A stretch of DNA of 64,000 nt, from positions 371,845-435,844 of the forward strand of contig CAWEKG010000002.1 in assembly GCA_963809595.1 (NCBI GenBank). Reading direction: 5' to 3'. Under the pieces are notes generated by a model. It had not been told where the DNA came from. It saw nothing but the letters and a program-made list of their open reading frames with translations, and did no database searches. Every line of letters begins with the position of its first letter. Within the stretch, counting starts at the first letter, position 1. Of this stretch, positions 1 to 64,000 are shown piece by piece. The position numbers and the translations under genes were made by a program. This stretch comes from an uncultured Chloroflexia bacterium. Lineage in GTDB: Bacteria; Chloroflexota; Limnocylindria; Limnocylindrales; CSP1-4.

Positions 1-1064
1 CCGGCTATACGCCCTCCGAGCGGACGGTCGGCGAGGCCTTCCGCGAGATCATGGAACCGCTCGAGGGTCGGGTCATCGTGGCCACCTTCGCCAGCAACAT
101 CGCTCGGGTCCAGCAGGTCCTCGACGCGGCGGCCAGCTTCGACCGGAAGGTCACCGTCATCGGTCGCTCGATGGAGCAGAACTTCCGGATCGCCAGCGAC
201 CTGGGCTACCTGACCTACCCGGCCTCCCAGATCGTGGCCAAGGACAAGATCAAGGATGTCCCCGACGGCAAGCTGGTCATCTGCACCACCGGCGCCCAGG
301 GCGAGCCGATGGCCGGTCTCGCCCGGATGGCCAACCGGGACCACCGCTTCGTGGAGATCCAGCCCGGCGACACCGTGATCGTCAGCGCCAGCCCGATCCC
401 CGGCAACGAGGAGTACGTCAGCCGGACGATCGACAACCTGTTCAAGGCCGGGGCCAACGTCTACTACCACACGATCAAGCGCGCCCACGTCTCGGGTCAC
501 GCCAGCCAGGAAGAGCTCAAGCTCATGCTCGGGCTGACCAAGCCGAAGTACTTCATCCCGATGCACGGCGAGTTCCGGATGCAGGTCCAGCACGGCCGGC
601 TGGCGATCGAGACCGGCGTGGCCCCGGAGAACGTGTTCATCATCGAGAACGGGATGCCGATCGAGATCGCCGAGGACGGCTCGGCCCGTCGCGGCCTGCC
701 GGTCCCGGCCGGTTACGTCTACGTCGACGGCCTGTCGGTCGGCGAGGTCGGCGACATCGTCCTGCGCGATCGCAAGGCCCTGGCCAACGACGGCATGCTC
801 ATGATCGTCCTGACCGTGGACAAGCAGACCGGCTCGATCATCGGGCGCCCGGAGATCATCACCCGGGGCTTCGTCCATGCCAACGAGCGGGACCCGATCA
901 TGGACGGGGCGATCGAGCGGATCGTCAAGTCGGTCGAGAACCCTGGCGAGCACATCAGCGAGATCGGCCTCCTGAAGAGCCAGATCAAGGACGGCGTCTC
1001 GCGCTACCTATACGAGCAGACCAAGCGTCGGCCGATGGTCTTCCCGGTCGTGGTCGAGGTCTAG
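1..1064 (+). CDS. rnj: Ribonuclease J (5' part outside window)
   Basis: FASNIARVQQ, TGAQGEP, PIPGNE, HVSGHA, PMHGE and C-terminal TKRRPM motifs of RNase J. Confidence 0.95.
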   Translation, partial: GYTPSERTVGEAFREIMEPLEGRVIVATFASNIARVQQVLDAAASFDRKVTVIGRSMEQNFRIASDLGYLTYPASQIVAKDKIKDVPDGKLVICTTGAQGEPMAGLARMANRDHRFVEIQPGDTVIVSASPIPGNEEYVSRTIDNLFKAGANVYYHTIKRAHVSGHASQEELKLMLGLTKPKYFIPMHGEFRMQVQHGRLAIETGVAPENVFIIENGMPIEIAEDGSARRGLPVPAGYVYVDGLSVGEVGDIVLRDRKALANDGMLMIVLTVDKQTGSIIGRPEIITRGFVHANERDPIMDGAIERIVKSVENPGEHISEIGLLKSQIKDGVSRYLYEQTKRRPMVFPVVVEV

Positions 1065-1069
1065 ACCTC

Positions 1070-3406
1070 GTGGCCACTCGTCGGCGCACGACGAGCCCCA
1101 GGCGGGCCAGCAGCTCGAGTCGACGCCGATCGTCGAGCGGGCCGTCCATCGGCGCGCCCCGGATCGATCCGGAGGTCGTCCGGACGATCGCCGGGATCAC
1201 CTTCCTGATCCTCGGCGTCATCACCCTCATCGCGCTCCTGCTGCCGGGCGAGGGCCGGCTCACCGACTGGTGGCGCAACGCCGTCGTCCCCTGGTTCGGG
1301 GCGAGCCGCTGGCTCCTGCCGGTGGTGCTCATCGGGATCGGGCTGTACATCCCGCGGCGCGTCGCCGACGGCCGGTGGGTGGCCGGCACCCTGGCCATCC
1401 TCCTGTCGTACCTGGCCTTCGTCGGACTCGTCGGGCTGCTCGACCCGTCCAGGGCCGGCCGGATCGGCAAGGCCCTCTCGGACGCCCTGCCCCGCCTGGT
1501 GACCCGGCCGGGTACGGCGGCGATCCTGCTGATCGTCTGCGTCGGGGCGCTCCTGTTCGCCTTCAACCGACCGGCCCAGTGGCTGTTGGACCATGGGCTG
1601 CGTCTCGGCCGGACGATCATGCCCGCCCGGAGCGAAGCAGCCGAGGTGTCGACCAAGGGCCGGACCGCGGACACCCGCCCGGAGCCGGCACGATCCAACG
1701 GGCAGGTCGGCGCCGAGGCGGTCCAGGCCGAGCTGCCGACTCCGACCCCGAGCGCCGTTCCGATGAGCGGCACCGTCTGGGCCGGACTGCCGAGGGGCGA
1801 AGCGATCCCGATCCGTTCGGGAGGGGCGACCGCACCGTCGGCGGTCGCCACCGAGGAACCGCCCTCGGCACGCTCGGTCGGTTCGGACCTGGTGGATGAC
1901 GATTCGACCGACCAGACCGAGGCGCTCCACGCGATCCCATGGTCGTTGCCGACCGTCGACCTCCTCGACGACCGACCCGAAGTCACGGCCGGCAAGGGCG
2001 TCGACCACGTGAAGAACATCGGGATCATCGAGCTCAAGCTCCGCAGCTTCGGGATCGAGGCGACGGTGAGCGCGGTGAATTCGGGCCCGGTGGTCACCCA
2101 GTACGAGGTCAAGCCCGACGCCACCGTGAAGCTGTCGCGGATCGAAGGTCTGGCGGACGATCTGGCGATGGCCCTGGCCGCGCGTTCGATCCGGATCGAG
2201 GCGCCGATCCCGGGCAAGGCCGTGGTCGGCATCGAGATCCCGAACGTGCGCAGCGAGACGGTCGGCTTCCGCTCGCTCATCGACGACTCGGACATGCTCT
2301 CGGCGACGAGCCGGTTGACCTTCGCCCTCGGTCGCGACGTCTCGGGCAAGGGTTACGCGGTGGACCTGGCCAAGATGCCCCACCTCCTGGTGGCCGGGGC
2401 GACCGGGTCGGGCAAGAGCGTCTGCGTGAACGCGCTCATCACCAGCCTCCTCATGCACGCTCGTCCGTGGGAGGTCCGGCTCATCCTCATCGACCTCAAG
2501 CGGGTCGAGCTGGCTCCGTACGACAAGCTGCCCCACCTCCTGCAGCACGTCATCGTCGAGCCGCACGAAGCGAAGGCCGCCCTCAACTGGGCGGTCCACC
2601 AGATGGAGGAGCGTTACAAGCTGCTCGCCTCGCGGAGCGTCCGGAACATCACCGGCTACAACGCCCTGCCTGACCTGCCGGAGGCCGAGCGCCTGCCATA
2701 CCTCGTGCTGATCATCGACGAGCTGGCCGACCTGATCATGCGTGAGGGCCGGAAGGTCGAAGATCCGGTGGTCAAGATCGCCCAGAAGGCCCGGGCAGTG
2801 GGGATCCACCTCGTCCTGGCGACGCAACGCCCGAGCGTCAACGTCGTGACCGGCCTGATCAAGGCCAACGTGCCCAGCCGGATCGCCTTTGCGATGTCGT
2901 CCAACGTCGACAGCCGGACCGTGCTCGATCAACCGGGCGCCGAGGATCTCATCGGTCGGGGCGACATGCTCTACCAGCCGGTCGACCTGCCTCGGCCGGT
3001 CCGTCTCCAGGGTGTCTTCGTGTCCGACGACGAGGTCGGCAAGGTCACCGCGCACTGGCGGGCCCAGACCGGCAGCCGCTCCTTCTACGACGAGTCGGTG
3101 TTCGCCTTCATCGACGGCGAGGACGGCGGCAACGGCGGACAGTTCGCCTGGCTGGCGGCGATGGCCGAGGACGACATGGTGGTCCAGGCCGCGGAGCTCG
3201 TCACTCGGACGGGGCGGGCCAGCACCTCGAACCTCCAGACCAAGCTCAAGGTCGGCTTCTCACGGGCCAGCCGGCTGATGGACGAGCTCGAGCGCTACGG
3301 GATCATCGGGCCCCAGGATCCCCGCAACCCGGCGACGCCGCGGATCGTCTATGGCCCAGACAACTGGCTGCGCAGCCATGACGACATCGACGATCCGGGC
3401 GACTGA
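1070..3406 (+). CDS. ftsK: FtsK/SpoIIIE DNA translocase
   Basis: N-terminal TM helices, HLLVAGATGSGKS Walker A, IIDELADL Walker B, LATQRPSV, C-terminal gamma domain. Confidence 0.97.
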   Translation: MATRRRTTSPRRASSSSRRRSSSGPSIGAPRIDPEVVRTIAGITFLILGVITLIALLLPGEGRLTDWWRNAVVPWFGASRWLLPVVLIGIGLYIPRRVADGRWVAGTLAILLSYLAFVGLVGLLDPSRAGRIGKALSDALPRLVTRPGTAAILLIVCVGALLFAFNRPAQWLLDHGLRLGRTIMPARSEAAEVSTKGRTADTRPEPARSNGQVGAEAVQAELPTPTPSAVPMSGTVWAGLPRGEAIPIRSGGATAPSAVATEEPPSARSVGSDLVDDDSTDQTEALHAIPWSLPTVDLLDDRPEVTAGKGVDHVKNIGIIELKLRSFGIEATVSAVNSGPVVTQYEVKPDATVKLSRIEGLADDLAMALAARSIRIEAPIPGKAVVGIEIPNVRSETVGFRSLIDDSDMLSATSRLTFALGRDVSGKGYAVDLAKMPHLLVAGATGSGKSVCVNALITSLLMHARPWEVRLILIDLKRVELAPYDKLPHLLQHVIVEPHEAKAALNWAVHQMEERYKLLASRSVRNITGYNALPDLPEAERLPYLVLIIDELADLIMREGRKVEDPVVKIAQKARAVGIHLVLATQRPSVNVVTGLIKANVPSRIAFAMSSNVDSRTVLDQPGAEDLIGRGDMLYQPVDLPRPVRLQGVFVSDDEVGKVTAHWRAQTGSRSFYDESVFAFIDGEDGGNGGQFAWLAAMAEDDMVVQAAELVTRTGRASTSNLQTKLKVGFSRASRLMDELERYGIIGPQDPRNPATPRIVYGPDNWLRSHDDIDDPGD

Positions 3407-3554
3407 CCAGCGGGCTCGCGGTGCCGGAGTCGCCGCGACTCGCCGTGCGTCCTCGGGTCGCGACGCTTCCGACTGAGGTCATCGACGCGAGAGGGTATCC
3501 TTCGCCCAGACGGACGGGCACGCCGTCTGATCGCACCTGACCAGGACACGCCCA

Positions 3555-4922
3555 ATGACCACCCGAGACGAAGCTCGACGCCGGCCGGGCCCGACCCGTG
3601 GCCGACGGAGCGAACCCGCCCCGCCCGCCCCGGAGCCGACGGCCAGCCTGCCGGAGCGGCTTCTCGAGGCACGCGAGCAGAAGGGCGTGGACCTCTACCG
3701 GGCTGAGCGCGACACGAAGATCCGGGCGCGCTACCTGGCCGCGCTCGAGCGGGGCGACTACCGCGAGCTGCCCGGCGCCGTCTACACCAAGGGCTTCCTC
3801 CGCAACTACGCCCTCTATCTCGGTCTCGACCCCGACGACGTCCTGCTCCAATGGCGTCGCGAGCGCGGCGACGCGCCGACCGGGACCGAGACCGGGATCG
3901 TCGCACCGAAGCCCCTGACGGCACCGCGACGCGGCTTCACCTTCTCGTTCGGGATCCTCGTGGCAGCGGTCCTGACCGTCGGCGTCCTCCTCTTCGTCGG
4001 CTACCTCGGCTTCCAGCTTCTGCGCTTCTCGCGCCCGCCCGAGGTCACAGTGACCGATCCGGTCACCGCCGTCTCGACCGTCGACGAGGCAGCCACGTCG
4101 TACACCCTGCGAGGCACCTCGCTGCCGGGTGCGCTCGTCTCGGTGATGGTCGCCGGTCGCGATCAGCCGATCCGCACGACCGCCGCCCGCGACGGCACCT
4201 GGTCCTCCGACGTCGAGCTGCGCAAGGGTCGCAACGAGTTCAGCGTCAGCGCCACCGACCCCGACACCGGCAAGACAGTGGAGAATCCGGTCCCGGTCGT
4301 GATCACGGTGCCCTTCTCGACCGTCGCCGCGCCGACCCTCACGGTGGACCAGCCGGCCGAGGGAGCGACCTTCGAGAACGGGGCGATCCCCGTCCAGGGC
4401 ACCACCACGAACGCGACGAAGGTGACCGTCAGCGCGGCCGTCGACGCCACGACGCCGGCGGCCGGCACGAAGCCGGCGGCGACACCGGTGCCACCGTCCC
4501 CCCAGACGGTGGACGTGGGCGCGGACGGGTCGTTCAGTGTTCCAGTCGCGCTCACCGGCGGGCGCTGGACGCTGACCGTCACGGCGGCCAGCGCCGAGGG
4601 CAAGACCACCTCGATCACCCGGTCGGTCACGGTCAAGTACCAGGGCGTGAACCTGGTGGTGGCGGTCAAGGGCGGCCCGGCCTGGATGAAGGTCTGGGTC
4701 GACGGCAAGCTGGACCCGTCGGTCGGGTTCGGGAAGCTGTTCAAGGACGGCAAGACGCTGAGCTTCAACGCCAAGGACTCCATCGAGGTCTTCACCGGCT
4801 CGTCCGGGGTCACCTACTTCACCCTGAACGGGACGAAGCTCGGCCGGCTCGGCAAGTCCGGCGCGCCCGAGACGTGGCTCTTCGCGCCGCCGGCCAAGCC
4901 CCGACAGACGAACCACCGCTGA
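3555..4922 (+). CDS. rodZ: RodZ-like HTH/TM protein with Ig-like repeats and DUF4115-like C-terminus
   Basis: TKIRARYLAALE...LPGAVYTKGFLRNYA HTH, single TM, WMKVWVDGK C-terminal domain; follows ftsK. Confidence 0.85.
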   Translation: MTTRDEARRRPGPTRGRRSEPAPPAPEPTASLPERLLEAREQKGVDLYRAERDTKIRARYLAALERGDYRELPGAVYTKGFLRNYALYLGLDPDDVLLQWRRERGDAPTGTETGIVAPKPLTAPRRGFTFSFGILVAAVLTVGVLLFVGYLGFQLLRFSRPPEVTVTDPVTAVSTVDEAATSYTLRGTSLPGALVSVMVAGRDQPIRTTAARDGTWSSDVELRKGRNEFSVSATDPDTGKTVENPVPVVITVPFSTVAAPTLTVDQPAEGATFENGAIPVQGTTTNATKVTVSAAVDATTPAAGTKPAATPVPPSPQTVDVGADGSFSVPVALTGGRWTLTVTAASAEGKTTSITRSVTVKYQGVNLVVAVKGGPAWMKVWVDGKLDPSVGFGKLFKDGKTLSFNAKDSIEVFTGSSGVTYFTLNGTKLGRLGKSGAPETWLFAPPAKPRQTNHR

Positions 4923-4926
4923 CGCG

Positions 4927-5433
4927 ATGCCGGACGGTAGCGCGGGCGACCTGAGGGCGTTGGCCGAGCGTCTCCAGGCGGTCTGCCTCGAACGCGACCT
5001 GACGGTCGCCACCGCCGAGTCGTGCACCGGCGGGCTGGTGGCCAGTACCCTGACCGACGTCCCGGGTTCGAGCGGCTATGTCCTGGGCGGGATGGTCGCC
5101 TATGCGGACCGGATCAAGACCGTCGAGCTGGACGTTCCGGTGGAGCTCATCGCCGATCACGGAGCGGTGAGCCCCCACGTGGCCCGGGCGATGGCGCTCG
5201 GGGCGCGATCCCGATTCGGCGCGAGCCTGGCGGTGGCGGTCACCGGGGTCGCGGGTCCGGGCGGCGGGACGCCGGCCAAACCGGTCGGACTGACCTACCT
5301 CGCGGTGGCCGGACCGTCCGGCGTCGAGGCGCGCCGGATCATGGGATCGGGAGATCGGGCCGAGAACAAGGCGTCGAGCGTGCAGGCAGCCCTCGAGCTG
5401 CTCCTGGCGGCCGCCGAGGCCGCCCACCCGTGA
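4927..5433 (+). CDS. cinA: CinA C-terminal / NMN deamidase (PncC)
   Basis: AESCTGGL, PGSSGY, GAVS, TGVAGPGGG, KPVG motifs. Confidence 0.93.
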   Translation: MPDGSAGDLRALAERLQAVCLERDLTVATAESCTGGLVASTLTDVPGSSGYVLGGMVAYADRIKTVELDVPVELIADHGAVSPHVARAMALGARSRFGASLAVAVTGVAGPGGGTPAKPVGLTYLAVAGPSGVEARRIMGSGDRAENKASSVQAALELLLAAAEAAHP

Positions 5434-7064
5434 CCCGCTCCGCCGCCGAGATCTCCCGCGGGTTGGAGCCGGCTCGACCACCTCGGCCGATCCCGCCGGG
5501 TGAGCGGATCCACGTCCTCGGCGCGGCCGGCTCGGCCGCCTCGGCCGCCCTGCTCCTGGCCCGCGCCGCCGGGGCCCGCGTCTCCGGCTGCGATTCCGGT
5601 GAACCGACCCGGTACAGCCTGGCTGTCGAGGACGCCGGTGTCGCCGTCGCCTGGCGGCATGACCCGGATCATGTCGTCGACGCGTCGGGTCGGCGACGGG
5701 TCGACCGGATCGCCGTGTCGAAGGCGATGACCTCGGTGGACCCGGATCATCCCGAGCTGCGAGCCGCGCGCGACGCAGGGATCCCGGCCGGCAGCTGTCA
5801 GCAAGCTGATCGCCGACGCCATCGCGACCCGCGGCGGCGACCTCCTGGCCGTCGCCGGGACCCACGGCAAGTCGACGACGACGGGTTGCCTCGTCCACCT
5901 GCTCGTCGGGGCCGGCCTCGACCCGACGGCCTTCGTGGGGGCGATCCTGCCCGCCTCGATCACCGGGTCGGGCCCGTCGGTCGTCCGGCTGGGGGAGGGG
6001 AGGCCGACCGTCGTCGAGGCGGACGAGTACGCCGGCAACTTCGACCCGTACCGCCCGAGCCTCGGGATCCTGCTCAACGCCGACTGGGACCACCCGGACG
6101 TCTTCCGCGACCGGGCGGACGTGGTCGCCACCTTCGAGGCCTGGATCCGGCGGTTCCGCGGCGCGGACCCGGGCGATGGGGAAGCCGCCCCGCCGACGCT
6201 CGTCGCCAACACGGCCGACCCGGGCGTGGCCGAGCTGCTGCCCCGGCTTGCCGACTGGCCGGGCCGGCTGGTGCTGACCGCCGTCGTCGAAGGAGACGCC
6301 AGGGAGGCCTCTGACCGCCTGGTCGATCTCGCCGGTCGGTTCCGCACCGCAGCGGGGGCGGCGACGGCTCTGGTCGGCCGGTATGCCACCGACCCGGATG
6401 GCGGCGACAGGCTGATCCTCGACGGGCTGGCCGGCGGCGCGACGAGCCGGCCCGTCGGACTGCGGCTGGCCGGACGCCACAACGCCGATGACGCGCTCGC
6501 CGCGGCGGCAGCCGCCCTGGTCTACGGCGCCGACCCGGACGCGGTCCTCGACAGCCTCTCGACCTTCGAAGGGGTGGGTCGGCGGTTCGAGCTCAAGGGC
6601 GACATCGCCGGGGTGGTCGTCCTCGACGACTACGGACACCACCCCACGGCCATCGCGGCGACCCTCGAGGCGGTGGCGCAGCGCTACCCGGGCCGGAGGG
6701 TGTGGGCGGTCTACGAGCCGCTGACCTTCCACCGGACGGCGGCGATGCTCGAGTCGTTCGCCGAGGCACTGTCACGAGCCGACCGGGTCCTGATCGCCGA
6801 CATCTTCGCCGGACGCGACCCCGACATGACGATCGTCTCGGCCGCCGACCTCGCCGCAGCCGTGGCCCGGCGAGGGGACGCCCGCGCTGGCGTCGGGCTC
6901 CGGCGGAAGCCACCGCCGGGACGCTCGCTGCCGCGGTCGAGCCCGGAGACGTGATCCTGGTCATGGGTGGAGGCCGGAGCTACCTGATCGCCGAGCTCCT
7001 GGTGGAGCGGCTGCGTGAACGGGCCGGTGACGTGTCCGGCTTCGGGGAGACCGGGACGGGGTGA
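5430..7064 (+). CDS. murC: UDP-N-acetylmuramate--L-alanine ligase (MurC/Mpl family), frameshifted near 5805 and 6890
   Basis: GTHGKSTTT, EADE, GVGRRF, DDYGHHPT and VMGGG motifs spread over three frames; GTG start overlaps cinA stop. Confidence 0.8.
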
Positions 7065-7148
7065 CGCCGGGACCGTGGGCGTCCGGACAGCCCTCGGGGC
7101 GCCGCTGGTACCATGGGAGACCCGCTGGTGCTACGTACAGGAGGCCCG

Positions 7149-7640
7149 ATGGCCGGCGACGTCTCGTTCGACGTGGTGAGCGACTTCGACGAGCAGGAGC
7201 TCCGCAACGCCCTGGACCAGGTGCGCCGCGAGGCGATCCAGCGCTACGACCTGAAGAGCGCCCACATCGACATCGAGCACGGCAAGGGCGAGCTCGTCGT
7301 GACCACCGACGACGAGTTCCACGCCGGCATCGTCAAGGACCTCATCGAGTCGAAGGCGATCCGGCGGAGCCTGTCGCTCAAGATCTTCGACTGGGGCAAG
7401 GTCGAGCCGGCCGGCGGGAACATGGTCCGCCAGCATGTCGGGCTCCGACGCGGCCTGCCCGAGGACGTCGCGAAGCGGATCACGAAGCTGATCCGGGACG
7501 AGTTCCCGAAGTGCAAGCCCCAGATCCAGGGTGACGCCGTGCGGGTCTCGGCCAAGAGCAAGGACGACCTCCAGCGGGTGATCGGACGGCTCCGCGAGCT
7601 CGACGAGCCCGTTCCGCTGCAGTTCGAGAACTACCGTTAG
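7149..7640 (+). CDS. yajQ: YajQ family nucleotide/c-di-GMP-binding protein
   Basis: SFDVVS...QIQGDAVRVSAKSKDDLQ...LQFENYR. Confidence 0.95.
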   Translation: MAGDVSFDVVSDFDEQELRNALDQVRREAIQRYDLKSAHIDIEHGKGELVVTTDDEFHAGIVKDLIESKAIRRSLSLKIFDWGKVEPAGGNMVRQHVGLRRGLPEDVAKRITKLIRDEFPKCKPQIQGDAVRVSAKSKDDLQRVIGRLRELDEPVPLQFENYR

Positions 7641-7668
7641 CGGGCTCGCGGCCCCGCCGGACGGGGAC

Positions 7669-9702
7669 CTGCCGATCGAGACCGCCGAGCCGGAACCGGT
7701 CGCGGCCGAGCCGGAGTCGACCGCCGGCGAGCCGGAGATCGTCGCAGCAGAGCCCGCGGCGACGCCCGACACCGAGCCCGCGGCGACGCCCGACACCGAG
7801 CCCGCGGCGACGCCCGACACCGAGCCCGCGGCGACGCCCGACGCCGAGCCCGCGGCGACGCCCGACGCCGAGCCCGCGGCGACGCCCGACGCCGAGCCCG
7901 CGGCAGCGTCTGAACCGGAGGCGATCGTCGAGGACACGCCCCCGGGACCCGAGTCGAGCCTCGAGCTCGAGGTCGACACCGGACCCGCGGCGAGTCCCGA
8001 AGCGAGCATCGAGCCCCCTGGCGAGCCCCTCCCGCCGGTCGAGCCCCGGACCGTCGGCCGGGCGATCGCCGACGCGCTGCGCGCGGCCGGTGCCACGATC
8101 GCCTTCACCGTGCCCGGCGAGAGCTTCCTCGGTCTGCTCGACGCCCTACCCGAGGCCGGCATCCGGGTCGTGGCGGCCCGCCACGAAGGCGGCGCGGCCT
8201 TCATGGCCGAAGCCCATGGTCAGCTCACCGGACGGCCGGCCATCGTGCTCGGCACCCGGGTCGTCGGCGCCGCGAACCTGGCCATCGGCGTGCACACCGC
8301 CCGCGCCGACTCGAGCCCGATGTTCGCGATCGTCGGGGGCGTACCTCGTGCCGTCCGGGGTCGCGAGGCCTTCCAGGAGGCCGACCTCGTCGGCTCGATC
8401 GGCCGGCTCGCCAAGTGGACGACGGAGATCGACTCGGCCTCGAAGGTCGAGACCCTGATCGCCGAGGCGGTCCGTCATGCCCTGGCCGGGCGTCCGGGCC
8501 CGGTCCTCATCACGATCCCCGAGGACGTCCTCGACGAGCTGGTGCCCGGATCGCCGATCGAGTCGTCGCCGTTCCGACCGACCCGGGTCGAGCCCGAGCC
8601 GGACGACGTCCGGGCCGTCCTCCAGCTCCTGACCGGCGCCCGCCGGCCGGTGATCCTGGCCGGGGCGGGCGTCCTCCGGTCGCGCGGGACCGCCGATCTC
8701 GTCCGCCTCGCCGAGCTGCTCGAGGTGCCGGTCATCGCCTCGTGGCGCCGGGGCGACGTCTTCCCCAACGATCACCGGCTCTATCTCGGGATGACCGGCT
8801 ACGGGTCGCCGAGCGTCGTCCGGGAGCGGCTCGCCGAGGCCGACGCCATCGTGGTCCTGGGCTGCCGGCTGAACGAGATCGCGTCGCACGGGTACGTCGT
8901 CCCGGCTCCCGGGGTCCCCTGGGCGCACGTGGACCTCGAGCCGCGGGTCCCTCACGCCGGTCTGGCGGGCCCGACCCTCGCGGTCGTGGCCGATGCGCGG
9001 ACCTTCCTGCGGGTGGCCCGCCGACGGGTCTCCTCGGGCGTGCTCGCCGCGGAACCGTACGACGCGCGGCGCGACGCGAACGTCGCTGATCGGGCCGCGT
9101 TCGAGGAGGCCACCGGGCCGGACGGGCTCGAGTGGACCGGGCCGGGGGTCCACCCGGGCCGGGTCGTGGCCGTCCTGAACGCCGTGCTGCCGCCCCAGAC
9201 CATCGTCACCACCGACGCCGGGAACTTCGCCGGGTGGGCCGCCCGGGGTTACCGCTTCCGCCGCCCGGGGACGTTCCTCGGCCCGACCTCGGGGGCGATG
9301 GGTTACGGGCTGCCGGCGGCGATCGCGGCCTCGCTCGAGCATCCCGGTCGACCCGTGGTCGCCCTGGCCGGGGACGGCGGCTTCGCGATGACGATGAGCG
9401 AGCTGGAGACCGCGGTGCGGGAGGGCGCCCGGCTCGTCGCGATCGTCTTCGACAATCGGCGCTACGGGACGATCCGGGTCCACCAGGACGGGCGCGGGGT
9501 GGGGGTCGGGGTGGCCACCGAGCTCGGCGCCATCGACTTCGCGGCGATCGCCGAGGCGATGGGCGCCCGGGGTGTCCGGGTCGACGACGACGACGCCTTC
9601 GAGCCGGCCCTGCGGGCGGCGCTCGAGTCCGATGGCACCACCGTGCTCCATCTTCCGCTCGACCGGCGCTGGGCGGCGGTCGGCCGGCTCGACCCGGCCT
9701 GA
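7669..9702 (+). CDS. Thiamine pyrophosphate-dependent enzyme (acetolactate synthase-like) with acidic repeat N-terminus; start uncertain
   Basis: VPGESFL, RHEGGAAFMAEA, GAMGYGLPAA, GDGGF...N motifs; frame open from 7582 with no ATG/GTG/TTG before 8110. Confidence 0.85.
   Translation: MPIETAEPEPVAAEPESTAGEPEIVAAEPAATPDTEPAATPDTEPAATPDTEPAATPDAEPAATPDAEPAATPDAEPAAASEPEAIVEDTPPGPESSLELEVDTGPAASPEASIEPPGEPLPPVEPRTVGRAIADALRAAGATIAFTVPGESFLGLLDALPEAGIRVVAARHEGGAAFMAEAHGQLTGRPAIVLGTRVVGAANLAIGVHTARADSSPMFAIVGGVPRAVRGREAFQEADLVGSIGRLAKWTTEIDSASKVETLIAEAVRHALAGRPGPVLITIPEDVLDELVPGSPIESSPFRPTRVEPEPDDVRAVLQLLTGARRPVILAGAGVLRSRGTADLVRLAELLEVPVIASWRRGDVFPNDHRLYLGMTGYGSPSVVRERLAEADAIVVLGCRLNEIASHGYVVPAPGVPWAHVDLEPRVPHAGLAGPTLAVVADARTFLRVARRRVSSGVLAAEPYDARRDANVADRAAFEEATGPDGLEWTGPGVHPGRVVAVLNAVLPPQTIVTTDAGNFAGWAARGYRFRRPGTFLGPTSGAMGYGLPAAIAASLEHPGRPVVALAGDGGFAMTMSELETAVREGARLVAIVFDNRRYGTIRVHQDGRGVGVGVATELGAIDFAAIAEAMGARGVRVDDDDAFEPALRAALESDGTTVLHLPLDRRWAAVGRLDPA
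7750..7904 (+). repeat. 24-bp tandem repeat, 6 full copies plus a partial, encoding EPAATPD(T/A)
   Basis: GAGCCCGCGGCGACGCCCGAC(A/G)CC units at 7750, 7774, 7798, 7822, 7846, 7870. Confidence 0.95.
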
Positions 9703-9713
9703 GCCCGGGCCCG

Positions 9714-10043
9714 GTGCGGTCCACCTTCCACCTCGTCCCGCTGGAGACCTGGACCGGGCGCGATCCGACGGCGCCCTATGCCGCGCCGAGCCTCGAGGAC
9801 GAGGGCTTCATCCACTGCACCGACGGCGAGGCCGAGATGATCGCCACGGCCAACCGTCACCATGCCGCGGACCCGCAGCCGTTCCTCGTCCTGACGGTGG
9901 ACCTCGAGGCCACCGGATCACCGTGGCGCTTCGACGACCCTGCCCGGATCTACCCCCACGTCTACGGCCCGATCGATCCCCGGGCCATCCTCCGGATCGC
10001 GCCGATCATCCGGACCGCCGACGGGACGTTCACCGCGTTCTGA
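9714..10043 (+). CDS. DUF952 family protein
   Basis: SLEDEGFIHC and YPHVYGPI motifs. Confidence 0.9.
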   Translation: MRSTFHLVPLETWTGRDPTAPYAAPSLEDEGFIHCTDGEAEMIATANRHHAADPQPFLVLTVDLEATGSPWRFDDPARIYPHVYGPIDPRAILRIAPIIRTADGTFTAF

Positions 10044-10070
10044 TGTCCGGCGGGCCGCTGCCTCGTCGGC

Positions 10071-11582
10071 TCAGAACGGCTGGCGGAAGCGGCTGACCGG
10101 TCCCGTCCAGACCCGCGCCCCGGAGAACCGGCTGGTCAGCCGATAGACCCCCGCGCGTCGGTCCACCGTCCGCCCGATCGCGGTCGCGAGGTGGACCGTG
10201 GTGGTCCCCCCGGCAGGGACCACCACGAGCCGATGGCCGAGGCCCACCCGGTGGCCCCGGGGCGACAGGACCTGCCAGCTCAGCACGCCGCGCTCGGGGA
10301 CGCTGCCCCGGTTCACCAGGCGGACCTCGGATGAGACCCGGATCCCCGAGCCGATCCGTCGAGCGACGCTCCGAACCGGATCGATCCCGAGGCGATGGAT
10401 CGGTCGGACGAACTTCGCCCGCAGGGCGGCGGACATCCCGCCGAAACCCCGATCAGCGCCGAGCGTCCAGATCCCGACCCCCGCGAGACCCTGGGCGATG
10501 GCGAGGTCGGCCTTGGCCCGGATCGCCACGGGGTCCTCGAAGTTCACCTGCCGGATCGTCCGATGGGCGGTGTCGTACCAGCGGAACCAGAGCCCGCCGG
10601 ATGCGTCACGGTGGACCCGAACCTTGGGGTGAGCGGCCAGGAAGCGGCGCGCAGCGGCGTAGGTGACGCCGTGGACTCCGCCCCGACGCGAGACATCGGC
10701 CCGGACCCGGACCACGGACCCGGTCTGGACCACCGGCCACGAGTAGCCGTAGTAGGGGAGGCCCAGGATGATCCGGCTCGGGCCCAGCACCGCGACGTAG
10801 CGGGCCATATCCCTGGCCACGTTGGATCGGCCGCCCCGGATCGGTGCCACGCTGCCGGGGACCGTTGACCCCCGCCGGTGATAGTCGTAGGCCATGACGA
10901 AGAGCTGATCGGCCGCCTTGCCGAGTGCACGGATCGTCCCGGCCGAGGTCGACGCGTACGTCGCGACGACGAGCCGGCCGCCCCGGCTGGCCCGGTGGAC
11001 GGCCGTCCGGAAGCGGGCGACGAAGGCCGCGTAGGCCGGGACGAGCGACCCGGGCATCGGCTCGAAGTCCAGGTTGGCCCCGTCCGCGCTCCGCTGCTTC
11101 ATGAGCGCGACGGCGGCCCGGATGAAGCGAGTCTGGGCGGTCCGGCTGTGGAGGAAGGCCCGGGTCCGCGGCGCTCCGGGGCCGTCGAACAGCTGGAAGG
11201 TCGGGACGACCCGGACCCCCCGAGCGTGGGCGGCGTTGGTGACCGCCAGGGCCGCCCGACCGGCGTAGGCCCGGTACCCAGGGCTCGACCGGGCCAGGCT
11301 CCCGTTCGGGACGATCGGCACGGCGAAGATGGCGATCGTCGAGACCAGCCCGTAATCGATCCGTCGGGCAGTCCCCGCGTCGAGATCCCAGTACGGCAGG
11401 TAGCCGTAGACCCCGTGGGAAAGGGCCGACGAGCGGTGCCCGAGGCGCTGGATCCCGGGATCGGCCGCGGCCGCGGGCGCGGACCCCAGGCCGGTCTCGG
11501 CGAACGTCCCGACGACCGCCAGCAGCACCGCGAGGAAAATGACGCCGACAACGGTTCGAGGACGATGGTCGAGGGGGGTCAT
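10071..11582 (-). CDS. Secreted glycoside hydrolase family 18 protein
   Basis: Signal peptide, DGANLDFE, VMAYDY, LGLPYYG, GVGIW motifs. Confidence 0.9.
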   Translation of the reverse strand: MTPLDHRPRTVVGVIFLAVLLAVVGTFAETGLGSAPAAAADPGIQRLGHRSSALSHGVYGYLPYWDLDAGTARRIDYGLVSTIAIFAVPIVPNGSLARSSPGYRAYAGRAALAVTNAAHARGVRVVPTFQLFDGPGAPRTRAFLHSRTAQTRFIRAAVALMKQRSADGANLDFEPMPGSLVPAYAAFVARFRTAVHRASRGGRLVVATYASTSAGTIRALGKAADQLFVMAYDYHRRGSTVPGSVAPIRGGRSNVARDMARYVAVLGPSRIILGLPYYGYSWPVVQTGSVVRVRADVSRRGGVHGVTYAAARRFLAAHPKVRVHRDASGGLWFRWYDTAHRTIRQVNFEDPVAIRAKADLAIAQGLAGVGIWTLGADRGFGGMSAALRAKFVRPIHRLGIDPVRSVARRIGSGIRVSSEVRLVNRGSVPERGVLSWQVLSPRGHRVGLGHRLVVVPAGGTTTVHLATAIGRTVDRRAGVYRLTSRFSGARVWTGPVSRFRQPF

Positions 11583-11720
11583 GCGGAGCCTCCGACCGGC
11601 CCGGGAGCGGGAACGCGATGGTTCCGGGTCACCGGGTCGGGTCCGGTACGAGCCGACGGCAGGCTCCCAGCCTACCCCGCCTGGGTGACTCCCGACCCTG
11701 GGTCGGTGGGGCCAGACCGG

Positions 11721-11924
11721 CTAGGACTTCTTTCGCCGGCGCTTCCGCTTCTTCGTCGGCGGGTCCTTCGCGGCGCTCGCCTGCGCATCGAGGATCTGCT
11801 TGAAGACCTTGCCCATGCCGGGGCGGAGGAGGTCGCGCGCCTCGGCCTCGGCCGCGCGATCCCGGCGTCGCTGACGGGCGACCTCCTTCGGGTCGAGGGC
11901 CCCGTCCGTGCTGTCGTCGTTCAC
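11721..11924 (-). CDS. Small hypothetical protein with basic C-terminus
   Basis: GTG 6 nt after a TACGAT -10 box; coding-like codon usage. Confidence 0.6.
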   Translation of the reverse strand: MNDDSTDGALDPKEVARQRRRDRAAEAEARDLLRPGMGKVFKQILDAQASAAKDPPTKKRKRRRKKS

Positions 11925-12057
11925 CGGCCGATCGTACCGCTGGACTTCCCCGGGTACCATGGGACGGTCGCTTCGGCTCATCGGGGGGTGGGTCGGGGGA
12001 CCGCAGCCAGCCCCCGTCGCGTTCCGCCGGACCGGTCGCGGCACCACGGAGCCTCCG

Positions 12058-13065
12058 ATGCGTGCGCCTAGCTCACTCCTTGTCGTCCTGCGCAGCCTGC
12101 TCGCCGCGGCCCTCCTGCTGGCCGTGAGCGTCTCGTCCACCTTCGCGACCACCGACCCACCGGTGGCGAGCTTCACGGTCGCCACCGCAGGCGGCGACGC
12201 GACCTTCACCGACACCTCGACGAACGCTCCGACCGAGTGGACCTGGGACTTCGGCGACGGCGAGACCTCCACCGACCAGAACCCGGTCCATCACTACGCG
12301 GTCGGGACCTACACCGTGACCCTCGTCGCTCGGAACGCGGCGGGCTCGGACACGGTCCACCATGACGTCACGATCGTCCCGCCGGGTCGGACCTACACCC
12401 GGAACGTTTACGGCGGCCTGATCCGATATCAGAACCCGGACCGGACGGCCTGTGTCGCGACCGCCTCGATGACGATGCTCAACGAGATCGCCGCGGCGGG
12501 GACCGGTGGTGACGGCTTCCGCTGGAAGCCGAGCCGCTCGTACAGCAAGCAGGAGGCGATCTTCCGCTGGACCCGTCGTCACGACACCCTGGAACCGGGC
12601 ATCGGCAGCGACGCGAACGGCTGGCGGAACACGCTGAACCAGTTCGGCTGGGGGAACCACGCGGACCCCGACACGAGGGTCTACCAGGTCTTCGCGTTCC
12701 GGACCTACGACGCCGCTGTGAAGGCAGCCGTGCAGGCCGTGGCCCGCTTCAAGCGACCGGTGGGCATCCTCGGCTGGGCCGGTGGGCACGCCCAGGTCCT
12801 CAACGGCTACACCGTCTACGGACAGGACCCGGCGACCTCGGATGCCTTCAGCGTGCGCTACGTGTACCTCACCGATCCGCTCCAGCGCGACCGGCTCCGG
12901 AACGCCCGGATCAGCGACGCCAATTTCCATCACGGGGCGCTTAAGTACCGCTTCCGCACGTACCGCTCCCAGGCCAGCCCCTTCGACGACCCGTACACCC
13001 CCGGGGTCCAGGCCGCCTGGCGCTTCTGGTATGCGCGGTTCGTGATCGTGGCGCCGACCCGCTAG
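12058..13065 (+). CDS. Secreted PKD-domain protein with papain/C39-like C-terminal domain
   Basis: WTWDFGDG and QNPVHHY PKD motifs; Q...C, HAQV and YLTDP residues in the C-terminal domain. Confidence 0.75.
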   Translation: MRAPSSLLVVLRSLLAAALLLAVSVSSTFATTDPPVASFTVATAGGDATFTDTSTNAPTEWTWDFGDGETSTDQNPVHHYAVGTYTVTLVARNAAGSDTVHHDVTIVPPGRTYTRNVYGGLIRYQNPDRTACVATASMTMLNEIAAAGTGGDGFRWKPSRSYSKQEAIFRWTRRHDTLEPGIGSDANGWRNTLNQFGWGNHADPDTRVYQVFAFRTYDAAVKAAVQAVARFKRPVGILGWAGGHAQVLNGYTVYGQDPATSDAFSVRYVYLTDPLQRDRLRNARISDANFHHGALKYRFRTYRSQASPFDDPYTPGVQAAWRFWYARFVIVAPTR

Positions 13066-13109
13066 GGCGTCGTGGCTGCCGACCGCTCGGATCGACCGCG
13101 GTCGCAGCC

Positions 13110-14321
13110 TCATCCCGGTCCCTCTTGGTCGAGCTCTTCGATCGTCGCCTCAGAGGGCGGGCGCTCGGCCTGGAGGCGCTCAGCGGTCGTCTCGGCGACA
13201 CGCATGACCCGAAGGATGTTGCCACCGGCGATGCCCCGGACCTCGGCCTCCGTGTAGCCCCGTCGGAGGAGCTCGCCGATGAGGGCCGGAAAGCACGAGA
13301 CGTCATCGAGCCCCACCGGCAGGAGATCACCACCGTCGAAGTCGCTGCCGATCCCGACGTGGTCCGGACCGGCGATCTCGGACAGGTGGTCGATGTGGTC
13401 GGCCACGTCGGCCAGGATCGCCAGCGGCCCGGGATGCTCGGCGAGCCAGACCCGGCGGCGCTCGCGAAGCTCCTCTGAGGTGGCTTCCGGGTGTTCCAGG
13501 AGATAGGCGTCCTCGAGGGCCATCCCGGGCGCCAGGTGGGCGTTGACCGCGTCGTTGACGAAGTGCGAGAGGAAGACGGCCATCACCAGGCCGTCGTTGG
13601 CCGGGATCCGCCGGAGGATGTCGTCCGGGACGTTGCGCGGATGGTCGGTCACCGCACGCGCCCCGGAGTGGGAGAAGACCACCGGCGCCTCGGTCGCGTC
13701 CAGGGCGGCTGCCATCGTGCTCGGCGCCACGTGACTGAGGTCCACCAGCATGCCCAGCCGGTTCATCTCGCGGACCACCTCGACTCCGAACCGGGTGAGA
13801 CCGCTGTGACGGGGCTCATCGGTCGCCGAATCGGCCCAGCGGGTCGTCCTCCAGTGGGTGAGCGTCATGTAGCGCACGCCGCTCGCGTGGAACCGGCGCA
13901 GGACGGGCAGCGAGCTGGCGATCATCGATCCGCCCTCCAGCCCGATGAGCGACGCGATGCGGCCGGCCCCGAATGCCCGCTCGACCTCGTCGGCCGACGC
14001 CGCGAGCTCGAGCGTCTCGGGATACGCCCCGACCATCCGGTGGACGAGATCGAGCTGCTCGAGGGCCATCGGCAGTTGGCGCTCCTCGGCCAGTGCTGCG
14101 GGGACCCAGACGCTCCAGAACTGGCCCCCGACCCGGCCGGCCCGGAGCCGCGGGAGGTCGGTGTCGAGCCCGTTGACCGGGCGGCGGAGATCCACCTCCG
14201 AGATCCGCAGCCCGACCGACTCGCGGAGGGCGATCGGCAGGTCGTTGTGGCCGTCGATGAGCGGGGACCCTTCGAGGATCGACCGGGCGCGCTCGAGGAA
14301 GGTGTCGGTCGACATCGTCAT
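13110..14321 (-). CDS. Membrane dipeptidase (peptidase M19)
   Basis: IDGHNDLP, GGQFWS, VDLSH, FSHS, RNVPD, GIGSDFDG. Confidence 0.95.
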   Translation of the reverse strand: MTMSTDTFLERARSILEGSPLIDGHNDLPIALRESVGLRISEVDLRRPVNGLDTDLPRLRAGRVGGQFWSVWVPAALAEERQLPMALEQLDLVHRMVGAYPETLELAASADEVERAFGAGRIASLIGLEGGSMIASSLPVLRRFHASGVRYMTLTHWRTTRWADSATDEPRHSGLTRFGVEVVREMNRLGMLVDLSHVAPSTMAAALDATEAPVVFSHSGARAVTDHPRNVPDDILRRIPANDGLVMAVFLSHFVNDAVNAHLAPGMALEDAYLLEHPEATSEELRERRRVWLAEHPGPLAILADVADHIDHLSEIAGPDHVGIGSDFDGGDLLPVGLDDVSCFPALIGELLRRGYTEAEVRGIAGGNILRVMRVAETTAERLQAERPPSEATIEELDQEGPG

Positions 14322-14358
14322 CGTCGGAGCATGACGTATCGCCGCGATGCCGAGCGCG

Positions 14359-14997
14359 TCAGCGCCTGGCCGCGCGCTCCCCGAGGTAGGCGTGCCACAG
14401 GATCCGGGCGGCGACGGCCCGCCAGGGCCGCCAGGGCTCGGCCAGTCGCTCCATCTCACGCGAACCGGGACGACCGGCGAGTCCCTTGACGTCCCGCATC
14501 GACGTGACCAGGGCGATGTCCGTGGCCGGCCAGACATCAGGCCGACCGAGCGCCATGAGCAGGTAGACGTCCGCCGTCCACGGTCCGATCCCCGGGATCC
14601 GGCAGAGCGTGTGTCGGGCGTCGTGGTCGTCGAGCCCCGACAGGCTCTCGAGGTCCAGGTCCCCGGCGACGATCGTCGCAGCCAGCCCGCGCAGGTAGCG
14701 ACTCTTCTGGCGCGTGACACCGGCTCGCTCCAGGGCCGCCGGTTCCATCGCTGCGAGCACGCCGGGAGTGACCGACGCCGTGGCCTCTTCCAGGCGGGCG
14801 TACGCGGCCAAACCGGAGGCGAGCGAGACCTGCTGCTCGAGGATGATCCGGACGAGCGTCTCGAAACCCGGCGGGCGTGCCCACAGGGGCGGCGGCCCGT
14901 GCCGATCGACGACCGCGGCCAGATCGGCGTCCTGCGCGCAGAGCCCGAGTACCGCGTGCCCGAGGGTGACCTCGTCGATCGGCTGCGGCTCGATCAC
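14359..14997 (-). CDS. alkA: DNA-3-methyladenine glycosylase II (HhH-GPD)
   Basis: ILEQQVS, IPGIGPWTA, DVWPATDIAL, WRPWRAVAA. Confidence 0.9.
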   Translation of the reverse strand: MIEPQPIDEVTLGHAVLGLCAQDADLAAVVDRHGPPPLWARPPGFETLVRIILEQQVSLASGLAAYARLEEATASVTPGVLAAMEPAALERAGVTRQKSRYLRGLAATIVAGDLDLESLSGLDDHDARHTLCRIPGIGPWTADVYLLMALGRPDVWPATDIALVTSMRDVKGLAGRPGSREMERLAEPWRPWRAVAARILWHAYLGERAARR

Positions 14998-15191
14998 CCG
15001 ACCGGTGCCTTCTCCCGGGGGCCGAACCATGGCCCGAGGAGGACGCCCCCGATGCCGCGGAAGGGCGCGTAGCAGAGCTTGCAGCGAGGCGGCGAGGGAA
15101 GCCGCCGGAAGCTCCGACGCAGGGCGTGGACGCCGGTATGCTCGCCGGTCAGCAGTGCCCGCCACTCCTCCTCGCGAGTCGTCCTGCCCAC
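14994..15191 (-). CDS. Small CxxC protein resembling the N-terminal region of some class III cyclases; possibly truncated
   Basis: Leaderless GTG after TACACT; PSPPRCKLCYAPFRGIGG; stop overlaps alkA GTG. Confidence 0.5.
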   Translation of the reverse strand: MGRTTREEEWRALLTGEHTGVHALRRSFRRLPSPPRCKLCYAPFRGIGGVLLGPWFGPREKAPVG

Positions 15192-15229
15192 GGAGCGGAG
15201 TGTATCGTGCCGATCGAGGAGGTCCCTTC

Positions 15230-15739
15230 GTGTCACATCCGCTCGTCGTCCAGCTCCGCTTCACCCGGAGCGAGTTCATCCGGGGTGTCCGCGGGGTCGA
15301 CGATGCGGATGCCCGGCGCCGCCTCGAGCCGATGAACTGCATCGCCTGGAACATCGGCCACCTGGCCTGGCAGGAGCAGCGCTACTTCATCCGCTTCGGT
15401 CAGGGTCGGCTGATCCGTCCGGACGTCGACCTGGAGTTTGCCAACGGCGCCCCGGGCACGACGCCGGTCCTGGCCGAGGTCCTGGCCGCCTGGCGGGAGA
15501 TCGTCGGTGCCGCCGATCCGTGGCTCGACGGACTCACCTCCACTTCGCTCCGGGAGCACGTCCTGAGTCGCGGCCGTCCCACCGCCCGGGTCCACGGGAA
15601 CCTGCTCCAGCGGGTGATCTACCACTATTGGTATCACACGGGCGAGAACCAGGCGATCCGGCAGATGCTGGGTCATCGCCGGCTGCCCCAGTTCGTCGGC
15701 GACATCGACGGCGAGGCCCCGTACACGCGCGACGTGTGA
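15230..15739 (+). CDS. DinB family protein
   Basis: MNCIAWNIGHLA and HYWYHTGE His motifs; GAGGAGG SD. Confidence 0.85.
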   Translation: MSHPLVVQLRFTRSEFIRGVRGVDDADARRRLEPMNCIAWNIGHLAWQEQRYFIRFGQGRLIRPDVDLEFANGAPGTTPVLAEVLAAWREIVGAADPWLDGLTSTSLREHVLSRGRPTARVHGNLLQRVIYHYWYHTGENQAIRQMLGHRRLPQFVGDIDGEAPYTRDV

Positions 15740-15753
15740 CGATCGGACCGGCC

Positions 15754-15781
15754 TGTCGAGATCGACCACCCCTCGTTCGAC
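15754..15781 (+). promoter_or_regulatory. Putative ECF42-type promoter (TGTCGA ... CGAC)
   Basis: TGTCGA at 15754 and TTCGAC at 15776 upstream of the DGPF-ECF operon. Confidence 0.55.
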
Positions 15782-15856
15782 GCGATGGTAGGAAGGGTTC
15801 GGGTCGGTCGGAAGATCCCGACGGTGGGCACTCGACCACAACGCGGAGGAACGACG

Positions 15857-16282
15857 ATGAGGGTCCTGGTCATGGTCAAGGCGACCCTGGACTCGGAGGC
15901 GGGTGCGCCGCCCGACGAGCAGCTGCTCACCGAGATGGGTCGGTACAACGAGGAGCTCGTGAGGGCCGGGGTGATGCTCGCCGGCGAAGGTCTCCAGCCG
16001 AGCTCGAAGGGCGTCCGAGTGCGCTTCTCGGGGCCGACCCGGACCGTGATCGACGGACCGTTCAGCGAGACCAAGGAGCTGGTCGCCGGCTACTGGCTCT
16101 GGCAGGTGAGGTCGATGGACGAGGCGATCGAGTGGGTCCGGCGTTGCCCGAACCCGCATGCGGGCGATACCGAGATCGAGATCCGCCAGGTCTACGAGGC
16201 CGAGGACTTCGGGCCGGTCTTCACCCCCGAGCTCCGGGACCAGGAAGAGCGGCTGCGCGCCCAGCTTCCCGGTGCGCGCTAG
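15857..16282 (+). CDS. YciI/DGPF family protein
   Basis: DGPFSETKELVAGYW motif. Confidence 0.92.
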   Translation: MRVLVMVKATLDSEAGAPPDEQLLTEMGRYNEELVRAGVMLAGEGLQPSSKGVRVRFSGPTRTVIDGPFSETKELVAGYWLWQVRSMDEAIEWVRRCPNPHAGDTEIEIRQVYEAEDFGPVFTPELRDQEERLRAQLPGAR

Positions 16283-16294
16283 GCGATCCGCCGG

Positions 16295-17572
16295 ATGACC
16301 GTCCAGGACACCCATCGCACGATCGAGACGGTCTGGCGGATCGAGTCGCCCCGGCTCATCGCCGGCCTGGCCCGGATCGTCCGCGACGTGGGACTGGCCG
16401 AGGACCTCGCCCAGGATGCGCTCGTCGCGGCGCTCCAGCAGTGGCCCGGGTCGGGCATCCCGGACAACCCGGGTGCCTGGCTCATGGGCACCGCGAAGCA
16501 TCGGGCCATCGACCTGCTCCGCCGGCGGACCGTCCTCGATCGCAAGCACGAGGAGATCGGTCGCGAGCTCCTCGTCCGGGCGCCACCAGGCTTCGATCCC
16601 GACCTCAGCGCCGACGACGACATCGGCGACGACCTGCTCCGGCTCGTCTTCACGGCCTGCCACCCGGTGCTCTCCACCGACGCCCGGGTGGCCCTCACCC
16701 TCCGCCTGCTGGGCGGTCTGACCACGCCCGAGATCGCCCGGGCCTACCTCGTCCCGGAGCCGACCATCGCCCAACGGATCGTCCGGGCGAAGCGGACCTT
16801 GACCGAGGCCCACGTGCCGTTCGAGGTGCCCGCCGCACACGAGCTGACCGAGCGACTGGGCTCCGTCCTCCAAGTGATCTACCTCGTCTTCAACGAAGGC
16901 TACTCGGCCACCTCGGGCGACGACTGGATGCGTCCGGGCTTGTGCGAGGACGCGCTCCGGCTCGGCCGCATCCTGGCCGAGCTCCTGCCCCGGGAGCCGG
17001 AGGTCCACGGACTCGCCGCGTTGATGGAGATCCAGGCGTCGCGGATCCGGGCCAGGCTGGGGCCGGCGGGGGAGCCCATCCCGCTTCTCGAGCAGCGGCG
17101 CGGACGCTGGGACCAGCTCCTCATCCGCCGTGGCCTCGCGGCGCTGGCCCGAGCCGAGGCCCTGGGGGCTGCGCTCGGGCCGTACACCCTCCAGGCAGAG
17201 ATCGCCGCCTGTCACGCCCGGGCACGGTCGTCCGACGAGACGGATTGGGCCCGGATCGCCGCCCTCTACGACGCCCTCGCCCAGCTCACGCCGTCGCCGG
17301 TGTGGAGCTCAATCGGGCCGTCGCGGTAGGCATGGCGTTCGGGCCGGAGGCCGGCCTCGAGCTCACGGACGCGCTGGTCTCGAACCGGCGCTCGGCGGTT
17401 ACCATCTCCTCCCTGCGGTGCGGGGCGACTTCCTGGCCAAGGTCGGCCGCGAGGCCGAGGCGGCCGTGGATTCCGGCGAGCGGCCGGGCTCACCCGGAAC
17501 ACCCGTGAACGAACGCTGATGCTCGAGCGGGCCGCGAAGGCCGCACGAGGGACGCCTATGGAGGATCGATGA
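16295..17572 (+). CDS. ECF42-type sigma factor with TPR C-terminus, frameshifted after ~17300
   Basis: AEDLAQDA, DDLLRLVFTACHP, YLVFNEGY, LQAEIAACHA, ELNRAVA; follows DGPF gene. Confidence 0.9.
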
Positions 17573-17673
17573 ACGTCACGAGGCCGCCCCACGACCTCGT
17601 CGACGGGCTTCGTCGACCCTCAGCGGCCGGGTCGTCACCCCGGCCGACCCGCCGAGGGCAGCAGAGGAGCGTG

Positions 17674-18078
17674 ATGGACTACAAGCTCGAGGTGGTGGTG
17701 GTCCCGGTCAGCGACGTCGACCGGGCGAAGGCGTTCTACAGCGAGGTCTGCGGGTTCCACGTGGACGTCGACCAGGTCATGAGCGAGGACTTCCGGGTCG
17801 TCCAGCTGACGCCGCCCGGGTCGGCCTGCTCGATCACGATCGGCAAGGGGCTCAGCGGGGCGTCCCCGGGCTCAGTCGAGGGTCTCCAGCTCGTCGTGAC
17901 GGACATCGAGGCCGCCCGCCGGGAGCTGGTCGGTCGCGGCCTCGACTGCACGCCCGTCCGGAACATCGTGGACGGCGCTTGGCAGGACGGGCACGGCGGT
18001 CCCTGGAACTCGTTCATCTTCTTCAGCGACCCGGACGGCAACAGCTGGGCCATCCAGGAGAAGCCGGCCGACCCGTAG
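17674..18078 (+). CDS. VOC/glyoxalase family protein
   Basis: VPVSDVDRAKAFY, VVQLTPPGS, DPDGNSW. Confidence 0.92.
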   Translation: MDYKLEVVVVPVSDVDRAKAFYSEVCGFHVDVDQVMSEDFRVVQLTPPGSACSITIGKGLSGASPGSVEGLQLVVTDIEAARRELVGRGLDCTPVRNIVDGAWQDGHGGPWNSFIFFSDPDGNSWAIQEKPADP

Positions 18079-18173
18079 ATCGGCGATCGTCGTCGGAGGG
18101 TCAGGCCGGCAGCTCCGCGGACCGTCGCCGTAACCCGGACCTCCCGGTACACTCCGGTCGCGAGGAGGACGTC

Positions 18174-19502
18174 ATGACCCGAGACCCGCTGCTGGAGCTG
18201 GCGGACCGCCACCTGATCCGCTACGTGCCTGGGTTCGCTCCTTTCCTGGTCGATCGGGCCCAGGGCAGCTGGGTCTGGGACCACGACGGCAACCGTGTCC
18301 TCGACTTCACCAGCGGCCAGATCTGCAGCACGATCGGGCACAACCACCCCCGGATCGTCGAGGCCATCCGGGACGCCTGCGACCGGGTCCTCCATCTCAA
18401 CAGCTGGATGCTCTCCGAGGAGGTGATCCGGCTCGCAGCTCGCCTGGCCGAGCTCCTGCCGGCCCCGCTCGAGAAGGCGATCATCCTCAACACCGGGTCC
18501 GAGTCGAACGAGATCGCGATGCGGATCGCGAAGCTGGCCACCGGCCGCTACGAGATCCTGGGGGTGGACCAGAGCTTCCACGGCCTGACGGCGGGCGTGG
18601 CCTCGGTGACGAACTCCGTCGGCAAGCAGGGCTACGGCCCCCAGATGCCCGGCTCGTTCGCCGTGCCGGCCCCCTATGCCTACCGCTGCGAGGTCCGCCG
18701 CGAGAGTCCCGACCATCCGGGCTGCGGCGGCTGCGACCGGACCTGCCTGGAGGCCGGGTTCGACGCGTTCGACGAGGCCAGCGAGGGCGCCCTCGCCGGC
18801 ACGATCGTCGAACCGGTCCTGTCGGCAGGAGGGGTGATCGACCCGCCGCCCGGCTATCTCCGTCGGCTGGCGGAGGCGACCCGGGCGCGTGGCGGCCTGC
18901 TCATCGTCGACGAAGCCCAGACCGCCTTCGGTCGGCTGGGGACGATGTTCGGGTTCGAACAGGACGGCGTCATCCCCGACATCGTGACCGTCTCCAAGAC
19001 CCTGGGCGGCGGGCTGCCCCTGGCCGCGACCGTCATCAGCGCCGAGCTCGAGGAGCGGATCGTGGAGCGGGGCTTCATCCACGTCACGAGCCACGTCAGC
19101 GACCCGCTGCCGTCGGCCGTGGGGCTGGCGGTCCTCGACGTGGTCATCGAGGAGCGCCTCCCGGAACGAGCTGCGGCCATGGGCACGTACCTCAAGGCAG
19201 GCCTGCTCGAGCTGGCGGAGCGTCACCCGATCATCGGCGAGGTGCGCGGCCGAGGGCTCCTGGTGGGCGTCGAGCTGGTCACCGATCGGGCGACCCGCGA
19301 GCCCGCCGAGGACCTCGGCGGCCGGGCGACCGACGAGTGTCTGGCCCGGGGGCTGTCGATGAACATCGTCCGCCACGTCGGGGCGAACAGCGTCTGGCGG
19401 ATCGCCCCGCCGCTCACCGTGAGCGAGGCGGAGATCGATCTCGCCCTCTCGATCATGGACGACAGCCTGGCGGCGGTGACGACCGCCGGATCGGTAGCCT
19501 GA
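18174..19502 (+). CDS. Class III aminotransferase (2,2-dialkylglycine decarboxylase-like)
   Basis: LDFTSGQ, TGSESNE, DEAQT, SKTLGGG, VRGRGLL. Confidence 0.92.
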   Translation: MTRDPLLELADRHLIRYVPGFAPFLVDRAQGSWVWDHDGNRVLDFTSGQICSTIGHNHPRIVEAIRDACDRVLHLNSWMLSEEVIRLAARLAELLPAPLEKAIILNTGSESNEIAMRIAKLATGRYEILGVDQSFHGLTAGVASVTNSVGKQGYGPQMPGSFAVPAPYAYRCEVRRESPDHPGCGGCDRTCLEAGFDAFDEASEGALAGTIVEPVLSAGGVIDPPPGYLRRLAEATRARGGLLIVDEAQTAFGRLGTMFGFEQDGVIPDIVTVSKTLGGGLPLAATVISAELEERIVERGFIHVTSHVSDPLPSAVGLAVLDVVIEERLPERAAAMGTYLKAGLLELAERHPIIGEVRGRGLLVGVELVTDRATREPAEDLGGRATDECLARGLSMNIVRHVGANSVWRIAPPLTVSEAEIDLALSIMDDSLAAVTTAGSVA

Positions 19503-19508
19503 GGGCGA

Positions 19509-19715
19509 CTAGAACGCGCGGCGAAGGACCATCAGTCCCAGGAAGATGAGGACGACGAGCAGGAGCAGGCCCGCCGGCGGCAATGTCGTGATCGTGTGCG
19601 CGGCGGCGCCGAGCGTCTGACCGATCTGGCCGCCTACGTCCATGCCGCCACCGGCCCCATGACCGCCGCCGACTCGCCCCGCGCCCTGGCTGACGCCGTC
19701 CCCGTACTCGACCAT
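19509..19715 (-). CDS. Small Gly-rich membrane protein
   Basis: MVEYG start and C-terminal hydrophobic helix followed by RR. Confidence 0.6.
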   Translation of the reverse strand: MVEYGDGVSQGAGRVGGGHGAGGGMDVGGQIGQTLGAAAHTITTLPPAGLLLLVVLIFLGLMVLRRAF

Positions 19716-19824
19716 GGCCGCATCATCCCACGCGCTGCAATGGCCCCGGCCGGGCGATCGTGAGCGCGACTCGCACCTTGAACCGTCGAGCCGCAGGCCC
19801 GACCATGGCCCCGGAGGTATCCCG

Positions 19825-20538
19825 ATGACCCTCGCCGCCCCGTCCTTCGTCGGTTTCAGGCCAGAGGCGATCCAGTTCCTGGCCGACCTTGGCCAGAACA
19901 ACGACCGGGCCTGGTTCCAGCCGCGCAAGGCCGACTACGAGCGCTTGCTCAAGGAGCCGCTCGAGGCGCTCTGCCTCGCCCTGGGCGAGCGCTTCACGGC
20001 CCGCGAGATCCCCCTCCAGGCCGACCCGAAGCGCTCACCCTTTCGGATCTACCGGGACACCCGGTTCAGCCGGGACAAGTCGCCGTACAAGACGAATCTC
20101 GGGGCGAGCTTCCCGTGGATCGAAGCGACCCCGGGGACGGCCGGGCAGGTCGACGAGCACGTCCACGGCAACGGCGGCTACTTCAACTTCCAGCCCGGCG
20201 AGATGTACGCGGGCGGCGGGATGTGGATGGCCGAGAAGCCGCGGCTCGACGCGCTCCGCCGGACGATCGTCGAGAACCCCGACCTCGTCCGCGGTGCGAT
20301 CGACGACCCGGGGTTCGTCGCCTGGTTCGGCGGCGTGCACACCCACGAGGCGTTCAAGCGGATCCCGCCCGGCTATCCGGCCGACCACCCGATGGCCGAG
20401 ATGTTCCGCTGGAAGGACGTCATCTTCGGACGCCGGCTGTCTGACGCCGACGTCTGCTCGCCGGACCTGCCGGACCTGCTCGCCGACGGGTTTGCGGCGG
20501 CCCTGCCGGTCTTCCGCTTCCTGGCGACCCTGCGCTGA
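19825..20538 (+). CDS. DUF2461 family protein
   Basis: NNDRAWF and FRIYRDTRFSRDKSPYKT. Confidence 0.92.
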   Translation: MTLAAPSFVGFRPEAIQFLADLGQNNDRAWFQPRKADYERLLKEPLEALCLALGERFTAREIPLQADPKRSPFRIYRDTRFSRDKSPYKTNLGASFPWIEATPGTAGQVDEHVHGNGGYFNFQPGEMYAGGGMWMAEKPRLDALRRTIVENPDLVRGAIDDPGFVAWFGGVHTHEAFKRIPPGYPADHPMAEMFRWKDVIFGRRLSDADVCSPDLPDLLADGFAAALPVFRFLATLR

Positions 20539-20553
20539 CGGGCCCCCGCGACG

Positions 20554-20889
20554 TCAGCCCAGCGTGGCGAGGGTGAACGCGATCGCGATCGTCTCGAGGG
20601 CGATGATCGACACGATGACCGGCCTGGCGATGTCCGAGCGCAGGGCGACCTGGTCACCCGTGGAGGCCGAGGTGGCCCACGTCCAGGCCCCGATCGCCAC
20701 CAGCCAGCCGAGCCCGCACCACGTCGCCAGCGTCCAGAGGGTCGTGGCTGCATGCGATGGCTGGACCAGGGCATACCAGCCGAGCGCCGCCCAACCCAAC
20801 GCGAGACCGACCAGGGCGACTCGAACGACCAGCCGTCTGCGAGCGGATCTGCGGTCCGAGATCATCGCCCGCTCATCGTCCGCGACCAC
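20554..20889 (-). CDS. Hypothetical 3-TM membrane protein
   Basis: Three hydrophobic segments; fills the intergenic gap. Confidence 0.55.
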   Translation of the reverse strand: MVADDERAMISDRRSARRRLVVRVALVGLALGWAALGWYALVQPSHAATTLWTLATWCGLGWLVAIGAWTWATSASTGDQVALRSDIARPVIVSIIALETIAIAFTLATLG

Positions 20890-20984
20890 CTTCGCCCGTC
20901 AAGGGCCCATCCGGCCCGTTCTCGCGGACCGGGTGACGTGACGGGTCCCAAGGGCCCGACGTCGCAGGTGGCACAATGGCTGGG

Positions 20985-22955
20985 ATGAGCGAGGTCACGT
21001 CCCCGATCTCGGCAGCCCCGGAGCCCGTCCAGGCGGGCCGCGAGGCGCTGGCCCGGCACGACTGGCAGGAGGCGTTCGACCACCTCTCCCGGGCCGACCG
21101 CGAGGGGACGCTGGCGGGCGACGACCTCGAGGCGCTGGCGCTGGCGGCGTTCTTCACCGCCCAGGCGGACCTCCAGCTGGCGATCAAAGAACGAGCCTTC
21201 AAGGCTCACGAGGCCGCCGGTGACCACCTGCGGGCCGCCTACCTCGCCGTGGATATCGCCCGGAACTATGGGTTCGGGGGCAAGCATTCCATCGCCGCGG
21301 CCTGGACGCGCCGCGCCGAGCGCCTCGTCGCGCCCCAGGGCGATACCTACGTGCACGGCTACCTGGCCCTGGTCCGGAGCGAAGCGGTGGCCGCGGCGGG
21401 TGACATCGAGGCGGCCCTCGCGCTCGCCGAGCAGGCGGTCGCGATCGGTGAAGAGGCGGCCGACGCCGACCTGCGGGCCTACACCCTCTCCAACCTCGGC
21501 GGATTGAAGATCGCCACCGGCGAGACCTCCGACGGGTTCGCGCTGCTGGAGGAGGCCTCGTTCGCCGCGGTCAACGGCGAGCTTTCACCGTTCACGACCG
21601 GGGTCACCGCCTGCCGGATGATCGGCGCCTGCCGCGACCTGACCGACTACCGTCGGGCGAGCGAATGGATCGAGGCGACCGAGAAGTACTGCGACCGACA
21701 GTCCCTCTCCGGGTTCCCCGGGGTCTGCCGGATCCACCGCGCCGAGGTCACGGCGGTCGGCGGTGGCTGGGAGCAGGCTGAGCGCGAGCTCGAGCGGGCC
21801 ACCACCGAGCTCGCCGCCTACAACGCCGTGCCGCCCCAGGCCGACGGGTTCTATGCGATCGGCGACATCCGCCGGCTCAAGGGCGACTTCGCCGGCGCCG
21901 AGGTGGCCCTCCGCGAGGCCCATGCTCGGGGTCGGTCGCCCCAGCCCGCGCTCGCGCTCGTGCGACTGGCCGAGGGCAAGATCAAGGCCGCCGCTACCGC
22001 GATCGACGCCGCCGTCGCCGAGGAGACCTGGGATCGCTGGGCCCGTGCCCGGCTTCTCCCGGCCCAGGTCGAGATCGCCATCGCCGCCGGTGAGGTGGCT
22101 CGGGCGCGGACCGCCGTCGACACCCTCGGCTCGATCGTCGCCGGGTATCCATCGCCCGCGCTCGAGGCGAGCCGCCAGGTCGCCCTCGGCCGGGTGCTCC
22201 TCGCCGAGGGTGATGCCCCGGGAGCCGCCAGGGAGCTCCGTGCCGCGATCAGAGGCTGGCGCGAGGTCGGGGCGCCGTACGAGGTGGCTCGAGCCAGGGC
22301 GGTGCTGTCCCGGGCGCTGCGTGCGGTCCAGGACGAGGATGACGCCGATCTCGAGCTCCAGGCTGCCCTCGACGAGTTCCGCCGGCTCGGCGCCCGGATC
22401 GATGTCGAGACCGCGGAGCGCGAGCTCCGGGAAGCGGAGGATCGCCTGGCGGGTCCCCGGACGGCCCGCAAGACATTCATGTTCACCGACATCGTGGGCT
22501 CCACGAACCTCGCCGAGGCGCTCGGGGATGAGGCCTGGGAACGGCTCCTGCGCTGGCACGACGAGGTCCTCCGCGGCCTCGTCGCAGGCGGGGGAGGGGA
22601 GATCGTCAACTCGACCGGGGACGGCTTCTTCGCCGCCTTCGAGTCGGCCCGAGCGGGGGTCGACTGCGCGATCTCGATCCAGCGTGCCCTCCGCGACCAC
22701 CGCGCCGGCACCGGCTTCGCCCCGTCGGTGCGGATCGGACTCCACACCGCCGAAGGGACTCGCCGGGGGACCGACTTCAGCGGCAAGGGCGTCCACGTCG
22801 CGGCCCGGGTCGCCGCGCTGGCCGGGGGCGGCGAGATCCTGGCCACGGCCGAGACGCTGGCCGAGGCCGGCAAGGTCTCGACGTCGGACGCGCGCTCGGC
22901 CCCGGTCAAGGGCGTCAGCGCACCGGTCAGCCTCGCCGCGATCGACTGGGAGTAG
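20985..22955 (+). CDS. TPR-helical protein with C-terminal class III adenylate/guanylate cyclase
   Basis: FMFTDIVGST, TGDGFFAAF, VRIGLH, VHVAARV. Confidence 0.9.
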   Translation: MSEVTSPISAAPEPVQAGREALARHDWQEAFDHLSRADREGTLAGDDLEALALAAFFTAQADLQLAIKERAFKAHEAAGDHLRAAYLAVDIARNYGFGGKHSIAAAWTRRAERLVAPQGDTYVHGYLALVRSEAVAAAGDIEAALALAEQAVAIGEEAADADLRAYTLSNLGGLKIATGETSDGFALLEEASFAAVNGELSPFTTGVTACRMIGACRDLTDYRRASEWIEATEKYCDRQSLSGFPGVCRIHRAEVTAVGGGWEQAERELERATTELAAYNAVPPQADGFYAIGDIRRLKGDFAGAEVALREAHARGRSPQPALALVRLAEGKIKAAATAIDAAVAEETWDRWARARLLPAQVEIAIAAGEVARARTAVDTLGSIVAGYPSPALEASRQVALGRVLLAEGDAPGAARELRAAIRGWREVGAPYEVARARAVLSRALRAVQDEDDADLELQAALDEFRRLGARIDVETAERELREAEDRLAGPRTARKTFMFTDIVGSTNLAEALGDEAWERLLRWHDEVLRGLVAGGGGEIVNSTGDGFFAAFESARAGVDCAISIQRALRDHRAGTGFAPSVRIGLHTAEGTRRGTDFSGKGVHVAARVAALAGGGEILATAETLAEAGKVSTSDARSAPVKGVSAPVSLAAIDWE

Positions 22956-22966
22956 CCGAAGGCGGG

Positions 22967-23617
22967 ATGAGGGTGCAGCACGACCCACCGTCGCTTCCGG
23001 GTCGGATCGCCGGTATCGACGTCCCGCAGGACGACGCCTCGGCCGCCACCTGGCGCTGGGCCCATCGGTCGCTGCCCGATTACCTGTTCAGCCATTCGGT
23101 TCGAACGTACTGCTGGGGCGCCGCGATCGCGGCGAGGCAGGGATGGACGTTCGACCGGCGCCTGTTCTGGACGGCGTCGCTCATGCACGACGTCGGCTTG
23201 ACCCGGATCCCGCGGAACACGAGCTGCTTCGAGGTCGCCGGTGCGGAGACCGCCCGTCGCTTCCTGCGACGCAACGGCCTCAGCGCCCCCGAAGCCGACC
23301 AGGTGGCCCTCGCGATCGTCCTCCATATGCAACCGTCGGTGGCCCTCGCGGATGGCCTGGAATCGGTGCTGCTCGACCGGGCGACGTCACTCGACGTCCG
23401 AGGCGAGGGATATCCGCTCGTCGAGGCGGTCAGGACCGAGGTCGTCCGCGGGTTCCCGAGACGCGCCTTCGATCGTCGGTTCCTCGACGCCATCGCCCGG
23501 GAGGCCGCGATCCGGCCGACCTGCCAGAGTGCCTGGCTCCTCAACGACACGGGTCTCGCCGGCTCGATGGCTCGATCCCCGTGGGCGGCGGATCGGCGGG
23601 CCGACGTTGGCAGCTGA
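22967..23617 (+). CDS. HD-domain protein (cyanamide hydratase-like)
   Basis: HSVRTY, LMHDVGL, FEVAGA, AIVLH. Confidence 0.85.
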   Translation: MRVQHDPPSLPGRIAGIDVPQDDASAATWRWAHRSLPDYLFSHSVRTYCWGAAIAARQGWTFDRRLFWTASLMHDVGLTRIPRNTSCFEVAGAETARRFLRRNGLSAPEADQVALAIVLHMQPSVALADGLESVLLDRATSLDVRGEGYPLVEAVRTEVVRGFPRRAFDRRFLDAIAREAAIRPTCQSAWLLNDTGLAGSMARSPWAADRRADVGS

Positions 23618-24587
23618 CCGCGGTCGAGCCGACCGCTACCCGCCGATCGAGCCGTACCAGACCGGCATGCTCGAAGTCGGGGACGGTCAATCGACATACT
23701 GGGAGGTTTCGGGCAACCCCGACGGCAAGCCGGCGGTCGCCCTCCATGGCGGACCCGGCGGGGGATCCAGCCCCGGCTGGCGGCGCTGGTTCGATCCGGA
23801 CCGCTACCGGCTCGTCCAGTTCGACCAGCGCGGCTGCGGCCGGAGCACGCCGCAGGCCGGTGACTTCTCGACCGACCTCTCCACGAACACGACCCACCAC
23901 CTGATCGCGGACCTCGAGCGCCTGCGTACGCATCTCGGGATCGAGCGCTGGCTGGTCTGGGGCGGGTCGTGGGGCGTGACGCTCGGCCTTGCCTATGCCG
24001 AACGGTTCCCGGAACGCGTGTCCGAGATGGTTCTTCTCTCGATCACGATGACCCGTCGGTCGGACGTTCGCTGGTTCCACATCGACGTCGGCCGCTATTT
24101 CCCGGAGGAGTGGGCCCGGTTCCGGGCGGGCGTCCCGGAGTCCGAGCGTGACGGGAACCTCGTGGCGGCCTACGACCGGCTGCTCAACGCCCATGCGGAC
24201 CCGGCGGTCCGGCTCCAGGCCGCCCGCGACTGGGTCGCCTGGGAGGACGCGATCTTGTCCCTCGAGGAGGGGTACGTCGTGCCGAACCCGCGCTGGGCCG
24301 ATGAGCGATACATGGTCGCCTTCGCCCGGCTTGTCACCCACTACTTCTCGCACGCGGCGTGGCTCGAGGAGGACGAGCTCCTGCGCAACGCCGGACGGCT
24401 GGCGGACATCCCGGCCGTGCTGCTCCACGGCCGGCTCGACCTGGCCGGACCCTCCGACGTCGCCTGGCAGCTCGCGCAGGCCTGGCCGGGCTCCGAACTC
24501 CACTTCGTCGCGGGTGGCCACCGCGGCGACACCGAGATGGACCGTCTGCTACTCGAGGCCACTGACCGGTTCGCCAGTCGCCACTGA
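23607..24587 (+). CDS. pip: Proline iminopeptidase
   Basis: LHGGPG, FDQRGCGRSTP, GGSWG, HGRLD. Confidence 0.93.
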   Translation: MAADRGRADRYPPIEPYQTGMLEVGDGQSTYWEVSGNPDGKPAVALHGGPGGGSSPGWRRWFDPDRYRLVQFDQRGCGRSTPQAGDFSTDLSTNTTHHLIADLERLRTHLGIERWLVWGGSWGVTLGLAYAERFPERVSEMVLLSITMTRRSDVRWFHIDVGRYFPEEWARFRAGVPESERDGNLVAAYDRLLNAHADPAVRLQAARDWVAWEDAILSLEEGYVVPNPRWADERYMVAFARLVTHYFSHAAWLEEDELLRNAGRLADIPAVLLHGRLDLAGPSDVAWQLAQAWPGSELHFVAGGHRGDTEMDRLLLEATDRFASRH

Positions 24588-24656
24588 CGACGGGTCTTGC
24601 TCTTACTACCGCAGCGGTCCAATCTGGGCGCCTGCCCGATGACAGGAGGGCGTCCC

Positions 24657-24845
24657 ATGGGTGACATGCAGGAGATGGCGGCGAAGTTCGAGGCGGTCCT
24701 CCGGACCGGTGACTTCGCCGGGATGGCGGACCTGATCCAGGAGTACGGCACCGACGACTTCCCCGAGGAGTACCCGCAGTCCGGGGAGCGCCTGCCGAAG
24801 GCCGCCTCGCTCCGGATGGCCGAGGTCTACCCCGCGGGGGCCTGA
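24657..24845 (+). pseudogene. Truncated SnoaL/NTF2-like fragment
   Basis: Strong SD, EEYPQSGER motif, ends at 62 aa. Confidence 0.45.
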
Positions 24846-24965
24846 CGCCCGCGCGATCGAGGCCACGAGATGAGCCGACGCACGTCGGGCGCGGGCTGAC
24901 CCGACGCGGGGGCTCGAGCCCCTGCAGCCGTGACCGGCCCCGGGTCCCGGAGTTACCGTTGGGTG

Positions 24966-26351
24966 GTGACCGACGAGCTCATCTTCTCCTCCGCGACCCG
25001 GCTGGCCTCGGCGATCGCCGAGCGCCGCGTCTCGTCCCTCGAAGTCGTCGACGCCTGTCTCCGGCGGATCGAGGCGGTCAACCCGCGGATCAACGCCGTC
25101 GTGCGGCTCTCCGACGACGCCCGGGACCGGGCGCGGGCCGCCGATGCCGACCTGGTCCGCGGCCTGCGTCACGGGCCGCTCCACGGGGTCCCGTTCACGC
25201 TCAAGGACTCGTTCGACACCGAGGGCCTCGTCAGCACCGCGGGCACGATCGGCTGGCGCGACCGGGTGCCCGGCCGGGACGCGACGGTCGCGGCTCGTCT
25301 TCGCGCCGCCGGGGCGATCCTCCTCGGCAAGACGAACACGCCGGAGTTCACCTGGTCGGACGAGACCGACAACGACGTCTACGGCCGCACTTCGAACCCG
25401 TACGACCTCGAGCGGACCCCCGGTGGCAGCAGCGGAGGAGCAGCGGCGATCGTGGCCGCTGCCGGGTCGCCCTTCGACATCGGCAGCGACACGGGCGACA
25501 GCATCCGCCAGCCGGCCCACGTCTGCGGCGTCGTCGGCCTCAAGCCGACGAGCGGGCGGGTGCCCCGGACCGGGCACTGGCCCGGCTACCGGGGGCTCTT
25601 CGAGTCGTTCACCCAGCTCGGACCGATCGTCCGACGGGTCGAGGACCTGGCCCTCATCCTGCCGGTCATCGCCGGGCCGGATGGCGAGGACCCTCACATC
25701 GCTCCGGTCCCGCTGCGGGACCCGGCCATGGTGGAGATCCGGGGCCTGCGTGTCATGACCTTCACCGACAACGGGGTGCGGACCCCGACGGCCGAGACCG
25801 TCCTCGCCGTCCGCAGCGCCGCCCGGGCGATGGCCGACCGCGGTGCGCGTGTCGAGGAGCGTCTTCCACCCGATCTCGACGAGGCCTGGCAGGCCTGGAG
25901 CGACCTGATCGACGCCGACGGGTTCGCCTGGCTGCGGCGCCTCATCACGGCGGCCGGCACCCCCGGCATGGGTTCCTATGACACGCGAGGCTGGATCCGC
26001 CCGGGGCCCGCGTTGCCCGGCGACGAGCTCACCGACCTCATCGAGCGGGCCGACGGCATCCGGGCCCGTCTCCTGCGCTGGATGGAGGACGTCGACGTCA
26101 TCGTCTGCCCGGCGATGCCCCAGCCGGCGATCCGCCACGGCGAGAGCACGGCGCTCTGGTTCGGCGACACGTACAGCGACGTCCACAACCTGACCGGCTG
26201 GCCGGCGCTCGTCGTCCGGGGCGGCACCTCAGCGGAGGGGCTGCCGATCGGCGTCCAGCTCGTGGCGCCACCCTGGCGCGAGGATCTCGCCATCGCCGCG
26301 GCCGGCGCGGTCGAGGAGGCTTCGGGAGGCTGGCTGCCCCCGCCACTTTGA
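24966..26351 (+). CDS. Amidase signature family protein
   Basis: GVPFTLKD, GKTNTPEF, PGGSSGG, GSDTGDSIRQPA, GLPIGVQL. Confidence 0.95.
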   Translation: MTDELIFSSATRLASAIAERRVSSLEVVDACLRRIEAVNPRINAVVRLSDDARDRARAADADLVRGLRHGPLHGVPFTLKDSFDTEGLVSTAGTIGWRDRVPGRDATVAARLRAAGAILLGKTNTPEFTWSDETDNDVYGRTSNPYDLERTPGGSSGGAAAIVAAAGSPFDIGSDTGDSIRQPAHVCGVVGLKPTSGRVPRTGHWPGYRGLFESFTQLGPIVRRVEDLALILPVIAGPDGEDPHIAPVPLRDPAMVEIRGLRVMTFTDNGVRTPTAETVLAVRSAARAMADRGARVEERLPPDLDEAWQAWSDLIDADGFAWLRRLITAAGTPGMGSYDTRGWIRPGPALPGDELTDLIERADGIRARLLRWMEDVDVIVCPAMPQPAIRHGESTALWFGDTYSDVHNLTGWPALVVRGGTSAEGLPIGVQLVAPPWREDLAIAAAGAVEEASGGWLPPPL

Positions 26352-26378
26352 GCCTCCGCGTGACGTCTGCACCGCGCG

Positions 26379-26410
26379 TGTGACACGCATCACGTGTGAC
26401 GTTTGTCACA
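26379..26410. promoter_or_regulatory. Two abutting TGTGA-N6-TCAC(A/G) palindromes (CRP/FNR-like)
   Basis: TGTGA-CACGCA-TCACG (26379-26394) and TGTGA-CGTTTG-TCACA (26395-26410). Confidence 0.65.
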
Positions 26411-26552
26411 CAGTCTCGTTGCCATCGGCCTCTGGGCACCGGCCCCAGTGTCGGGGTCCACTTGATGGGATCCTGGAGATCGAGCCAGGGACGCCCTGCG
26501 CCTGCGAGGTGGCTCGTCCGCGGGTCCGCAGCCCCACACGGAGGGCAGCGAG

Positions 26553-27464
26553 ATGTCCGTCATCGAGACCGACCGGCTCACCAAGTCCTACGGACCCCAC
26601 CGGGGGATCGTCGATGTCGACCTCTCCGTCAGCCAGGGCGAGGTCTACGGCTTCCTCGGGCCGAACGGCGCCGGGAAGACGACGACCATCCGGCTGCTCC
26701 TCGACCTCATCCGTCCCACCTCGGGACGTGCCCGGGTGTTCGGGATCGAGACGACCGCGAATCCGGTCGCGATCCATCGAAGAATCGGCTACCTGCCGGG
26801 TGAGTTCGCCCTCTTCGACCGGCTTACGGGCGGCCAGACGATCGAGTACTTCGCGAACCTTCGCGGCGGGGTCGACCGTCTCTACGCGGCCGACCTGGTC
26901 GCCCGGTTCGACCTCGATCCGTCCCGTCGCTTCAAGGAGTACTCGAAGGGGAACAAGCAGAAGGTCGGCCTGGTGATCGCGCTCCAGCATCGACCCGACC
27001 TGCTCATCCTCGACGAGCCGACCTCCGGTCTCGACCCCCTCGTCCAGCAGACATTCTTCGCCCTCCTCCGGGACACGGTCGCGGAGGGTCGGACCGCGTT
27101 CCTCTCGTCGCACATCCTGGGCGAGGTCGAGAGGACCTGCGACCGGGTCGCGATCATCCGCGAGGGACGGATCGTGGCCGTCGACCGGGTCGAGGCGTTC
27201 CGCGCCCGGGCATATCACCAGGTCGAACTCCGGTTCAGCTCGTCGGTCGCGGCCTCGTCGTTCGCCCGGCTGCCGGGCGTCAGCGATGTCGAGGCGATCG
27301 ACGGCGGGCTGCGGATGCGCGTGACGGGGTCGATGGCGCCCGTCATCGAGGCAGCCGCAGGGCGCGGATTGATCGATTTCGAGACCCGGGAGCCGAGCCT
27401 GGAGCAGACCTTCCTGGCCCAGTACGGTCGTGACGCCGTCGAGGTGACCGACCATGACCGTTGA
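26553..27464 (+). CDS. ABC-2 exporter ATP-binding protein
   Basis: [29 protein letters not shown]. Confidence 0.95.
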   Translation: MSVIETDRLTKSYGPHRGIVDVDLSVSQGEVYGFLGPNGAGKTTTIRLLLDLIRPTSGRARVFGIETTANPVAIHRRIGYLPGEFALFDRLTGGQTIEYFANLRGGVDRLYAADLVARFDLDPSRRFKEYSKGNKQKVGLVIALQHRPDLLILDEPTSGLDPLVQQTFFALLRDTVAEGRTAFLSSHILGEVERTCDRVAIIREGRIVAVDRVEAFRARAYHQVELRFSSSVAASSFARLPGVSDVEAIDGGLRMRVTGSMAPVIEAAAGRGLIDFETREPSLEQTFLAQYGRDAVEVTDHDR

Positions 27465-29142
27465 CATCCGGGGCGGGCCGATCCTGGCATCCGCCTCCGG
27501 CCTCCCTGTCGGAACCCGGTTCTTCGGCCTGGGAAGCGTCTTCGGCAAGACGGTCCGCGACTCGCGCATCGGGGTGCTGGTCATCACGGCCCTTCTGGGC
27601 GCGATCATCGTCGTCGGCGGGGCGACGATGGCCTCGACCTACGGGACGCCCGAGACCCGGCTCGAGCTTGCGACGCTGTCCGGGACCATGCCACCCCTCC
27701 TGAGGGGGCTGTACGGGAACCCGGTCAACGTCGACACCCTGGGTGGGTTCCTTTCGTGGCACTACGGCGCCTATTTCGCCCTCCTGGCAGGCCTCTGGTC
27801 GATCATCGCGCTGTCCGGCACATTGGCCGGCGAGGCGCGCCGAGGCAGCCTCGACTTCACGCTCGCCGCGCCCCATGCGCGGCGGACGATCGCCCTGGAG
27901 AAGGTCGCTGGGCACGTCGTTGCGCTCGGCATCGCCATGGCGATCCTGGCGCTGATCATCTGGGCGACCGGCGCGGCCTTCGCGAAGCTGGAGGGCGATG
28001 CGATCGCGCCCGGCGCGGCGCTCGCGTTCGCGGTCGGCACCGGGCTGAAGGCGCTCATCGCCGGCTCGATGGCCTTCGCATTGGCTCCGCTGTTCGGTCG
28101 CGGGACGGCCGCCGGCCTCGCCGGTGCGCTCATGCTCGGCGGATACGTCGTCAACAGCTACCGGGCCTTCGTCCCGGCCTTCGACTCCGCTGCCGGTCTC
28201 ACCTGGTTCTCGTGGAGTTCCGGCCACATCCCGCTCGCCGGGCCGTCCGACTGGGCAGCCGTCGCCCTCGTCGCGGTGACGGGTGCAGTCCTCCTGGCGT
28301 TCGGTACGGAGGCGTTCGCCCGGCGGGATGTCGGGGTGACGATCGCGGTCCCCACACCCCGGCTTCCCGGGGCGCTGCTCGGCGTCCGTGGGCCGCTCGG
28401 TCGCTCGTTCGGGGATCTCCTGCCGACCGCCCTCTCCTGGGGGATCGGCCTGGGCCTGTACGGCGTCGTGATGGCGGCGTCCTCCCGTTCGGTCACCGAC
28501 GCCCTTGCGGCCTCCGGCCTTGCCGAAACGGTCCGGGGGCTGATCCCCGGGGTCGACATCACGACCTCTGCGGGGTTCCTGCAGCTGGCCTTCGCCGAGA
28601 TGGGATTCGTCCTGATCGGACTCGCGGCCACCACCCTGGTGGCAAGCCGCTCGTCGGACGAGACCGCAGGCCGGCTGGAGCTCCAGCTTGCGACCCCGCT
28701 CACGCGCGTCCGCTGGGCCGTCACCAGTGCGGTCGCTGTCCTCCTGGCGCTCCTCGTCATCACCGGGCTGCTGGGCGGCGCCATCGCGGTCGGGGTCGCG
28801 GCGGGCGGCGAAGACCCGGTCCGGCCGGCCCTCGGGACCCTGGTGCTCGCCCTGTACGGTGCCGCACTCGCCGGGATCGGCGTCGCCGTCGCGGGTATCA
28901 CCCGCGCCGGGTTCGCGATGCCGGTCGTCCTGGCCGTCGCGATCGGCACCTTCCTCATCGACCTCCTTGCGCCGGCACTTCGTCTGCCCGACTGGGTCGG
29001 ACAGCTCGCGCTGACGTCCCACCTGGGTGAGCCGATGGTCGGTACCTGGGATGGAGCCGGGGTCGTCGTCTGCCTGGCGCTCGCGATCGGCGGGATCCTC
29101 GTCGGCGCCATGGGGATGGGACGCCGGGACGTGGACGCCTGA
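27454..29142 (+). CDS. ABC-2 exporter permease (duplicated 6-TM halves)
   Basis: About 12 TM helices; EARRGSLD and DETAGRLE repeats; RRD ends. Confidence 0.9.
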   Translation: MTVDIRGGPILASASGLPVGTRFFGLGSVFGKTVRDSRIGVLVITALLGAIIVVGGATMASTYGTPETRLELATLSGTMPPLLRGLYGNPVNVDTLGGFLSWHYGAYFALLAGLWSIIALSGTLAGEARRGSLDFTLAAPHARRTIALEKVAGHVVALGIAMAILALIIWATGAAFAKLEGDAIAPGAALAFAVGTGLKALIAGSMAFALAPLFGRGTAAGLAGALMLGGYVVNSYRAFVPAFDSAAGLTWFSWSSGHIPLAGPSDWAAVALVAVTGAVLLAFGTEAFARRDVGVTIAVPTPRLPGALLGVRGPLGRSFGDLLPTALSWGIGLGLYGVVMAASSRSVTDALAASGLAETVRGLIPGVDITTSAGFLQLAFAEMGFVLIGLAATTLVASRSSDETAGRLELQLATPLTRVRWAVTSAVAVLLALLVITGLLGGAIAVGVAAGGEDPVRPALGTLVLALYGAALAGIGVAVAGITRAGFAMPVVLAVAIGTFLIDLLAPALRLPDWVGQLALTSHLGEPMVGTWDGAGVVVCLALAIGGILVGAMGMGRRDVDA

Positions 29143-29157
29143 ACGGAGGGACACCTC

Positions 29158-29741
29158 ATGGAGGATCGACCTGACGGAGCGCGCCGCTGGCTGCTCTTGA
29201 TCTACCGGATCAAGGCCGAGTCATCCGGACGTCGGACCTATGTCTGGAGGCAGCTCCGCCAGCTCGGTGCCGTCTACCTTCAGCAGGCGGCCGCCGTCCT
29301 CCCCGATCGGCCCGAGCTCCGATCGGAGCTCGACCGACTCGGTCAGCGCATCCGGAGCAGCGGGGAGAGGCGTCTCTACTCGAGACGACTTCGCCGAACG
29401 GGGCCTGGGAGGATGAGCTGATCGCCCGCTTCAACGAAGCCCGGGATGCGGAGTACGAGGAGATCCTCGACAGCGTCGACGGCTTCGAGGACGAGATCCG
29501 CCGGGAGACGCGGAAGAAGCGGTTCCGCTTCGCGGAGCTGGAAGAGGGCGAAGCAGACTGGGACAAGCTCCAGCGCTGGTTCGCCCGCGTCACCGAGCGC
29601 GACCTCTTCGGGGCGCCCGGGCGGGCCAGGGCCGAGGAGGCGCTCGCCCGGGGACGCGGGACGCTGGACGGCTTCACCGCCGAGGTATATCGGCTCGAGG
29701 GCCTCGGGCCCGACGCGGCCGTCGGTCGAACCGAACTCTGA
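29158..29741 (+). CDS. ChrB N-terminal-like regulator, frameshifted near 29360
   Basis: WLLLIYRI...RRTYVWRQLRQLGAVYLQ, then FNEARDAEYEE...FAELEEGE...RDLFGA in the next frame. Confidence 0.75.
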
Positions 29742-29764
29742 TCGCGATCGCCATCCGCCCGGGC

Positions 29765-30343
29765 TCAGCTTCGGGCGCGCTCGTTCCGAGCGGCCGCCTG
29801 GGCGACTTCGGCGATCCGCGCGGCACGGGTCTCCGGCCGCACGGCGATCGCGACCCAGCCGAGCAGCATCTTGCGTGCCGAGGGCGGGAACGCCGCGAAG
29901 TTGACCGCTGCCGGCGGGTGACGCTCGAGCGCCGTCGCGAGGTCCCTCGGGACCTCCAGTCGCTCGACGGAGTCGAGGATCTCCCACGATCCGTTCGCCT
30001 TTGCCCGCTCGATGGCGGCGAGACCGGCCGGCGCCATCCGCCCGTCGCGGATCAGCCGCTCGACCCGCGCCTTGTTGGACGCGGCCCAGACGCTCCGAGG
30101 CTTGCGCGGCGCGAAGTAGAGCTTGCCCCGCTCGTCGTCCAGGCGACCCCCGGTGCTGTCCACCCAGCCGAAGCAGAGGGCCTCACCGATGGCCGCCTCG
30201 TAGTCCAGGCCGATCCGACCCGACCGCGGCCGCCAGGTCACCAGCCAGACCCCGCGGGCGCTGGCGTGGTTCGCCTCCAGCCACGCCCGCCAGGTGGCGC
30301 GATCGTCGGCCTGAACCTGCGGCGCATCGTCGAGAGCGGACAC
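29765..30343 (-). CDS. YdeI/OmpD-associated family protein
   Basis: WRAWLEANH, EALCFGWVDS, PRKPRSVW, KANGSW, ETRAARI. Confidence 0.92.
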   Translation of the reverse strand: MSALDDAPQVQADDRATWRAWLEANHASARGVWLVTWRPRSGRIGLDYEAAIGEALCFGWVDSTGGRLDDERGKLYFAPRKPRSVWAASNKARVERLIRDGRMAPAGLAAIERAKANGSWEILDSVERLEVPRDLATALERHPPAAVNFAAFPPSARKMLLGWVAIAVRPETRAARIAEVAQAAARNERARS

Positions 30344-30371
30344 CGCCGGAGTCTAGCCTCCGGCTACCCCC

Positions 30372-30407
30372 TTGTGTTCCGTCCAGATATACGTATACTC
30401 CTACGTA
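30372..30407 (+). promoter_or_regulatory. Leaderless promoter with TATACGTATA palindrome
   Basis: TTGTGT 30372, TATACT 30394, palindrome 30388-30397, second TACGTA 30402-30407, ATG 30407. Confidence 0.65.
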
Positions 30408-30962
30408 TGGCCACGACCGCAGTCGGGAGTTACGATGTCCAGGTGCCGAACAAGACGATCTACGTCTCGGAGGGAGACCTCGCCCTCTATCAGCGTGCCC
30501 AGGAGCTCGCCGGCGACAACCTGTCGGCTGCGATCTCCGCGGCCCTCCGTCGCTATGTCGACGTCGAAGAGGGCAGGCGACAGGGATTCGACGAGATCAC
30601 CGTCCGGGTCGGGCCCGGCAAGGGGAGGAAGGTCCGTTTCGTCGGCGTCCTGCTCGGCGAGTGGGTCAACACGTCCTACAGCCGCGTCGAGACGTTCCGG
30701 GTCTACCGCGGACGGACCGGCAAGTTCGTCGTCCACATCGAGCGCAGCCCCGACTACACGATGCTCAACGCCGAGGGCAAGCCGGCCGGCTGGCGCGGCT
30801 ATCTGGGGCTCGGGAACCTCAGCTACGGATCCGCGCCGGCGGAGTCGCACGCTCGAGGTCGTCGCGACCCTCGACGAGCTCCGGACGCGCATCCCGCCGC
30901 AGCTCTACGACATGGTCGCCGGCGCGTCCCAAGAGCCCCTGGTCGAGGACCTCGACATCTGA
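30407..30962 (+). CDS. EXLDI family protein, frameshifted near 30845
   Basis: PNKTIYVS...NLSAAI N-terminus and C-terminal VEDLDI. Confidence 0.85.
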
Positions 30963-30995
30963 TCCTCGGCCGGCCGTCGGTCAGGGAGGGGAATG

Positions 30996-31959
30996 ATGGC
31001 CAGCATCGACCCCCGCCCGGCGATCCGCGTCGACCGGGCTGCGCAAGTCCTACGGCCAGCAGGTCGTCCTCGACGGCATCGACCTCGAGGTCGCCGAAGG
31101 GACGGTCTTCGCGCTGCTCGGCCCGAACGGCGCCGGCAAGACGACGACGGTCCACATCCTGTCGACCCTGATCGCCGCCGACGGCGGCGATGTGCAGGTC
31201 GCCGGCCACGACGTCGTCCGCGAGCCCGACGCCGTCCGCGCCGTCATCGGCCTCACCGGCCAGTTCTCGGCGGTCGACGGCCTGTTCACCGGCGAGGAGA
31301 ACCTCCAGCTGATGGCGGACCTGCGCCACCTCGGCCGAGCTGGAGGGCCGGCGGCGGGTCGCCGAGCTGCTCGAGCGGTTCGACCTGGTCGGACGCGGCG
31401 AAGAAGCCGGTCGCGACCTACTCCGGAGGCATGAAGCGGCGGCTCGACCTGGCGATGACCCTCGTCGGCGCCCCCCGGATCATCTTCCTCGACGAGCCGA
31501 CGGCCGGACTCGATCCCCGAAGCCGCCGGGTGACCTGGGGGATCGATCCGAGAGCTGGTCGCCGAGGGCGTCACGATCTTCCTGACGACGCAGTACCTCG
31601 ACGAGGCCGACCGACTGGCCCAGCGGATCGCCGTGCTCGACCACGGCCGCCTCGTCGCCGAGGGGACCCCGGACGAGCTCAAGCGCCTCGTGCCGGGTGG
31701 CCACATCCGGCTCGCGTTCAGCGACGCCGCCGAGCTCGAGCGGGCGGCCCGGATCCTCGGTGACGGCGCCTCCGACGAGGAGACGCTGACGCTGCAGGTC
31801 CCGAGCGACGGAGGGACCCGCTCGCTGCGGACCCTCCTCGACCGGCTCGACGCCGCGTCGATCGAGGTTGGCGGACTCGCCGTCCGGACCCCCGACCTCG
31901 ACGACGTCTTCCTGTCCCTCACCGGTGACCCAGACCCAGCGGAGGCGACCGTCCGATGA
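30996..31959 (+). CDS. DrrA-like ABC ATP-binding protein, several frameshifts
   Basis: [42 protein letters not shown] across frames. Confidence 0.88.
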
Positions 31960-32752
31960 TCAGCTACCCCTTGGTCGTGACCGACTCGGCGACGATGCTC
32001 CGGCGCAACCTCCGGCGCATGCGCCGCTACCCCTCGCTCACCTTCTTCATCGCCGGCATGCCGGTGGTGTTCCTGCTCCTGTTCGTGTACGTCTTCGGCG
32101 GCACGCTCGGAGCCGGCCTGGGCGGCGTGTCCGGCGGTCGGGCCGAGTACGCGGCGTACGTCCTGCCCGGGATGCTCCTGATCACCGTCGCCGGCGCGGC
32201 CCAGGGGACCGCGATCTCGGTCGCCATGGACATGTCGGAGGGCATCATCGCCCGGTTCCGGACGATGGCCGTCGCGCGGGCCTCGGTCCTGACCGGCCAC
32301 GTCATCGGCAGCGTCATCCAGACGATGCTCGCCCTGGCCATCGTCATGGTGCGTCGCCCTGCTCATCGGCTTCCGGCCGACCACCGGCCCGGTCGAATGG
32401 CTCGCCGCGGTGGGCGATCCTCGCCCTCGCCGCGCTGGCGGTCACCTGGCTCTCGGTGGCGCTCGGCATGGTGACCGACAGCGTCGAGACCGCCAGCAAC
32501 CTGCCGATGTTCCTGATCATCCTGCCCTTCCTGAGCAGCGGGTTCGTCCCGACGCAGCTCGATGCCGGACGGTCTCTGCCTGGTTCGCCGAGAACCAGCC
32601 GTTCACGCCGGTGCATCGAGACGGTGCGCGGCCTCCTGCTCGGGACGCCGATCGGGAACAGCGGCGCGCTCGCGGTCGCCTGGTGCGTCGCGATCTCGAT
32701 CGTCGGCTACCTGTGGGCGACGCGCCTGTACGAGCGGGACCGGGCACGGTAG
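31956..32752 (+). CDS. DrrB-like ABC-2 permease, frameshifted
   Basis: LLLFVYVFGG, GIIARFRTM, FLSSGFVP, ENQPFTP. Confidence 0.88.
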
Positions 32753-32814
32753 CCGCAGCCGCCGTCGCGAACACGACAGCGTTCTCCGCACCGGACCTTG
32801 GTATCCTGCCGCCG

Positions 32815-34062
32815 GTGCGACCCCTGCTGGCCCGACCCGCCGAGACCATCGTCCCCGCGAGGCTCGGACGCAGTTTCCGGTGGCTCCTGGCGGCCACGAT
32901 CGTCAACAACGTCGGCGACGGCATCGTCCTCGCGGCCGGCCCGCTGCTCGTCGCGTCCCTGACGACCGATCCGTTCCTGGTGTCGCTGGCGGTCCTGAGC
33001 GAGTACCTCCCGGTCCTGCTATTCGGTGTCCTCGGCGGCGCCGCGGCCGACCGCTTCAACCGTCGCGGCATGGTCATCGTGGCCAATCTTGGGCGGGCCG
33101 TCGCGCTGATCGTCCTCGTCGCCACGATCGTCAGCGGGACCGTCGGCATCGCCATCGTCCTCGTCACGTTGTTCGTCCTGGGCACGGCCGAGACCTTCGC
33201 CGACTCCGCCAGCAGCACGCTCCTGCCGGGCATGGTGGCTCGCGAGGACCTCGGCATCGCCAACGCGCGGCAGCAGGGCGCCTTTCTGCTGACGAACCAG
33301 CTGGTGGCCCCGCCGATCGGCGCGTTCCTGTTCGCCGCGGGCACGGCGATCCCGTTCGCGACGAACGCGGTCTGCTTCGTACTCGGGGCGGTGCTCGTGT
33401 CGCGCGTCGTGACGAGCACCACGAACGAGCTGCGCGAGCGATCGAGCCTGCGGACGGAGATGGGGGAGGGGATCCGCTGGCTCCTCGCGCATCCGCCGAT
33501 GCGGACCCTGGCGCTGACGATCTTCACTTTCAACGTCACGTTCGGAGCCGCATGGTCGGTCCTCGTGCTCTACGCGAGCCAGCGGCTCGGCATGAGCGAC
33601 GTGGGGTTCGGGCTCCTGACAACGGCTGTCGCCGTGGGCGGCGTGATCGGGATCGTGTCGTATGGGCGATTGGCGCGACGCTTCTCACTGAGCGACATCA
33701 TGAGGGTGGGCCTGCTCATCGAGACCGCCACCCATCTATCCCTCGCCGTCACGACCTTACCCGTGGTCGCGCTCGCCACGCTGGTGGTCTTTGGGGCCCA
33801 CGGCTTCATCTGGGGCACGACATCGACGGTCGTGCGACAGCGGGCCGTGCCGGACGAGCTGCTCGGCCGGGTGACCGGCGTCTACCGCGTCGCGATCGTC
33901 GGCGGCCTGGTCATCGGCACGCCGATCGGGGGCCTGCTCGCCCGGACGTTCGGGATCACGGCCCCGTTCTGGTTCGGGTTCATCGGATCGGCGCTCCTCG
34001 TGGCGATCCTGTGGCGTCAATTCGACCTCATCGTTCACGCGGGCGAGGGGACCGGCGGCTGA
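32815..34062 (+). CDS. MFS transporter (DHA3/EntS-like)
   Basis: GAAADRFNRR motif A, 12 TM, QRAVPDELLGRV. Confidence 0.92.
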   Translation: MRPLLARPAETIVPARLGRSFRWLLAATIVNNVGDGIVLAAGPLLVASLTTDPFLVSLAVLSEYLPVLLFGVLGGAAADRFNRRGMVIVANLGRAVALIVLVATIVSGTVGIAIVLVTLFVLGTAETFADSASSTLLPGMVAREDLGIANARQQGAFLLTNQLVAPPIGAFLFAAGTAIPFATNAVCFVLGAVLVSRVVTSTTNELRERSSLRTEMGEGIRWLLAHPPMRTLALTIFTFNVTFGAAWSVLVLYASQRLGMSDVGFGLLTTAVAVGGVIGIVSYGRLARRFSLSDIMRVGLLIETATHLSLAVTTLPVVALATLVVFGAHGFIWGTTSTVVRQRAVPDELLGRVTGVYRVAIVGGLVIGTPIGGLLARTFGITAPFWFGFIGSALLVAILWRQFDLIVHAGEGTGG

Positions 34063-34167
34063 TCCGAGCCCGCCCCGGCCCTCAGCCCCCGCGAGGACCT
34101 CGCGCAGCGTCACGGCGGAGTCAACGTCCGGCCCGTAGTACGTGCGGGAGACGATGTTCTGAGCCAG

Positions 34168-35118
34168 CTAGCCTCGCCGTGGACGAGCCCGCCGACCGGC
34201 CAGCGCAAGTCCGAGACCGACCAGGAGCACTGCCACGATCGGGGCAACGGGCACCGACGGCGGTCGGCTGAGTGTCTCGCTCGTGTCCGTCGGCGGTGGC
34301 GTCACCGTGATCGAACCAGGGTCAGACGTCGCTGCAGCCGTCGCCGTGGGCGTCGCCGTAGGCGTCGCCGTCGACGTCGGCGTTCCAGTCGGGGCTCCAG
34401 TGGGCGTGGGTGTCGGCGTCGGCGTCGGCGTGGGTGTCGGCGTCGGCGTCGGCGTGGGCGTCGGCGTGGGTGTCGGCGTAGGCGCCGGAGTGATCGTGAG
34501 GCCCACGTCGTCGAGGAAGTTCCCGATCGACGCGCTCCCGGACGCCACGCTCAGGGCACGGAGGGCCAACCGCGTGCAGGTCTGGCCGGGCGGGACGAGA
34601 TATGTGTCCGTGTGCGTGCCCCAGGCAGCCGTTCCGTCGGTCAGCCCCGGCGACGTGTAATCCCAACCGGCATTGGTGTTGGGATTCGCGACGGCAGCGT
34701 CGCCGATGAGGACCTGCATGGTGTCGTTGCCGCCGCGTCCTCGATGCTGGAGTGTCCACGTCCAGGTGGCGCCCGGGTTGGATACCACGTCCTGGTAGAG
34801 GGTCGCCGCAGAGTTGGCGTTGATCTCGGAGAAGGCATTGCCTTGAGCGGCCGGCACACCCAGGAACCCGGTCCCCCAGATCTCGATCTGGTTGAGCGAG
34901 TCGGTCGTCTGCCAGGGTGGCACCGAGGCGGCCGGGAACAGGGTGTAGGTGTTCGCGGCGACCGGCGGGGTCTCGAAGCCGCCGTCCAGCAGGGACGTCG
35001 CGGAGCCGCATGCCGCAAGAGCGGGGCGGGCGCCGGCCCACGACATGGAACCGAGACACAGGGTGACGACGGCCAGAGTCGTGATCGCGCCACGACGATG
35101 CACGAACGATCTCCCCAA
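34168..35118 (-). CDS. Secreted surface protein: DUF642/CBM-like domain, PT linker, C-terminal PPTDT-TM-Arg tail
   Basis: Signal peptide, DGGFETP, NFLDDV, (PT)n, PPPTDT plus hydrophobic helix plus RRARPRR. Confidence 0.75.
   Translation of the reverse strand: MGRSFVHRRGAITTLAVVTLCLGSMSWAGARPALAACGSATSLLDGGFETPPVAANTYTLFPAASVPPWQTTDSLNQIEIWGTGFLGVPAAQGNAFSEINANSAATLYQDVVSNPGATWTWTLQHRGRGGNDTMQVLIGDAAVANPNTNAGWDYTSPGLTDGTAAWGTHTDTYLVPPGQTCTRLALRALSVASGSASIGNFLDDVGLTITPAPTPTPTPTPTPTPTPTPTPTPTPTPTPTGAPTGTPTSTATPTATPTATAAATSDPGSITVTPPPTDTSETLSRPPSVPVAPIVAVLLVGLGLALAGRRARPRRG
34400..34482 (-). repeat. Hexanucleotide repeat encoding a (PT)n linker
   Basis: Runs of GGCGTC/GGCGTG/GGTGTC. Confidence 0.9.
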
Positions 35119-35302
35119 GGACCCTCACGTCCGGTGGACGACCGGGCACGGTCCTCCCTCGGAGCAGGTGTCCATCGTCTCACGGGTCGACCGGAAGGAC
35201 CAGTCCAATTCCGACCGGACAGCGGCTCGTCGCGAGGGGACGACGATGAGCGGCGTGACCGACGGGCGCCGATGAGCAGCGGCCGTGACGTACACTCCGC
35301 CG

Positions 35303-37334
35303 ATGTCGAGCCGTCGCGTTCTGACCCTGGGTGTCGTCGTCGTGCTGGCCGGCGCCTGCGGCGGGCAGGCGATCGTCTCACCGTCCGCTCCGACCACGAC
35401 CGCGGCCGTGTCGGGCGAGCCCGCCAGCCCAGCCGTGTCGCCGGCCGGCTCCGGCAGCGCCGATGCCGACGCGCTGCTGGCCGCTGCCCTGGCCCACTTC
35501 GGGCAGTCCCTGGGCACCGATGATCCGAACCGCCGGGCGGTGATCGATGCGATGGACCTCCGCACGGTCCTCGGAGCGGATGCCGAGCACATCCTGGCGG
35601 TGGCGACCGCCGCCGAGGGCGCGGCTGCCGCGAAGGCCCAGCTCAAGCCCCTCTTCGGCGAAGCGGGTCGGTCGACACCCGGCGGTTGGATGATCCCCGA
35701 AGCGGCCGTCCTCGCCTCGATCCCGGCCTATCCGCCTCCGCTGTCCGACACTCGCGACTACCTGTCCTCGAGCCTCGACTACATCGGCAGGGAGGGATCG
35801 AACACTGCCCACGAGGACACCGGGACGATGACGGCATCCGCGACCGACGGAGCTGTCGCGTCATCGAGCGAGGTGCGGACGACGCTCGACGCCACCATCA
35901 ACGGATCCGACGTCAAGGTCGTGGCCGACCGTGACGTGCATGTCACGGCGACCGACACCAAGATCCGGATCCCCGCTCCTCGACCAGCACATCCGCTACC
36001 AGGTCACCGCCGAGCTCGATGTCTGCCCGAGCGCAGCCGGCATCGTGCTGGCCTCGAGCGGCCATGCCTACACGGCGGAATCGAGCACCTTCGCCGGCGC
36101 GGGCGGACGGGTCGGTTCGCACAACACGGCCAGCCTGACGACGAGCAGCACGTTCAAGGGCCAGGTGGACGATCAGGCGAACCTGGGCAACGTCGCCCAG
36201 GACGCCAACGTCGACGGCAAGTTCCATCGGACCTCGTCGGCCCCGGGCGGCCCGGAGGCGTCGCACGAAGGCACCTATACCACGAGCGTGACCGGCATCA
36301 ACGACGGGGTCCCGACGGCGCACGAATGGTCGATCACCGGGAGCGACTGGTCGGGGATCGGGTCGGGTATCGGGTCCGTGCAGGTCGATCGGACGGGTGA
36401 CGCGACCGCCGACCAGATCGGCGACGCCGCCGGCTCGGCGGCCGTCGACTGGGCGACGATCGACTCGTCCTTCGTCGAGGCGCAGAGGCTCTGGCGCGAT
36501 ACCCGCTGCGTGATCGTGACCGCGCCGACGTACATCCCGTTGAGCGCCTACGCCAACAAGGCGCGACCCACCCACACCGAGGAGGTCGGGAAGGGAAGCA
36601 CGACCGAATTCGAGGTGGGGACCGGGCATCGCTTCGATCAGAAGGTGACCGCCCTGATCAAGGCGACGCTCGATGGCAAGGAGAGCCTCGATCCGAAGGA
36701 GGTCCCGAAGCCGCCGGGGACCCTGACCTACGTCGCCTCGGACGAGGACGACCAGACCGCGATCGTCGACCTCATCTCGACCTCGAAACAGGGGATCGGC
36801 CGCCAACGGCTGCTGTTCCACACGAGCGACGAGAAGCTCAAGGTCAGCATCAACGGCAAGATGACGACCAGCGGGTTCGGCGTCTCCTACACGACGACGG
36901 TCTCCGTGGCCGGGATCCTGCTGACCAAGCAATCGGACGGCAGCTTCCTGGGCTCGGCTCCGGTGACCACGAAGATCCACCTCAACGGCGACATCCCGTG
37001 TCCCGCCCCGTTCAAGGAACAGGGCGGCACGCTCACGCTCCGGGCGACCCATCCGCCCCCCGTTGACCCGAACACGCCCAGTCCGTGGACGATCACCTTC
37101 GACAAGACCAGCAAGCTCACGGTGACGGGGAGCTGCCTCGGGATCAGCCTCGGCAACATGCTCCAGCTCGGCACGAGCGGGGCGACCGGCGGGTTCATGT
37201 TCGTCCTCGGCGATGTCGAGATCCCGGACGCGGGCGGCTCGGCGACCGTCCGGAAGACCGTGCCCGTCGGCGCGTCCCAGAACGCCATCGACGCGACCGT
37301 GAAGGCCCAGGTCATCAAGAACGTCCGCCCGTAG
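35303..37334 (+). CDS. Large hypothetical lipoprotein, frameshifted near 35965
   Basis: Lipobox LAGAC; two consecutive coding-like frames. Confidence 0.7.
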
Positions 37335-37382
37335 GTCGGATCGGCTTCGAGCGGCCGATCCCGATGGACGGGTCGAGTCCCC

Positions 37383-38258
37383 TCAGGCCCCGGCGAGGAC
37401 CTCACGCAGCCTGGCCGCGAAGGCGTCCGGCTCGCCGGCCTGGCCGTACTCGCCGCCGAGGAAGCCGGCGTGGCCGCTGGGGAAGACCACCGGCACGGTG
37501 CCGAGCCGTTCGGCGACGGCCTCCGCGCCGCGATGCGCCATCTCACCTTCGGACTCCGCGCCGGCAGCCAGGACGATCCGGGTCGACGCCGTCCGCAGCA
37601 CCTCGAAGTTGGGCTCGTAATGGGTGCAGGTCAGGATGTTCTGACCCAGCAGCGGGTCGGTCCGGGTGCCGTCGTCCGCGGCCGGCAGGCCGAACATGGC
37701 GGGATCGGGCCCCGGCTGCTTGGCGAACTCCGCGGTCATCGGCCCCTTGTGGCTCACGACGGCGATGAACTGGGCCATGCCCGCCCCGAAGCCGCTGCGC
37801 TGGTACGTGTCGCTGATCGCCTGGGTCACCGCCATGGCACCCTCGCGGTCGGGCAGGATCGACGCGAGCGGTGGCTCGTGGGCGACGAGCGTGCGAACCT
37901 GCTCCGGGTGCGCCGCCACCAGGGCGAGGGCGTTCACCGCCCCACCGCTGCTGGCGAAAAGGTCGACCGGCCCCCGGCCGAGCTCGGCGATGATCCGATG
38001 AAGGTCGTCGGCATGCTGCTCCGGGGTCGACGGGCTGGCCGGGTCGGCCTTCGTGCTCCGCTCGACGCCCCGGGGGTCGTAGGTCACCACGGTGCGGTCG
38101 GGAAAGTGGCTCGCCAGCGTGACAAACCCGCCGGCGCCCATCGGCGACCCGATGAGCAGCAGCACCGGGGCAGGGGAGTCGGTCTCGCGAACGTCGTAGG
38201 TCAGGGTCGCGCCGGGCACGTCCAGGGTGCGCGTCGTCGGCTCGGTGAGCGTGGTCAT
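37383..38258 (-). CDS. Alpha/beta hydrolase
   Basis: YDPRG, ASSGG nucleophile elbow, HEPP, GHAGF. Confidence 0.92.
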   Translation of the reverse strand: MTTLTEPTTRTLDVPGATLTYDVRETDSPAPVLLLIGSPMGAGGFVTLASHFPDRTVVTYDPRGVERSTKADPASPSTPEQHADDLHRIIAELGRGPVDLFASSGGAVNALALVAAHPEQVRTLVAHEPPLASILPDREGAMAVTQAISDTYQRSGFGAGMAQFIAVVSHKGPMTAEFAKQPGPDPAMFGLPAADDGTRTDPLLGQNILTCTHYEPNFEVLRTASTRIVLAAGAESEGEMAHRGAEAVAERLGTVPVVFPSGHAGFLGGEYGQAGEPDAFAARLREVLAGA

Positions 38259-38291
38259 TGGGACGTCTCCTTGGTGGTGGCAGCTGGGGAT

Positions 38292-38798
38292 CTATGCGGA
38301 GCGAACGGCGTCCTCGGAGAGGATCGCATCGATCTGACCGACGGCCTGGGTGAGGCCCTCCTCCATGCCCATGGCCAGGACCTGCTCCATCGCCGCGATG
38401 CTCGGGAAGCGGCTCTCGATCGTCATCCGCGTGCCGCCGGCCACGGTCGGCTCGATCGTCACCCGGCCCTCGTTGCGGGCGAAGTCGTCGTTCGGCGTGC
38501 CGTCGTCGTTCGCGAACCCGTCGAGGAAGACGAGCCGACGCGGTGGATCGACCTCGAGGACGTCCCAGTAGCCCCGCGGCTGGTCGCCGCTGGGCCCGGT
38601 CATGTGATACTCCACCCGACTGCCCGGCGCCAGGTCGTGGGTCGTGAAGGTGGCCGGGTAGGTCGGCGGACCCCACCAGCGCTCGAGTTTGCGCGGATCG
38701 GCCCACAGGTCCCACACCCGTTCGGGCGATGCGTCGAACTCGGCGGTCAGGGTCAGGGTCAGGGCGTCCGGATCCTTGCGGACGGCGGTGACGGTCAT
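38292..38798 (-). CDS. SRPBCC/AHSA1 domain protein
   Basis: ERVWDLWADP, WWGPP, GMEEG. Confidence 0.92.
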   Translation of the reverse strand: MTVTAVRKDPDALTLTLTAEFDASPERVWDLWADPRKLERWWGPPTYPATFTTHDLAPGSRVEYHMTGPSGDQPRGYWDVLEVDPPRRLVFLDGFANDDGTPNDDFARNEGRVTIEPTVAGGTRMTIESRFPSIAAMEQVLAMGMEEGLTQAVGQIDAILSEDAVRSA

Positions 38799-39130
38799 GG
38801 GTCGGTCTCCTCGTTGCTCGTGATGAGGTCGGTCATCCGCTCGATGCGGCCGCGCCACAACGCCTCGTATCGGTCGAGCAGGCCTCGCGCGAGGCGGAGC
38901 CCCTCGATGTTCGTGTGCACGACCTTGCGCCGGCCGCTGCGCTCCTTGGTGACCAGGCCGGCCCGCTCGAGCACTGCGACGTGCTTCTGTACCGCCGCGA
39001 AGCTCATCGGGTAGTGCCCGGCCAGCTGGGCGACGCCCTCGCTGGCATCGAGCGCACGCAGGACGATGTCGCGCCTGGTGGCATCCGCCAGGGCGGCAAA
39101 GACATGATCGGCGTCGAAGGCGTTCGTCAT
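38795..39130 (-). CDS. ArsR/SmtB family regulator
   Basis: FAALADATRR, AVQKHVAVLERAGLV. Confidence 0.93.
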   Translation of the reverse strand: MTNAFDADHVFAALADATRRDIVLRALDASEGVAQLAGHYPMSFAAVQKHVAVLERAGLVTKERSGRRKVVHTNIEGLRLARGLLDRYEALWRGRIERMTDLITSNEETDP

Positions 39131-39166
39131 TGGTACAACCATACGGTTGTACCACCGGTTCGTCAA
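39131..39166 (-). promoter_or_regulatory. Leaderless sigma70 promoter with perfect 10-4-10 operator
   Basis: TTGACG-17-TATGGT-7-ATG; TGGTACAACC-ATAC-GGTTGTACCA at 39131-39154. Confidence 0.85.
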
Positions 39167-39189
39167 GAGACGTCCGGAACTGGGCGGTG

Positions 39190-39783
39190 TCAGGCCTCGG
39201 GCGTAAGGCGTTCCCCGGCCTCGATCCGAACCGGCAGGCGGTTCTCGGCCGGCGTCAGCGGGCAGGAGAACCGGACGTCGTACACGCAGGAGGGGTGGTA
39301 GGCCAAGTTGAAGTCGATGGTGTACGTCCCATCCTCGTCCGGGTCGATGTCCAGGTAGCGCCCCGCTCCGTACGATTCCGTGCCGGACGTCGCGTCGAGG
39401 AACGGCACGAAGACCGATCCGGATCGGTCGTTCTCGAATGTGTACGCGGTGAGCGAGGAAGGGACCGAGCCGACCGTGAAATGGAAGGTCCCTGCTCGTT
39501 CGGCCGGGCGCAGCTTCCCGTCGGAGGTCGGGATCGCGAAGCTCGTGGGCTCGCTCCCGCCGTAGGACTGGAGGATCAGCCCGTCGAAGCTGAGGGACTC
39601 GTCGACCGGGAAGTAGGGGAGTCCCTGGAAGCCGGCCCGCTCCGCTTCGGGGATGGGGCTCCGCGGGCTCGAACGGAAGAACTCGTCCTTCTCCGCTCGG
39701 AAGGAACGGACCGCATCGCCGTAGTCGACGTGCTCGTGATGGTGATGCTCGTGTTCCTGGTCGTGGTCGTGCGACTCACTCAT
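39190..39783 (-). CDS. DUF1684 family protein with His-rich N-terminus
   Basis: PFLDATSGTESYGAGRYLD, DFNLAYHPSC, CPLTP, IEAGE. Confidence 0.92.
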   Translation of the reverse strand: MSESHDHDQEHEHHHHEHVDYGDAVRSFRAEKDEFFRSSPRSPIPEAERAGFQGLPYFPVDESLSFDGLILQSYGGSEPTSFAIPTSDGKLRPAERAGTFHFTVGSVPSSLTAYTFENDRSGSVFVPFLDATSGTESYGAGRYLDIDPDEDGTYTIDFNLAYHPSCVYDVRFSCPLTPAENRLPVRIEAGERLTPEA

Positions 39784-39872
39784 GGCAGGCTCCCTCGACA
39801 GGGCGTCATTGTGGAGCCCCGATCGTCGAGGAGCATGCCGTCCCCGTACCATGCGCGGATGAGGACGGCTAC

Positions 39873-42800
39873 GTGACCGAGGAGCGGCGCCTCGTGACGG
39901 TCCTGTTCGCCGACGTGACCGGCTCGACCGCGCTCGGCGAGACGGTCGATCCCGAGACTCTCCGCGGCCTGCTCGGCCGCTACTTCGCGATCGGCCGGGA
40001 GGTGGTCGAGAGCCACGGCGGCACGATCGAGAAGTTCATCGGCGATGCCTTGATGGCCGTCTTCGGCCTGCCCACGGCGCACGGCGACGACGCCGACCGC
40101 GCGCTCGCCGCGGCTCTGGAGCTCCGCGATCGTGTCCGGGCCGACCCCGCGCTCGGCGAGCGCCTGCCGATCCGGCTGGGCGTGAACAGCGGCGAGGTCG
40201 TGGCCAGCCGGGATGCCGGAGCCGGCGACTTCCTCGTGACGGGCGACGCCGTGAACGTCGCGGCACGGCTCCAGCAGGCGGCGGAGCCGTGGGCGATCGT
40301 CGTCGCCGAGCGGACGGCCAGCGCCGCCCGGGACGCTTTCGCGTTCCGGCCCCCGACCGACGTCGCCGCAAGAGGCAAGGCCCATCCGGTCGCCGCGAGC
40401 GAGCTCCTCGGGCGCTCCACGCGGCGACCGGCGCGACGGACGCCGCTCATCGGGCGGGGCGCGGACCTCGCCCAGCTCGACCTCGTGGCCAACCGGGCAT
40501 TCGACGAGCGCCGGCCGTTCCTGGTCAGCGTGATCGCGCCCCCCGGCGTGGGCAAGTCACGCCTGCTCGAGGAGTTCACGGACCGCCTCCACCGGAACCG
40601 CCCGGGTGTGCAGGTCGCGATCGCCCAGTGCCTCCCGTACGGCCAGCGCCTGACGTTCTGGCCGATGCGGACGTTGCTCCTCGACCTGCTCGAGCTGCCA
40701 GGCGACCTGCCCCCCGAAGCGCTCCGGAGCGGTATCCGGCGGTGGCTGTCCGATTCGGGGGACGAGGCCGCCGACCGGACCGCCGACCTGCTCGCGGCGA
40801 CGATCGGGGCCGGTGAGGTTGAGCTTGCCGATCGGGCCGCGGTCTTCGCGGCCTGGCGGTCGACGATCGAGCTCGCCGCCCTCCGCCGACCGCTCGTGCT
40901 CGTCGTGGAGGACCTCCACTGGTCGAGCGACAGCCTCCTCGACCTCGTCGAGTTCATCCTCCAGCCCCGGGGCGAGATGCCGTTGCTCATGGTCGCCCTG
41001 GCCCGGCCCGAGCTGCTCGACCGCCGACCGACCTGGGGCGGCGGCCGGCGGAACTTCGTGTCGCTGGCGCTCGAGCCGCTGGGCGACGCGGAGGTCGCCG
41101 AGCTCGTCAGGGACCTGCTCGACGGCTTGGGATCGGGCGTCGTCTCGCGTATCGTCGAGCGGGCCGACGGCAACCCGTTCTACGCCGGCGAGATCGTCCG
41201 ATCGATCATGGAGCGGGCACCCGACCTCCGGGATGACGCCGACCGTCGAGGGCCACCTGACGGACCTGCCCGACACCGTCCAGGCGACGATCCTCGCCCG
41301 GCTCGACGTCCTTCCGGCGGCCGACCGCCGGGTCCTCCAGCTCGGCGCCGTCCTGGGTCGCACGTTCCGGAGTGCCGGGGTGGTGGCGCTCGAACCCGCG
41401 CTCGCCGCCACGAGCAGCCGGCTCTTCGACGAGCTGCTGGACCGGGACCTGGTTCGGCCGGCGGAGCGCGACGGGTACGTCTTCCGCCACATCCTCATCC
41501 GCGAGGTCGCCTACGGGACCCTGACCCGCGCCGAGCGGATCCGTCTCCACGAGGCGGCCGCCGGCTGGCTCGAGGCAACCGCCGGCGAGGACGCGGACGC
41601 GCTGGCCGAGCTCATCGCGTACCACTACCAGGAGGCGATCTCGCTGGCGCGGCTGATCGACCTGCCCGTCGATGACGCCACGCGGCGTCGAGCCGTCGCC
41701 TGGCTGGGTCGAGCCGCCAGCGCGGCGGAGGCCGGCTCGGCGATGCTCGAGGCGGGCAGGCACTTGCGCGCCGCGATCGAGTTGGCTCGATCCCGATGAG
41801 CTCCCCGAGCTGTATCTCCGGCTGGGCCAGACCCATCTCGGCAGCGATGCCGGGATCGCAGCGTTCGCCAACGCCTACGAGACCGGCCGAGCATGCGGCC
41901 GGTCGGCGGACTTCCTGCTCCTCGCGCTCGCGCTGCGCATGACGGCCATGACCCGCTGGTTCGCGTCGGTGGCTCGCCAGCCCTCGACCGAGGAGTTCCA
42001 GGTGCTCGTGGACGACGCCGACCAGCTCATGGGGCAGGCCACCGACGATCGCGCCAGGGCGATCTTCCACGTCTCCCAGTCGTTCGTGCCGTTCTGGCTG
42101 GGCAACCTCGGACGACCGACCGACCCGGAGGCGCTCGCCCGGGCGGAGGGCCATGCGCGGCGCGGCCTCGAGATCGCGGAACGGCTCGACGACCCGGAGC
42201 TGATGAGCGCGGCGCTCGACGGGCTCGGCGGCGTGCGCTCGGCGATGGCCGACCACGCGGCGGCCGTCGAGATGGCCCGGCGCCGGCTCGCGCTCGAGCC
42301 GCGGCTTAGCCTCGAGGAGCGGCTCGACGCGCACAACGTCCTCGCCTGGCAGAGCACGCTGGTCGGCGAGCTGGACGAGGCGGTCGACGCCGCGACCCGT
42401 GGTCTGTCGGCCGTCCAGCTGGGCCAGAACCCGCATTTCGCCATCTCGGTCGCCAACTGGCTGCCCTACGCGTATGCCCTTCTCGGTCGATGGGACGAGG
42501 TCCACGCCGCGACGGAGCGCTGCCGCCAGCTGTGGGTCGAAGGGGGCCGGGTGACCGCCGGGTATGCGCTCACCGGCTTCATCGCCGGGCTCGAGGTCGC
42601 CCGGGCGCGCGGGGACGAGGCGGGGATCGAGGCGTTCTCGGAGGTCATCGCCGAGATCGTCGGCCAGTTCGGGGAGAATCACCCGACTCGCCGGCTGGCC
42701 GCCTTCCTCGGACCGGACACCGAGGCGCTCGCCGAGCGCGTCGCCGCCGATTGGGAGTTCTACGTCGAGCGACTCCAGCACGTGGAGCGGGCGTTCGCGA

Positions 42801-43114
42801 TCTGTGCCGACCGAGGCCAGCCGATCGGGCCGCCCGCCGTGGAGCAGGTGATCGAGGCGGCGCGCCACCGGAACACGCGCCCGCTCCTGGGCCAGGCGCT
42901 CCGCGTCCGCGGCGCGCAGGAGGGGAGTGAGGACGACCTGCGCGAGGCGCTGGCCCTGTTCGAGGCGGTCGGCGCCGTGCCGTACGTCGCCCGGGTCGAG
43001 GTGGAGCTCGGCCGGCTGGTCGGCGATGACGCGCTCGTCGAGCGGGGCACCGGCAGGCTCCAGGACCTCGGCGACATCGGCCAGCTCGGTCGGATCCGCC
43101 TCCAGGGGCAGTGA
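39873..43114 (+). CDS. Class III cyclase-STAND ATPase-TPR protein, frameshifted near 41240 and 41785
   Basis: LFADVTGST, KFIGDA, VNVAARLQ, PPGVGKSRL, VEDLHW, GNPFY, FRHILIREVAY. Confidence 0.9.
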
Positions 43115-43190
43115 GGGCGGCGCTGATCCCGGACTCGAACTGAGCGGCCCGCCGCACCACGACCGGCACGATGGGCAGCATCATGGGCAC

Positions 43191-43907
43191 GTGACCGATC
43201 GATCAAGCGAGCCGCCGAGGATCCAGCGGCTCGTCGCGGACCTCGTCGAGACGCCCGAGCCCGACCCGGCTCTCGCCGGGCTGCCCGCCTGGCTTGCCGC
43301 GTCGCCCACGTTCCGCGTGTTCGTCGAAGCCAATCGAGACAAGATCCGCAAGAAGCTGCGAGGTGCGGCGGAGACCGAGGCGAGGCTCGACGTCCGGGCG
43401 GAGCTCCGCGTGGCCGCGCTTCTGCTCGCGGACCGTCGGTTCGAGCTCGTGTTCGAGGCCTACGGCGTCGGGCGCCGCGGGCCCGACTTCACGGCCACCT
43501 ACCGCGCGGGCCGCCCGTTCAACGTCGAGGTGACGCGCCGCCGGTCCGGTCCGGGCGCCGCGTCGCTGGAGCCCTCGATCCTGGGCAAGCTCCGTCAGCT
43601 CCCGCCGTCGGCGTCGAACGTGCTCGTCGTGGCGGTCGATGGGCGGGACGGCGCGCCGGACCCCGGCCCGATCCTGCGTGACCTGCGCGCGCGTGCCGAT
43701 CGCCGTGACGATGCGTTCTTCGCCGCGCGGGGACTCGACGACGCGGCGGCGTTCTACGCCGGCCTCCAGCGGATCGCTGCGGTCGTCACCTGGGCCGAGG
43801 GCGCCGGCGGCCCAGCCCGGGTCGCCTCGTCGGCCAACGCCGGCGCACGGATCCCACTGCCGGGGCCGACCTTTCGGGCGCTCCTGGCGGCGCTCGCCGC
43901 GGAGTGA
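43191..43907 (+). CDS. Hypothetical protein, possible PD-(D/E)XK-like fold
   Basis: Leaderless GTG after CATCAT; GPDF...NVEVT. Confidence 0.6.
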   Translation: MTDRSSEPPRIQRLVADLVETPEPDPALAGLPAWLAASPTFRVFVEANRDKIRKKLRGAAETEARLDVRAELRVAALLLADRRFELVFEAYGVGRRGPDFTATYRAGRPFNVEVTRRRSGPGAASLEPSILGKLRQLPPSASNVLVVAVDGRDGAPDPGPILRDLRARADRRDDAFFAARGLDDAAAFYAGLQRIAAVVTWAEGAGGPARVASSANAGARIPLPGPTFRALLAALAAE

Positions 43908-43985
43908 GCGCGGGCATGTCCGCCGGTCGGATCGCTGCCATCATCTGCGGATCGTGGGCGTACGGGTGTGGCGCGAGGTAGGGAC

Positions 43986-44927
43986 ATGACCGTCATCGAC
44001 TGGCTGCTCGACTCCGATCCCGCGATCCGCTGGCAGGTGATGCGCGACCTGACCCACGAGCCGGCGGACGTCATCGCCGCCGAGCGGTCGAGGGTCGCGA
44101 CCGAGGGCTGGGGCGCCCGGCTGCTCGCGCTCCAGGCGCCGGACGGCCGGTGGGCCGGCCGGCCGTGGTCGCACGACTGGACCGACACGTTCCACGTCCT
44201 GGAGCTCCTGCGACGGTTCGGGCTCGATCCCCGAGAGCGAGGGGGCCCGGCGGGCTGTCGAGCTCGTCCGCGAGCACGTCACCTGGCGGGATCCGCGACT
44301 GTCGAGACCCCGTGGGCCGACAACCGGTTCTTCGAGGGCGAGGTCGAGCCGTGCATCAACGGCAACGTCGTCGCGACCGGCTCGTACTTCGGGGTGGACA
44401 TGACGCCGCTCGTCGACCGGCTCCTCGGCGAGCAGCTCCCCGACGGCGGCTGGAACTGCGAGGTCGAGAACGGCGCGACGGTGTCGTCGTTCGGGACGAC
44501 GATCAACGTCCTCGAGGGCCTGCTCGAGCACGAGCGGGCGATCGGCGGCTCGGCCGAGGTGCGCGCGGCACGCCAGCGCGGCGAGGCGTACATGCTCGAG
44601 CGCCGGCTGTTCCGGCGGAAGTCGACCGGCGAGGTGATCGACCCGAGCTGGCTCCGGTTCTCGTTCCCGACCTGGTATCACTACGACGTCCTGCGCGGGC
44701 TGGAGTACCTGCGTGACGCCGAGGTCGAGCCCGACGAGCGCGTCGCCGAGGCGATCGGGGTCGTCGAGGGCCATCGGGATCCCGACGGCCGGTGGCCGCT
44801 CCAGAACGTCCACGAGGGCGAGGCCCACTTCCAGATGGACGACGGCGAGGGCAAGCCGAGCCGGTGGAACACGCTCCGCGCGTTGCGCGTGCTCGACTGG
44901 TTCGCGCACGAGCGGGCACGCTTCTGA
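43986..44927 (+). CDS. Prenyltransferase/squalene cyclase repeat protein (compensated frameshifts near 44230-44300)
   Basis: WLLDSDPAIRWQ, QAPDGRW, EPCING, QLPDGGWNC, SRWNTLRALRV. Confidence 0.82.
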   Translation: MTVIDWLLDSDPAIRWQVMRDLTHEPADVIAAERSRVATEGWGARLLALQAPDGRWAGRPWSHDWTDTFHVLELLRRFGLDPRERGGPAGCRARPRARHLAGSATVETPWADNRFFEGEVEPCINGNVVATGSYFGVDMTPLVDRLLGEQLPDGGWNCEVENGATVSSFGTTINVLEGLLEHERAIGGSAEVRAARQRGEAYMLERRLFRRKSTGEVIDPSWLRFSFPTWYHYDVLRGLEYLRDAEVEPDERVAEAIGVVEGHRDPDGRWPLQNVHEGEAHFQMDDGEGKPSRWNTLRALRVLDWFAHERARF

Positions 44928-44942
44928 GATCGGCTTGACAGG

Positions 44943-44961
44943 CCGGGGTTATACTCCGGGT
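44943..44961 (+). promoter_or_regulatory. TA promoter -10 within an inverted-repeat operator
   Basis: CCGGGGT-TAT-ACTCCGG overlapping TATACT (44950-44955), ATG at 44962. Confidence 0.65.
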
Positions 44962-45198
44962 ATGAAGACCGCGGTGTCCGTGCCGGATGACGTGTTCGAA
45001 CGAGCCGAGCGACTCGCGAGACGAGAGCGACGATCCCGCAGCGACGTCTACAGCACCGCGCTCCGTGAGTACGTCGCCCGCCACGACCCCGACGACGTCG
45101 TCGAGGCCCTGGACCGGGCGGTCGCGGCGGTGGGTGAGGAGCTCGACCCATTCGTGACCGCCGCCGGTCGACGAGTGCTCGCTGCTTCGGATTGGTGA
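44962..45198 (+). CDS. RHH antitoxin (ChpI/MazE-like)
   Basis: MKTAVSVPDDVF...SRSDVY; overlaps toxin start. Confidence 0.88.
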   Translation: MKTAVSVPDDVFERAERLARRERRSRSDVYSTALREYVARHDPDDVVEALDRAVAAVGEELDPFVTAAGRRVLAASDW

Positions 45199-45536
45199 TC
45201 GCCCAGGGCGACGTCTGGTGGGCGGATCTGGGCGATCCCGTCGGCTCGGAGCCAGGGTTCCGCCGGCCGGTGATCATCGTCCAGGGCGACAGCTTCAACC
45301 GAAGCGCGATCCGCACGGTCGTGGTCGTCCCCCTGACGAGCAACCTCAAGTGGGCATCGGCGCCCGGGAATGTCCGGTTGACCGCGCGGGCGACGGGTCT
45401 GGACCGCGACGGCGTCGCCAACGTCTCGCAGATCGTCACGATCGATCGATCGACCCTGATCGACCGTGTCGGTCGACTGACGAGCGCCAAGCTCGACCTC
45501 GTCCTCGCCGGGCTCGACACCGTCCTGGGACGGTAA
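45192..45536 (+). CDS. mazF: PemK/MazF endoribonuclease toxin
   Basis: GDVWWADL, GSEPGFRRPV, PLTSN, NVSQI. Confidence 0.95.
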   Translation: MVIAQGDVWWADLGDPVGSEPGFRRPVIIVQGDSFNRSAIRTVVVVPLTSNLKWASAPGNVRLTARATGLDRDGVANVSQIVTIDRSTLIDRVGRLTSAKLDLVLAGLDTVLGR

Positions 45537-45594
45537 CCGGTCGAGCTCGGCGCCAGTCGCCTTGCACGTCACCCGCCGGCCGATGCCGACGTGG

Positions 45595-46053
45595 TCAACG
45601 CGGGTGGAGCTCGAAGACCGCCCGACCCTCGGCCGCCTCGCGGGGACGATCCAGATCGGTCCCGTCGATGGTGCGGACGAACCACATGCCGAATCGCATG
45701 TCCCGCGCGACCGGACCAAGGACGTCGCGAAAGAACCCGACTCGTTCGCTCGCGTCCAGTTCCGTGGCCGCAACGTCCTCCTTCCGGCCCCGGACGGTTA
45801 TGGTCGCGCCCCCGGCGGCCCGCAGGTTGCGAACCCAGTGGACATCGCCCCAGGGGGACCAGATCCAACGCCGGCCGGAGGCCTCGATGATCGCCAGGGG
45901 CGTGGTGCGAGGCAGGCCGCTCTTCCGGCCGCGGACCGTCAGGAGCCCGTTGGGACCCAGTGGAACGCCGGCGGCCAACAGAGGACGGGTGATCGGGGTG
46001 AACATCGTGACCCAACGTGGAGCGCCGGTGGGACTGCCGATCTGCTCGCTCAT
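45595..46053 (-). CDS. Deazaflavin-dependent nitroreductase/quinone reductase family protein
   Basis: LTVRGRKSGLPRTTP, WVRNLRAAG. Confidence 0.88.
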   Translation of the reverse strand: MSEQIGSPTGAPRWVTMFTPITRPLLAAGVPLGPNGLLTVRGRKSGLPRTTPLAIIEASGRRWIWSPWGDVHWVRNLRAAGGATITVRGRKEDVAATELDASERVGFFRDVLGPVARDMRFGMWFVRTIDGTDLDRPREAAEGRAVFELHPR

Positions 46054-46100
46054 TCGGGTGACTCCTTCGTGCATCGGTCCTTCCGGGGTGTCACAGAGGG

Positions 46101-46127
46101 GACCCGCACGAAGGCGCGGACGTGACC
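46101..46127 (-). promoter_or_regulatory. ECF41-type promoter GGTCACG-N16-GGTC
   Basis: Same motif and spacing as the site upstream of the sigma gene. Confidence 0.7.
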
Positions 46128-46147
46128 GCCGCCGGTGGAACGAACCC

Positions 46148-47032
46148 TCAGCCGGCGACCACGGTGAGGTCCAGCCGGGCGAGCCGGTCCGGATCAGCCA
46201 GGATGTCGATCGCGAGGATCCGTCCGCCCCGGACCGTCAGGGCCAGGACGGCGAATGGACTCCCGTCCGGCGTCCACGCGATCGCTCCCGGGGCTCCGTT
46301 GACGAGGACCCGCGTCGCCGTCTCCGCGAATCGACGGAAGGTCATCGCCTGCTCGGCGACGGCCTGGGCGCCGCGGACCACCGACACGAGGCTCGGACGC
46401 GCGACCCCGCCGTCCGACCGCACGACCACATCCGGATCGAGGACGGCGAGGAGTCGTTCGAAGTCGCCAGAACGCGCCGCGGCCAGGAAGGCCTCGACGA
46501 CGACCCATTGGCCATCGAGGTCGACGTCCGGCACGGGCGCCCCCCGGATCCGACGACGGGCACGGCTCGCCAGCTGCCTCGTCGCCGCGGGCGTGCGACC
46601 GACGATCGGGGCGATCTTGTCGAACGGCACGGCGAACACGTCGTGCAGCACGAAGGCGATCCGTTCCGCGGGTGTCAGCGAGTCGAGGACGACGAGCATC
46701 GCGAGCCCGACCGAATCGCCCAACAGGGCCTCCTGCTCGGGATCCATCCCCGCCTCGGGGCTCACGATGGGATCCGGGAGGTGGGTCTCCAGGGACGATT
46801 CGCGCCGCGTCCTGCGCGATCGCAGCATGTTGAGGCAGACGCGCCCCACGACCGTCGTCAGCCAGGCCCGCAGGTCGTCGACGTCGCTCGTGTCGGTGCG
46901 GCTGAGGCGGATCCAGGCTTCCTGGACGGCGTCGTCCGCCTCGGTCAGCGAGCCGAGCATCCGGAAGGCGACGCCGCGCAGGTGGGAGCGGTCGGCCTCG
47001 AAGCGCTCGGCGAGCCAGTCCTGGTCGTGCAT
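46148..47032 (-). CDS. ECF41 (SigJ-like) sigma factor with SnoaL C-terminus
   Basis: EADDAVQEAW, HLPDP, AFVLHDVF, RQLASRARR, DGG, ADPDRL. Confidence 0.92.
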   Translation of the reverse strand: MHDQDWLAERFEADRSHLRGVAFRMLGSLTEADDAVQEAWIRLSRTDTSDVDDLRAWLTTVVGRVCLNMLRSRRTRRESSLETHLPDPIVSPEAGMDPEQEALLGDSVGLAMLVVLDSLTPAERIAFVLHDVFAVPFDKIAPIVGRTPAATRQLASRARRRIRGAPVPDVDLDGQWVVVEAFLAAARSGDFERLLAVLDPDVVVRSDGGVARPSLVSVVRGAQAVAEQAMTFRRFAETATRVLVNGAPGAIAWTPDGSPFAVLALTVRGGRILAIDILADPDRLARLDLTVVAG

Positions 47033-47067
47033 CGGTGAGATTCCTGCGCTTGCTCCGGTGATGGCTT

Positions 47068-47094
47068 GACCCGGGAGCCGGCGTCGATGTGACC
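47068..47094 (-). promoter_or_regulatory. ECF41-type autoregulatory promoter GGTCACA-N16-GGTC
   Basis: Resembles the TGTCACA-N16-CGTC ECF41 consensus. Confidence 0.7.
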
Positions 47095-47180
47095 GGCCTA
47101 CTGTGACGCCATGCTCGTCATCGTGCCCCGCTTGACGTGGCATGCGAGCCTATGTGAAGCACAACCGCCGAGACAGAGGA

Positions 47181-47295
47181 AAGGAGCGTCATGGGAGCAG
47201 TCATGTCCAGCCAGAAGGTGATCACCTCCTTGGAAGGCATGAGGCTCCATGCGTACGCTCAATCTCGGCATCCTGGCCCACGTCGACGCCGGTAA
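47181..47295 (+). promoter_or_regulatory. Putative translational attenuator (uORF 47191-47295, anti-SD mimic)
   Basis: AAGGAG SD at 47181, ATG 47191, GATCACCTCCTT at 47220-47231. Confidence 0.5.
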
Positions 47296-49264
47296 GACCA
47301 CCCTCACCGAGCGACTCCTCTTCACCACCGGCGCCATCGATCGCGTCGGCAGCGTCGACGCCGGAACCACCCAGACCGACTCCCTCGAGCTCGAACGCGA
47401 GCGCGGCATCACGATCCGCTCCGCGGTCGCCTCGTTCCTGGTCGGCGACCTCGCGGTCAACCTCGTCGACACGCCGGGCCACCCGGACTTCATCGCCGAG
47501 GTCGAGCGCGTCCTCGGCGTGCTCGACGGCGCCGTGCTCGTCGTCTCGGCGGTCGAGGGCGTCCAGCCGCAGACGCCGCTCCTGTTCCGCGCGCTCCAGC
47601 GGCTCCGCGTCCCGACGCTGATCTTCGTCAACAAGATCGACCGGGCCGGCGCCGACCCGGAGCGCGTCGTCGAGGCGATGGCGCGCCGGCTCGCACCCGC
47701 CGTCGTGCCGATGGGAACCGTCCGCGACGCCGGCCGCCGTGACGCGGCGTTCCTCCCGTTCGCGGCGGACGACCAGGTCCGTGGTTCCGCCCTGACGGAG
47801 GTCCTCGCCGAGCACGACGAGGCGATCCTCGCGGGCCTACCTTCGCGACGAGGCGGCGCTGTCGCCGGCCCGCCTGCGGCCAGCAGCTGGCGGCCCAGAC
47901 GCGCCAGGGCTGGGTCCACCCGGTGTTCTTCGGGTCGGCGGCGACGGGTGCGGGGATCGACGCGCTGCTCGCCGGCGTCGACGAGCTCCTGTCGGGCGCT
48001 CGCGGCGACCCGGACGCGGCGGTCTCCGGCCGGGTGTTCAAGATCGAGCGCACGGCATCGGGCGAGCGGGTCGCCTACGTCCGCCTGTTCGGCCGGCACG
48101 CTCCGACCGCGCCAGCGCGTCCGAGTCGGGGAAGGGGAGGAGGCGAAGCCGACCTCGATCAAGGTGTTCGCGCCGGCCGGTGCGCCGCGCCGTGACGTCC
48201 TCGCCGCCGGCGAGATGGCGGCGGTCCGCGGTCTCGGTGCGGTTCGGGTCGGCGACGCGATCGGCGAGCCGCCCCCGGGCCAGGCCGAGACCGCTCGCTT
48301 CCCGCGGCCGACACTCGAGGCCGTCGTCTTCCCGCTCCGGCCCGAGCAGTCCGGCAGCCTCCGCGCGGCCCTTGCCCAGCTCGCCGAGCAGGACCCGCTC
48401 ATCGACGTCCGCCAGGACGACCATCGCCACGAGATCACGGTCTCGCTGTACGGCGAGGTCCAGAAGGAGGTCATCGGGGCGACGCTCGAGCGCGACTACG
48501 GCATCGCCGCCGACTTCCGCGAGACGACGACGGTGTGCATCGAGCGGCCGGCCCGGGTCGGCGAGGCCGACGAGGTCATCCGGGCGAAGACGAAGACGAA
48601 CATCACCGGGCGCAGCTCGCCGCTCAGCACGAACCCATTCCTGGCGACGCTGGGCCTCCGGATCGAGCCGGCGCCGCGGGCTCGGGGATCGAGTATCGCC
48701 ACCGAGGTCGAAGCCCGGCTCATCCCGCTCTACCTGTTCAAGACGCCCGCGATGTTCGCGACCCAGATGGAGGCGTACGTCCACGAGGCGCTGGCCGAGG
48801 GGCTCGCGGGCTGGCAGGTGACCGACTGCCGGGTCACCCTGACCGACTGCGGCTACGCCTCACCGGCCACGAGCGCGGCCGACTTCCGGCGGCTGACCCA
48901 GCTCGTCGTGCTGACCGCCCTCGATCGCGCCGGGACGTGGGTCTGCGAGCCGCTCGCGGACATCGCGCTCGAGATGCCCTCGTCGACCGCGCCCGGCGTT
49001 CTCGCGGCCCTGGGTCGGCTGGGCGGCCGCGTCCGCGGCCAGTTCTCGGCGAACGGCGTCGCGAAGGTCGATGCGGTGATGCCGGTCGCGCGCGTCCGCT
49101 CGCTGCAGCACCAGCTGCCCGGCCTGTCGATGGGGGAGGGCATCCTCGAGACCCGCTTCGGCGGCTACCAGCCGATCGGCGACGACCCGCCGCGGCGTGC
49201 CCGCCCAGGCCCCAGCCCACTCGACCGCGACGCGTGGCTCGCCTCGCTCTTGAAACGCGGATGA
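47249..49264 (+). CDS. TetM/TetO/OtrA-like ribosomal protection GTPase (compensated frameshifts ~47840-48095)
   Basis: AHVDAGKTT, ERERGITI, DTPGHPDF, NKID, LYGEVQKEV, GWQVTDC, TSAADFR. Confidence 0.9.
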   Translation: MRTLNLGILAHVDAGKTTLTERLLFTTGAIDRVGSVDAGTTQTDSLELERERGITIRSAVASFLVGDLAVNLVDTPGHPDFIAEVERVLGVLDGAVLVVSAVEGVQPQTPLLFRALQRLRVPTLIFVNKIDRAGADPERVVEAMARRLAPAVVPMGTVRDAGRRDAAFLPFAADDQVRGSALTEVLAEHDEAILAGLPSRRGGAVAGPPAASSWRPRRARAGSTRCSSGRRRRVRGSTRCSPASTSSCRALAATRTRRSPAGCSRSSARHRASGSPTSACSAGTLRPRQRVRVGEGEEAKPTSIKVFAPAGAPRRDVLAAGEMAAVRGLGAVRVGDAIGEPPPGQAETARFPRPTLEAVVFPLRPEQSGSLRAALAQLAEQDPLIDVRQDDHRHEITVSLYGEVQKEVIGATLERDYGIAADFRETTTVCIERPARVGEADEVIRAKTKTNITGRSSPLSTNPFLATLGLRIEPAPRARGSSIATEVEARLIPLYLFKTPAMFATQMEAYVHEALAEGLAGWQVTDCRVTLTDCGYASPATSAADFRRLTQLVVLTALDRAGTWVCEPLADIALEMPSSTAPGVLAALGRLGGRVRGQFSANGVAKVDAVMPVARVRSLQHQLPGLSMGEGILETRFGGYQPIGDDPPRRARPGPSPLDRDAWLASLLKRG

Positions 49265-49281
49265 GGCGCCGGATCGCCGCA

Positions 49282-49915
49282 TCACCCGGATCGTGGATGG
49301 AGCAGACCCCGTTCGTAGGCCGTCGCCACGGCCGCGGCCCGGTCGCCGACGCCGAGCTTGGCGTAGATGTGGAGGAGATGCGTCTTGACCGTCGCCTCGG
49401 AGATGAATAGGCGCGTGGCGGCACCGCGATTGGTCTCGCCCCGGGCGATGAGCGAAAGGACCTCCAGCTCGCGTTCGCTGAGCTGGTCCTGGGCGGGGCC
49501 GCGCAGGTCGGCGACCAGACGAGTCGCTACCGACGGGGCGAGCACCGCCTCGCCGCGGGCCGCCGCGCGGATGGCCCGCAGGAGCTCGGGCCGCGGCGCG
49601 TCCTTGAGCAGGTAGCCGGTCGCGCCGGCGCCGAGTGCCGGGAGCACGTCCCGGTCGCTGTCGTAGGTCGTCAGCACCAGCACCCGAGCCGTCGACCGGC
49701 GTTGCGCCAGGGTCCGGATCGACTCGAGGCCGCCGACACCGGGCATCCGCAGGTCCATGAGGATGACATCGGGCGCGAGCGGTCGACGAGCGCGAGCACC
49801 TCGGCACCGTCGCCGGCCTCGCCCACGACCTCGAAGTCCGGCTCCGCGGCCAGCATGCCCCGGAGGCCGTCGCGGACATCGGGTGGTCGTCGGCGATGAG
49901 CACGGATGGGGTCAT
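49282..49915 (-). CDS. NarL/LuxR response regulator, frameshifted
   Basis: IADDHP, MDLRMP, GYLLKD, LSERELEVL, TVKTHL. Confidence 0.9.
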
Positions 49916-50860
49916 CGTGTCGCCGCCGCGGACGGATCGATCGCGATGGCGGGGACCGGGCGGAGATCGCCGTCCCGCGGCCCGGCTCCGACTCGATGGC
50001 GAGCGAGCCCGCCACCCGGGCCACGCGCTGCCGCATGCCGTGGAGCCCGAACCCAGCGCCCGACGCGGTGGCGGGACGCCCGACGTCGAACCCGACCCCA
50101 TCATCGTGGACGTCCAGGACGACCTCGTCGCCCATATAGGAGAGCGTGATGCGCGCGCGTCCCGCCTGGGCGTGCTTGGCGATGTTCGCGAGCGCCTCCT
50201 GGGCCGTCCGCAAGAGCGTGACCTCGATCTCAGGATCGAGCGTGACCAGGTCGCCGGTGACCGTGACCTCGACCGGGACCGTCGTCCGATCGGACCACTC
50301 GCGCGCCACCTCGCGCAGCGCATCCGGGAGTGTCGCGGCAGCGAGGGGCGCGGGCAGCGCCCCCTCCACGGACCGGCGCGCCTCGGTCAGGCTCTCGCGG
50401 GCCAGTCGCTCGGCGTTCGCGAGGTGCCGGTCGTGCTCGTCGGGTCGGTCGTGCGCGTGGCGGGCCGCCTCGAATTGGGTGATGACGCCGGTCAGGCCCT
50501 GGGCGATCGTATCGTGGATCTCGGCCGCCATCCGCTGGCGCTCCTCCAGCACCCCGGCCTCCCGCGCCTGGGCCAGGAGCTGCGCGTGGAGGCCGGTGTT
50601 CTCGGCCAACGTCTGCTCGGACGCACGACCATCTCGCGACGCGCCTCGTTCTGCTCGGCGACCCGTTCGCCGAAGAACGTGCCAGCGCTGATGACCGCCG
50701 TCTGCACGACGATGATCACGAACCAGAACGTCCATGCCGTGGCTGTCTGCGGCAGTCCGGCGATCAGGGAGTTCACCAGGACCGACGTCACCGCGATCGC
50801 CGCGACGGCCACCGCGAACGGGCGGAGCACGGTCGCGTAGAAGAAGCCGGCGATCATCTG
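49912..50860 (-). pseudogene. HisKA_3 sensor kinase, 5' truncated and frameshifted
   Basis: ERQRMAAEIHDTIAQG, QEALANIAKHA, DDGVGF, GFGLHGMRQR; no N-terminus. Confidence 0.8.
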
Positions 50861-51279
50861 GGACATCTGGGCACCGTACTGGCCGCACCACGACGACGGC
50901 GGTCCCGTCTCTCACGGGATCAACGTGCTGCCCAAATACGTGCCATCGACGACGCTCAGGGACCCGGCCTGGCAGAACACGCACGTCATCGACGGCGGTG
51001 TCGAGGCGGCCGTGCGCGATCTCAAGGCGACACCCGGGCGCGAGCTCCAGGTCCATGGCAGCGGCGTCCTGCTGCGTTGGCTGCTGGAGCGGGACCTCGT
51101 CGACGAGCTGAAATCTGCTGTTCTTCCCGGTCGTCCTGGGCGACGGGCTGCGCCTCTTCCCGGAGCAGGGGCAGACGCACAACCTGACGCTGCTCGACTC
51201 CAGGGCGACGCCGTCCGGAGTGACGATCCAGACCTATCGACCGGCCGGGCGGGCGACATTCGGCGACGCCGGGGAGTGA
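50859..51279 (+). pseudogene. RibD C-terminal/DHFR-like protein, 5' truncated
   Basis: WAPYWP, PKYVPSTTL, QVHGSG, LVDE, PVVLGDGLRLF; N-terminus absent. Confidence 0.8.
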
Positions 51280-51345
51280 CGGGGCCGGCTGGAAGGGCGA
51301 CGCGCAGCCAGGACGGGCTCGCGGAACAGCAGTTGGCCCGCTGCT

Positions 51346-52260
51346 AATGGACGTTCGTACATGCGGCTTGTGACGTCTCGGCCGCCGATCGGCCGGGAGG
51401 TGGGCGTAGTCGAGCGTCGCCTGATCGATGCGCAGGTCCCGAGCCACGATCCCGTTCGGGCAGGACGCGTTACGGCGGACCGCAGGACAAGCGCTCGGTC
51501 CTACGCTGTCGACCGGCCCGTCGATGCGTGGACTCGGGCAGGCCCGCGAGCAGCCCGTCGTCGAGCTCGATCGAGGCCGGAAGCGGAAGCGCTGCTCGGG
51601 GTCGGCGCGGGCCACGATGCCGGCCGGATGTCGACGCGACCACGCGACCGTCCCGGAACACGGCGACCCGGTCGGCGAGCCGCTCGGCCTCCTCCATGAG
51701 GTGGGTGACAGGAGGACCGTGACGCCCTGGTCGCGCATCGTCTCGACGACACGCCAGGTCTCGCGGCGTGCGTGCGGGTCGAGGCCCGTCGAGAGCTCGT
51801 CGAGGATCGCGACCCGCGGCCGCCCGACGAGGGCAGGGCGATCGAGAGGCGCTGCTTCTGGCCGCCCGACAGGTAGCGGAATGCGGTGTCGCGACGGTCG
51901 GCGAGGTCGAGGTCGTCGAGGAGCCGGGCCGGATCCACCGGCGCGGCGTAGAACGACGCGAACAGATCGAGCGCCTCACCTGGCGTCATCCGCTCTGGGA
52001 GCTCGCTCTTCCTGGAGCTGCACTCCCACGAGGGTCCGCAGGGGATCTCGGTCGTCCCGAGGGTGGTGACCGAGGACGCGGATCGCACCGCCATCCGGCG
52101 TCCGCAGACCGGCGATGGACTCGACGGTCGTTGTCTTGCCCGCACCGTTCGGGCCGAGGATACCGAAGATCTCGCCTTCCTGGACCGCGAACGAGACGCC
52201 GTCCACGACGAGGCGGTCGCCGTATCGCTTCTTGAGGTCGGTGACTTCGATCACGTTCAC
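51346..52260 (-). CDS. ABC ATP-binding protein, heavily frameshifted
   Basis: [31 protein letters not shown]. Confidence 0.8.
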
Positions 52261-52772
52261 GCCGGTCGGCTCCCTGTGTCGGTCTGCTTCGTCCCGCGCC
52301 ACGGATCGCCGGGTGCTCGGGCGTACTGCCGCCACACGTGGTCCCACGGGGTGACGGCGATGACCACGACCACGAGTGCGACGCTGAGCAGTGTCCTGCC
52401 GAAGGCCGGATCCCCGTCGCCGGTGCGGAGGTGGGGGAGGGCCACCGTCGCAAGCCACAGCAGCTTCCAGATCGACTCCAAGAGGAGCAGGGGGATCAGC
52501 TTGATGGGATAGCGCAGGCCCAGGAAGGCCAGCAACGACATCGCCGTCAGCATCGCGGTGACGATGCCGTCCATGAGGGGCAGCGCTGCTGGGTCATGCA
52601 GCATGACGGACCACTTGGTGACGGCGAGGCCGACCCCCATGATGAGGTAGCCGGCGCGCATCAGGTTGACCCGGTAGATGGGGAGCGTCCCAGGCCGGAC
52701 GGTCCGAGGATCGACGACACGCGGATGGCTGTTGGTCGTGAGGACGCGCTGGGCGTCGGTGATGGTGCTCAT
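52257..52772 (-). CDS. Conserved 4-TM membrane protein
   Basis: [27 protein letters not shown]. Confidence 0.8.
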
Positions 52773-52853
52773 GCGATGCAGCATCCACCGCCGCCGGGTC
52801 CGCTGGCATCGGACGATGCGCCAGCCTCGCGGCAACACTCGGTCGAGGGGAGG

Positions 52854-52869
52854 TCAACCGTTCGGTGGA
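52854..52869. promoter_or_regulatory. 7-2-7 inverted repeat, candidate NarL-family binding site
   Basis: TCAACCG-TT-CGGTGGA upstream of the membrane protein-ABC operon. Confidence 0.55.
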
Positions 52870-52947
52870 TGCCGGGGTAGGGCCGGCGGCGTCGGTCGAA
52901 TGCCAGCCTGCCGTTCGACTTGGGCCATCATCGCCGCTGGCGCGTCC

Positions 52948-53705
52948 TCACCGCGCGACGGCCTGGGCGTAGAACACGCATCCCGCAGCGCCGGCGTGCG
53001 CCATCACGGTGACCGTCGCGACGTGGCCATCGGGCAGGGCGTCGGTGACCGTCACGACGCGGTCGGTCGCCGGTCGAGGGGGGCAACGTAGAAGCCGCGC
53101 TCGCGGCGATCGACGCGTATGTCGTGCCGCCGACCGCGTCGGCGTGCCACGCATCCGCCACCCCGCCCGACCCGTTGCGCCAGAACAGCCGGTAGTTCGG
53201 GACCCCGCCGGAGCCACAGCTCCCCTCGATCGACCCGAAGCCCGTGACGGAGAGGATCGCGCCGTTCCCGCTGTTGAGCGGCTCGGTCAGCCTCCCGCGA
53301 AGGAGCAGCTGGGTGGTGCCCGCCGGGGCCTGGACGAAGCCGGTGCGGGGAGACTCCACCTAGGCGTGGCCGCGTCGACCGGGTCAGCCGTCCTGCGGAA
53401 GTCGCTGGAGTCGAGGCCGTCGAGGCGGTCGACGTTCAGGTTCGCGACCTTGGTCGACGAGGTGACAACCATCGGAGCCGTGCCCGCCTTCGTGGACAGC
53501 CGAAGGGCAGGGCCTGATCCCAGGTTCGTGACCTTGAGCAAGCTCGACGACACGTTCGCCGGAGGGACGTCGCGTTGTTGACGGTGTTCGTCCGGCCGAG
53601 GTGGAACACGCCACCGATGCCAGTGCCGGCGATGGTGGTGGCCGGTCCCGCCACGGCGACGAGCACGGCGCCGACGACGGCACCGCGGAGAAACTGGACG
53701 CGCAT
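52948..53705 (-). CDS. Secreted hypothetical protein, frameshifted
   Basis: Signal peptide MRVQFLRG..., KVANLNVDRLDGLDSSDF motif. Confidence 0.6.
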
Positions 53706-54019
53706 CGGGTGCCCTCCCAAGGCTGACGAACTGGGCGCGACCACGCCCGGATAACTGCGGATCATGGGCGCCGGCGATGGGGCGTCAACGATCAATCCGC
53801 GGCCCAGGAGGCTGCGCGCGGGTCTCCAGGATTCCGTCTCGCGGCCGCAGTGCGCCGCGATCAGCGATGCTCTCAATCCGAGCAAACGACGCGTCCCCAG
53901 CCGACCTCCTGGACGTTGACGATCCGTCACGCCGGTTGCGCTGTCCCGCAAACGCGACGCCGGCTTCTAGGACGCTTCCGCGGGACTTCACTGGCCGCGC
54001 AGACGACGCACTTGCGTAA

Positions 54020-54047
54020 CGCGGACATAACTCACCTTATCGGAAGG
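54020..54047 (-). other. dif-like XerC/XerD recombination site
   Basis: Minus strand CCTTCCGATAA-GGTGAG-TTATGTCCGCG (11-6-11) in a ~460 bp non-coding gap. Confidence 0.65.
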
Positions 54048-54171
54048 AGTTGGCCAGCCACAAGACGAGGGCGTTCGCGGCGACTCGCGCTACAGCTCGC
54101 CCGGTCCGATCGTCCTGACGAGGTGCTCCGCTCCGCGCGCCAGCCGGCCATCGACCGTCAGGAGCGTGAAG

Positions 54172-54999
54172 TCAGGCGGCCGTGCGGCAGGCCAGGTAGA
54201 CGTAGAGCGGCAGATCGAGCGCGACGTGGACGGCGATCGGCAGGAGCAGCGACCGCGTCCGGATCGTGATGAGCCCGGCGATGAAGCCGCCGGCGGCCAG
54301 GGCCGCGATGACGGGCCCGGGTGAGCCCACGAAGTCGGGGCCGCCGTGGGCGAAGCCGAAGACGACCGACTGGAGGACGAGCGCCGGCGCCAGCCCGACC
54401 ACCCTGGCGGTCCAGCCCATGAGGACGCCTCGATAGGCCGTCTCCTCCATGACCCCGTTCGAGACCGCGAAGATCAGCGCCGGCACGAGGGCCAGCGGGT
54501 CGGACAGGTCCAACCCGAACGAGCCGAAAAACGGCCGGGCCAGGGTCGGACCAAGCAGCAGCCCGAGCGGACCGAAGACGATGAACCCCGCGACGCTCAG
54601 CCGGACGACGGTCTTCGACGGCCGGCGCCACCACAGGCTGGCCGCCGGCGCGTGGAGGGTCCAGGCCAGCACGACCACGGCGCCGAGGACCAGGACGGCC
54701 TCGGCCAGCCGCCACAGGGCGGGCGGCGAGAGCGGGCTGGCGCAGTCCGCACCGAGCGGATCGGCGGCCGGTGGCACGATGAGCCCCCACGACAGGCTCA
54801 GGGCGACCGGGACCGTGGCGGCCCAGGCCCAGCGGACGGGGGCCTGCCGACGGATCCCGACGAGGGTCCCGGCGATCGCTGCGATCAGGACGAGGGGGCG
54901 GACCTCGCGGACACCGGCCCCCAGGATCAGGAGGGCGATCGGCAGCAGGGCGCGGGCCGATGCGGCGGGATCGCGCGGCAGGAGCGCCCGGGTGGTCAC
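54172..54999 (-). CDS. CPBP (CAAX-like) intramembrane metalloprotease
   Basis: EETAYRG, FGFAH, HVALD. Confidence 0.9.
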   Translation of the reverse strand: MTTRALLPRDPAASARALLPIALLILGAGVREVRPLVLIAAIAGTLVGIRRQAPVRWAWAATVPVALSLSWGLIVPPAADPLGADCASPLSPPALWRLAEAVLVLGAVVVLAWTLHAPAASLWWRRPSKTVVRLSVAGFIVFGPLGLLLGPTLARPFFGSFGLDLSDPLALVPALIFAVSNGVMEETAYRGVLMGWTARVVGLAPALVLQSVVFGFAHGGPDFVGSPGPVIAALAAGGFIAGLITIRTRSLLLPIAVHVALDLPLYVYLACRTAA

Positions 55000-55976
55000 C
55001 CGGCGGGGGTTGGCGCCACGTTGCTGCCGGTGACGATGACGAGGGCCGGCCCGGCACCACCCTCGTCGGCCAGGAGACCGGCCCAGGACGCCGCGGCGGC
55101 ACCCTCCACGGTGATCCCGAGCGCGTCGCCGAGCTCGGCCTGCGCGGCGTGGAGGGCAGCCTCGCTCACCAGGCGCATCTCGTCGACCCGGCCGACCATC
55201 ATCGCGAGCGCCTCAGGCACGGGGACCCGGGTCGCGATCCCCTCGGCGAAGGTCACGGCGGTCTCGGTCTCGATCGGCCGGCCGGCCTGCCACGACCGGG
55301 TCATCGAGGGCGCCGCCTCGGACTGGATGCCGACGATCCGGCAATCGGGCGCGGCGGACCGGAGCCAGGCGCCGACCCCCACGATGAGCGCCCCGTTCCC
55401 GACCGGCACGAAAGCCGCGGCGGGGGCGGGCAGCGCTCCGGCGGCGACCCCGTCGGTCACCTCCACCGCCAGCGTCCCGGCGCCGGTGGCCACCCTCGGC
55501 TCCTCACCGTCGACCAGGAGGAAGCCACCCGTCTCGCGGGCATGGACCGCGGACGCCTCGCGGGCGGCATCGAAGTCGCGGCCGGCCTGGATGACGGTCG
55601 CCCCGAAGCTCCGGATCCGGTCGAGCTTGCGTGGGTTGGCATGCTCGTCGGCGAAGACCACGGCGGGGATCCCGAAGGCCCGGCAGGCATAGCCGACACC
55701 CTGACCGAAGTTGCCGGTCGAGGCCGCCACGAGCGGGCGATCGGGTCCCACCCGCCCCTCCCCCGCCAGCTCGCGGACCGCGAACCAGGTCCCGCGACCC
55801 TTGAACGCCCGGATCGGGTTGACCGTCTCGACCTTGACGATGACCGGCCGCCCGGCTCGCTCCGAGAGTCGATCGCTGAGGTACTGCGGCGAACCGGTGA
55901 AGACCGGGTCGATCGCGGCGATCGCCGCCCGGATGGCGTCGGGTCCGAGGGGGTCGTCGTGCTGGAGGTCGCTCAT
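54996..55976 (-). CDS. PLP-dependent threonine/serine dehydratase family protein
   Basis: AFKGRG, STGNFGQG, PVGNGAL, TGSN. Confidence 0.9.
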   Translation of the reverse strand: MSDLQHDDPLGPDAIRAAIAAIDPVFTGSPQYLSDRLSERAGRPVIVKVETVNPIRAFKGRGTWFAVRELAGEGRVGPDRPLVAASTGNFGQGVGYACRAFGIPAVVFADEHANPRKLDRIRSFGATVIQAGRDFDAAREASAVHARETGGFLLVDGEEPRVATGAGTLAVEVTDGVAAGALPAPAAAFVPVGNGALIVGVGAWLRSAAPDCRIVGIQSEAAPSMTRSWQAGRPIETETAVTFAEGIATRVPVPEALAMMVGRVDEMRLVSEAALHAAQAELGDALGITVEGAAAASWAGLLADEGGAGPALVIVTGSNVAPTPAG

Positions 55977-56033
55977 CGAGCGATGATGCCACGCCCCGGC
56001 GGGGCCGACCCGTAGGGAACGCGGCCGATCCGG

Positions 56034-57683
56034 TCAGCCGGTGATGCCGGAGACCCCGATCGGGAGCGGCTCGTCCTCGCTCCCGGCCTCGTCGGCGGAT
56101 GCGCCTGTCGTCGCTCCGCTCGCCGCGGCGGAGCCGGCGGGCAGCTCCGCCCGGTGGCGCTCCACGAGGTCCGGGATGATCTCGGCCCATTCGTGCCCGA
56201 CCACTCGGATCCGGACCCGCCAGACGTTCGCCATGGCCGTCTCGAGGATCTCTCGCTCCCGGACGCGGAGGGCGTCGTGATCGAGTCCGCCGACGACCAG
56301 CATCGGCGCGAACGAGGCGAAGGGTGGGAAGGTGTAGGCGTCGTCGGTGTTCTCGAGGAGGCGATCGATCGTCAGCTCGAAGGACGGCTCCTCGGCCAGC
56401 GGCGGGGTGCCGCGCTCCATGAGGATGACCGTGTCGATCGGCGCCCGGTCGGTCTGGTCGCAGTCGATCAGCGACTGGACGTGGTACTTGGGCGGCGGGA
56501 TGAGCAGCTGGACCCAGGCGTTCGTCGTGACGATCGGCACGTTCATCCGGCCGAGGGCGTGCCCGGCGGAGCGTCCGCCCTTCGAGTGGACCCGGCTCCG
56601 GATCGCCAGCATGAACCGGTCCGCCCTGGGCAGGGCCCGATCGTTGACCGCGCTCATCGTGTGCGAGCTCAGGGTCATCGGCTTGGGGTAGCTCAGGATC
56701 TCGCCACCCGGGGTGATGATCGCCATGTCGTCGGAGATGAAGCCCCAGCTGCGCTTCATGAGCAGACGCAGGACCGTGCTGGTCTTGCCGGTGTCGGTCT
56801 GGGCCGACATGATCACCGCCCCCTGCTCGGCGTCGATCGCCGCGCAGTGGAGCAGGACATACCCGCGCGACACGAGCATGAATCGCAGGAGCGGCTCGAC
56901 CATGTTCGTGTACAGGACGTGGTGGGACCAGGTCAGCAGCCAGTTGGCGTCGAGCTCGACCTTCGACCCGATCGCGACGTCGAAGGCCGCCGACAGGGCC
57001 CCGAAGTGCTCGCGATATCGGATCGTGCCGTCGGCGCCCTTGACCGTCGAGACGTGGAGACGCGGTCCCCCGCCGATGAACCGGCGCCGGATGACGATGT
57101 CCGGGTCCACCCGGTGGGCCACGTTGAACGAGGCCAGCTCGGGCAGGTGGACGGTGGAGGTGATCCGGATGATCCCGTGGACGTCGTACTGGTAGGAGCC
57201 GTCGAGCGGCACCTGGTCCCGCCGGTCGCGGCCGGCCCAGATCCAGTTGTCGGCGACGAGGTAGCGGATCCCGAAGGTCAGCCCGATCGCAACGAGGTTC
57301 GAGACCAGGTAGTAGACCCCGACGAGCTCGGTCAGCACATACAGGGTCGGCAGGCGGATCAGCTGGGTCGCCATGTTCAGGATGTTGAACGTGATGTAGC
57401 GCCACAGGATGTGGCCGCCGACCTCACGCCCGCGGAAGACCCACAGCTCGGTCAGGACGAAGTTGTTGAGAGTCGAGACCTGGGACGAGAGGATCGCCGC
57501 CGGCAGGAGCGGGACGGCCAGGTAGTCGACCAGCGCGAAGAGGGCGATCTGGTTGACGAAGATCCCGACGATGCCGACGACGGCGAACTTCGAGGGGCTG
57601 AGGAGGGACCGGAAGAGACGCCGGACCCGCGGCCGGCGGTGCCAGCGAGTGGGTCGCTCACCCTGCGATTCGAGCTGCGTGAC
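56034..57683 (-). CDS. GtrA domain fused to an HprK-like P-loop domain; start uncertain
   Basis: KFAVVGIVG...NNFVLTELWVF GtrA upstream of the ORF-track start; LHCAA, TDTGKT, ISDD. Confidence 0.75.
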   Translation of the reverse strand, partial: VTQLESQGERPTRWHRRPRVRRLFRSLLSPSKFAVVGIVGIFVNQIALFALVDYLAVPLLPAAILSSQVSTLNNFVLTELWVFRGREVGGHILWRYITFNILNMATQLIRLPTLYVLTELVGVYYLVSNLVAIGLTFGIRYLVADNWIWAGRDRRDQVPLDGSYQYDVHGIIRITSTVHLPELASFNVAHRVDPDIVIRRRFIGGGPRLHVSTVKGADGTIRYREHFGALSAAFDVAIGSKVELDANWLLTWSHHVLYTNMVEPLLRFMLVSRGYVLLHCAAIDAEQGAVIMSAQTDTGKTSTVLRLLMKRSWGFISDDMAIITPGGEILSYPKPMTLSSHTMSAVNDRALPRADRFMLAIRSRVHSKGGRSAGHALGRMNVPIVTTNAWVQLLIPPPKYHVQSLIDCDQTDRAPIDTVILMERGTPPLAEEPSFELTIDRLLENTDDAYTFPPFASFAPMLVVGGLDHDALRVREREILETAMANVWRVRIRVVGHEWAEIIPDLVERHRAELPAGSAAASGATTGASADEAGSEDEPLPIGVSGITG

Positions 57684-57776
57684 GGGTCCCTCGGTGCGCT
57701 GGCGGGTCCGCCGAATGGTACCGGAGCGGCGATCGGGGCGTCAAAGCCGGCGGCGGGAGCCCACCGGTCGCCCGGA

Positions 57777-59963
57777 TCAGCGTCCGGCGAGGACCCGGAG
57801 CCGGGCCAGCGACGCCTCGACCGACGGATCGGTCCGGGTCGGGACGACGCGCTCCAGCAGGGTCCGGGCGACCTCGACCGGCGGCGCCGGCTGACGCTCG
57901 AGGAAGGTGACCAGGCGGTCGAGCGCGTCCGGTGCCATGTACAACCGCCGGCTATCGAACGAGACCCGGGAGGGGTCGATCTTGAAGACGTAGCTGTCGA
58001 GGGGTTCGTGGCCGGGGACCGGGAACGTCCAGTGGGCGACCTGCTCGATCCCCGTGCTCGAGGCAAGCGCGGGGATGATCGTGCCGGCAGCCGTCGACAG
58101 CCCGGTCGTGTAGACCCAGTACTGGACACCGCCCGCCCCCAGCTGGCGCTCCAGCCAGGCGGCTCGGTAGGCCTGATACTCGTTCACGTTGCGCGGGGCG
58201 GTGTCCACCGCGATCCAGTCGTCGGCCGGGTCCTCGCCGACCCGGATGAGACCCTCCGGCGCCGCCGGATCGGCGATCGCGATCCGCGCCCGGACCTGGA
58301 CCGCCTCGGCGCGGCCGCGCAGCCCGAGGGCCATCTCGTACCCCAGGAACGAGGGGAAGGCGACCTTCGCGCCCGGCGGGACGTTGTCCTGGAGCCAGCG
58401 CGTGACCGTCGTCACCGCGATGCCCCGTCCCAGGGAGTCGGGCTGGGTCCGCCGGACATGGACGGTCAGCGTGGCCGTGGCGACAACGAGCGCGATGACG
58501 AGCATCGCGTCGACCGCCAGGTCGGGCAGGCGGATCCGCTCACCTCGGCCGGTGCGTCGCACGAGCCAGGGAAGCGATCCGACGGCCGCCCCGACCACGG
58601 CCCCACCGATCGCGGCGCGGGTGGTCCAGCTCGGACCGACCATGTTCGCGGCTACCAGACCCGCCGCCAGCCCGATGAGACCACCGATCGGAACGAGCAG
58701 GAGCGGCGGCCGGACCACGACCAGGCGCTCGACGGCCCAGATCGCCCCGACCGAGGCGATCCCGACGAGGATCGCGATCTGGGCCAGGTAGTTCCGGGGT
58801 GGCTCGCCCACCGCGATCACCAGGAGGATGAGCGGCGCCGCGCACAGGGTCGCAAGGAAGAGGTCCGCGATCGCCTGGCGCTGGGCCGGGTCACGGAGCC
58901 GGAAGAAGGCCACCACACCCAGCAGGACGCCGACGATCCCGAACACCGCCACCGTCCGGAACGGCACGAGCCAGGTCGCCGCGTACGCCCGGAACTGGAC
59001 CAGGTCGATGAGGGGCCCTCCCTTGAGCCGGGCGGTCCGGGCGAAGACGAGGGTGAGCAGAACGAACCAGGCGAACGCCGACCCCCAGGCGAGGAACGCT
59101 CGGCCGTGGCGCTGCCAGAACGACGGCGCGGCCTCGGTGGCTCGGCGGGCGATGGCCCGCCCGGTCGAGCTCGCCGCCAACCGACCGGCGCTGAGCCCGA
59201 GGACGACCGCCAGGACGATTCCCGCCGTCAGGGGGAGCAGCGTCCAGACGGGCGAGTCGAGTCGGTAGACCCGGTGGCCCAGGACGGCGTACATCGCGAA
59301 CCACCACGACAGCCCGATCGAGGCCACCAGCAGGGTCCAGGCGCCGACCCGGGCGAGGATCACCCAGGGCCGGCGCCACAGGACACCGGCCACGAACGGG
59401 ATCGGCGCGAACGGGAGCGCCACCTCCTTGACCAGGAACGCGACGGCGAAGGTCAACCCCGCGGCGATCGCCCAGCGCGTCGAGCCGCGACGCACGGCCT
59501 CGAACCCGATGACGACGTAGAGGAGGGCGAGGGCCGCTGCCGGGACGTCGAGCCGGGCGGTCCGCGAGAGATCATGGAGGTACGGGATCGCCAGGATCCC
59601 GGCGGCGGCGAGGCCGCCCGCGGCCGGCCGGACTCGCCAGCCGAGCAGGCCACCCAGCCCGACGACGGCCGCCCCGCTGATCGCCCCGAGCAGTCGACCC
59701 CAGGCCCACGGATCGATCCCCAGCAATGCGTCGGGTGCCGCGAGGACCCCTGACCACAACGGTGAATGGGGGATGAAGGTGGCCCCGAAGACGGTCGTGG
59801 GACCGAGCCCGGCCCAGAGGCTGTAGCCGACCCCGAGGTACTTCTGTTCGTCGAAGCTCGGATAGAAGCCCGGCACCGCCAGCGCGAGAGCCAGGAAGAC
59901 CACGACGGAACTGCCGAGCACGACGGCGGACAGGCGGCGCTCGGAGGGCAGGTCAAGAGGCAC
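57777..59963 (-). CDS. ArnT/PMT-like GT-C glycosyltransferase
   Basis: FDE loop, HSPL, ARLD, FLVKE, many TM helices. Confidence 0.8.
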   Translation of the reverse strand: MPLDLPSERRLSAVVLGSSVVVFLALALAVPGFYPSFDEQKYLGVGYSLWAGLGPTTVFGATFIPHSPLWSGVLAAPDALLGIDPWAWGRLLGAISGAAVVGLGGLLGWRVRPAAGGLAAAGILAIPYLHDLSRTARLDVPAAALALLYVVIGFEAVRRGSTRWAIAAGLTFAVAFLVKEVALPFAPIPFVAGVLWRRPWVILARVGAWTLLVASIGLSWWFAMYAVLGHRVYRLDSPVWTLLPLTAGIVLAVVLGLSAGRLAASSTGRAIARRATEAAPSFWQRHGRAFLAWGSAFAWFVLLTLVFARTARLKGGPLIDLVQFRAYAATWLVPFRTVAVFGIVGVLLGVVAFFRLRDPAQRQAIADLFLATLCAAPLILLVIAVGEPPRNYLAQIAILVGIASVGAIWAVERLVVVRPPLLLVPIGGLIGLAAGLVAANMVGPSWTTRAAIGGAVVGAAVGSLPWLVRRTGRGERIRLPDLAVDAMLVIALVVATATLTVHVRRTQPDSLGRGIAVTTVTRWLQDNVPPGAKVAFPSFLGYEMALGLRGRAEAVQVRARIAIADPAAPEGLIRVGEDPADDWIAVDTAPRNVNEYQAYRAAWLERQLGAGGVQYWVYTTGLSTAAGTIIPALASSTGIEQVAHWTFPVPGHEPLDSYVFKIDPSRVSFDSRRLYMAPDALDRLVTFLERQPAPPVEVARTLLERVVPTRTDPSVEASLARLRVLAGR

Positions 59964-59992
59964 GGTCGGCCGTATGGTAGCGCCCGTCGGGG

Positions 59993-60384
59993 GGGACAAC
60001 GAAACGCCCGAAGGAACCACTCGGTCCGTCGGTCCGTCTCCGCCGATGCAAGCACCTGCGACTCGGTCTCCGGCGAGCCCCGGTCCGTAGCTTTCGCCGC
60101 TGATGCAAGCACCTGCGACGCCGCTCTCGGTCCGTCATGGCCCCTTCGGGCAAGACCTACAGTACGGCCCCGTCGTCGTCCCTGGCTACGGGGTTATCCA
60201 CGAACTTGGGGTCCGCTCCGAGGAATCTGCGCTCGTTCTCCACGGTCCGTCCACGAGGCCGGGTCCGGGGACCCGGGCGGGGAGCTCGCGATCAGGGCTC
60301 CAGGGGCCACTCGGCGGGTTCGAGCAGGATCGGCAGGCCACGCCGGTCGAGGACGAGGGGGGTCGCCGTTCCGGCGGCGGGGGG
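59993..60384. repeat. ~390-bp direct repeat, copy 1 (copy 2 at 60721-61110)
   Basis: Near-identical at offset 728; differs near 60271-60280 vs 60999-61007; includes the 3' end of the 61019-61594 gene. Confidence 0.95.
59996..60151 (-). ncRNA. Putative structured sRNA, long form, copy 1
   Basis: TACTGT -10; 5' GCCCGAAGGGGCCA pairs with 3' UGGUUCCUUCGGGC plus U-rich tail; two CUUG hairpins; four ACGGACCG. Confidence 0.7.
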
Positions 60385-60385
60385 C

Positions 60386-60482
60386 ACAACGAAACGCCCG
60401 AAGGAACCTCCGGTCCGGCCGTCGAGTCCGCTGATGTCGCCACCTGCGATCTCAAGACGTCGGTCCCTTGGCCCCTTCGGGC
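60386..60482 (-). ncRNA. Putative structured sRNA, short paralog
   Basis: Same promoter, closing stem and tail; one hairpin with GCGA tetraloop; two GGACCG. Confidence 0.7.
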
Positions 60483-60524
60483 AAGACCTACAGTACGCCG
60501 GAGCGACCGGTGGCCGCTACCGGG

Positions 60525-60586
60525 TTATCCACGAGCTTCCCTGACAACAGGCCGTTTCTCGGGTGGTTATCCACCGCTCGCCCACC
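60525..60586. promoter_or_regulatory. DnaA-box-like array upstream of an sRNA promoter (equivalents at 60194-60255 and 60922-60983)
   Basis: TTATCCACG 60525, TTATCCACC 60567, TCGCCCACC 60578. Confidence 0.6.
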
Positions 60587-60723
60587 GAACCGCGCTCGAG
60601 GTCGATCGGGGATGGTCGGGGCCCGGCCAGGCCGGCCCGGACCAGGGTCCGATCGGCGGCGCGCCTGGACGGTCGCCCCATCCCCTCCCCCGACGGGCGC
60701 CCCCGCCCGCCCCGTCGGCGGGG

Positions 60724-60879
60724 ACAACGAAACGCCCGAAGGAACCACTCGGTCCGTCGGTCCGTCTCCGCCGATGCAAGCACCTGCGACTCGGTCTCCG
60801 GCGAGCCCCGGTCCGTAGCTTTCGCCGCTGATGCAAGCACCTGCGACGCCGCTCTCGGTCCGTCATGGCCCCTTCGGGC
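60724..60879 (-). ncRNA. Putative structured sRNA, long form, copy 2
   Basis: Identical to 59996-60151. Confidence 0.7.
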
Positions 60880-61018
60880 AAGACCTACAGTACGGCCCCG
60901 TCGTCGTCCCTGGCTACGGGGTTATCCACGAACTTGGGGTCCGCTCCGAGGAATCTGCGCTCGTTCTCCACGGTCCGTCCACGAGGCCGGGTCCGGGGAC
61001 TCGTTCGGGAGCTCGCGA

Positions 61019-61594
61019 TCAGGGCTCCAGGGGCCACTCGGCGGGTTCGAGCAGGATCGGCAGGCCACGCCGGTCGAGGACGAGGGGGGTCGCCGTTCCG
61101 GCGGCGGGGGGGTCGAAGGCCAGGTCCCAGGTCGAGACACCGGCTCTCGACACGAGGACCGCCACCGGCGCCGGGCGGAGGTCGCTCCCGATCCGGATCC
61201 CCTCGAGGCGGGCCCGGGCACCGGACCACAGCGCGGCCGCGGACGGCCCCATGACCGCGGCATCGACCACCGGCGATCGGTCCACCACGAGAAGATGGCT
61301 GTCCGACCAGGGGAAGGTGAGGTGACGGACCCCGGCGGTCGTGACCACGTTCCCGTGGAGGGTGGTGGCGTCGCCCGAAGGATGGACGGTCAGCAGACCG
61401 GCCCCGCTGGCGATCTCGAGTCGGCCGATCCGACCATCCGGGGCGAGCTCGAGCAGGAGCGATCGGACGACTCGTCCGCGCCGGGTCAGCAGCTCCCGCC
61501 AGCGCCGGCCGCGTCGCCCATCGGCGAGCGACCAGGTGACCGCCTCGCCGGTCGCCAGGCGGCCAGTGCCGGCCAATCGAAGGGGGTCGGCCAT
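61019..61594 (-). CDS. Hypothetical protein downstream of hflX
   Basis: ATG 8 nt after the hflX stop; MADPLR...WPLEP. Confidence 0.7.
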   Translation of the reverse strand: MADPLRLAGTGRLATGEAVTWSLADGRRGRRWRELLTRRGRVVRSLLLELAPDGRIGRLEIASGAGLLTVHPSGDATTLHGNVVTTAGVRHLTFPWSDSHLLVVDRSPVVDAAVMGPSAAALWSGARARLEGIRIGSDLRPAPVAVLVSRAGVSTWDLAFDPPAAGTATPLVLDRRGLPILLEPAEWPLEP

Positions 61595-61602
61595 CGGTCG
61601 GG

Positions 61603-62898
61603 TCAGACTTCCGCGGCGTGCCGGGCGACCGCCTCGAGCTCGCCGGCCAGCGCCGGAGCGACCCGGCCGCGGACATGGACACCGTCGCCGCGATAGTCGA
61701 TGTCGACCGACCCTCGCTCGCGGACCCGGGCCAGCAGGTCGCCGGCCGCGTAGGGCACGTCGACCTCGATGTCGACCCAGAGCGAGGAGAGGACGGCCGC
61801 CAGCTGGGTCCGGAGCGCGTCGAGGCCGAACCCCGTGACCGCGCTGATCGGGACCGTGCCCCCGACGATCGGTGTCGGTCGGTCGCCGTCGAGGGCGGCC
61901 GGGTCGACAAGATCGGTCTTGTTGCGGGCCACCAGCCGGGGCTTCTCGCCCGCGCCGAGCTCGTCGAGGACCGCCTGGACGGTGGCCCGGTGCTCCGTCG
62001 CGTGGGGGTCGGAGGCGTCGATGACTTCGAGAAGGACGTCGGCCCGGTTGACCTCCTCGAGGGTCGCTCGGAACGCGTCGACGAGCTGGTGCGGGAGCTT
62101 GTGGATGAACCCCACCGTGTCGGTCACGATCGCGGTCTGCCCGTCCCCCAGGCGGACCTGCCGGCTCGTCGGGTCGAGGGTGGCGAAGAGCTTGTCCTCG
62201 GCCAGCGCGACCTCGCTTCCGACGAGGGCGTTGAGGAGGGTCGACTTCCCGGCGTTGGTGTAGCCGACGATGCCGACCGTGGGCATCAGCCCGCGATCGC
62301 GCCCCCGGGCGGCGGTGGCCCGCTGCTGGCGGACCTGCTCCACCCGCTCCTTCATCTTCTTGATCCGCTCCCGGACGATCCGCCGGTCGGTTTCGAGCTG
62401 AGACTCGCCGGGGCCCCGGGTGCCGATCCCGCCGCCGGTCCGCGACAGGTGGGTCCACATCCGGGTGAGCCGCGGGAGCTGGTATTCGAGCTGGGCGAGC
62501 TCCACCTGGAGACGACCTTCGTGGGTCCGGGCGTGGAGGGCGAAGATGTCGAGGATGAGCCGGCTCCGGTCGATGACCTTGACCTTGAGCAGCTCTTCGA
62601 GGGCTCGCTGCTGGGCCGGTGAGAGCTCGTCGTCGGCGATGAGCACGTCGAAGCCGGTCTCGCTCTTCGCGGCGACCAGCTCGGCTGCCTTGCCCTTGCC
62701 CACGTACCAGTTCGGGTCGACGTGGCGTCGGTTCTGCCATTCGGCACCCACCACGTCGGCACCGGCGGTCAGGGCCAGGTTGGCCAGCTCGGCCAGGGAG
62801 TCCTGGGCGGTCCAGCCGTCCTCGGTGCCGGTGTCGACCGCGAGCAGGAAGGCCCGCTCGACGGGCGGAGCGAGATCGATGAGGTCGGAACGGGTCAT
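61603..62898 (-). CDS. hflX: GTPase HflX
   Basis: LQVELAQL, RGPGESQLETDRR, GYTNAGKST, LFATLD, DTVGF. Confidence 0.97.
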   Translation of the reverse strand: MTRSDLIDLAPPVERAFLLAVDTGTEDGWTAQDSLAELANLALTAGADVVGAEWQNRRHVDPNWYVGKGKAAELVAAKSETGFDVLIADDELSPAQQRALEELLKVKVIDRSRLILDIFALHARTHEGRLQVELAQLEYQLPRLTRMWTHLSRTGGGIGTRGPGESQLETDRRIVRERIKKMKERVEQVRQQRATAARGRDRGLMPTVGIVGYTNAGKSTLLNALVGSEVALAEDKLFATLDPTSRQVRLGDGQTAIVTDTVGFIHKLPHQLVDAFRATLEEVNRADVLLEVIDASDPHATEHRATVQAVLDELGAGEKPRLVARNKTDLVDPAALDGDRPTPIVGGTVPISAVTGFGLDALRTQLAAVLSSLWVDIEVDVPYAAGDLLARVRERGSVDIDYRGDGVHVRGRVAPALAGELEAVARHAAEV

Positions 62899-62963
62899 CT
62901 CCCGGGAAGGATACCCGCCCCGGACGGCGACCCCGCAGGCCCCCGCTGCGGAAGGAGCCGTCC

Positions 62964-63911
62964 TCAGCCCGCGGCGAGGAGCTCCTCGACGATCCGGAAG
63001 GCCGCCTCATCCGCGGGGCCGTCGGTGACGTCCAGCCAGGTCATCGCGGTCTCCCGGCGGAACCAGGTCGCCTGCCGTTTCGCGAACGCGACGTTGCGGT
63101 GGGTGTCGAGCGAGATCGCGCCCTCCAGACCGATACCGCCGTCGAGCACGGCCCAGGCTTCGCGATAGCCGATCGCCGAGAAGGCCGGCAGGCCGGGGTC
63201 GTAAAGGGCCCGGAGCGAGGCCGCTTCGTCGAGCAGACCGGCAGCGAACTGTGCCCGCGCCCGGGTCGCGAGCCAGGCCCGGTGGACGGTGGGGTCCACC
63301 CGAAGCCCGAGCCAGGCGATGGGGCCGGGGTACCCCCGGGGCTCCGGCATCGGGGCGTCGCCGAGTAGGGTCGCGATCTCGAGGGCGCGGACCACCCGGC
63401 GCGGGTTCTTCTGGTCGATGACGTCGGCGCGCCCGGGGACGATCGCCCGGAGCCGCTCGACCAGCGCGGGCAGGCCGTCCCGCTCGAGGTCGACCTCGAG
63501 GGTCGTGCGCAGGACCGAGTCGTGGGGCAGGGCGTCCACGTCCATGCCCTGTCCGACAGCCCGAAGATAGAGCCCGGTCCCGCCTACGAGCAGCCCGATA
63601 CGACCCTCGACCGCGAGACGGGCGAGCACCCGATCGATCTCTCGGACGAAGTCCGCCACGGTGAACGGCTGGTCCGGATCGACCAGGTCGAGACCGTGAT
63701 GGGGCACCCGCGCCCGCTCCCCCGGGGTGGCTTTGGCCGTCCCGATGTCGAGGCCCCGGTAGACCTGGCGCGAGTCGGCCGAGATGATCTCGGCGGTCAC
63801 ACCGCGCCCGGCGAGCCGCTCGGCCAGGCGGATGGCGAGACCGGTCTTGCCCGTCGCCGTCGCTCCGCCGATGACGACGAGGGGCGGTCGCGGTGCGGCG
63901 TCCGTGCTCAG
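62964..63911 (-). CDS. miaA: tRNA dimethylallyltransferase
   Basis: GATATGKT, SADSRQVY, DIGTAK, VGGTGLY, AIGY, AKRQATWF; probable CTG start. Confidence 0.95.
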   Translation of the reverse strand: MSTDAAPRPPLVVIGGATATGKTGLAIRLAERLAGRGVTAEIISADSRQVYRGLDIGTAKATPGERARVPHHGLDLVDPDQPFTVADFVREIDRVLARLAVEGRIGLLVGGTGLYLRAVGQGMDVDALPHDSVLRTTLEVDLERDGLPALVERLRAIVPGRADVIDQKNPRRVVRALEIATLLGDAPMPEPRGYPGPIAWLGLRVDPTVHRAWLATRARAQFAAGLLDEAASLRALYDPGLPAFSAIGYREAWAVLDGGIGLEGAISLDTHRNVAFAKRQATWFRRETAMTWLDVTDGPADEAAFRIVEELLAAG

Positions 63912-64000
63912 GACAGCCTGCCCCGGAGGGCGTACGGGCCAGCATGATCGACCCGGACCTCGACGAGCCGGCCGATGAGCGACGCCGGGCCTGTCAGGTG
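63908..64000 (-). CDS. miaB: C-terminal TRAM domain, probably MiaB (partial)
   Basis: LIGRLVEVRVDHAGPYALRG*, directly upstream of miaA. Confidence 0.7.
   Translation of the reverse strand, partial: HLTGPASLIGRLVEVRVDHAGPYALRGRLS

What the first reader, a model, noticed from the sequence alone, without database searches (positions are those of the whole stretch)
59996..60879. Tandem family of modular structured small RNAs downstream of miaA-hflX
Three minus-strand units (156, 97 and 156 nt) each start 7 nt after TACTGT. Their 5' end GCCCGAAGGGGCC pairs with the 3' GGUUCCUUCGGGC (including G-U pairs) and is followed by GUUUCGUUGU. Inside is a repeated hairpin UCGC-A-GGUG-[loop]-CAUC-R-GCGG. 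Its loop is CUUG in the long form (2 hairpins) and GCGA (GNRA) in the short form (1 hairpin), with different but still paired basal stems (CGUC/GACG, GAG/CUC). The hairpins are flanked by apparently unpaired GGACCG motifs (4 versus 2). Swapping one stable tetraloop for another argues for selection on RNA structure. I do not recognise the family. Repeated modules suggest a protein-titrating sponge (ACGGA fits the CsrA ANGGA motif) or a 6S-like decoy. No hfq lies between miaA and hflX.
Basis: partly seen in the sequence, partly recalled or inferred. Interest (0 to 1): 0.9.

Follow-up and report, generated by a model that had tools for sequence, protein, structure and literature searches.

The report
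New small RNA family behind DnaA-box arrays
Three neighbouring genes make small, tightly folded RNAs of a previously undescribed family found in one group of uncultured soil and sediment Chloroflexota, and each gene sits behind sites that look like those of the replication initiator DnaA, so RNA regulation may be tied to DNA replication.

Summary
Three minus-strand units (60879-60724, 60482-60386, 60151-59996) each have a promoter-like region, an invariant 13-bp stem joining the 5' and 3' ends, and a U-rich tail. No Rfam family matches.

Covariation supports the fold. The stem carries one arm in the short form and two in the long form. Each arm is a long helix studded with mismatches and capped by a tetraloop. 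The GGACCG motifs are not unpaired: they pair with each other.

The stem pattern occurs in 114 of 137 sampled genomes of the window's own family and in 1 of 263 from the other four families of its class. Record titles name Limnocylindrales/Chloroflexota. The shared stem carries several different inner modules. This genome has five such genes.

Arrays of GTGGA boxes lie at fixed positions (-50, -83/-92, -103/-114) upstream of the genes: 37 per kb against 2.3 genome-wide. The same box variants fill the region beside dnaA.

CsrA, Ro60 and Hfq were not found here, so the CsrA-sponge reading fails, and the 6S reading has no support.

Best reading: trans-acting, probably protein-binding, small RNAs under DnaA control. 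Function and expression are untested.

The parts
60724..60879 (-). RNA gene A, long two-arm form (146 nt to the end of the closing stem at 60734, then tail GUUUCGUUGU). Closing stem strands 60879-60867 and 60746-60734; arm I about 60862-60809; arm II about 60807-60751.
   Evidence: Sequence; fold; consensus structure and pair counts on 19 long forms.
60386..60482 (-). RNA gene B, short one-arm form (87 nt to the end of the closing stem at 60396, then tail). Closing stem strands 60482-60470 and 60408-60396; GCGA loop.
   Evidence: Covariance model R1 scores it 86.0 bits on the sense strand and 36.2 on the antisense strand.
59996..60151 (-). RNA gene C, long form, identical to A. Closing stem strands 60151-60139 and 60018-60006.
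60887..60916 (-). Promoter-like region of A: -35-like TAGCCA (60916-60911), 18-nt spacer, -10 TACTGT (60892-60887), start 7 nt later.
   Evidence: Consensus of 186 genes is ttg.cc-N18-ta..gT. The strict E. coli-type scan finds none here.
60490..60519 (-). Promoter-like region of B: TAGCGG (60519-60514), 18-nt spacer, TACTGT (60495-60490).
60159..60188 (-). Promoter-like region of C, a copy of that of A.
60922..60983 (-). Array of three DnaA-box-like sites upstream of A: CGTGGACGG 60983-60975 (-103), CGTGGAGAA 60972-60964 (-92), CGTGGATAA 60930-60922 (-50).
60525..60575 (-). Two DnaA-box-like sites upstream of B: GGTGGATAA 60575-60567 (-92) and CGTGGATAA 60533-60525 (-50).
60194..60255 (-). Array of three DnaA-box-like sites upstream of C, a copy of that of A (60255-60247, 60244-60236, 60202-60194).
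60711..61111 (.). Direct repeat, copy 1: the last 90 nt of ORFx, the box array, the promoter and RNA A.
   Evidence: families D1 and D2, 99-100% identical.
59983..60384 (.). Direct repeat, copy 2: a fragment of the ORFx 3' end, the box array, the promoter and RNA C.
   Evidence: ORFx residues 164-193 match a second time at 100%.
61019..61594 (-). ORFx, 191 aa, a conserved DUF1089/PF06475-like protein lying between hflX and the RNAs. It is context, with no shown link to the RNA.
61603..62898 (-). hflX (context).

Best explanation
The three units are independent genes for small structured RNAs. They belong to a previously undescribed family that is specific to one lineage.

Gene layout:
- An array of 2-4 DnaA-box-like GTGGA sites at fixed distances from the start.
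- A sigma-70-type promoter.
- An RNA whose first 13 nt and last 13 nt form a nearly invariant stem with two G-U pairs.
- That stem plus the U-rich tail is also the intrinsic terminator.

Inner modules:
- The window holds the 'arm' type at the conserved hflX-ORFx locus, one arm in B and two in A and C.
- Each arm is a helix of about 25 bp, broken every 3-4 bp by a single purine-purine mismatch. It has a two-fold symmetric CGG-A-CCG/CGG-A-CCG base and a structural tetraloop.

How they most likely work:
- Almost nothing in these RNAs is single-stranded and the modules are repeated. I therefore infer that they act in trans by binding a protein, probably a dimer, as decoy or scaffold, rather than by base pairing.
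- I infer that their synthesis is set by DnaA bound to the upstream arrays.

What is shown and what is inferred:
- Shown: the sequence anatomy, the structure with covariation, the distribution, the synteny, and the box arrays with their likeness to the boxes beside dnaA.
- Inferred: transcription, DnaA binding, the direction of control, and the protein partner.
For: Structure:
- Long form: 98.3% of 949 cells paired, 9 of 50 pairs with compensatory change, 0 of 500 shuffles reach the covariation score, and slid controls give 25-49% paired.
- Short form: 99.3% paired, 5 of 30 pairs compensatory, 0 of 500 shuffles.

Strand:
- The G-U pairs work only on the minus strand.
- Model R1 scores sense hits at 86-110 bits within the genus against 33-49 for the antisense strand.
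- Three terminator-like sites lie on the minus strand at the unit ends, against 0.6 expected.

Distribution:
- BLAST finds the unit in 23 of 24 genomes of the same family and 0 of 16 of the sister family.
- The stem pattern is in 114 of 137 genomes of the window's family, 0 of 16, 0 of 92, 1 of 153 and 0 of 2 of the other four families of the class. The reversed-pattern control gives 0.
- 74 of the 80 record titles shown name Chloroflexota or Limnocylindrales.

Synteny:
- An ORFx-like ORF lies upstream of 57 of 65 arm-type genes, and the HflX C-terminus upstream of 53 of 65.

Concerted evolution:
- The two long copies are 100% identical in 11 of 15 genomes of the genus. Between genomes the mean identity is 86.8%.

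Box arrays:
- GTGGA at -50 in 180 of 186 genes.
- Three main layouts: F-103 F-92 F-50 (46 genes), R-114 R-103 F-83 F-50 (37) and F-92 F-83 F-50 (31).
- Density is 37.4 boxes per kb at -125..-41. It is 0.5 further upstream, 1.2 inside the RNA, 2.0 downstream, 0.9 upstream of 50 tRNA genes and 2.34 genome-wide.

Link to DnaA:
- The 450 nt after dnaA in 24 genomes of the family hold 169 boxes of the same variants (GTGGA[TC]AA and GTGGACGG). I count clusters in 22 of the 24.
- Similar clusters lie upstream of parA and rsmG.
- Box pairs 11 bp apart start to start match the E. coli in vivo preference for pairs spaced 2-3 bp (PMC11317965, abstract and one passage).
Against: - There is no expression evidence of any kind.
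- The strict E. coli-type promoter scan finds nothing here. The -35-like hexamers of the window's genes (TAGCCA, TAGCGG) are poor matches.
- DnaA binding is inferred from sequence only. The -50 box has C before GTGGA in 73% of genes, whereas the boxes beside dnaA have T, G and C about equally, so another GTGGA-binding factor is possible.
- No partner protein was identified.
- The 186-gene set was collected with a pattern that fixes the closing stem, so the stem's invariance outside the genus is partly built in.
- Other members of the family carry 13-nt conserved loops that look like base-pairing seeds, so the family may not share one mode of action.
Confidence: 0.55

Rival explanations
1. They are base-pairing regulatory sRNAs (sibling sRNAs) that repress or activate mRNAs through short seeds.
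For: Other members of the family display a conserved 13-nt hairpin loop, in 1-3 copies, which looks like a seed. Tandem sibling sRNAs are a known kind (recalled).
Against: The window's arm-type RNAs have almost no single-stranded sequence. Loops are interchangeable tetraloops (CUUG, GCGA, UUUA) and unpaired runs are 1-5 nt. A genome scan for the complement of the conserved loop found 1 site outside the RNA genes themselves, about what chance gives by my own estimate of roughly 1. Hfq was not found.
Confidence: 0.2
2. They are cis-acting leaders or attenuators. The closing stem is a terminator that a shared factor could prevent from forming, by holding the 5' strand, so that transcription reads into the downstream gene.
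For: All five genes of this genome are co-oriented with the next gene. The gap is about 36 nt for C, and about 140 and 80 nt at the two other loci. The 5' strand can form a small hairpin of its own (read from the sequence).
Against: A and B are followed by another promoter and RNA gene, not by a coding gene. Downstream genes differ between loci (glycosyltransferase-like, a nucleoside phosphorylase-like gene by my own reading, a membrane protein). No conserved antiterminator pairing was seen.
Confidence: 0.1
3. The loci are mainly DNA elements that hold or titrate DnaA, in the manner of DnaA-box clusters, and the RNA is secondary.
For: By my count the five RNA genes of this genome carry 16 GTGGA boxes, against 8 in the 450 nt beside dnaA.
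Against: Compensatory changes and the conserved G-U pairs show selection on the RNA itself.
Confidence: 0.08
4. They are a CsrA/RsmA sponge, a 6S-like RNA polymerase decoy or a Y-RNA-like partner of Ro60.
For: ACGGA motifs are repeated. The 5' and 3' ends pair as in Y RNAs. The shape is rod-like.
Against: CsrA was not found in this genome and occurs in 3 of 41 genomes of the family. The TROVE domain of Ro60 was not found in this genome, which is about 80% complete. The 6S model gives no hit and there is no central bubble. No Rfam match exists.
Confidence: 0.04
5. They are a MITE/REP-like repeat, a terminator repeat or a short coding gene with no RNA function.
For: The two strands of the closing stem resemble terminal inverted repeats. 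An ORF runs through unit A.
Against: There are only 5 copies per genome, at loci conserved between genera. The distance to the promoter and boxes is fixed. Indels of 1-2 nt among homologues break any reading frame, and the ATG is missing in 3 of 19 long forms.
Confidence: 0.03

Closest known systems
Sibling or tandem small-RNA families, for example the LhrC, Qrr and CcsR 'cuckoo' RNAs (recalled, not tested here)
   Same: Several paralogues per genome, some in tandem. Each has its own promoter and terminator, and motifs are repeated within and between copies.
   Different: Here the shared part is the closing stem and the upstream control region, not the seed. The inner modules differ completely between paralogues, and the window's type has no evident seed.
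CsrB/RsmZ-type protein sponges
   Same: Repeated modules in one RNA suggest binding of several protein copies. It may work like this class.
   Different: There is no CsrA, the GGA motifs are base-paired, and no Rfam model matches. It is not a member.
Y RNAs / YrlA with Ro60 (recalled)
   Same: The 5' and 3' ends form a conserved stem that carries variable inner modules.
   Different: No TROVE-domain protein was found in this genome, there is no tRNA-like module, and no Rfam match.
CcnA of Caulobacter, a non-coding RNA driven by a cell-cycle master regulator (PMC8959179; seen only as a search listing with the start of its abstract)
   Same: A small RNA whose synthesis would be tied to a cell-cycle master regulator.
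   Different: The listed abstract centres on CtrA and GcrA, not DnaA, and that study covers a single RNA. No sequence or structural likeness was tested.
DnaA-box clusters and the DnaA regulon (datA, the gidAB-parAB promoter; PMC11317965 abstract and one passage; PMC13438810 and PMC4585315 seen as listings with the start of their abstracts)
   Same: Arrays of DnaA-box-like sites outside the origin, with pairs 11 bp apart. The same box variants lie beside dnaA and upstream of parA and rsmG in this lineage.
   Different: Among the 20 papers that search returned (15 listed), none is about small-RNA genes as DnaA targets. Here every paralogue of one RNA family carries the array at fixed positions.

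Membership tests
CsrB/RsmX-Z sponge of CsrA | Many GGA motifs exposed in hairpin loops or single strands | tested here: not met
   GGACCG lies in CGG-A-CCG/CGG-A-CCG helices. Some of these pairs show compensatory change, for example columns 25-66 with GC in 16 and AU in 3 sequences.
CsrB/RsmX-Z sponge of CsrA | CsrA encoded by the organism | tested here: not met
   PF02599 gives 0 hits in this genome, which is about 80% complete, and hits in 3 of 41 genomes of the family. The RNA pattern is in 114 of 137.
6S RNA | A rod of about 180 nt with a large central bubble, and a match to the 6S model | tested here: not met
   The consensus folds have one or two arms on a closing stem and only 1-5 nt internal loops. 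RF00013 gives no hit in the genome, and no Rfam hit lies in the window.
Y RNA / YrlA | A Ro60 (TROVE) protein in the genome, usually nearby | tested here: not met
   PF05731 gives 0 hits in this genome, which is about 80% complete. The neighbours are hflX, a DUF1089-like ORF and a PMT_2-like gene.
Any described RNA family (Rfam 15) | Covariance-model match | tested here: not met
   0 matches at gathering score in the 64-kb window. Only one chance-level hit (E 5.3, plus strand, between units A and B) at E<=10 in 59800-61100. 0 at E<=1 for the two other loci of this genome.
Independent small-RNA gene (promoter + RNA + intrinsic terminator) | A conserved promoter at a fixed distance and a terminator stem with a U-rich tail | tested here: met
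   The consensus of 186 genes is ttg.cc-N18-ta..gT, with the start 7 nt later. Three terminator-like sites lie at the unit ends against 0.6 expected. The strict sigma-70 scan finds none. Transcripts were not observed.
Structured RNA under selection | Base pairs kept through compensatory changes | tested here: met
   9 of 50 and 5 of 30 pairs show changes on both sides. 0 of 500 shuffles reach the covariation score. Slid controls are far lower.
DnaA regulon member | Clustered DnaA boxes in the promoter region | tested here: met
   158 of 186 genes have 3 or more GTGGA boxes at -125..-41. The variants equal those beside dnaA in 24 genomes of the family. Pairs are 11 bp apart, which fits.
DnaA regulon member | DnaA binds the site and changes transcription | not testable with these tools
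   Needs EMSA, DAP-seq or ChIP, and reporter assays.
MITE/REP repeat | Many dispersed copies, variable insertion sites | tested here: not met
   This genome has 5 copies. Each type sits at a locus conserved between genera.
Riboswitch or attenuator leader | A constant downstream gene and an alternative antiterminator fold | tested here: inconclusive
   The genes are co-oriented with the next gene. However, A and B are followed by further RNA genes, downstream genes differ, and no antiterminator was seen.

The most novel reading that the evidence does not exclude
The replication initiator DnaA directly commands a regulon of 3-5 structured small RNAs per genome in this Chloroflexota family. Together these genes hold about twice as many DnaA boxes as the region beside dnaA: 16 against 8 in this genome by my count. 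They would then both soak up DnaA and, when bound, release decoy or scaffold RNAs. That would couple the state of replication initiation to post-transcriptional or protein-level control, a link not described for DnaA in the papers I could search.
Probability: 0.3. Interest if true: 0.85.

Novelty: new variant of a known kind. Interest (0 to 1): 0.65.

Why it matters
- Limnocylindrales-type Chloroflexota are common in the soil, wetland and sediment metagenomes named in record titles and run labels. I know of no cultured model for them (recalled), and my searches found no paper on their RNA regulators.
- This family gives them a first, well-supported set of small-RNA genes.
- The design is unusual: one fixed stem that serves as end clamp and terminator, carrying interchangeable modules.
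- If the upstream arrays are truly DnaA sites, this would be a direct line from the replication initiator to a family of small RNAs. It can be tested with purified DnaA and synthetic DNA, without cultivation.
- The symmetric, mismatch-studded arms are a defined bait for finding an unknown RNA-binding protein.

Tried and rejected
Readings tested and rejected:
- CsrA sponge: rejected.
- Ro60/Y RNA: no TROVE protein in this genome.
- Hfq: not found in this genome.
- 6S: no hit.
- MraZ as the GTGGA-binding factor: the mraZ promoter of this genome carries three GAAGTGG repeats with a 10-nt period, a different motif.
- Coding reading: 1-2 nt indels break the frame.

Leads that went nowhere:
- Mimicry of the 16S rRNA 3' end by the conserved 13-nt loop of other family members. 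Only some variants resemble it, and the assembly holds no 16S gene to compare with.
- Likeness of GGACCG-containing stretches to a conserved 23S rRNA loop. This was considered from memory only. It was dropped because the flanking letters are not conserved among relatives.
- Target search for the loop complement: 1 site outside the RNA genes themselves, about chance level.
- Search for the apical hairpin elsewhere in the genome: only the RNA genes, plus an unrelated promoter-like motif.
- ORFx as an RNA-binding partner. It has the fold of a DUF1089 protein (PDB 2h1t, E 4e-7, TM-score 0.53), and 4 of 32 homologues match PF06475. Nothing points to RNA binding except an invariant GRRGRRWR stretch.
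- Five genomes of the family without a pattern hit: ORFx was not found in 4, and 1 gave a weak match. They either lack the locus or are too divergent.
- A cross-genus MAFFT alignment of 38 one-arm forms lost the lower arm, so pair counts were done on the genus-level alignments only.

Expression and earlier notes:
- No RNA holder was listed among public runs.

Literature:
- No paper holds both 'Limnocylindr' and 'sRNA'.
- The closing-stem strings occur in one unrelated paper.
- A first, broader search was uninformative.
- Supplements of PMC11317965 were not seen and might list DnaA-bound RNA genes in E. coli.
Full report
THE OBSERVATION

Reading the minus strand of 59700-61200 confirms the three units exactly as described. 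They lie at 60879-60724 (A), 60482-60386 (B) and 60151-59996 (C).
- Each starts 7 nt after TACTGT.
- Each opens with GCCCGAAGGGGCC and closes with GGUUCCUUCGGGC followed by GUUUCGUUGU.
- The two ends pair over 13 bp, including two adjacent G-U pairs.

A and C are identical. They are part of a direct repeat (61111-60711 and 60384-59983, 99-100% identical, 728 bp apart). The repeat also copies the last 90 nt of the upstream ORF, the promoter-like region and three upstream boxes.

Single-sequence folds beat shuffles on the minus strand (z -3.7 and -4.0, 0 of 200 shuffles as good). Unit A does not do so on the plus strand (z -1.0). The short unit B folds about as well on both strands, as a plain hairpin will.

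A simple scan finds three terminator-like sites, all on the minus strand at the unit ends, against 0.6 expected. It finds no E. coli-type promoter.

NOT A KNOWN RNA FAMILY

- Rfam 15 gives no match at gathering score in the whole window.
- At E<=10 in 59800-61100 there is only one chance-level hit (E 5.3, plus strand, between units A and B).
- The two other loci of this genome give nothing at E<=1.
- Full-text searches found no paper combining 'Limnocylindr' with 'sRNA'.
- They found no relevant paper holding the closing-stem strings.

STRUCTURE

Nineteen long forms from 16 genomes of the genus (alignment A1, mean column identity 90%) fold into the closing stem plus two arms, at columns 19-72 and 74-130. 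Sixteen short forms (A2) fold into the stem plus one arm.

Pair counts:
- Long form: 98.3% of 949 cells paired, 9 of 50 pairs changed on both sides, 0 of 500 shuffles reach the covariation score. Sliding the partners gives 25-49% paired.
- Short form: 99.3% paired, 5 of 30 pairs changed on both sides, 0 of 500 shuffles.

These controls are not probabilities, because related sequences inflate them. Even so, the gap to the slid versions is large.

So the long form is a duplication of the arm of the short form. Each arm has three parts:
- A base in which CGG-A-CCG on the 5' side pairs with CGG-A-CCG on the 3' side, a two-fold symmetric helix with an A-A mismatch.
- Helical blocks of 3-4 bp separated by single mismatches.
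- An apical hairpin.

The apical loop is CUUG in 14 of 16 short forms and GCGA in 2. In other genera it is UUUA, CCUG or five-letter loops, while the stem below co-varies (GGUG/CAUC, GGAG/CUUC, GGUA/UAUC, GGUG/CACC). The loops are thus structural caps, not recognition sequences.

Indels of 1-2 nt and the loss of the ATG in 3 of 19 long forms exclude a coding reading.

DISTRIBUTION

BLAST finds the unit in 23 of 24 genomes of the same family and 0 of 16 of the sister family.

A pattern for the two strands of the closing stem, with 40-140 nt between them, was run over 401 genomes of the class:

| Group | Genomes with a hit |
|---|---|
| Window's own family | 114 of 137 |
| Four other families of the class | 0 of 16, 0 of 92, 1 of 153, 0 of 2 |
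| Reversed-pattern control | 0 |

Of the 80 rows shown, 74 are titled Chloroflexota, Chloroflexi, Chloroflexia, Limnocylindrales or Anaerolineaceae, and 6 bear other names. I take those 6 to be mis-binned contigs or chance hits, which I did not check.

The genome of the window (3.1 Mb, 72% G+C, 4 contigs, about 80% complete) has five such genes: A, B and C plus one each on contigs 1 and 4.

A SHARED SCAFFOLD WITH DIFFERENT CARGO

From 199 loci I collected 186 distinct genes. My rough motif sorting gives these types:

| Type | Genes |
|---|---|
| Conserved 13-nt hairpin loop (G-N-GAUC-R-CAUCAA), 1-3 copies | 84 |
| Arm type | 65 |
| Second loop type | 22 |
| CUAGUGA type, which I read as an arm variant | 10 |
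| Fifth type | 5 |

Because this set was gathered with a pattern that fixes the stem, the stem's invariance outside the genus is partly built in. Within the genus, where retrieval was by BLAST, the stem is invariant or nearly so in all 35 aligned sequences.

Each type keeps its own locus across genera. An ORFx-like ORF lies upstream of 57 of 65 arm-type genes, and the HflX C-terminus upstream of 53 of 65. The loci were too short to see more. Downstream lie GtrA- or PMT-like glycosyltransferase genes.

ORFx (61019-61594, 191 aa) is a real, conserved protein.
- It has no Pfam hit of its own.
- 4 of 32 homologues match PF06475.
- A confident model (pLDDT 93.7) resembles the DUF1089 protein PA1994, PDB 2h1t (E 4e-7, TM-score 0.53).
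- Nothing ties it to RNA beyond its position.

CONCERTED EVOLUTION

The long-short-long order is kept through the genus. The two long copies are 100% identical in 11 of 15 genomes, 98.6% in 3 and 86.9% in 1. Long copies of different genomes average 86.8%. The identity extends 76-240 nt upstream in 14 of the 15; in the 86.9% genome it stops after 2 nt. Gene conversion between the flanking copies is the simplest account.

THE UPSTREAM REGION

This is the most unexpected result. GTGGATAA occurs only 12 times in the genome, and 5 of those lie about 50 nt upstream of the five RNA genes.

Across the 186 genes, GTGGA sits at these positions:

| Position | Orientation | Genes |
|---|---|---|
| -50 | forward | 180 |
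| -83 | forward | 110 |
| -92 | forward | 120 |
| -103 | forward | 60 |
| -103 | reverse | 52 |
| -114 | reverse | 56 |

Three layouts dominate: F-103 F-92 F-50 (46 genes), R-114 R-103 F-83 F-50 (37) and F-92 F-83 F-50 (31).

Box density:

| Region | Boxes per kb |
|---|---|
| -125..-41 upstream of the RNA genes | 37.4 |
| Further upstream | 0.5 |
| Inside the RNA | 1.2 |
| Downstream | 2.0 |
| Upstream of 50 tRNA genes | 0.9 |
| Genome-wide | 2.34 |

158 of the 186 genes have three or more boxes. The box reads T-[CG]-GTGGA-[TC]-AA, and the reverse ones read TT-[GA]-TCCAC-[AC]. That is the DnaA-box 9-mer printed in the passage, or its G+C-rich variant.

ARE THEY DnaA BOXES?

- dnaA lies on contig 3. 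The 450 nt after it hold eight GTGGA boxes.
- In 24 genomes of the family the same region holds 169 boxes, with clusters in 22 of 24. Typically there are three forward GTGGA-[TC]-AA boxes about 21 nt apart, followed by reverse GTGGACGG-type boxes.
- These are the same two variants as upstream of the RNA genes.
- Similar clusters precede genes I read as parA and rsmG from their first residues. Such sites are described for another bacterium in an abstract I saw only in a listing (PMC13438810).
- The paired boxes at -103/-92 and -114/-103 are 11 bp apart start to start, that is 9-mers 2 bp apart. In E. coli, DnaA binds in vivo preferentially to pairs 2-3 bp apart (PMC11317965, abstract and one passage).
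- MraZ is excluded as the binder: its own promoter carries a different repeat.

Against the DnaA reading: the -50 box prefers C before GTGGA (73%), while the boxes beside dnaA show T, G and C about equally. No binding was measured.

WHAT THE RNAs DO

This is inference. The arm-type RNAs of the window are almost wholly helical, with interchangeable loops, so base pairing with mRNAs is unlikely for them. Repeated, two-fold symmetric helices with conserved purine-purine mismatches suit a protein, perhaps a dimer, bound once (B) or twice (A, C).

Ruling out the named candidates:
- CsrA: 0 hits here and 3 of 41 genomes of the family.
- Ro60 and Hfq: not found in this genome.
- 6S: shape and model do not fit.

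The weak -35-like hexamers of the window's genes, with a box centred near -46, would fit activation by DnaA. That is a guess.

Alternatives kept open are base pairing (more likely for the loop-type relatives), an attenuator role of the closing stem, and a mainly DNA-level role in holding DnaA.

VERDICT

This is a real family of structured small RNAs not described in the databases and papers I searched. Its modular design is unusual, and its likely tie to DnaA is unreported in what I could search. Expression and function remain untested.

Noticed in passing
window 61019-61594 (-): ORFx is a 191-aa conserved protein encoded 9 nt after the hflX stop. It has the DUF1089/PF06475 fold, an invariant GRRGRRWR stretch and a WPLE C-terminus. 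It lies between hflX and the arm-type RNAs across many genera. Its function is unknown.
   Followed up: partly
window 60280-60384 (-): A 105-nt copy of the ORFx 3' end (30 codons plus the stop region) sits after RNA B. It is a by-product of the 728-bp-spaced duplication.
   Followed up: yes
window 61019-63010 (-): A 663-aa ORF overlaps hflX in another frame. Only its last 191 codons (ORFx) are real. This shows how misleading long ORFs are at 72% G+C.
   Followed up: yes
G000 contig 3, 96900-97390 (locus L049/L206): Probable oriC directly after dnaA: three forward boxes about 21 nt apart, then five reverse boxes. The layout recurs in 22 of 24 genomes of the family.
   Followed up: partly
G000 contig 2 about 93760-93860; contig 3 about 36700-36770; contig 1 about 482450-482530; contig 2 about 791960-791990; contig 3 about 505005-505035: Further GTGGA-box clusters. 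Two lie upstream of genes I read as parA and rsmG from their first residues. The targets of the others were not identified.
   Followed up: partly
G000 contig 2, 109830-109895 (locus L207): The mraZ promoter is followed by three GAAGTGG repeats with a 10-nt period, presumably the MraZ operator.
   Followed up: no
G000 contig 1 about 521748, contig 3 about 149968, contig 4 about 169942: The motif CCGGTGCTAGCATCGG recurs in intergenic DNA, once just upstream of a tRNA gene. It is probably an extended -10 promoter element of this lineage.
   Followed up: no
whole assembly G000: No 16S rRNA gene was found with three short universal motifs, so the rRNA operon seems to be missing from this 4-contig assembly.
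   Followed up: no
loci such as L088 (loop-type RNA relatives): A thyX gene (thymidylate synthase, PF02511) lies within about 2 kb of 31 of 84 loop-type RNA genes, mostly on the opposite strand. In this genome a gene I read as a purine nucleoside phosphorylase follows the contig-1 RNA.
   Followed up: no
window about 32000-38000: GC skew changes sign from negative to positive here. The skew is weak throughout the genome and was not interpreted.
   Followed up: no

Follow-up and report, generated by a model that had tools for sequence, protein, structure and literature searches.

Organization of the Small-RNA Locus

The window, by which we mean the whole 64-kb stretch of DNA that was analyzed, carries three small-RNA genes on its minus strand, a short one between two long ones, downstream of miaA and hflX. 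They are independently transcribed members of an uncatalogued family of structured small RNAs of the Limnocylindria. The region that holds them, 59,983-61,111, contains no coding sequence on either strand apart from the end of a 190-aa open reading frame (ORF). The features of the locus, in window coordinates, are as follows.

59983..60384, partner 60711-61111, no strand: 727/728-bp direct repeat, 99% and 100% identity
59996..60157, minus strand: long small RNA, copy A, placed by sequence and fold; 5′ arm GCCCGAAGGGGCC starting at 60151, 3′ arm UGGUUCCUUCGGGC ending at 60006, then the tail GUUUCGUUGU
60159..60188, minus strand: core promoter of copy A; -10 TACTGT at 60159-60164, 18-nt spacer, -35-like TAGCCA at 60183-60188
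60194..60202, minus strand: proximal DnaA-box-like 9-mer of copy A, reading CGTGGATAA and ending 5 nt upstream of the -35
60236..60255, minus strand: distal double box of copy A, CGTGGACGG, 2 bp, CGTGGAGAA; 42 bp upstream of the proximal box
60386..60488, minus strand: short small RNA; 5′ arm starting at 60482, 3′ arm ending at 60396
60490..60586, minus strand: promoter of the short RNA; -10 TACTGT at 60490-60495, -35-like TAGCGG at 60514-60519, proximal box CGTGGATAA at 60525-60533, distal GGTGGGCGA, 2 bp, GGTGGATAA at 60567-60586
60724..60885, minus strand: long small RNA, copy B, repeat partner of copy A
60887..60983, minus strand: promoter of copy B; -10 at 60887-60892, -35-like element at 60911-60916, proximal box at 60922-60930, distal double box at 60964-60983
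61019..61591, minus strand: 190-aa ORF between hflX and the RNA cluster, GC3 0.86
61603..62898, minus strand: hflX (GTPase); Pfam GTP-bdg_N, GTP-bdg_M and MMR_HSR1
62964..63998, minus strand: miaA (tRNA isopentenyltransferase); Pfam IPPT, 4.5e-59; runs off the window end

The direct repeat spans the long RNA together with its promoter, and in addition the final ~93 nt of the upstream ORF, the protein product of which has no Pfam match and belongs to no known family. Because copies A and B lie within a repeat that is 99-100% identical, agreement between the two is uninformative. The informative comparisons are those of the long with the short gene, with two paralogues elsewhere in the genome, and with relatives.

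A Family of Structured Small RNAs

The earlier note on this DNA had assigned the promoters to small RNAs, and this assignment is borne out by the promoter that each gene has of its own, a covarying structure, a terminator-like end, and presence in RNA libraries. In the fold, the two ends of the RNA pair in a helix of ~14 bp (GCCCGAAGGGGCC with GGUUCCUUCGGGC), which is followed by a U-rich tail. Positions of this closing helix are paired in 62-75 of 75 distinct RNAs. Compensatory changes are found at three of them, one position being G-C in 67 and U-A in 7 of the 75, with neither G-A nor U-C observed, and the central hairpin shows exchanges of A-U for U-A in 6 of 19 sequences. The interior of the RNA consists of 1 to 5 copies of a module, which reads GGUGCUUGCAUCAGCGG here and GGAGAUUGCAUCAAGG in a second family of the class (f4, see below). 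The short RNA is the best match of the RNA covariance model, at 94.3 bits.

Several familiar identities can be set aside. No Rfam family matches the window at gathering score, and at E values up to 10 the interval 59900-61100 returns a single match, which scores 14.8 bits, lies on the opposite strand and is put down to chance; this lack of a covariance-model match speaks against membership in any Rfam family, 6S and Y RNA included. The bacterial Y RNAs are further disfavored in that Ro60/TROVE (PF05731) was not found in the 80%-complete genome, as is a sponge of the CsrB/RsmZ type, whose partner CsrA (PF02599) was not found there either. A small protein is rejected as well, since the long form's ATG is not conserved and its reading frame is shifted by indels in relatives. 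A gene for Hfq was likewise not found in the 80%-complete genome. The invariant end helix, combined with a variable number of modules, makes us favor, tentatively, a regulator that binds protein or base-pairs at several sites. A partial search of the genome for complements of the module gave noisy matches, a recurring CCGATGCTAGCACCGGG word among them, from which no target is claimed.

Fourteen public sequencing runs contain 4-8% of the words sampled from a 1,251-bp stretch, and contigs of four RNA-library runs were compared with the locus. Three of these runs, each from a different study (one of freshwater and two of sediment), have contigs that cover only the long RNA, from 60006/60009/60010 to 60140/60141/60144, and its repeat partner in copy B, from 60734/60737 to 60868/60869/60872. 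Summed word depth over the long RNA reaches ~2,500, and the promoter and box region has zero contig cover in the same three runs. Adapter-like letters directly abut both ends of the covered stretch; these loose ends we take to be Illumina adapters. The cover ends inside the closing helix, which indicates that short molecules are abundant in the RNA libraries. The contigs give no strand, and the adapter-like letters in runs X3 and X5 would fit a minus-strand RNA if those libraries were dUTP-stranded. The short RNA has no cover in runs X2, X3 and X5, which is not evidence of silence, and one low-depth contig from a relative is present in run X9.

Architecture of the Promoters

The earlier note had described 9-mers phased identically upstream of the three genes, and each of these sites lies where it was placed. 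The proximal box, TTATCCACG on the forward strand, begins at 60194, 60525 and 60922, and matches the DnaA-box consensus TTATCCACA at 8/9 positions. Second boxes follow 42 bp further upstream (TTCTCCACG at 60236 and 60964, TTATCCACC at 60567), and a third CCAC core comes 11 bp beyond the second box, which leaves 2 bp between the two distal 9-mers. All three promoters have the -10 hexamer TACTGT, with a -35-like TAGCCA or TAGCGG 18 nt upstream of it. The -35 is weak, and in all three genes it starts 5 nt after the proximal box. In the direction of transcription the order is accordingly the distal pair of 9-mers, 42 bp, the proximal CGTGGATAA, 5 nt, the -35, 18 nt, TACTGT, and the RNA.

This phasing of boxes at the three promoters is far above chance. 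The word TTATCCAC occurs four times in the 64-kb window, each time at the small-RNA locus, against an expectation of 0.12, and at least four occurrences were seen in 0 of 100 shuffles. Across the whole genome (3.12-Mb, 72% G+C) the same word occurs 12 times, five of them at small-RNA promoters.

Further Copies and the rsmG/gidB Promoter

Two further genes of the family are present in the genome. The fourth lies on contig C1, flanked by moaA and a purine-nucleoside-phosphorylase gene, and the fifth, on contig C4, was found by a covariance model built from the RNA alone. Both have a proximal box followed by 5-6 nt, TTGACC, 18 nt and TACCGT, together with upstream boxes. When the design is written as a composite pattern (box, 4-6 nt, T[TA]Gnnn, 16-19 nt, TAnnnT), it occurs exactly six times in the genome, at the five small-RNA promoters and at the promoter of rsmG/gidB.

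The rsmG/gidB promoter is separated from its gene by a conserved leader of ~250 nt. In a survey of 29 rsmG loci of the family the start of this leader could be anchored in 18, with no anchor in the other 11, and all 18 anchored loci have the arrangement [C/G]GTGGATAA, 5 nt, TTGACx, 17 nt, TA[A/G]CGT, with an inverted box ~30 bp upstream. In a comparable case from Pseudomonas aeruginosa, boxes that precede the gidAB-parAB promoter are reported to be bound by DnaA and to be needed for expression, which suffers when deletions are made there (PMC13438810).

Conservation in the Limnocylindria

A BLAST search with the short unit finds the RNA in 18/18 genomes of the genus and in 23/24 of family f1, and gives matches in 0/16 genomes of the small-genome sister family f2. 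The model built from the RNA alone, run on 151 genomes of the class, detects it in 40/44 genomes of f1 and, with weak scores, in 23/50 of f4 (a count that includes two unpublished genomes, which were used no further); it has no matches in f2 (0/6), f3 (0/49) or f5 (0/1). Tandem copies are common in the RNA family.

The position of the proximal box is kept along with the RNA. GTGGA[T/C/G]AA stands at -50 (±1) from the 5′ motif of the RNA in 43 of 44 distinct promoters from 24 genomes, the exception reading CGTTGAAAA. The same layout is found in all 19 promoters from eight further genera, in 12 of 13 among the best matches of the RNA-only model in three genera (exception CGTTGATAA), and in 9 of the 10 weak f4 matches that were fetched, the tenth of which looks unrelated. 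Pooled, 76 of 79 distinct promoters from two families have the GTGGA core at a distance of 50 (±2) nt upstream from the RNA 5′ motif; these sets overlap and the relatives counted are kin, so that the counts overstate the independent support. Of these 76 promoters, 59 have their next core 41-43 bp further upstream; in 16 the distance is 29-33 bp, and in 1 it is 20 bp. A distal double box, with cores 11-12 bp apart, is present in 53 of the 76. The general module is a pair of boxes 2 bp apart, a distance of 3 or 4 helical turns, a near-consensus CGTGGATAA, 5 nt, the -35, 17-18 nt, a -10 of the form TAnnnT, ~7 nt, and the RNA.

Within the proximal box, CGTGGATAA itself is found in 50 of the 76 family promoters. 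In 60 of the 76, C takes the place of the consensus T beside the core (CGTGGA.AA among the types listed), and an AAG.T directly upstream of the box is conserved as well. Information content is maximal at the distal pair, at AAG.TCGTGGATAA, at the -35 and at the -10, while the spacers carry none.

These comparisons bear on whether the shared boxes might be a functionless by-product of gene duplication. The 99-100% identity of the repeat with the two long copies is in favor of such an account, but elsewhere the spacers have diverged while boxes and distances are kept, over 79 distinct promoters and two families, and the same design stands at the unrelated rsmG promoter. The conservation pattern thus already contradicts this explanation, to which we give almost no weight. 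The observation of the earlier note that spacers diverge around fixed boxes therefore extends well beyond the paralogues of the window, and box sequence and spacing are conserved in orthologous as well as paralogous loci. Loss of the boxes at orthologous sites, which the note had named as grounds for rejecting its reading, is not what the relatives show.

DnaA and the Probable Replication Origin

The genome has one DnaA match and one Bac_DnaA_C match. The dnaA gene lies on contig C3 (97435-98961, minus strand), with dnaN fragments at 95837-96945 and then recF. In the 480-bp spacer between dnaA and dnaN, TGTGGATAA, GGTGGAGAA and TGTGGACAA lie 21-22 bp apart and are followed by five inverted xxGTCCACx boxes and then by a stretch of 60% A+T, which makes eight boxes in total. 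From this composition the spacer is the probable oriC, and the true origin, the location of which the earlier note had left open, is most likely here, on a contig other than that of the small-RNA locus. Box sets of this kind follow dnaA in 16/16 loci of the genus and in all seven sister-family loci examined, two incomplete loci having been left out. In an unbiased count of 7-mers over the 450 bp after dnaA in 22 loci, words containing GTGGA are the most enriched, 59- to 288-fold (TGTGGAC 150-fold, GTGGATA 118-fold, CGGTGGA 288-fold and TGGATAA 98-fold). Upstream of dnaA itself no boxes were seen in the loci examined. Alignment of DnaA domain IV to that of E. coli (1J1V) covers the residues that we take to contact bases, of which R399, D433, H434 and H439 are kept, T435 is replaced by S, and P423 by L.

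That the small-RNA locus is itself a replication origin, or part of one, is very improbable. The cumulative GC-skew minimum, at ~C2:405 kb (~33,000 in the window), is 27 kb from the locus and could be cited in favor of an origin there, but the skew is weak and noisy, both in this genome and in 20 samples of a single-contig relative genome, and cannot place origin or terminus. The locus has no A+T-rich element: such a stretch is absent from 59,900-61,100. It also lies on a different contig from dnaA, where the dnaA-dnaN spacer combines its boxes with an A+T-rich element, and the module of the small-RNA promoters is found at five dispersed places.

Chromosomal position was considered in relatives with single-contig genomes. 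In one of these (3,116,973 bp) dnaA lies at 750 kb and the hflX-linked cluster at 2,283.5-2,287.7 kb, which is 49% of the chromosome away and near the antipode; other copies of the RNA in the same genome lie at 24% and 11% from dnaA. Two more single-contig genomes have scattered copies, and position therefore gives no general link to the replication cycle. A location at the terminus is possible for the hflX-linked cluster, and is no rule of the family. For the dif-like site put forward in the earlier note, the stretch considered as a candidate was the only A+T-richer intergenic one near 54,012.

Proposed Control of the Small-RNA Promoters by DnaA

We put the probability at roughly 0.6 that DnaA occupies the boxes of the small-RNA promoters and sets their use by RNA polymerase, with RNA output following DnaA. 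In the mechanism that we propose, DnaA would bind, probably cooperatively, to a distal pair and a proximal box that lie 3 or 4 turns from each other on the same face of the helix, and from its position directly upstream of the -35 would set how RNA polymerase uses the promoter. Activation is the favored sign of control, given the weak -35 hexamers in the genus and the abundance of the RNA. The level of the small RNAs would then depend on how much DnaA is present or how active it is. The nine boxes of the cluster would also hold DnaA, as a by-product.

The proposal of DnaA-controlled small RNAs in the earlier note is upheld as far as the sites go, conserved and phased promoter elements of DnaA-box type being present; DnaA is the protein that probably binds them. 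The link to DnaA is strengthened indirectly by the words of the dnaA-dnaN spacer, by the pairs at 2-bp spacing, and by the rsmG/gidB promoter of like design. In the part of the E. coli work cited here, DnaA prefers, and mostly needs, pairs of boxes 2-3 bp apart, such pairs being found in 15 of 16 bound regions (PMC11317965). The distal pairs of the small-RNA promoters have this spacing, and the proximal box is single.

The single proximal site is one of the features that speak against DnaA, along with its first base, mostly C, the conserved AAG.T, and the lack of boxes upstream of dnaA in the loci examined. The kept residues of domain IV may count in favor of DnaA, and the two exchanged ones against it. 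The C next to the core and the AAG.T could mark another factor, or could reflect a tuned affinity. A different, lineage-specific transcription factor might accordingly bind a site of about AAGxTCGTGGATAA that merely resembles a DnaA box, in which case the small RNAs would be its regulon. Conservation that reaches beyond the 9-mer, the first base and the single proximal site speak for such a factor. We nevertheless consider it unlikely, because the same words dominate the dnaA-dnaN spacer beside its A+T-rich element, the distal pairs have a spacing typical of DnaA, the sole other promoter of the design drives rsmG/gidB, and the 80%-complete genome has one Bac_DnaA_C match, with no stand-alone DnaA domain IV found in it.

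The earlier note had also raised a titration locus similar to datA. Here the main role of the cluster would be to hold or inactivate DnaA, and the promoters would lie among the boxes incidentally. With nine box-like 9-mers in 0.83 kb, the cluster is denser than any other of those listed except the dnaA-dnaN spacer; the frequency of tandem copies in the family and the distance of almost half a chromosome from dnaA in one relative point the same way. Set against this, the distances of the boxes from the -35, the -10 and the RNA start are constant, also at rsmG and where a single copy stands at a dispersed site, which fits promoter control, and the copies are scattered in other genomes. Titration as the main role is in our judgment quite improbable, more so than binding by another factor. 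The function of datA itself needs IHF and DnaA-ATP hydrolysis. A datA-like role would in any case be compatible with control of the promoters by DnaA and is not an alternative to it. The boxes here resemble datA of E. coli in forming a DnaA-box cluster away from oriC, and differ from it in being tied to promoter geometry.

Relation to Known Regulatory Systems

A few protein genes are known to be under transcriptional control by DnaA. Promoters regulated by DnaA outside oriC include those of dnaA and nrdAB in E. coli, among others, as given in the portion of a 2021 review of DnaA as a transcription factor that is drawn upon here (PMC8203912). These, like promoter p1 of gidAB-parAB in P. aeruginosa, share with the small-RNA promoters the placement of boxes directly upstream of a promoter of sigma-70 type, and in the Limnocylindria lineage rsmG/gidB, too, has a promoter of this design. 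In contrast to those cases, the genes concerned here are five small-RNA genes, and the layout is fixed across a class. The terms sRNA, small RNA and non-coding have 0 occurrences in that review. The double DnaA boxes of E. coli, as presented in the excerpted text of Stringer, Fitzgerald and Wade (2024; PMC11317965), likewise are paired 9-mers of the same orientation with 2 bp between them; the present promoters differ from them in that the strongest box, the proximal one, is single and is a predicted site.

Our literature search found no small RNA shown to be controlled by DnaA, and only matrix predictions in Caulobacter. There, in the passages of the study cited here, DnaA sites upstream of non-coding RNAs were predicted by matrix scan only (PMC5988900). 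The cell-cycle non-coding RNAs of those passages, and CcnA, share with the present family the idea of non-coding RNAs wired to cell-cycle master regulators. The Caulobacter sites as described in them are single-gene predictions in one species, whereas the positions reported here are conserved across two families (PMC5988900).

The arrangement suggests that the cell couples these RNAs to its state of replication. A broader and more tentative proposal, possible in our view but short of probable, is that the main transcriptional output of DnaA in the Limnocylindria is a multi-copy, modular small-RNA family and not protein genes, each small-RNA gene being gated by a fixed three-box switch. The level of DnaA-ATP would in that case be broadcast post-transcriptionally, and the tandem cluster would serve in addition as a sink for DnaA, with a copy number that changes with replication. 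A class-wide, abundant family of small RNAs behind strictly phased DnaA boxes would constitute a direct link between replication initiation and RNA-based regulation in a large uncultured group of soil and freshwater. The probable oriC of the lineage and its vocabulary of DnaA boxes have been located in the same analysis.

Sibling small RNAs that share an upstream activator site include Qrr1-5, RsmX/Y/Z and GlmY/GlmZ. They differ from the present family in the factor, which here is presumed to be the replication initiator. The likeness lies in the existence of several paralogues, each with its own promoter and with a factor site at a fixed distance from it, and in an internal module that varies in number.

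Repeat Structure and Ends of the Small RNAs

The order long-short-long of the minus-strand small-RNA genes downstream of miaA-hflX is common to the genus (window 59983-61111; L024-L039 in relatives). Within each genome the two long copies have identical scores and between genomes their scores differ, which suggests concerted evolution of the direct repeat of ~0.4 kb that carries the long small RNA. In the source genome (G000) and in that of one relative, G018, this repeat also takes in the upstream ORF's 3' end. Contigs assembled from metatranscriptome runs end inside the closing helix, the pairing of the 5' and 3' arms, rather than at the start and tail predicted for the RNA (window 60006-60144 and 60734-60872); for the long RNA the ends fall at 60144 or 60140 on the 5' side and at 60006-60010 on the 3' side. 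The RNA may have been processed or trimmed back to the helix, or the ends may be an effect of the libraries.

Probable Replication Origin and Other Box-Bearing Sites

DnaA-box-like sequences also occur at the following sites of the source genome.

C2:791951-791983 (L054 about 1952-1984), a phased set of three boxes, TTGTCCACC, GTCCACC and TTATCCACA
C3:505005-505034 (L053 about 2006-2035), a pair of perfect TTATCCACA boxes spaced by 21 bp
C3:36766-37100 (L052 about 2267-2600; also L127-L156 in relatives), DnaA-box promoter and leader ahead of rsmG/gidB
C3:97080-97434 (L056 about 3081-3435), dnaA-dnaN spacer, probable oriC

The dnaA-dnaN spacer, with three forward and five inverted boxes followed by a stretch of 60% A+T, is the probable oriC; within the A+T stretch lies the word GATGACGTTCTAAGATA, kept in 14 of 22 relatives. 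In the single-contig genome G198 (3.12 Mb; the same genome as G202), the hflX-linked small-RNA cluster (C1:2283516-2287705) is 49% of the chromosome from dnaA (750 kb), near the antipode. A cumulative minimum of the weak (1-4%) and noisy GC skew falls inside the window, at about 33,000 (C2 about 405 kb in the source genome).

Downstream of the three phased boxes on C2 are a minus-strand promoter-like sequence, TACCCC-17-TACGAT, and then a hairpin, CCUUCGGCG...CGCCGAAGG, in an interval with no clear gene; this site may encode another box-gated RNA. The paired boxes at C3:505005-505034 enclose a TAGACT hexamer and lie upstream of a LytR_cpsA_psr gene. Between the DnaA-box promoter and rsmG/gidB is a conserved leader of ~250 nt, which had no Rfam match. 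In the source assembly rsmG and dnaN are each broken into two or more frames, probably by sequencing frameshifts.

Recurring Sequence Elements

In several genera the interval from the C1-type small RNA to the purine-nucleoside-phosphorylase gene contains a conserved element, GACCGGCATCCCGGTGTCGGTAC (L006 about 1690-1720; also loci of G016, G022 and G024), which had no Rfam match. The word CCGATGCTAGCACCGGG, found at four or more sites of the source genome (C1:521733, C3:149971, C4:169945 and C1:508510), is the complement of the small-RNA module, its repeated interior unit, save for one central base.
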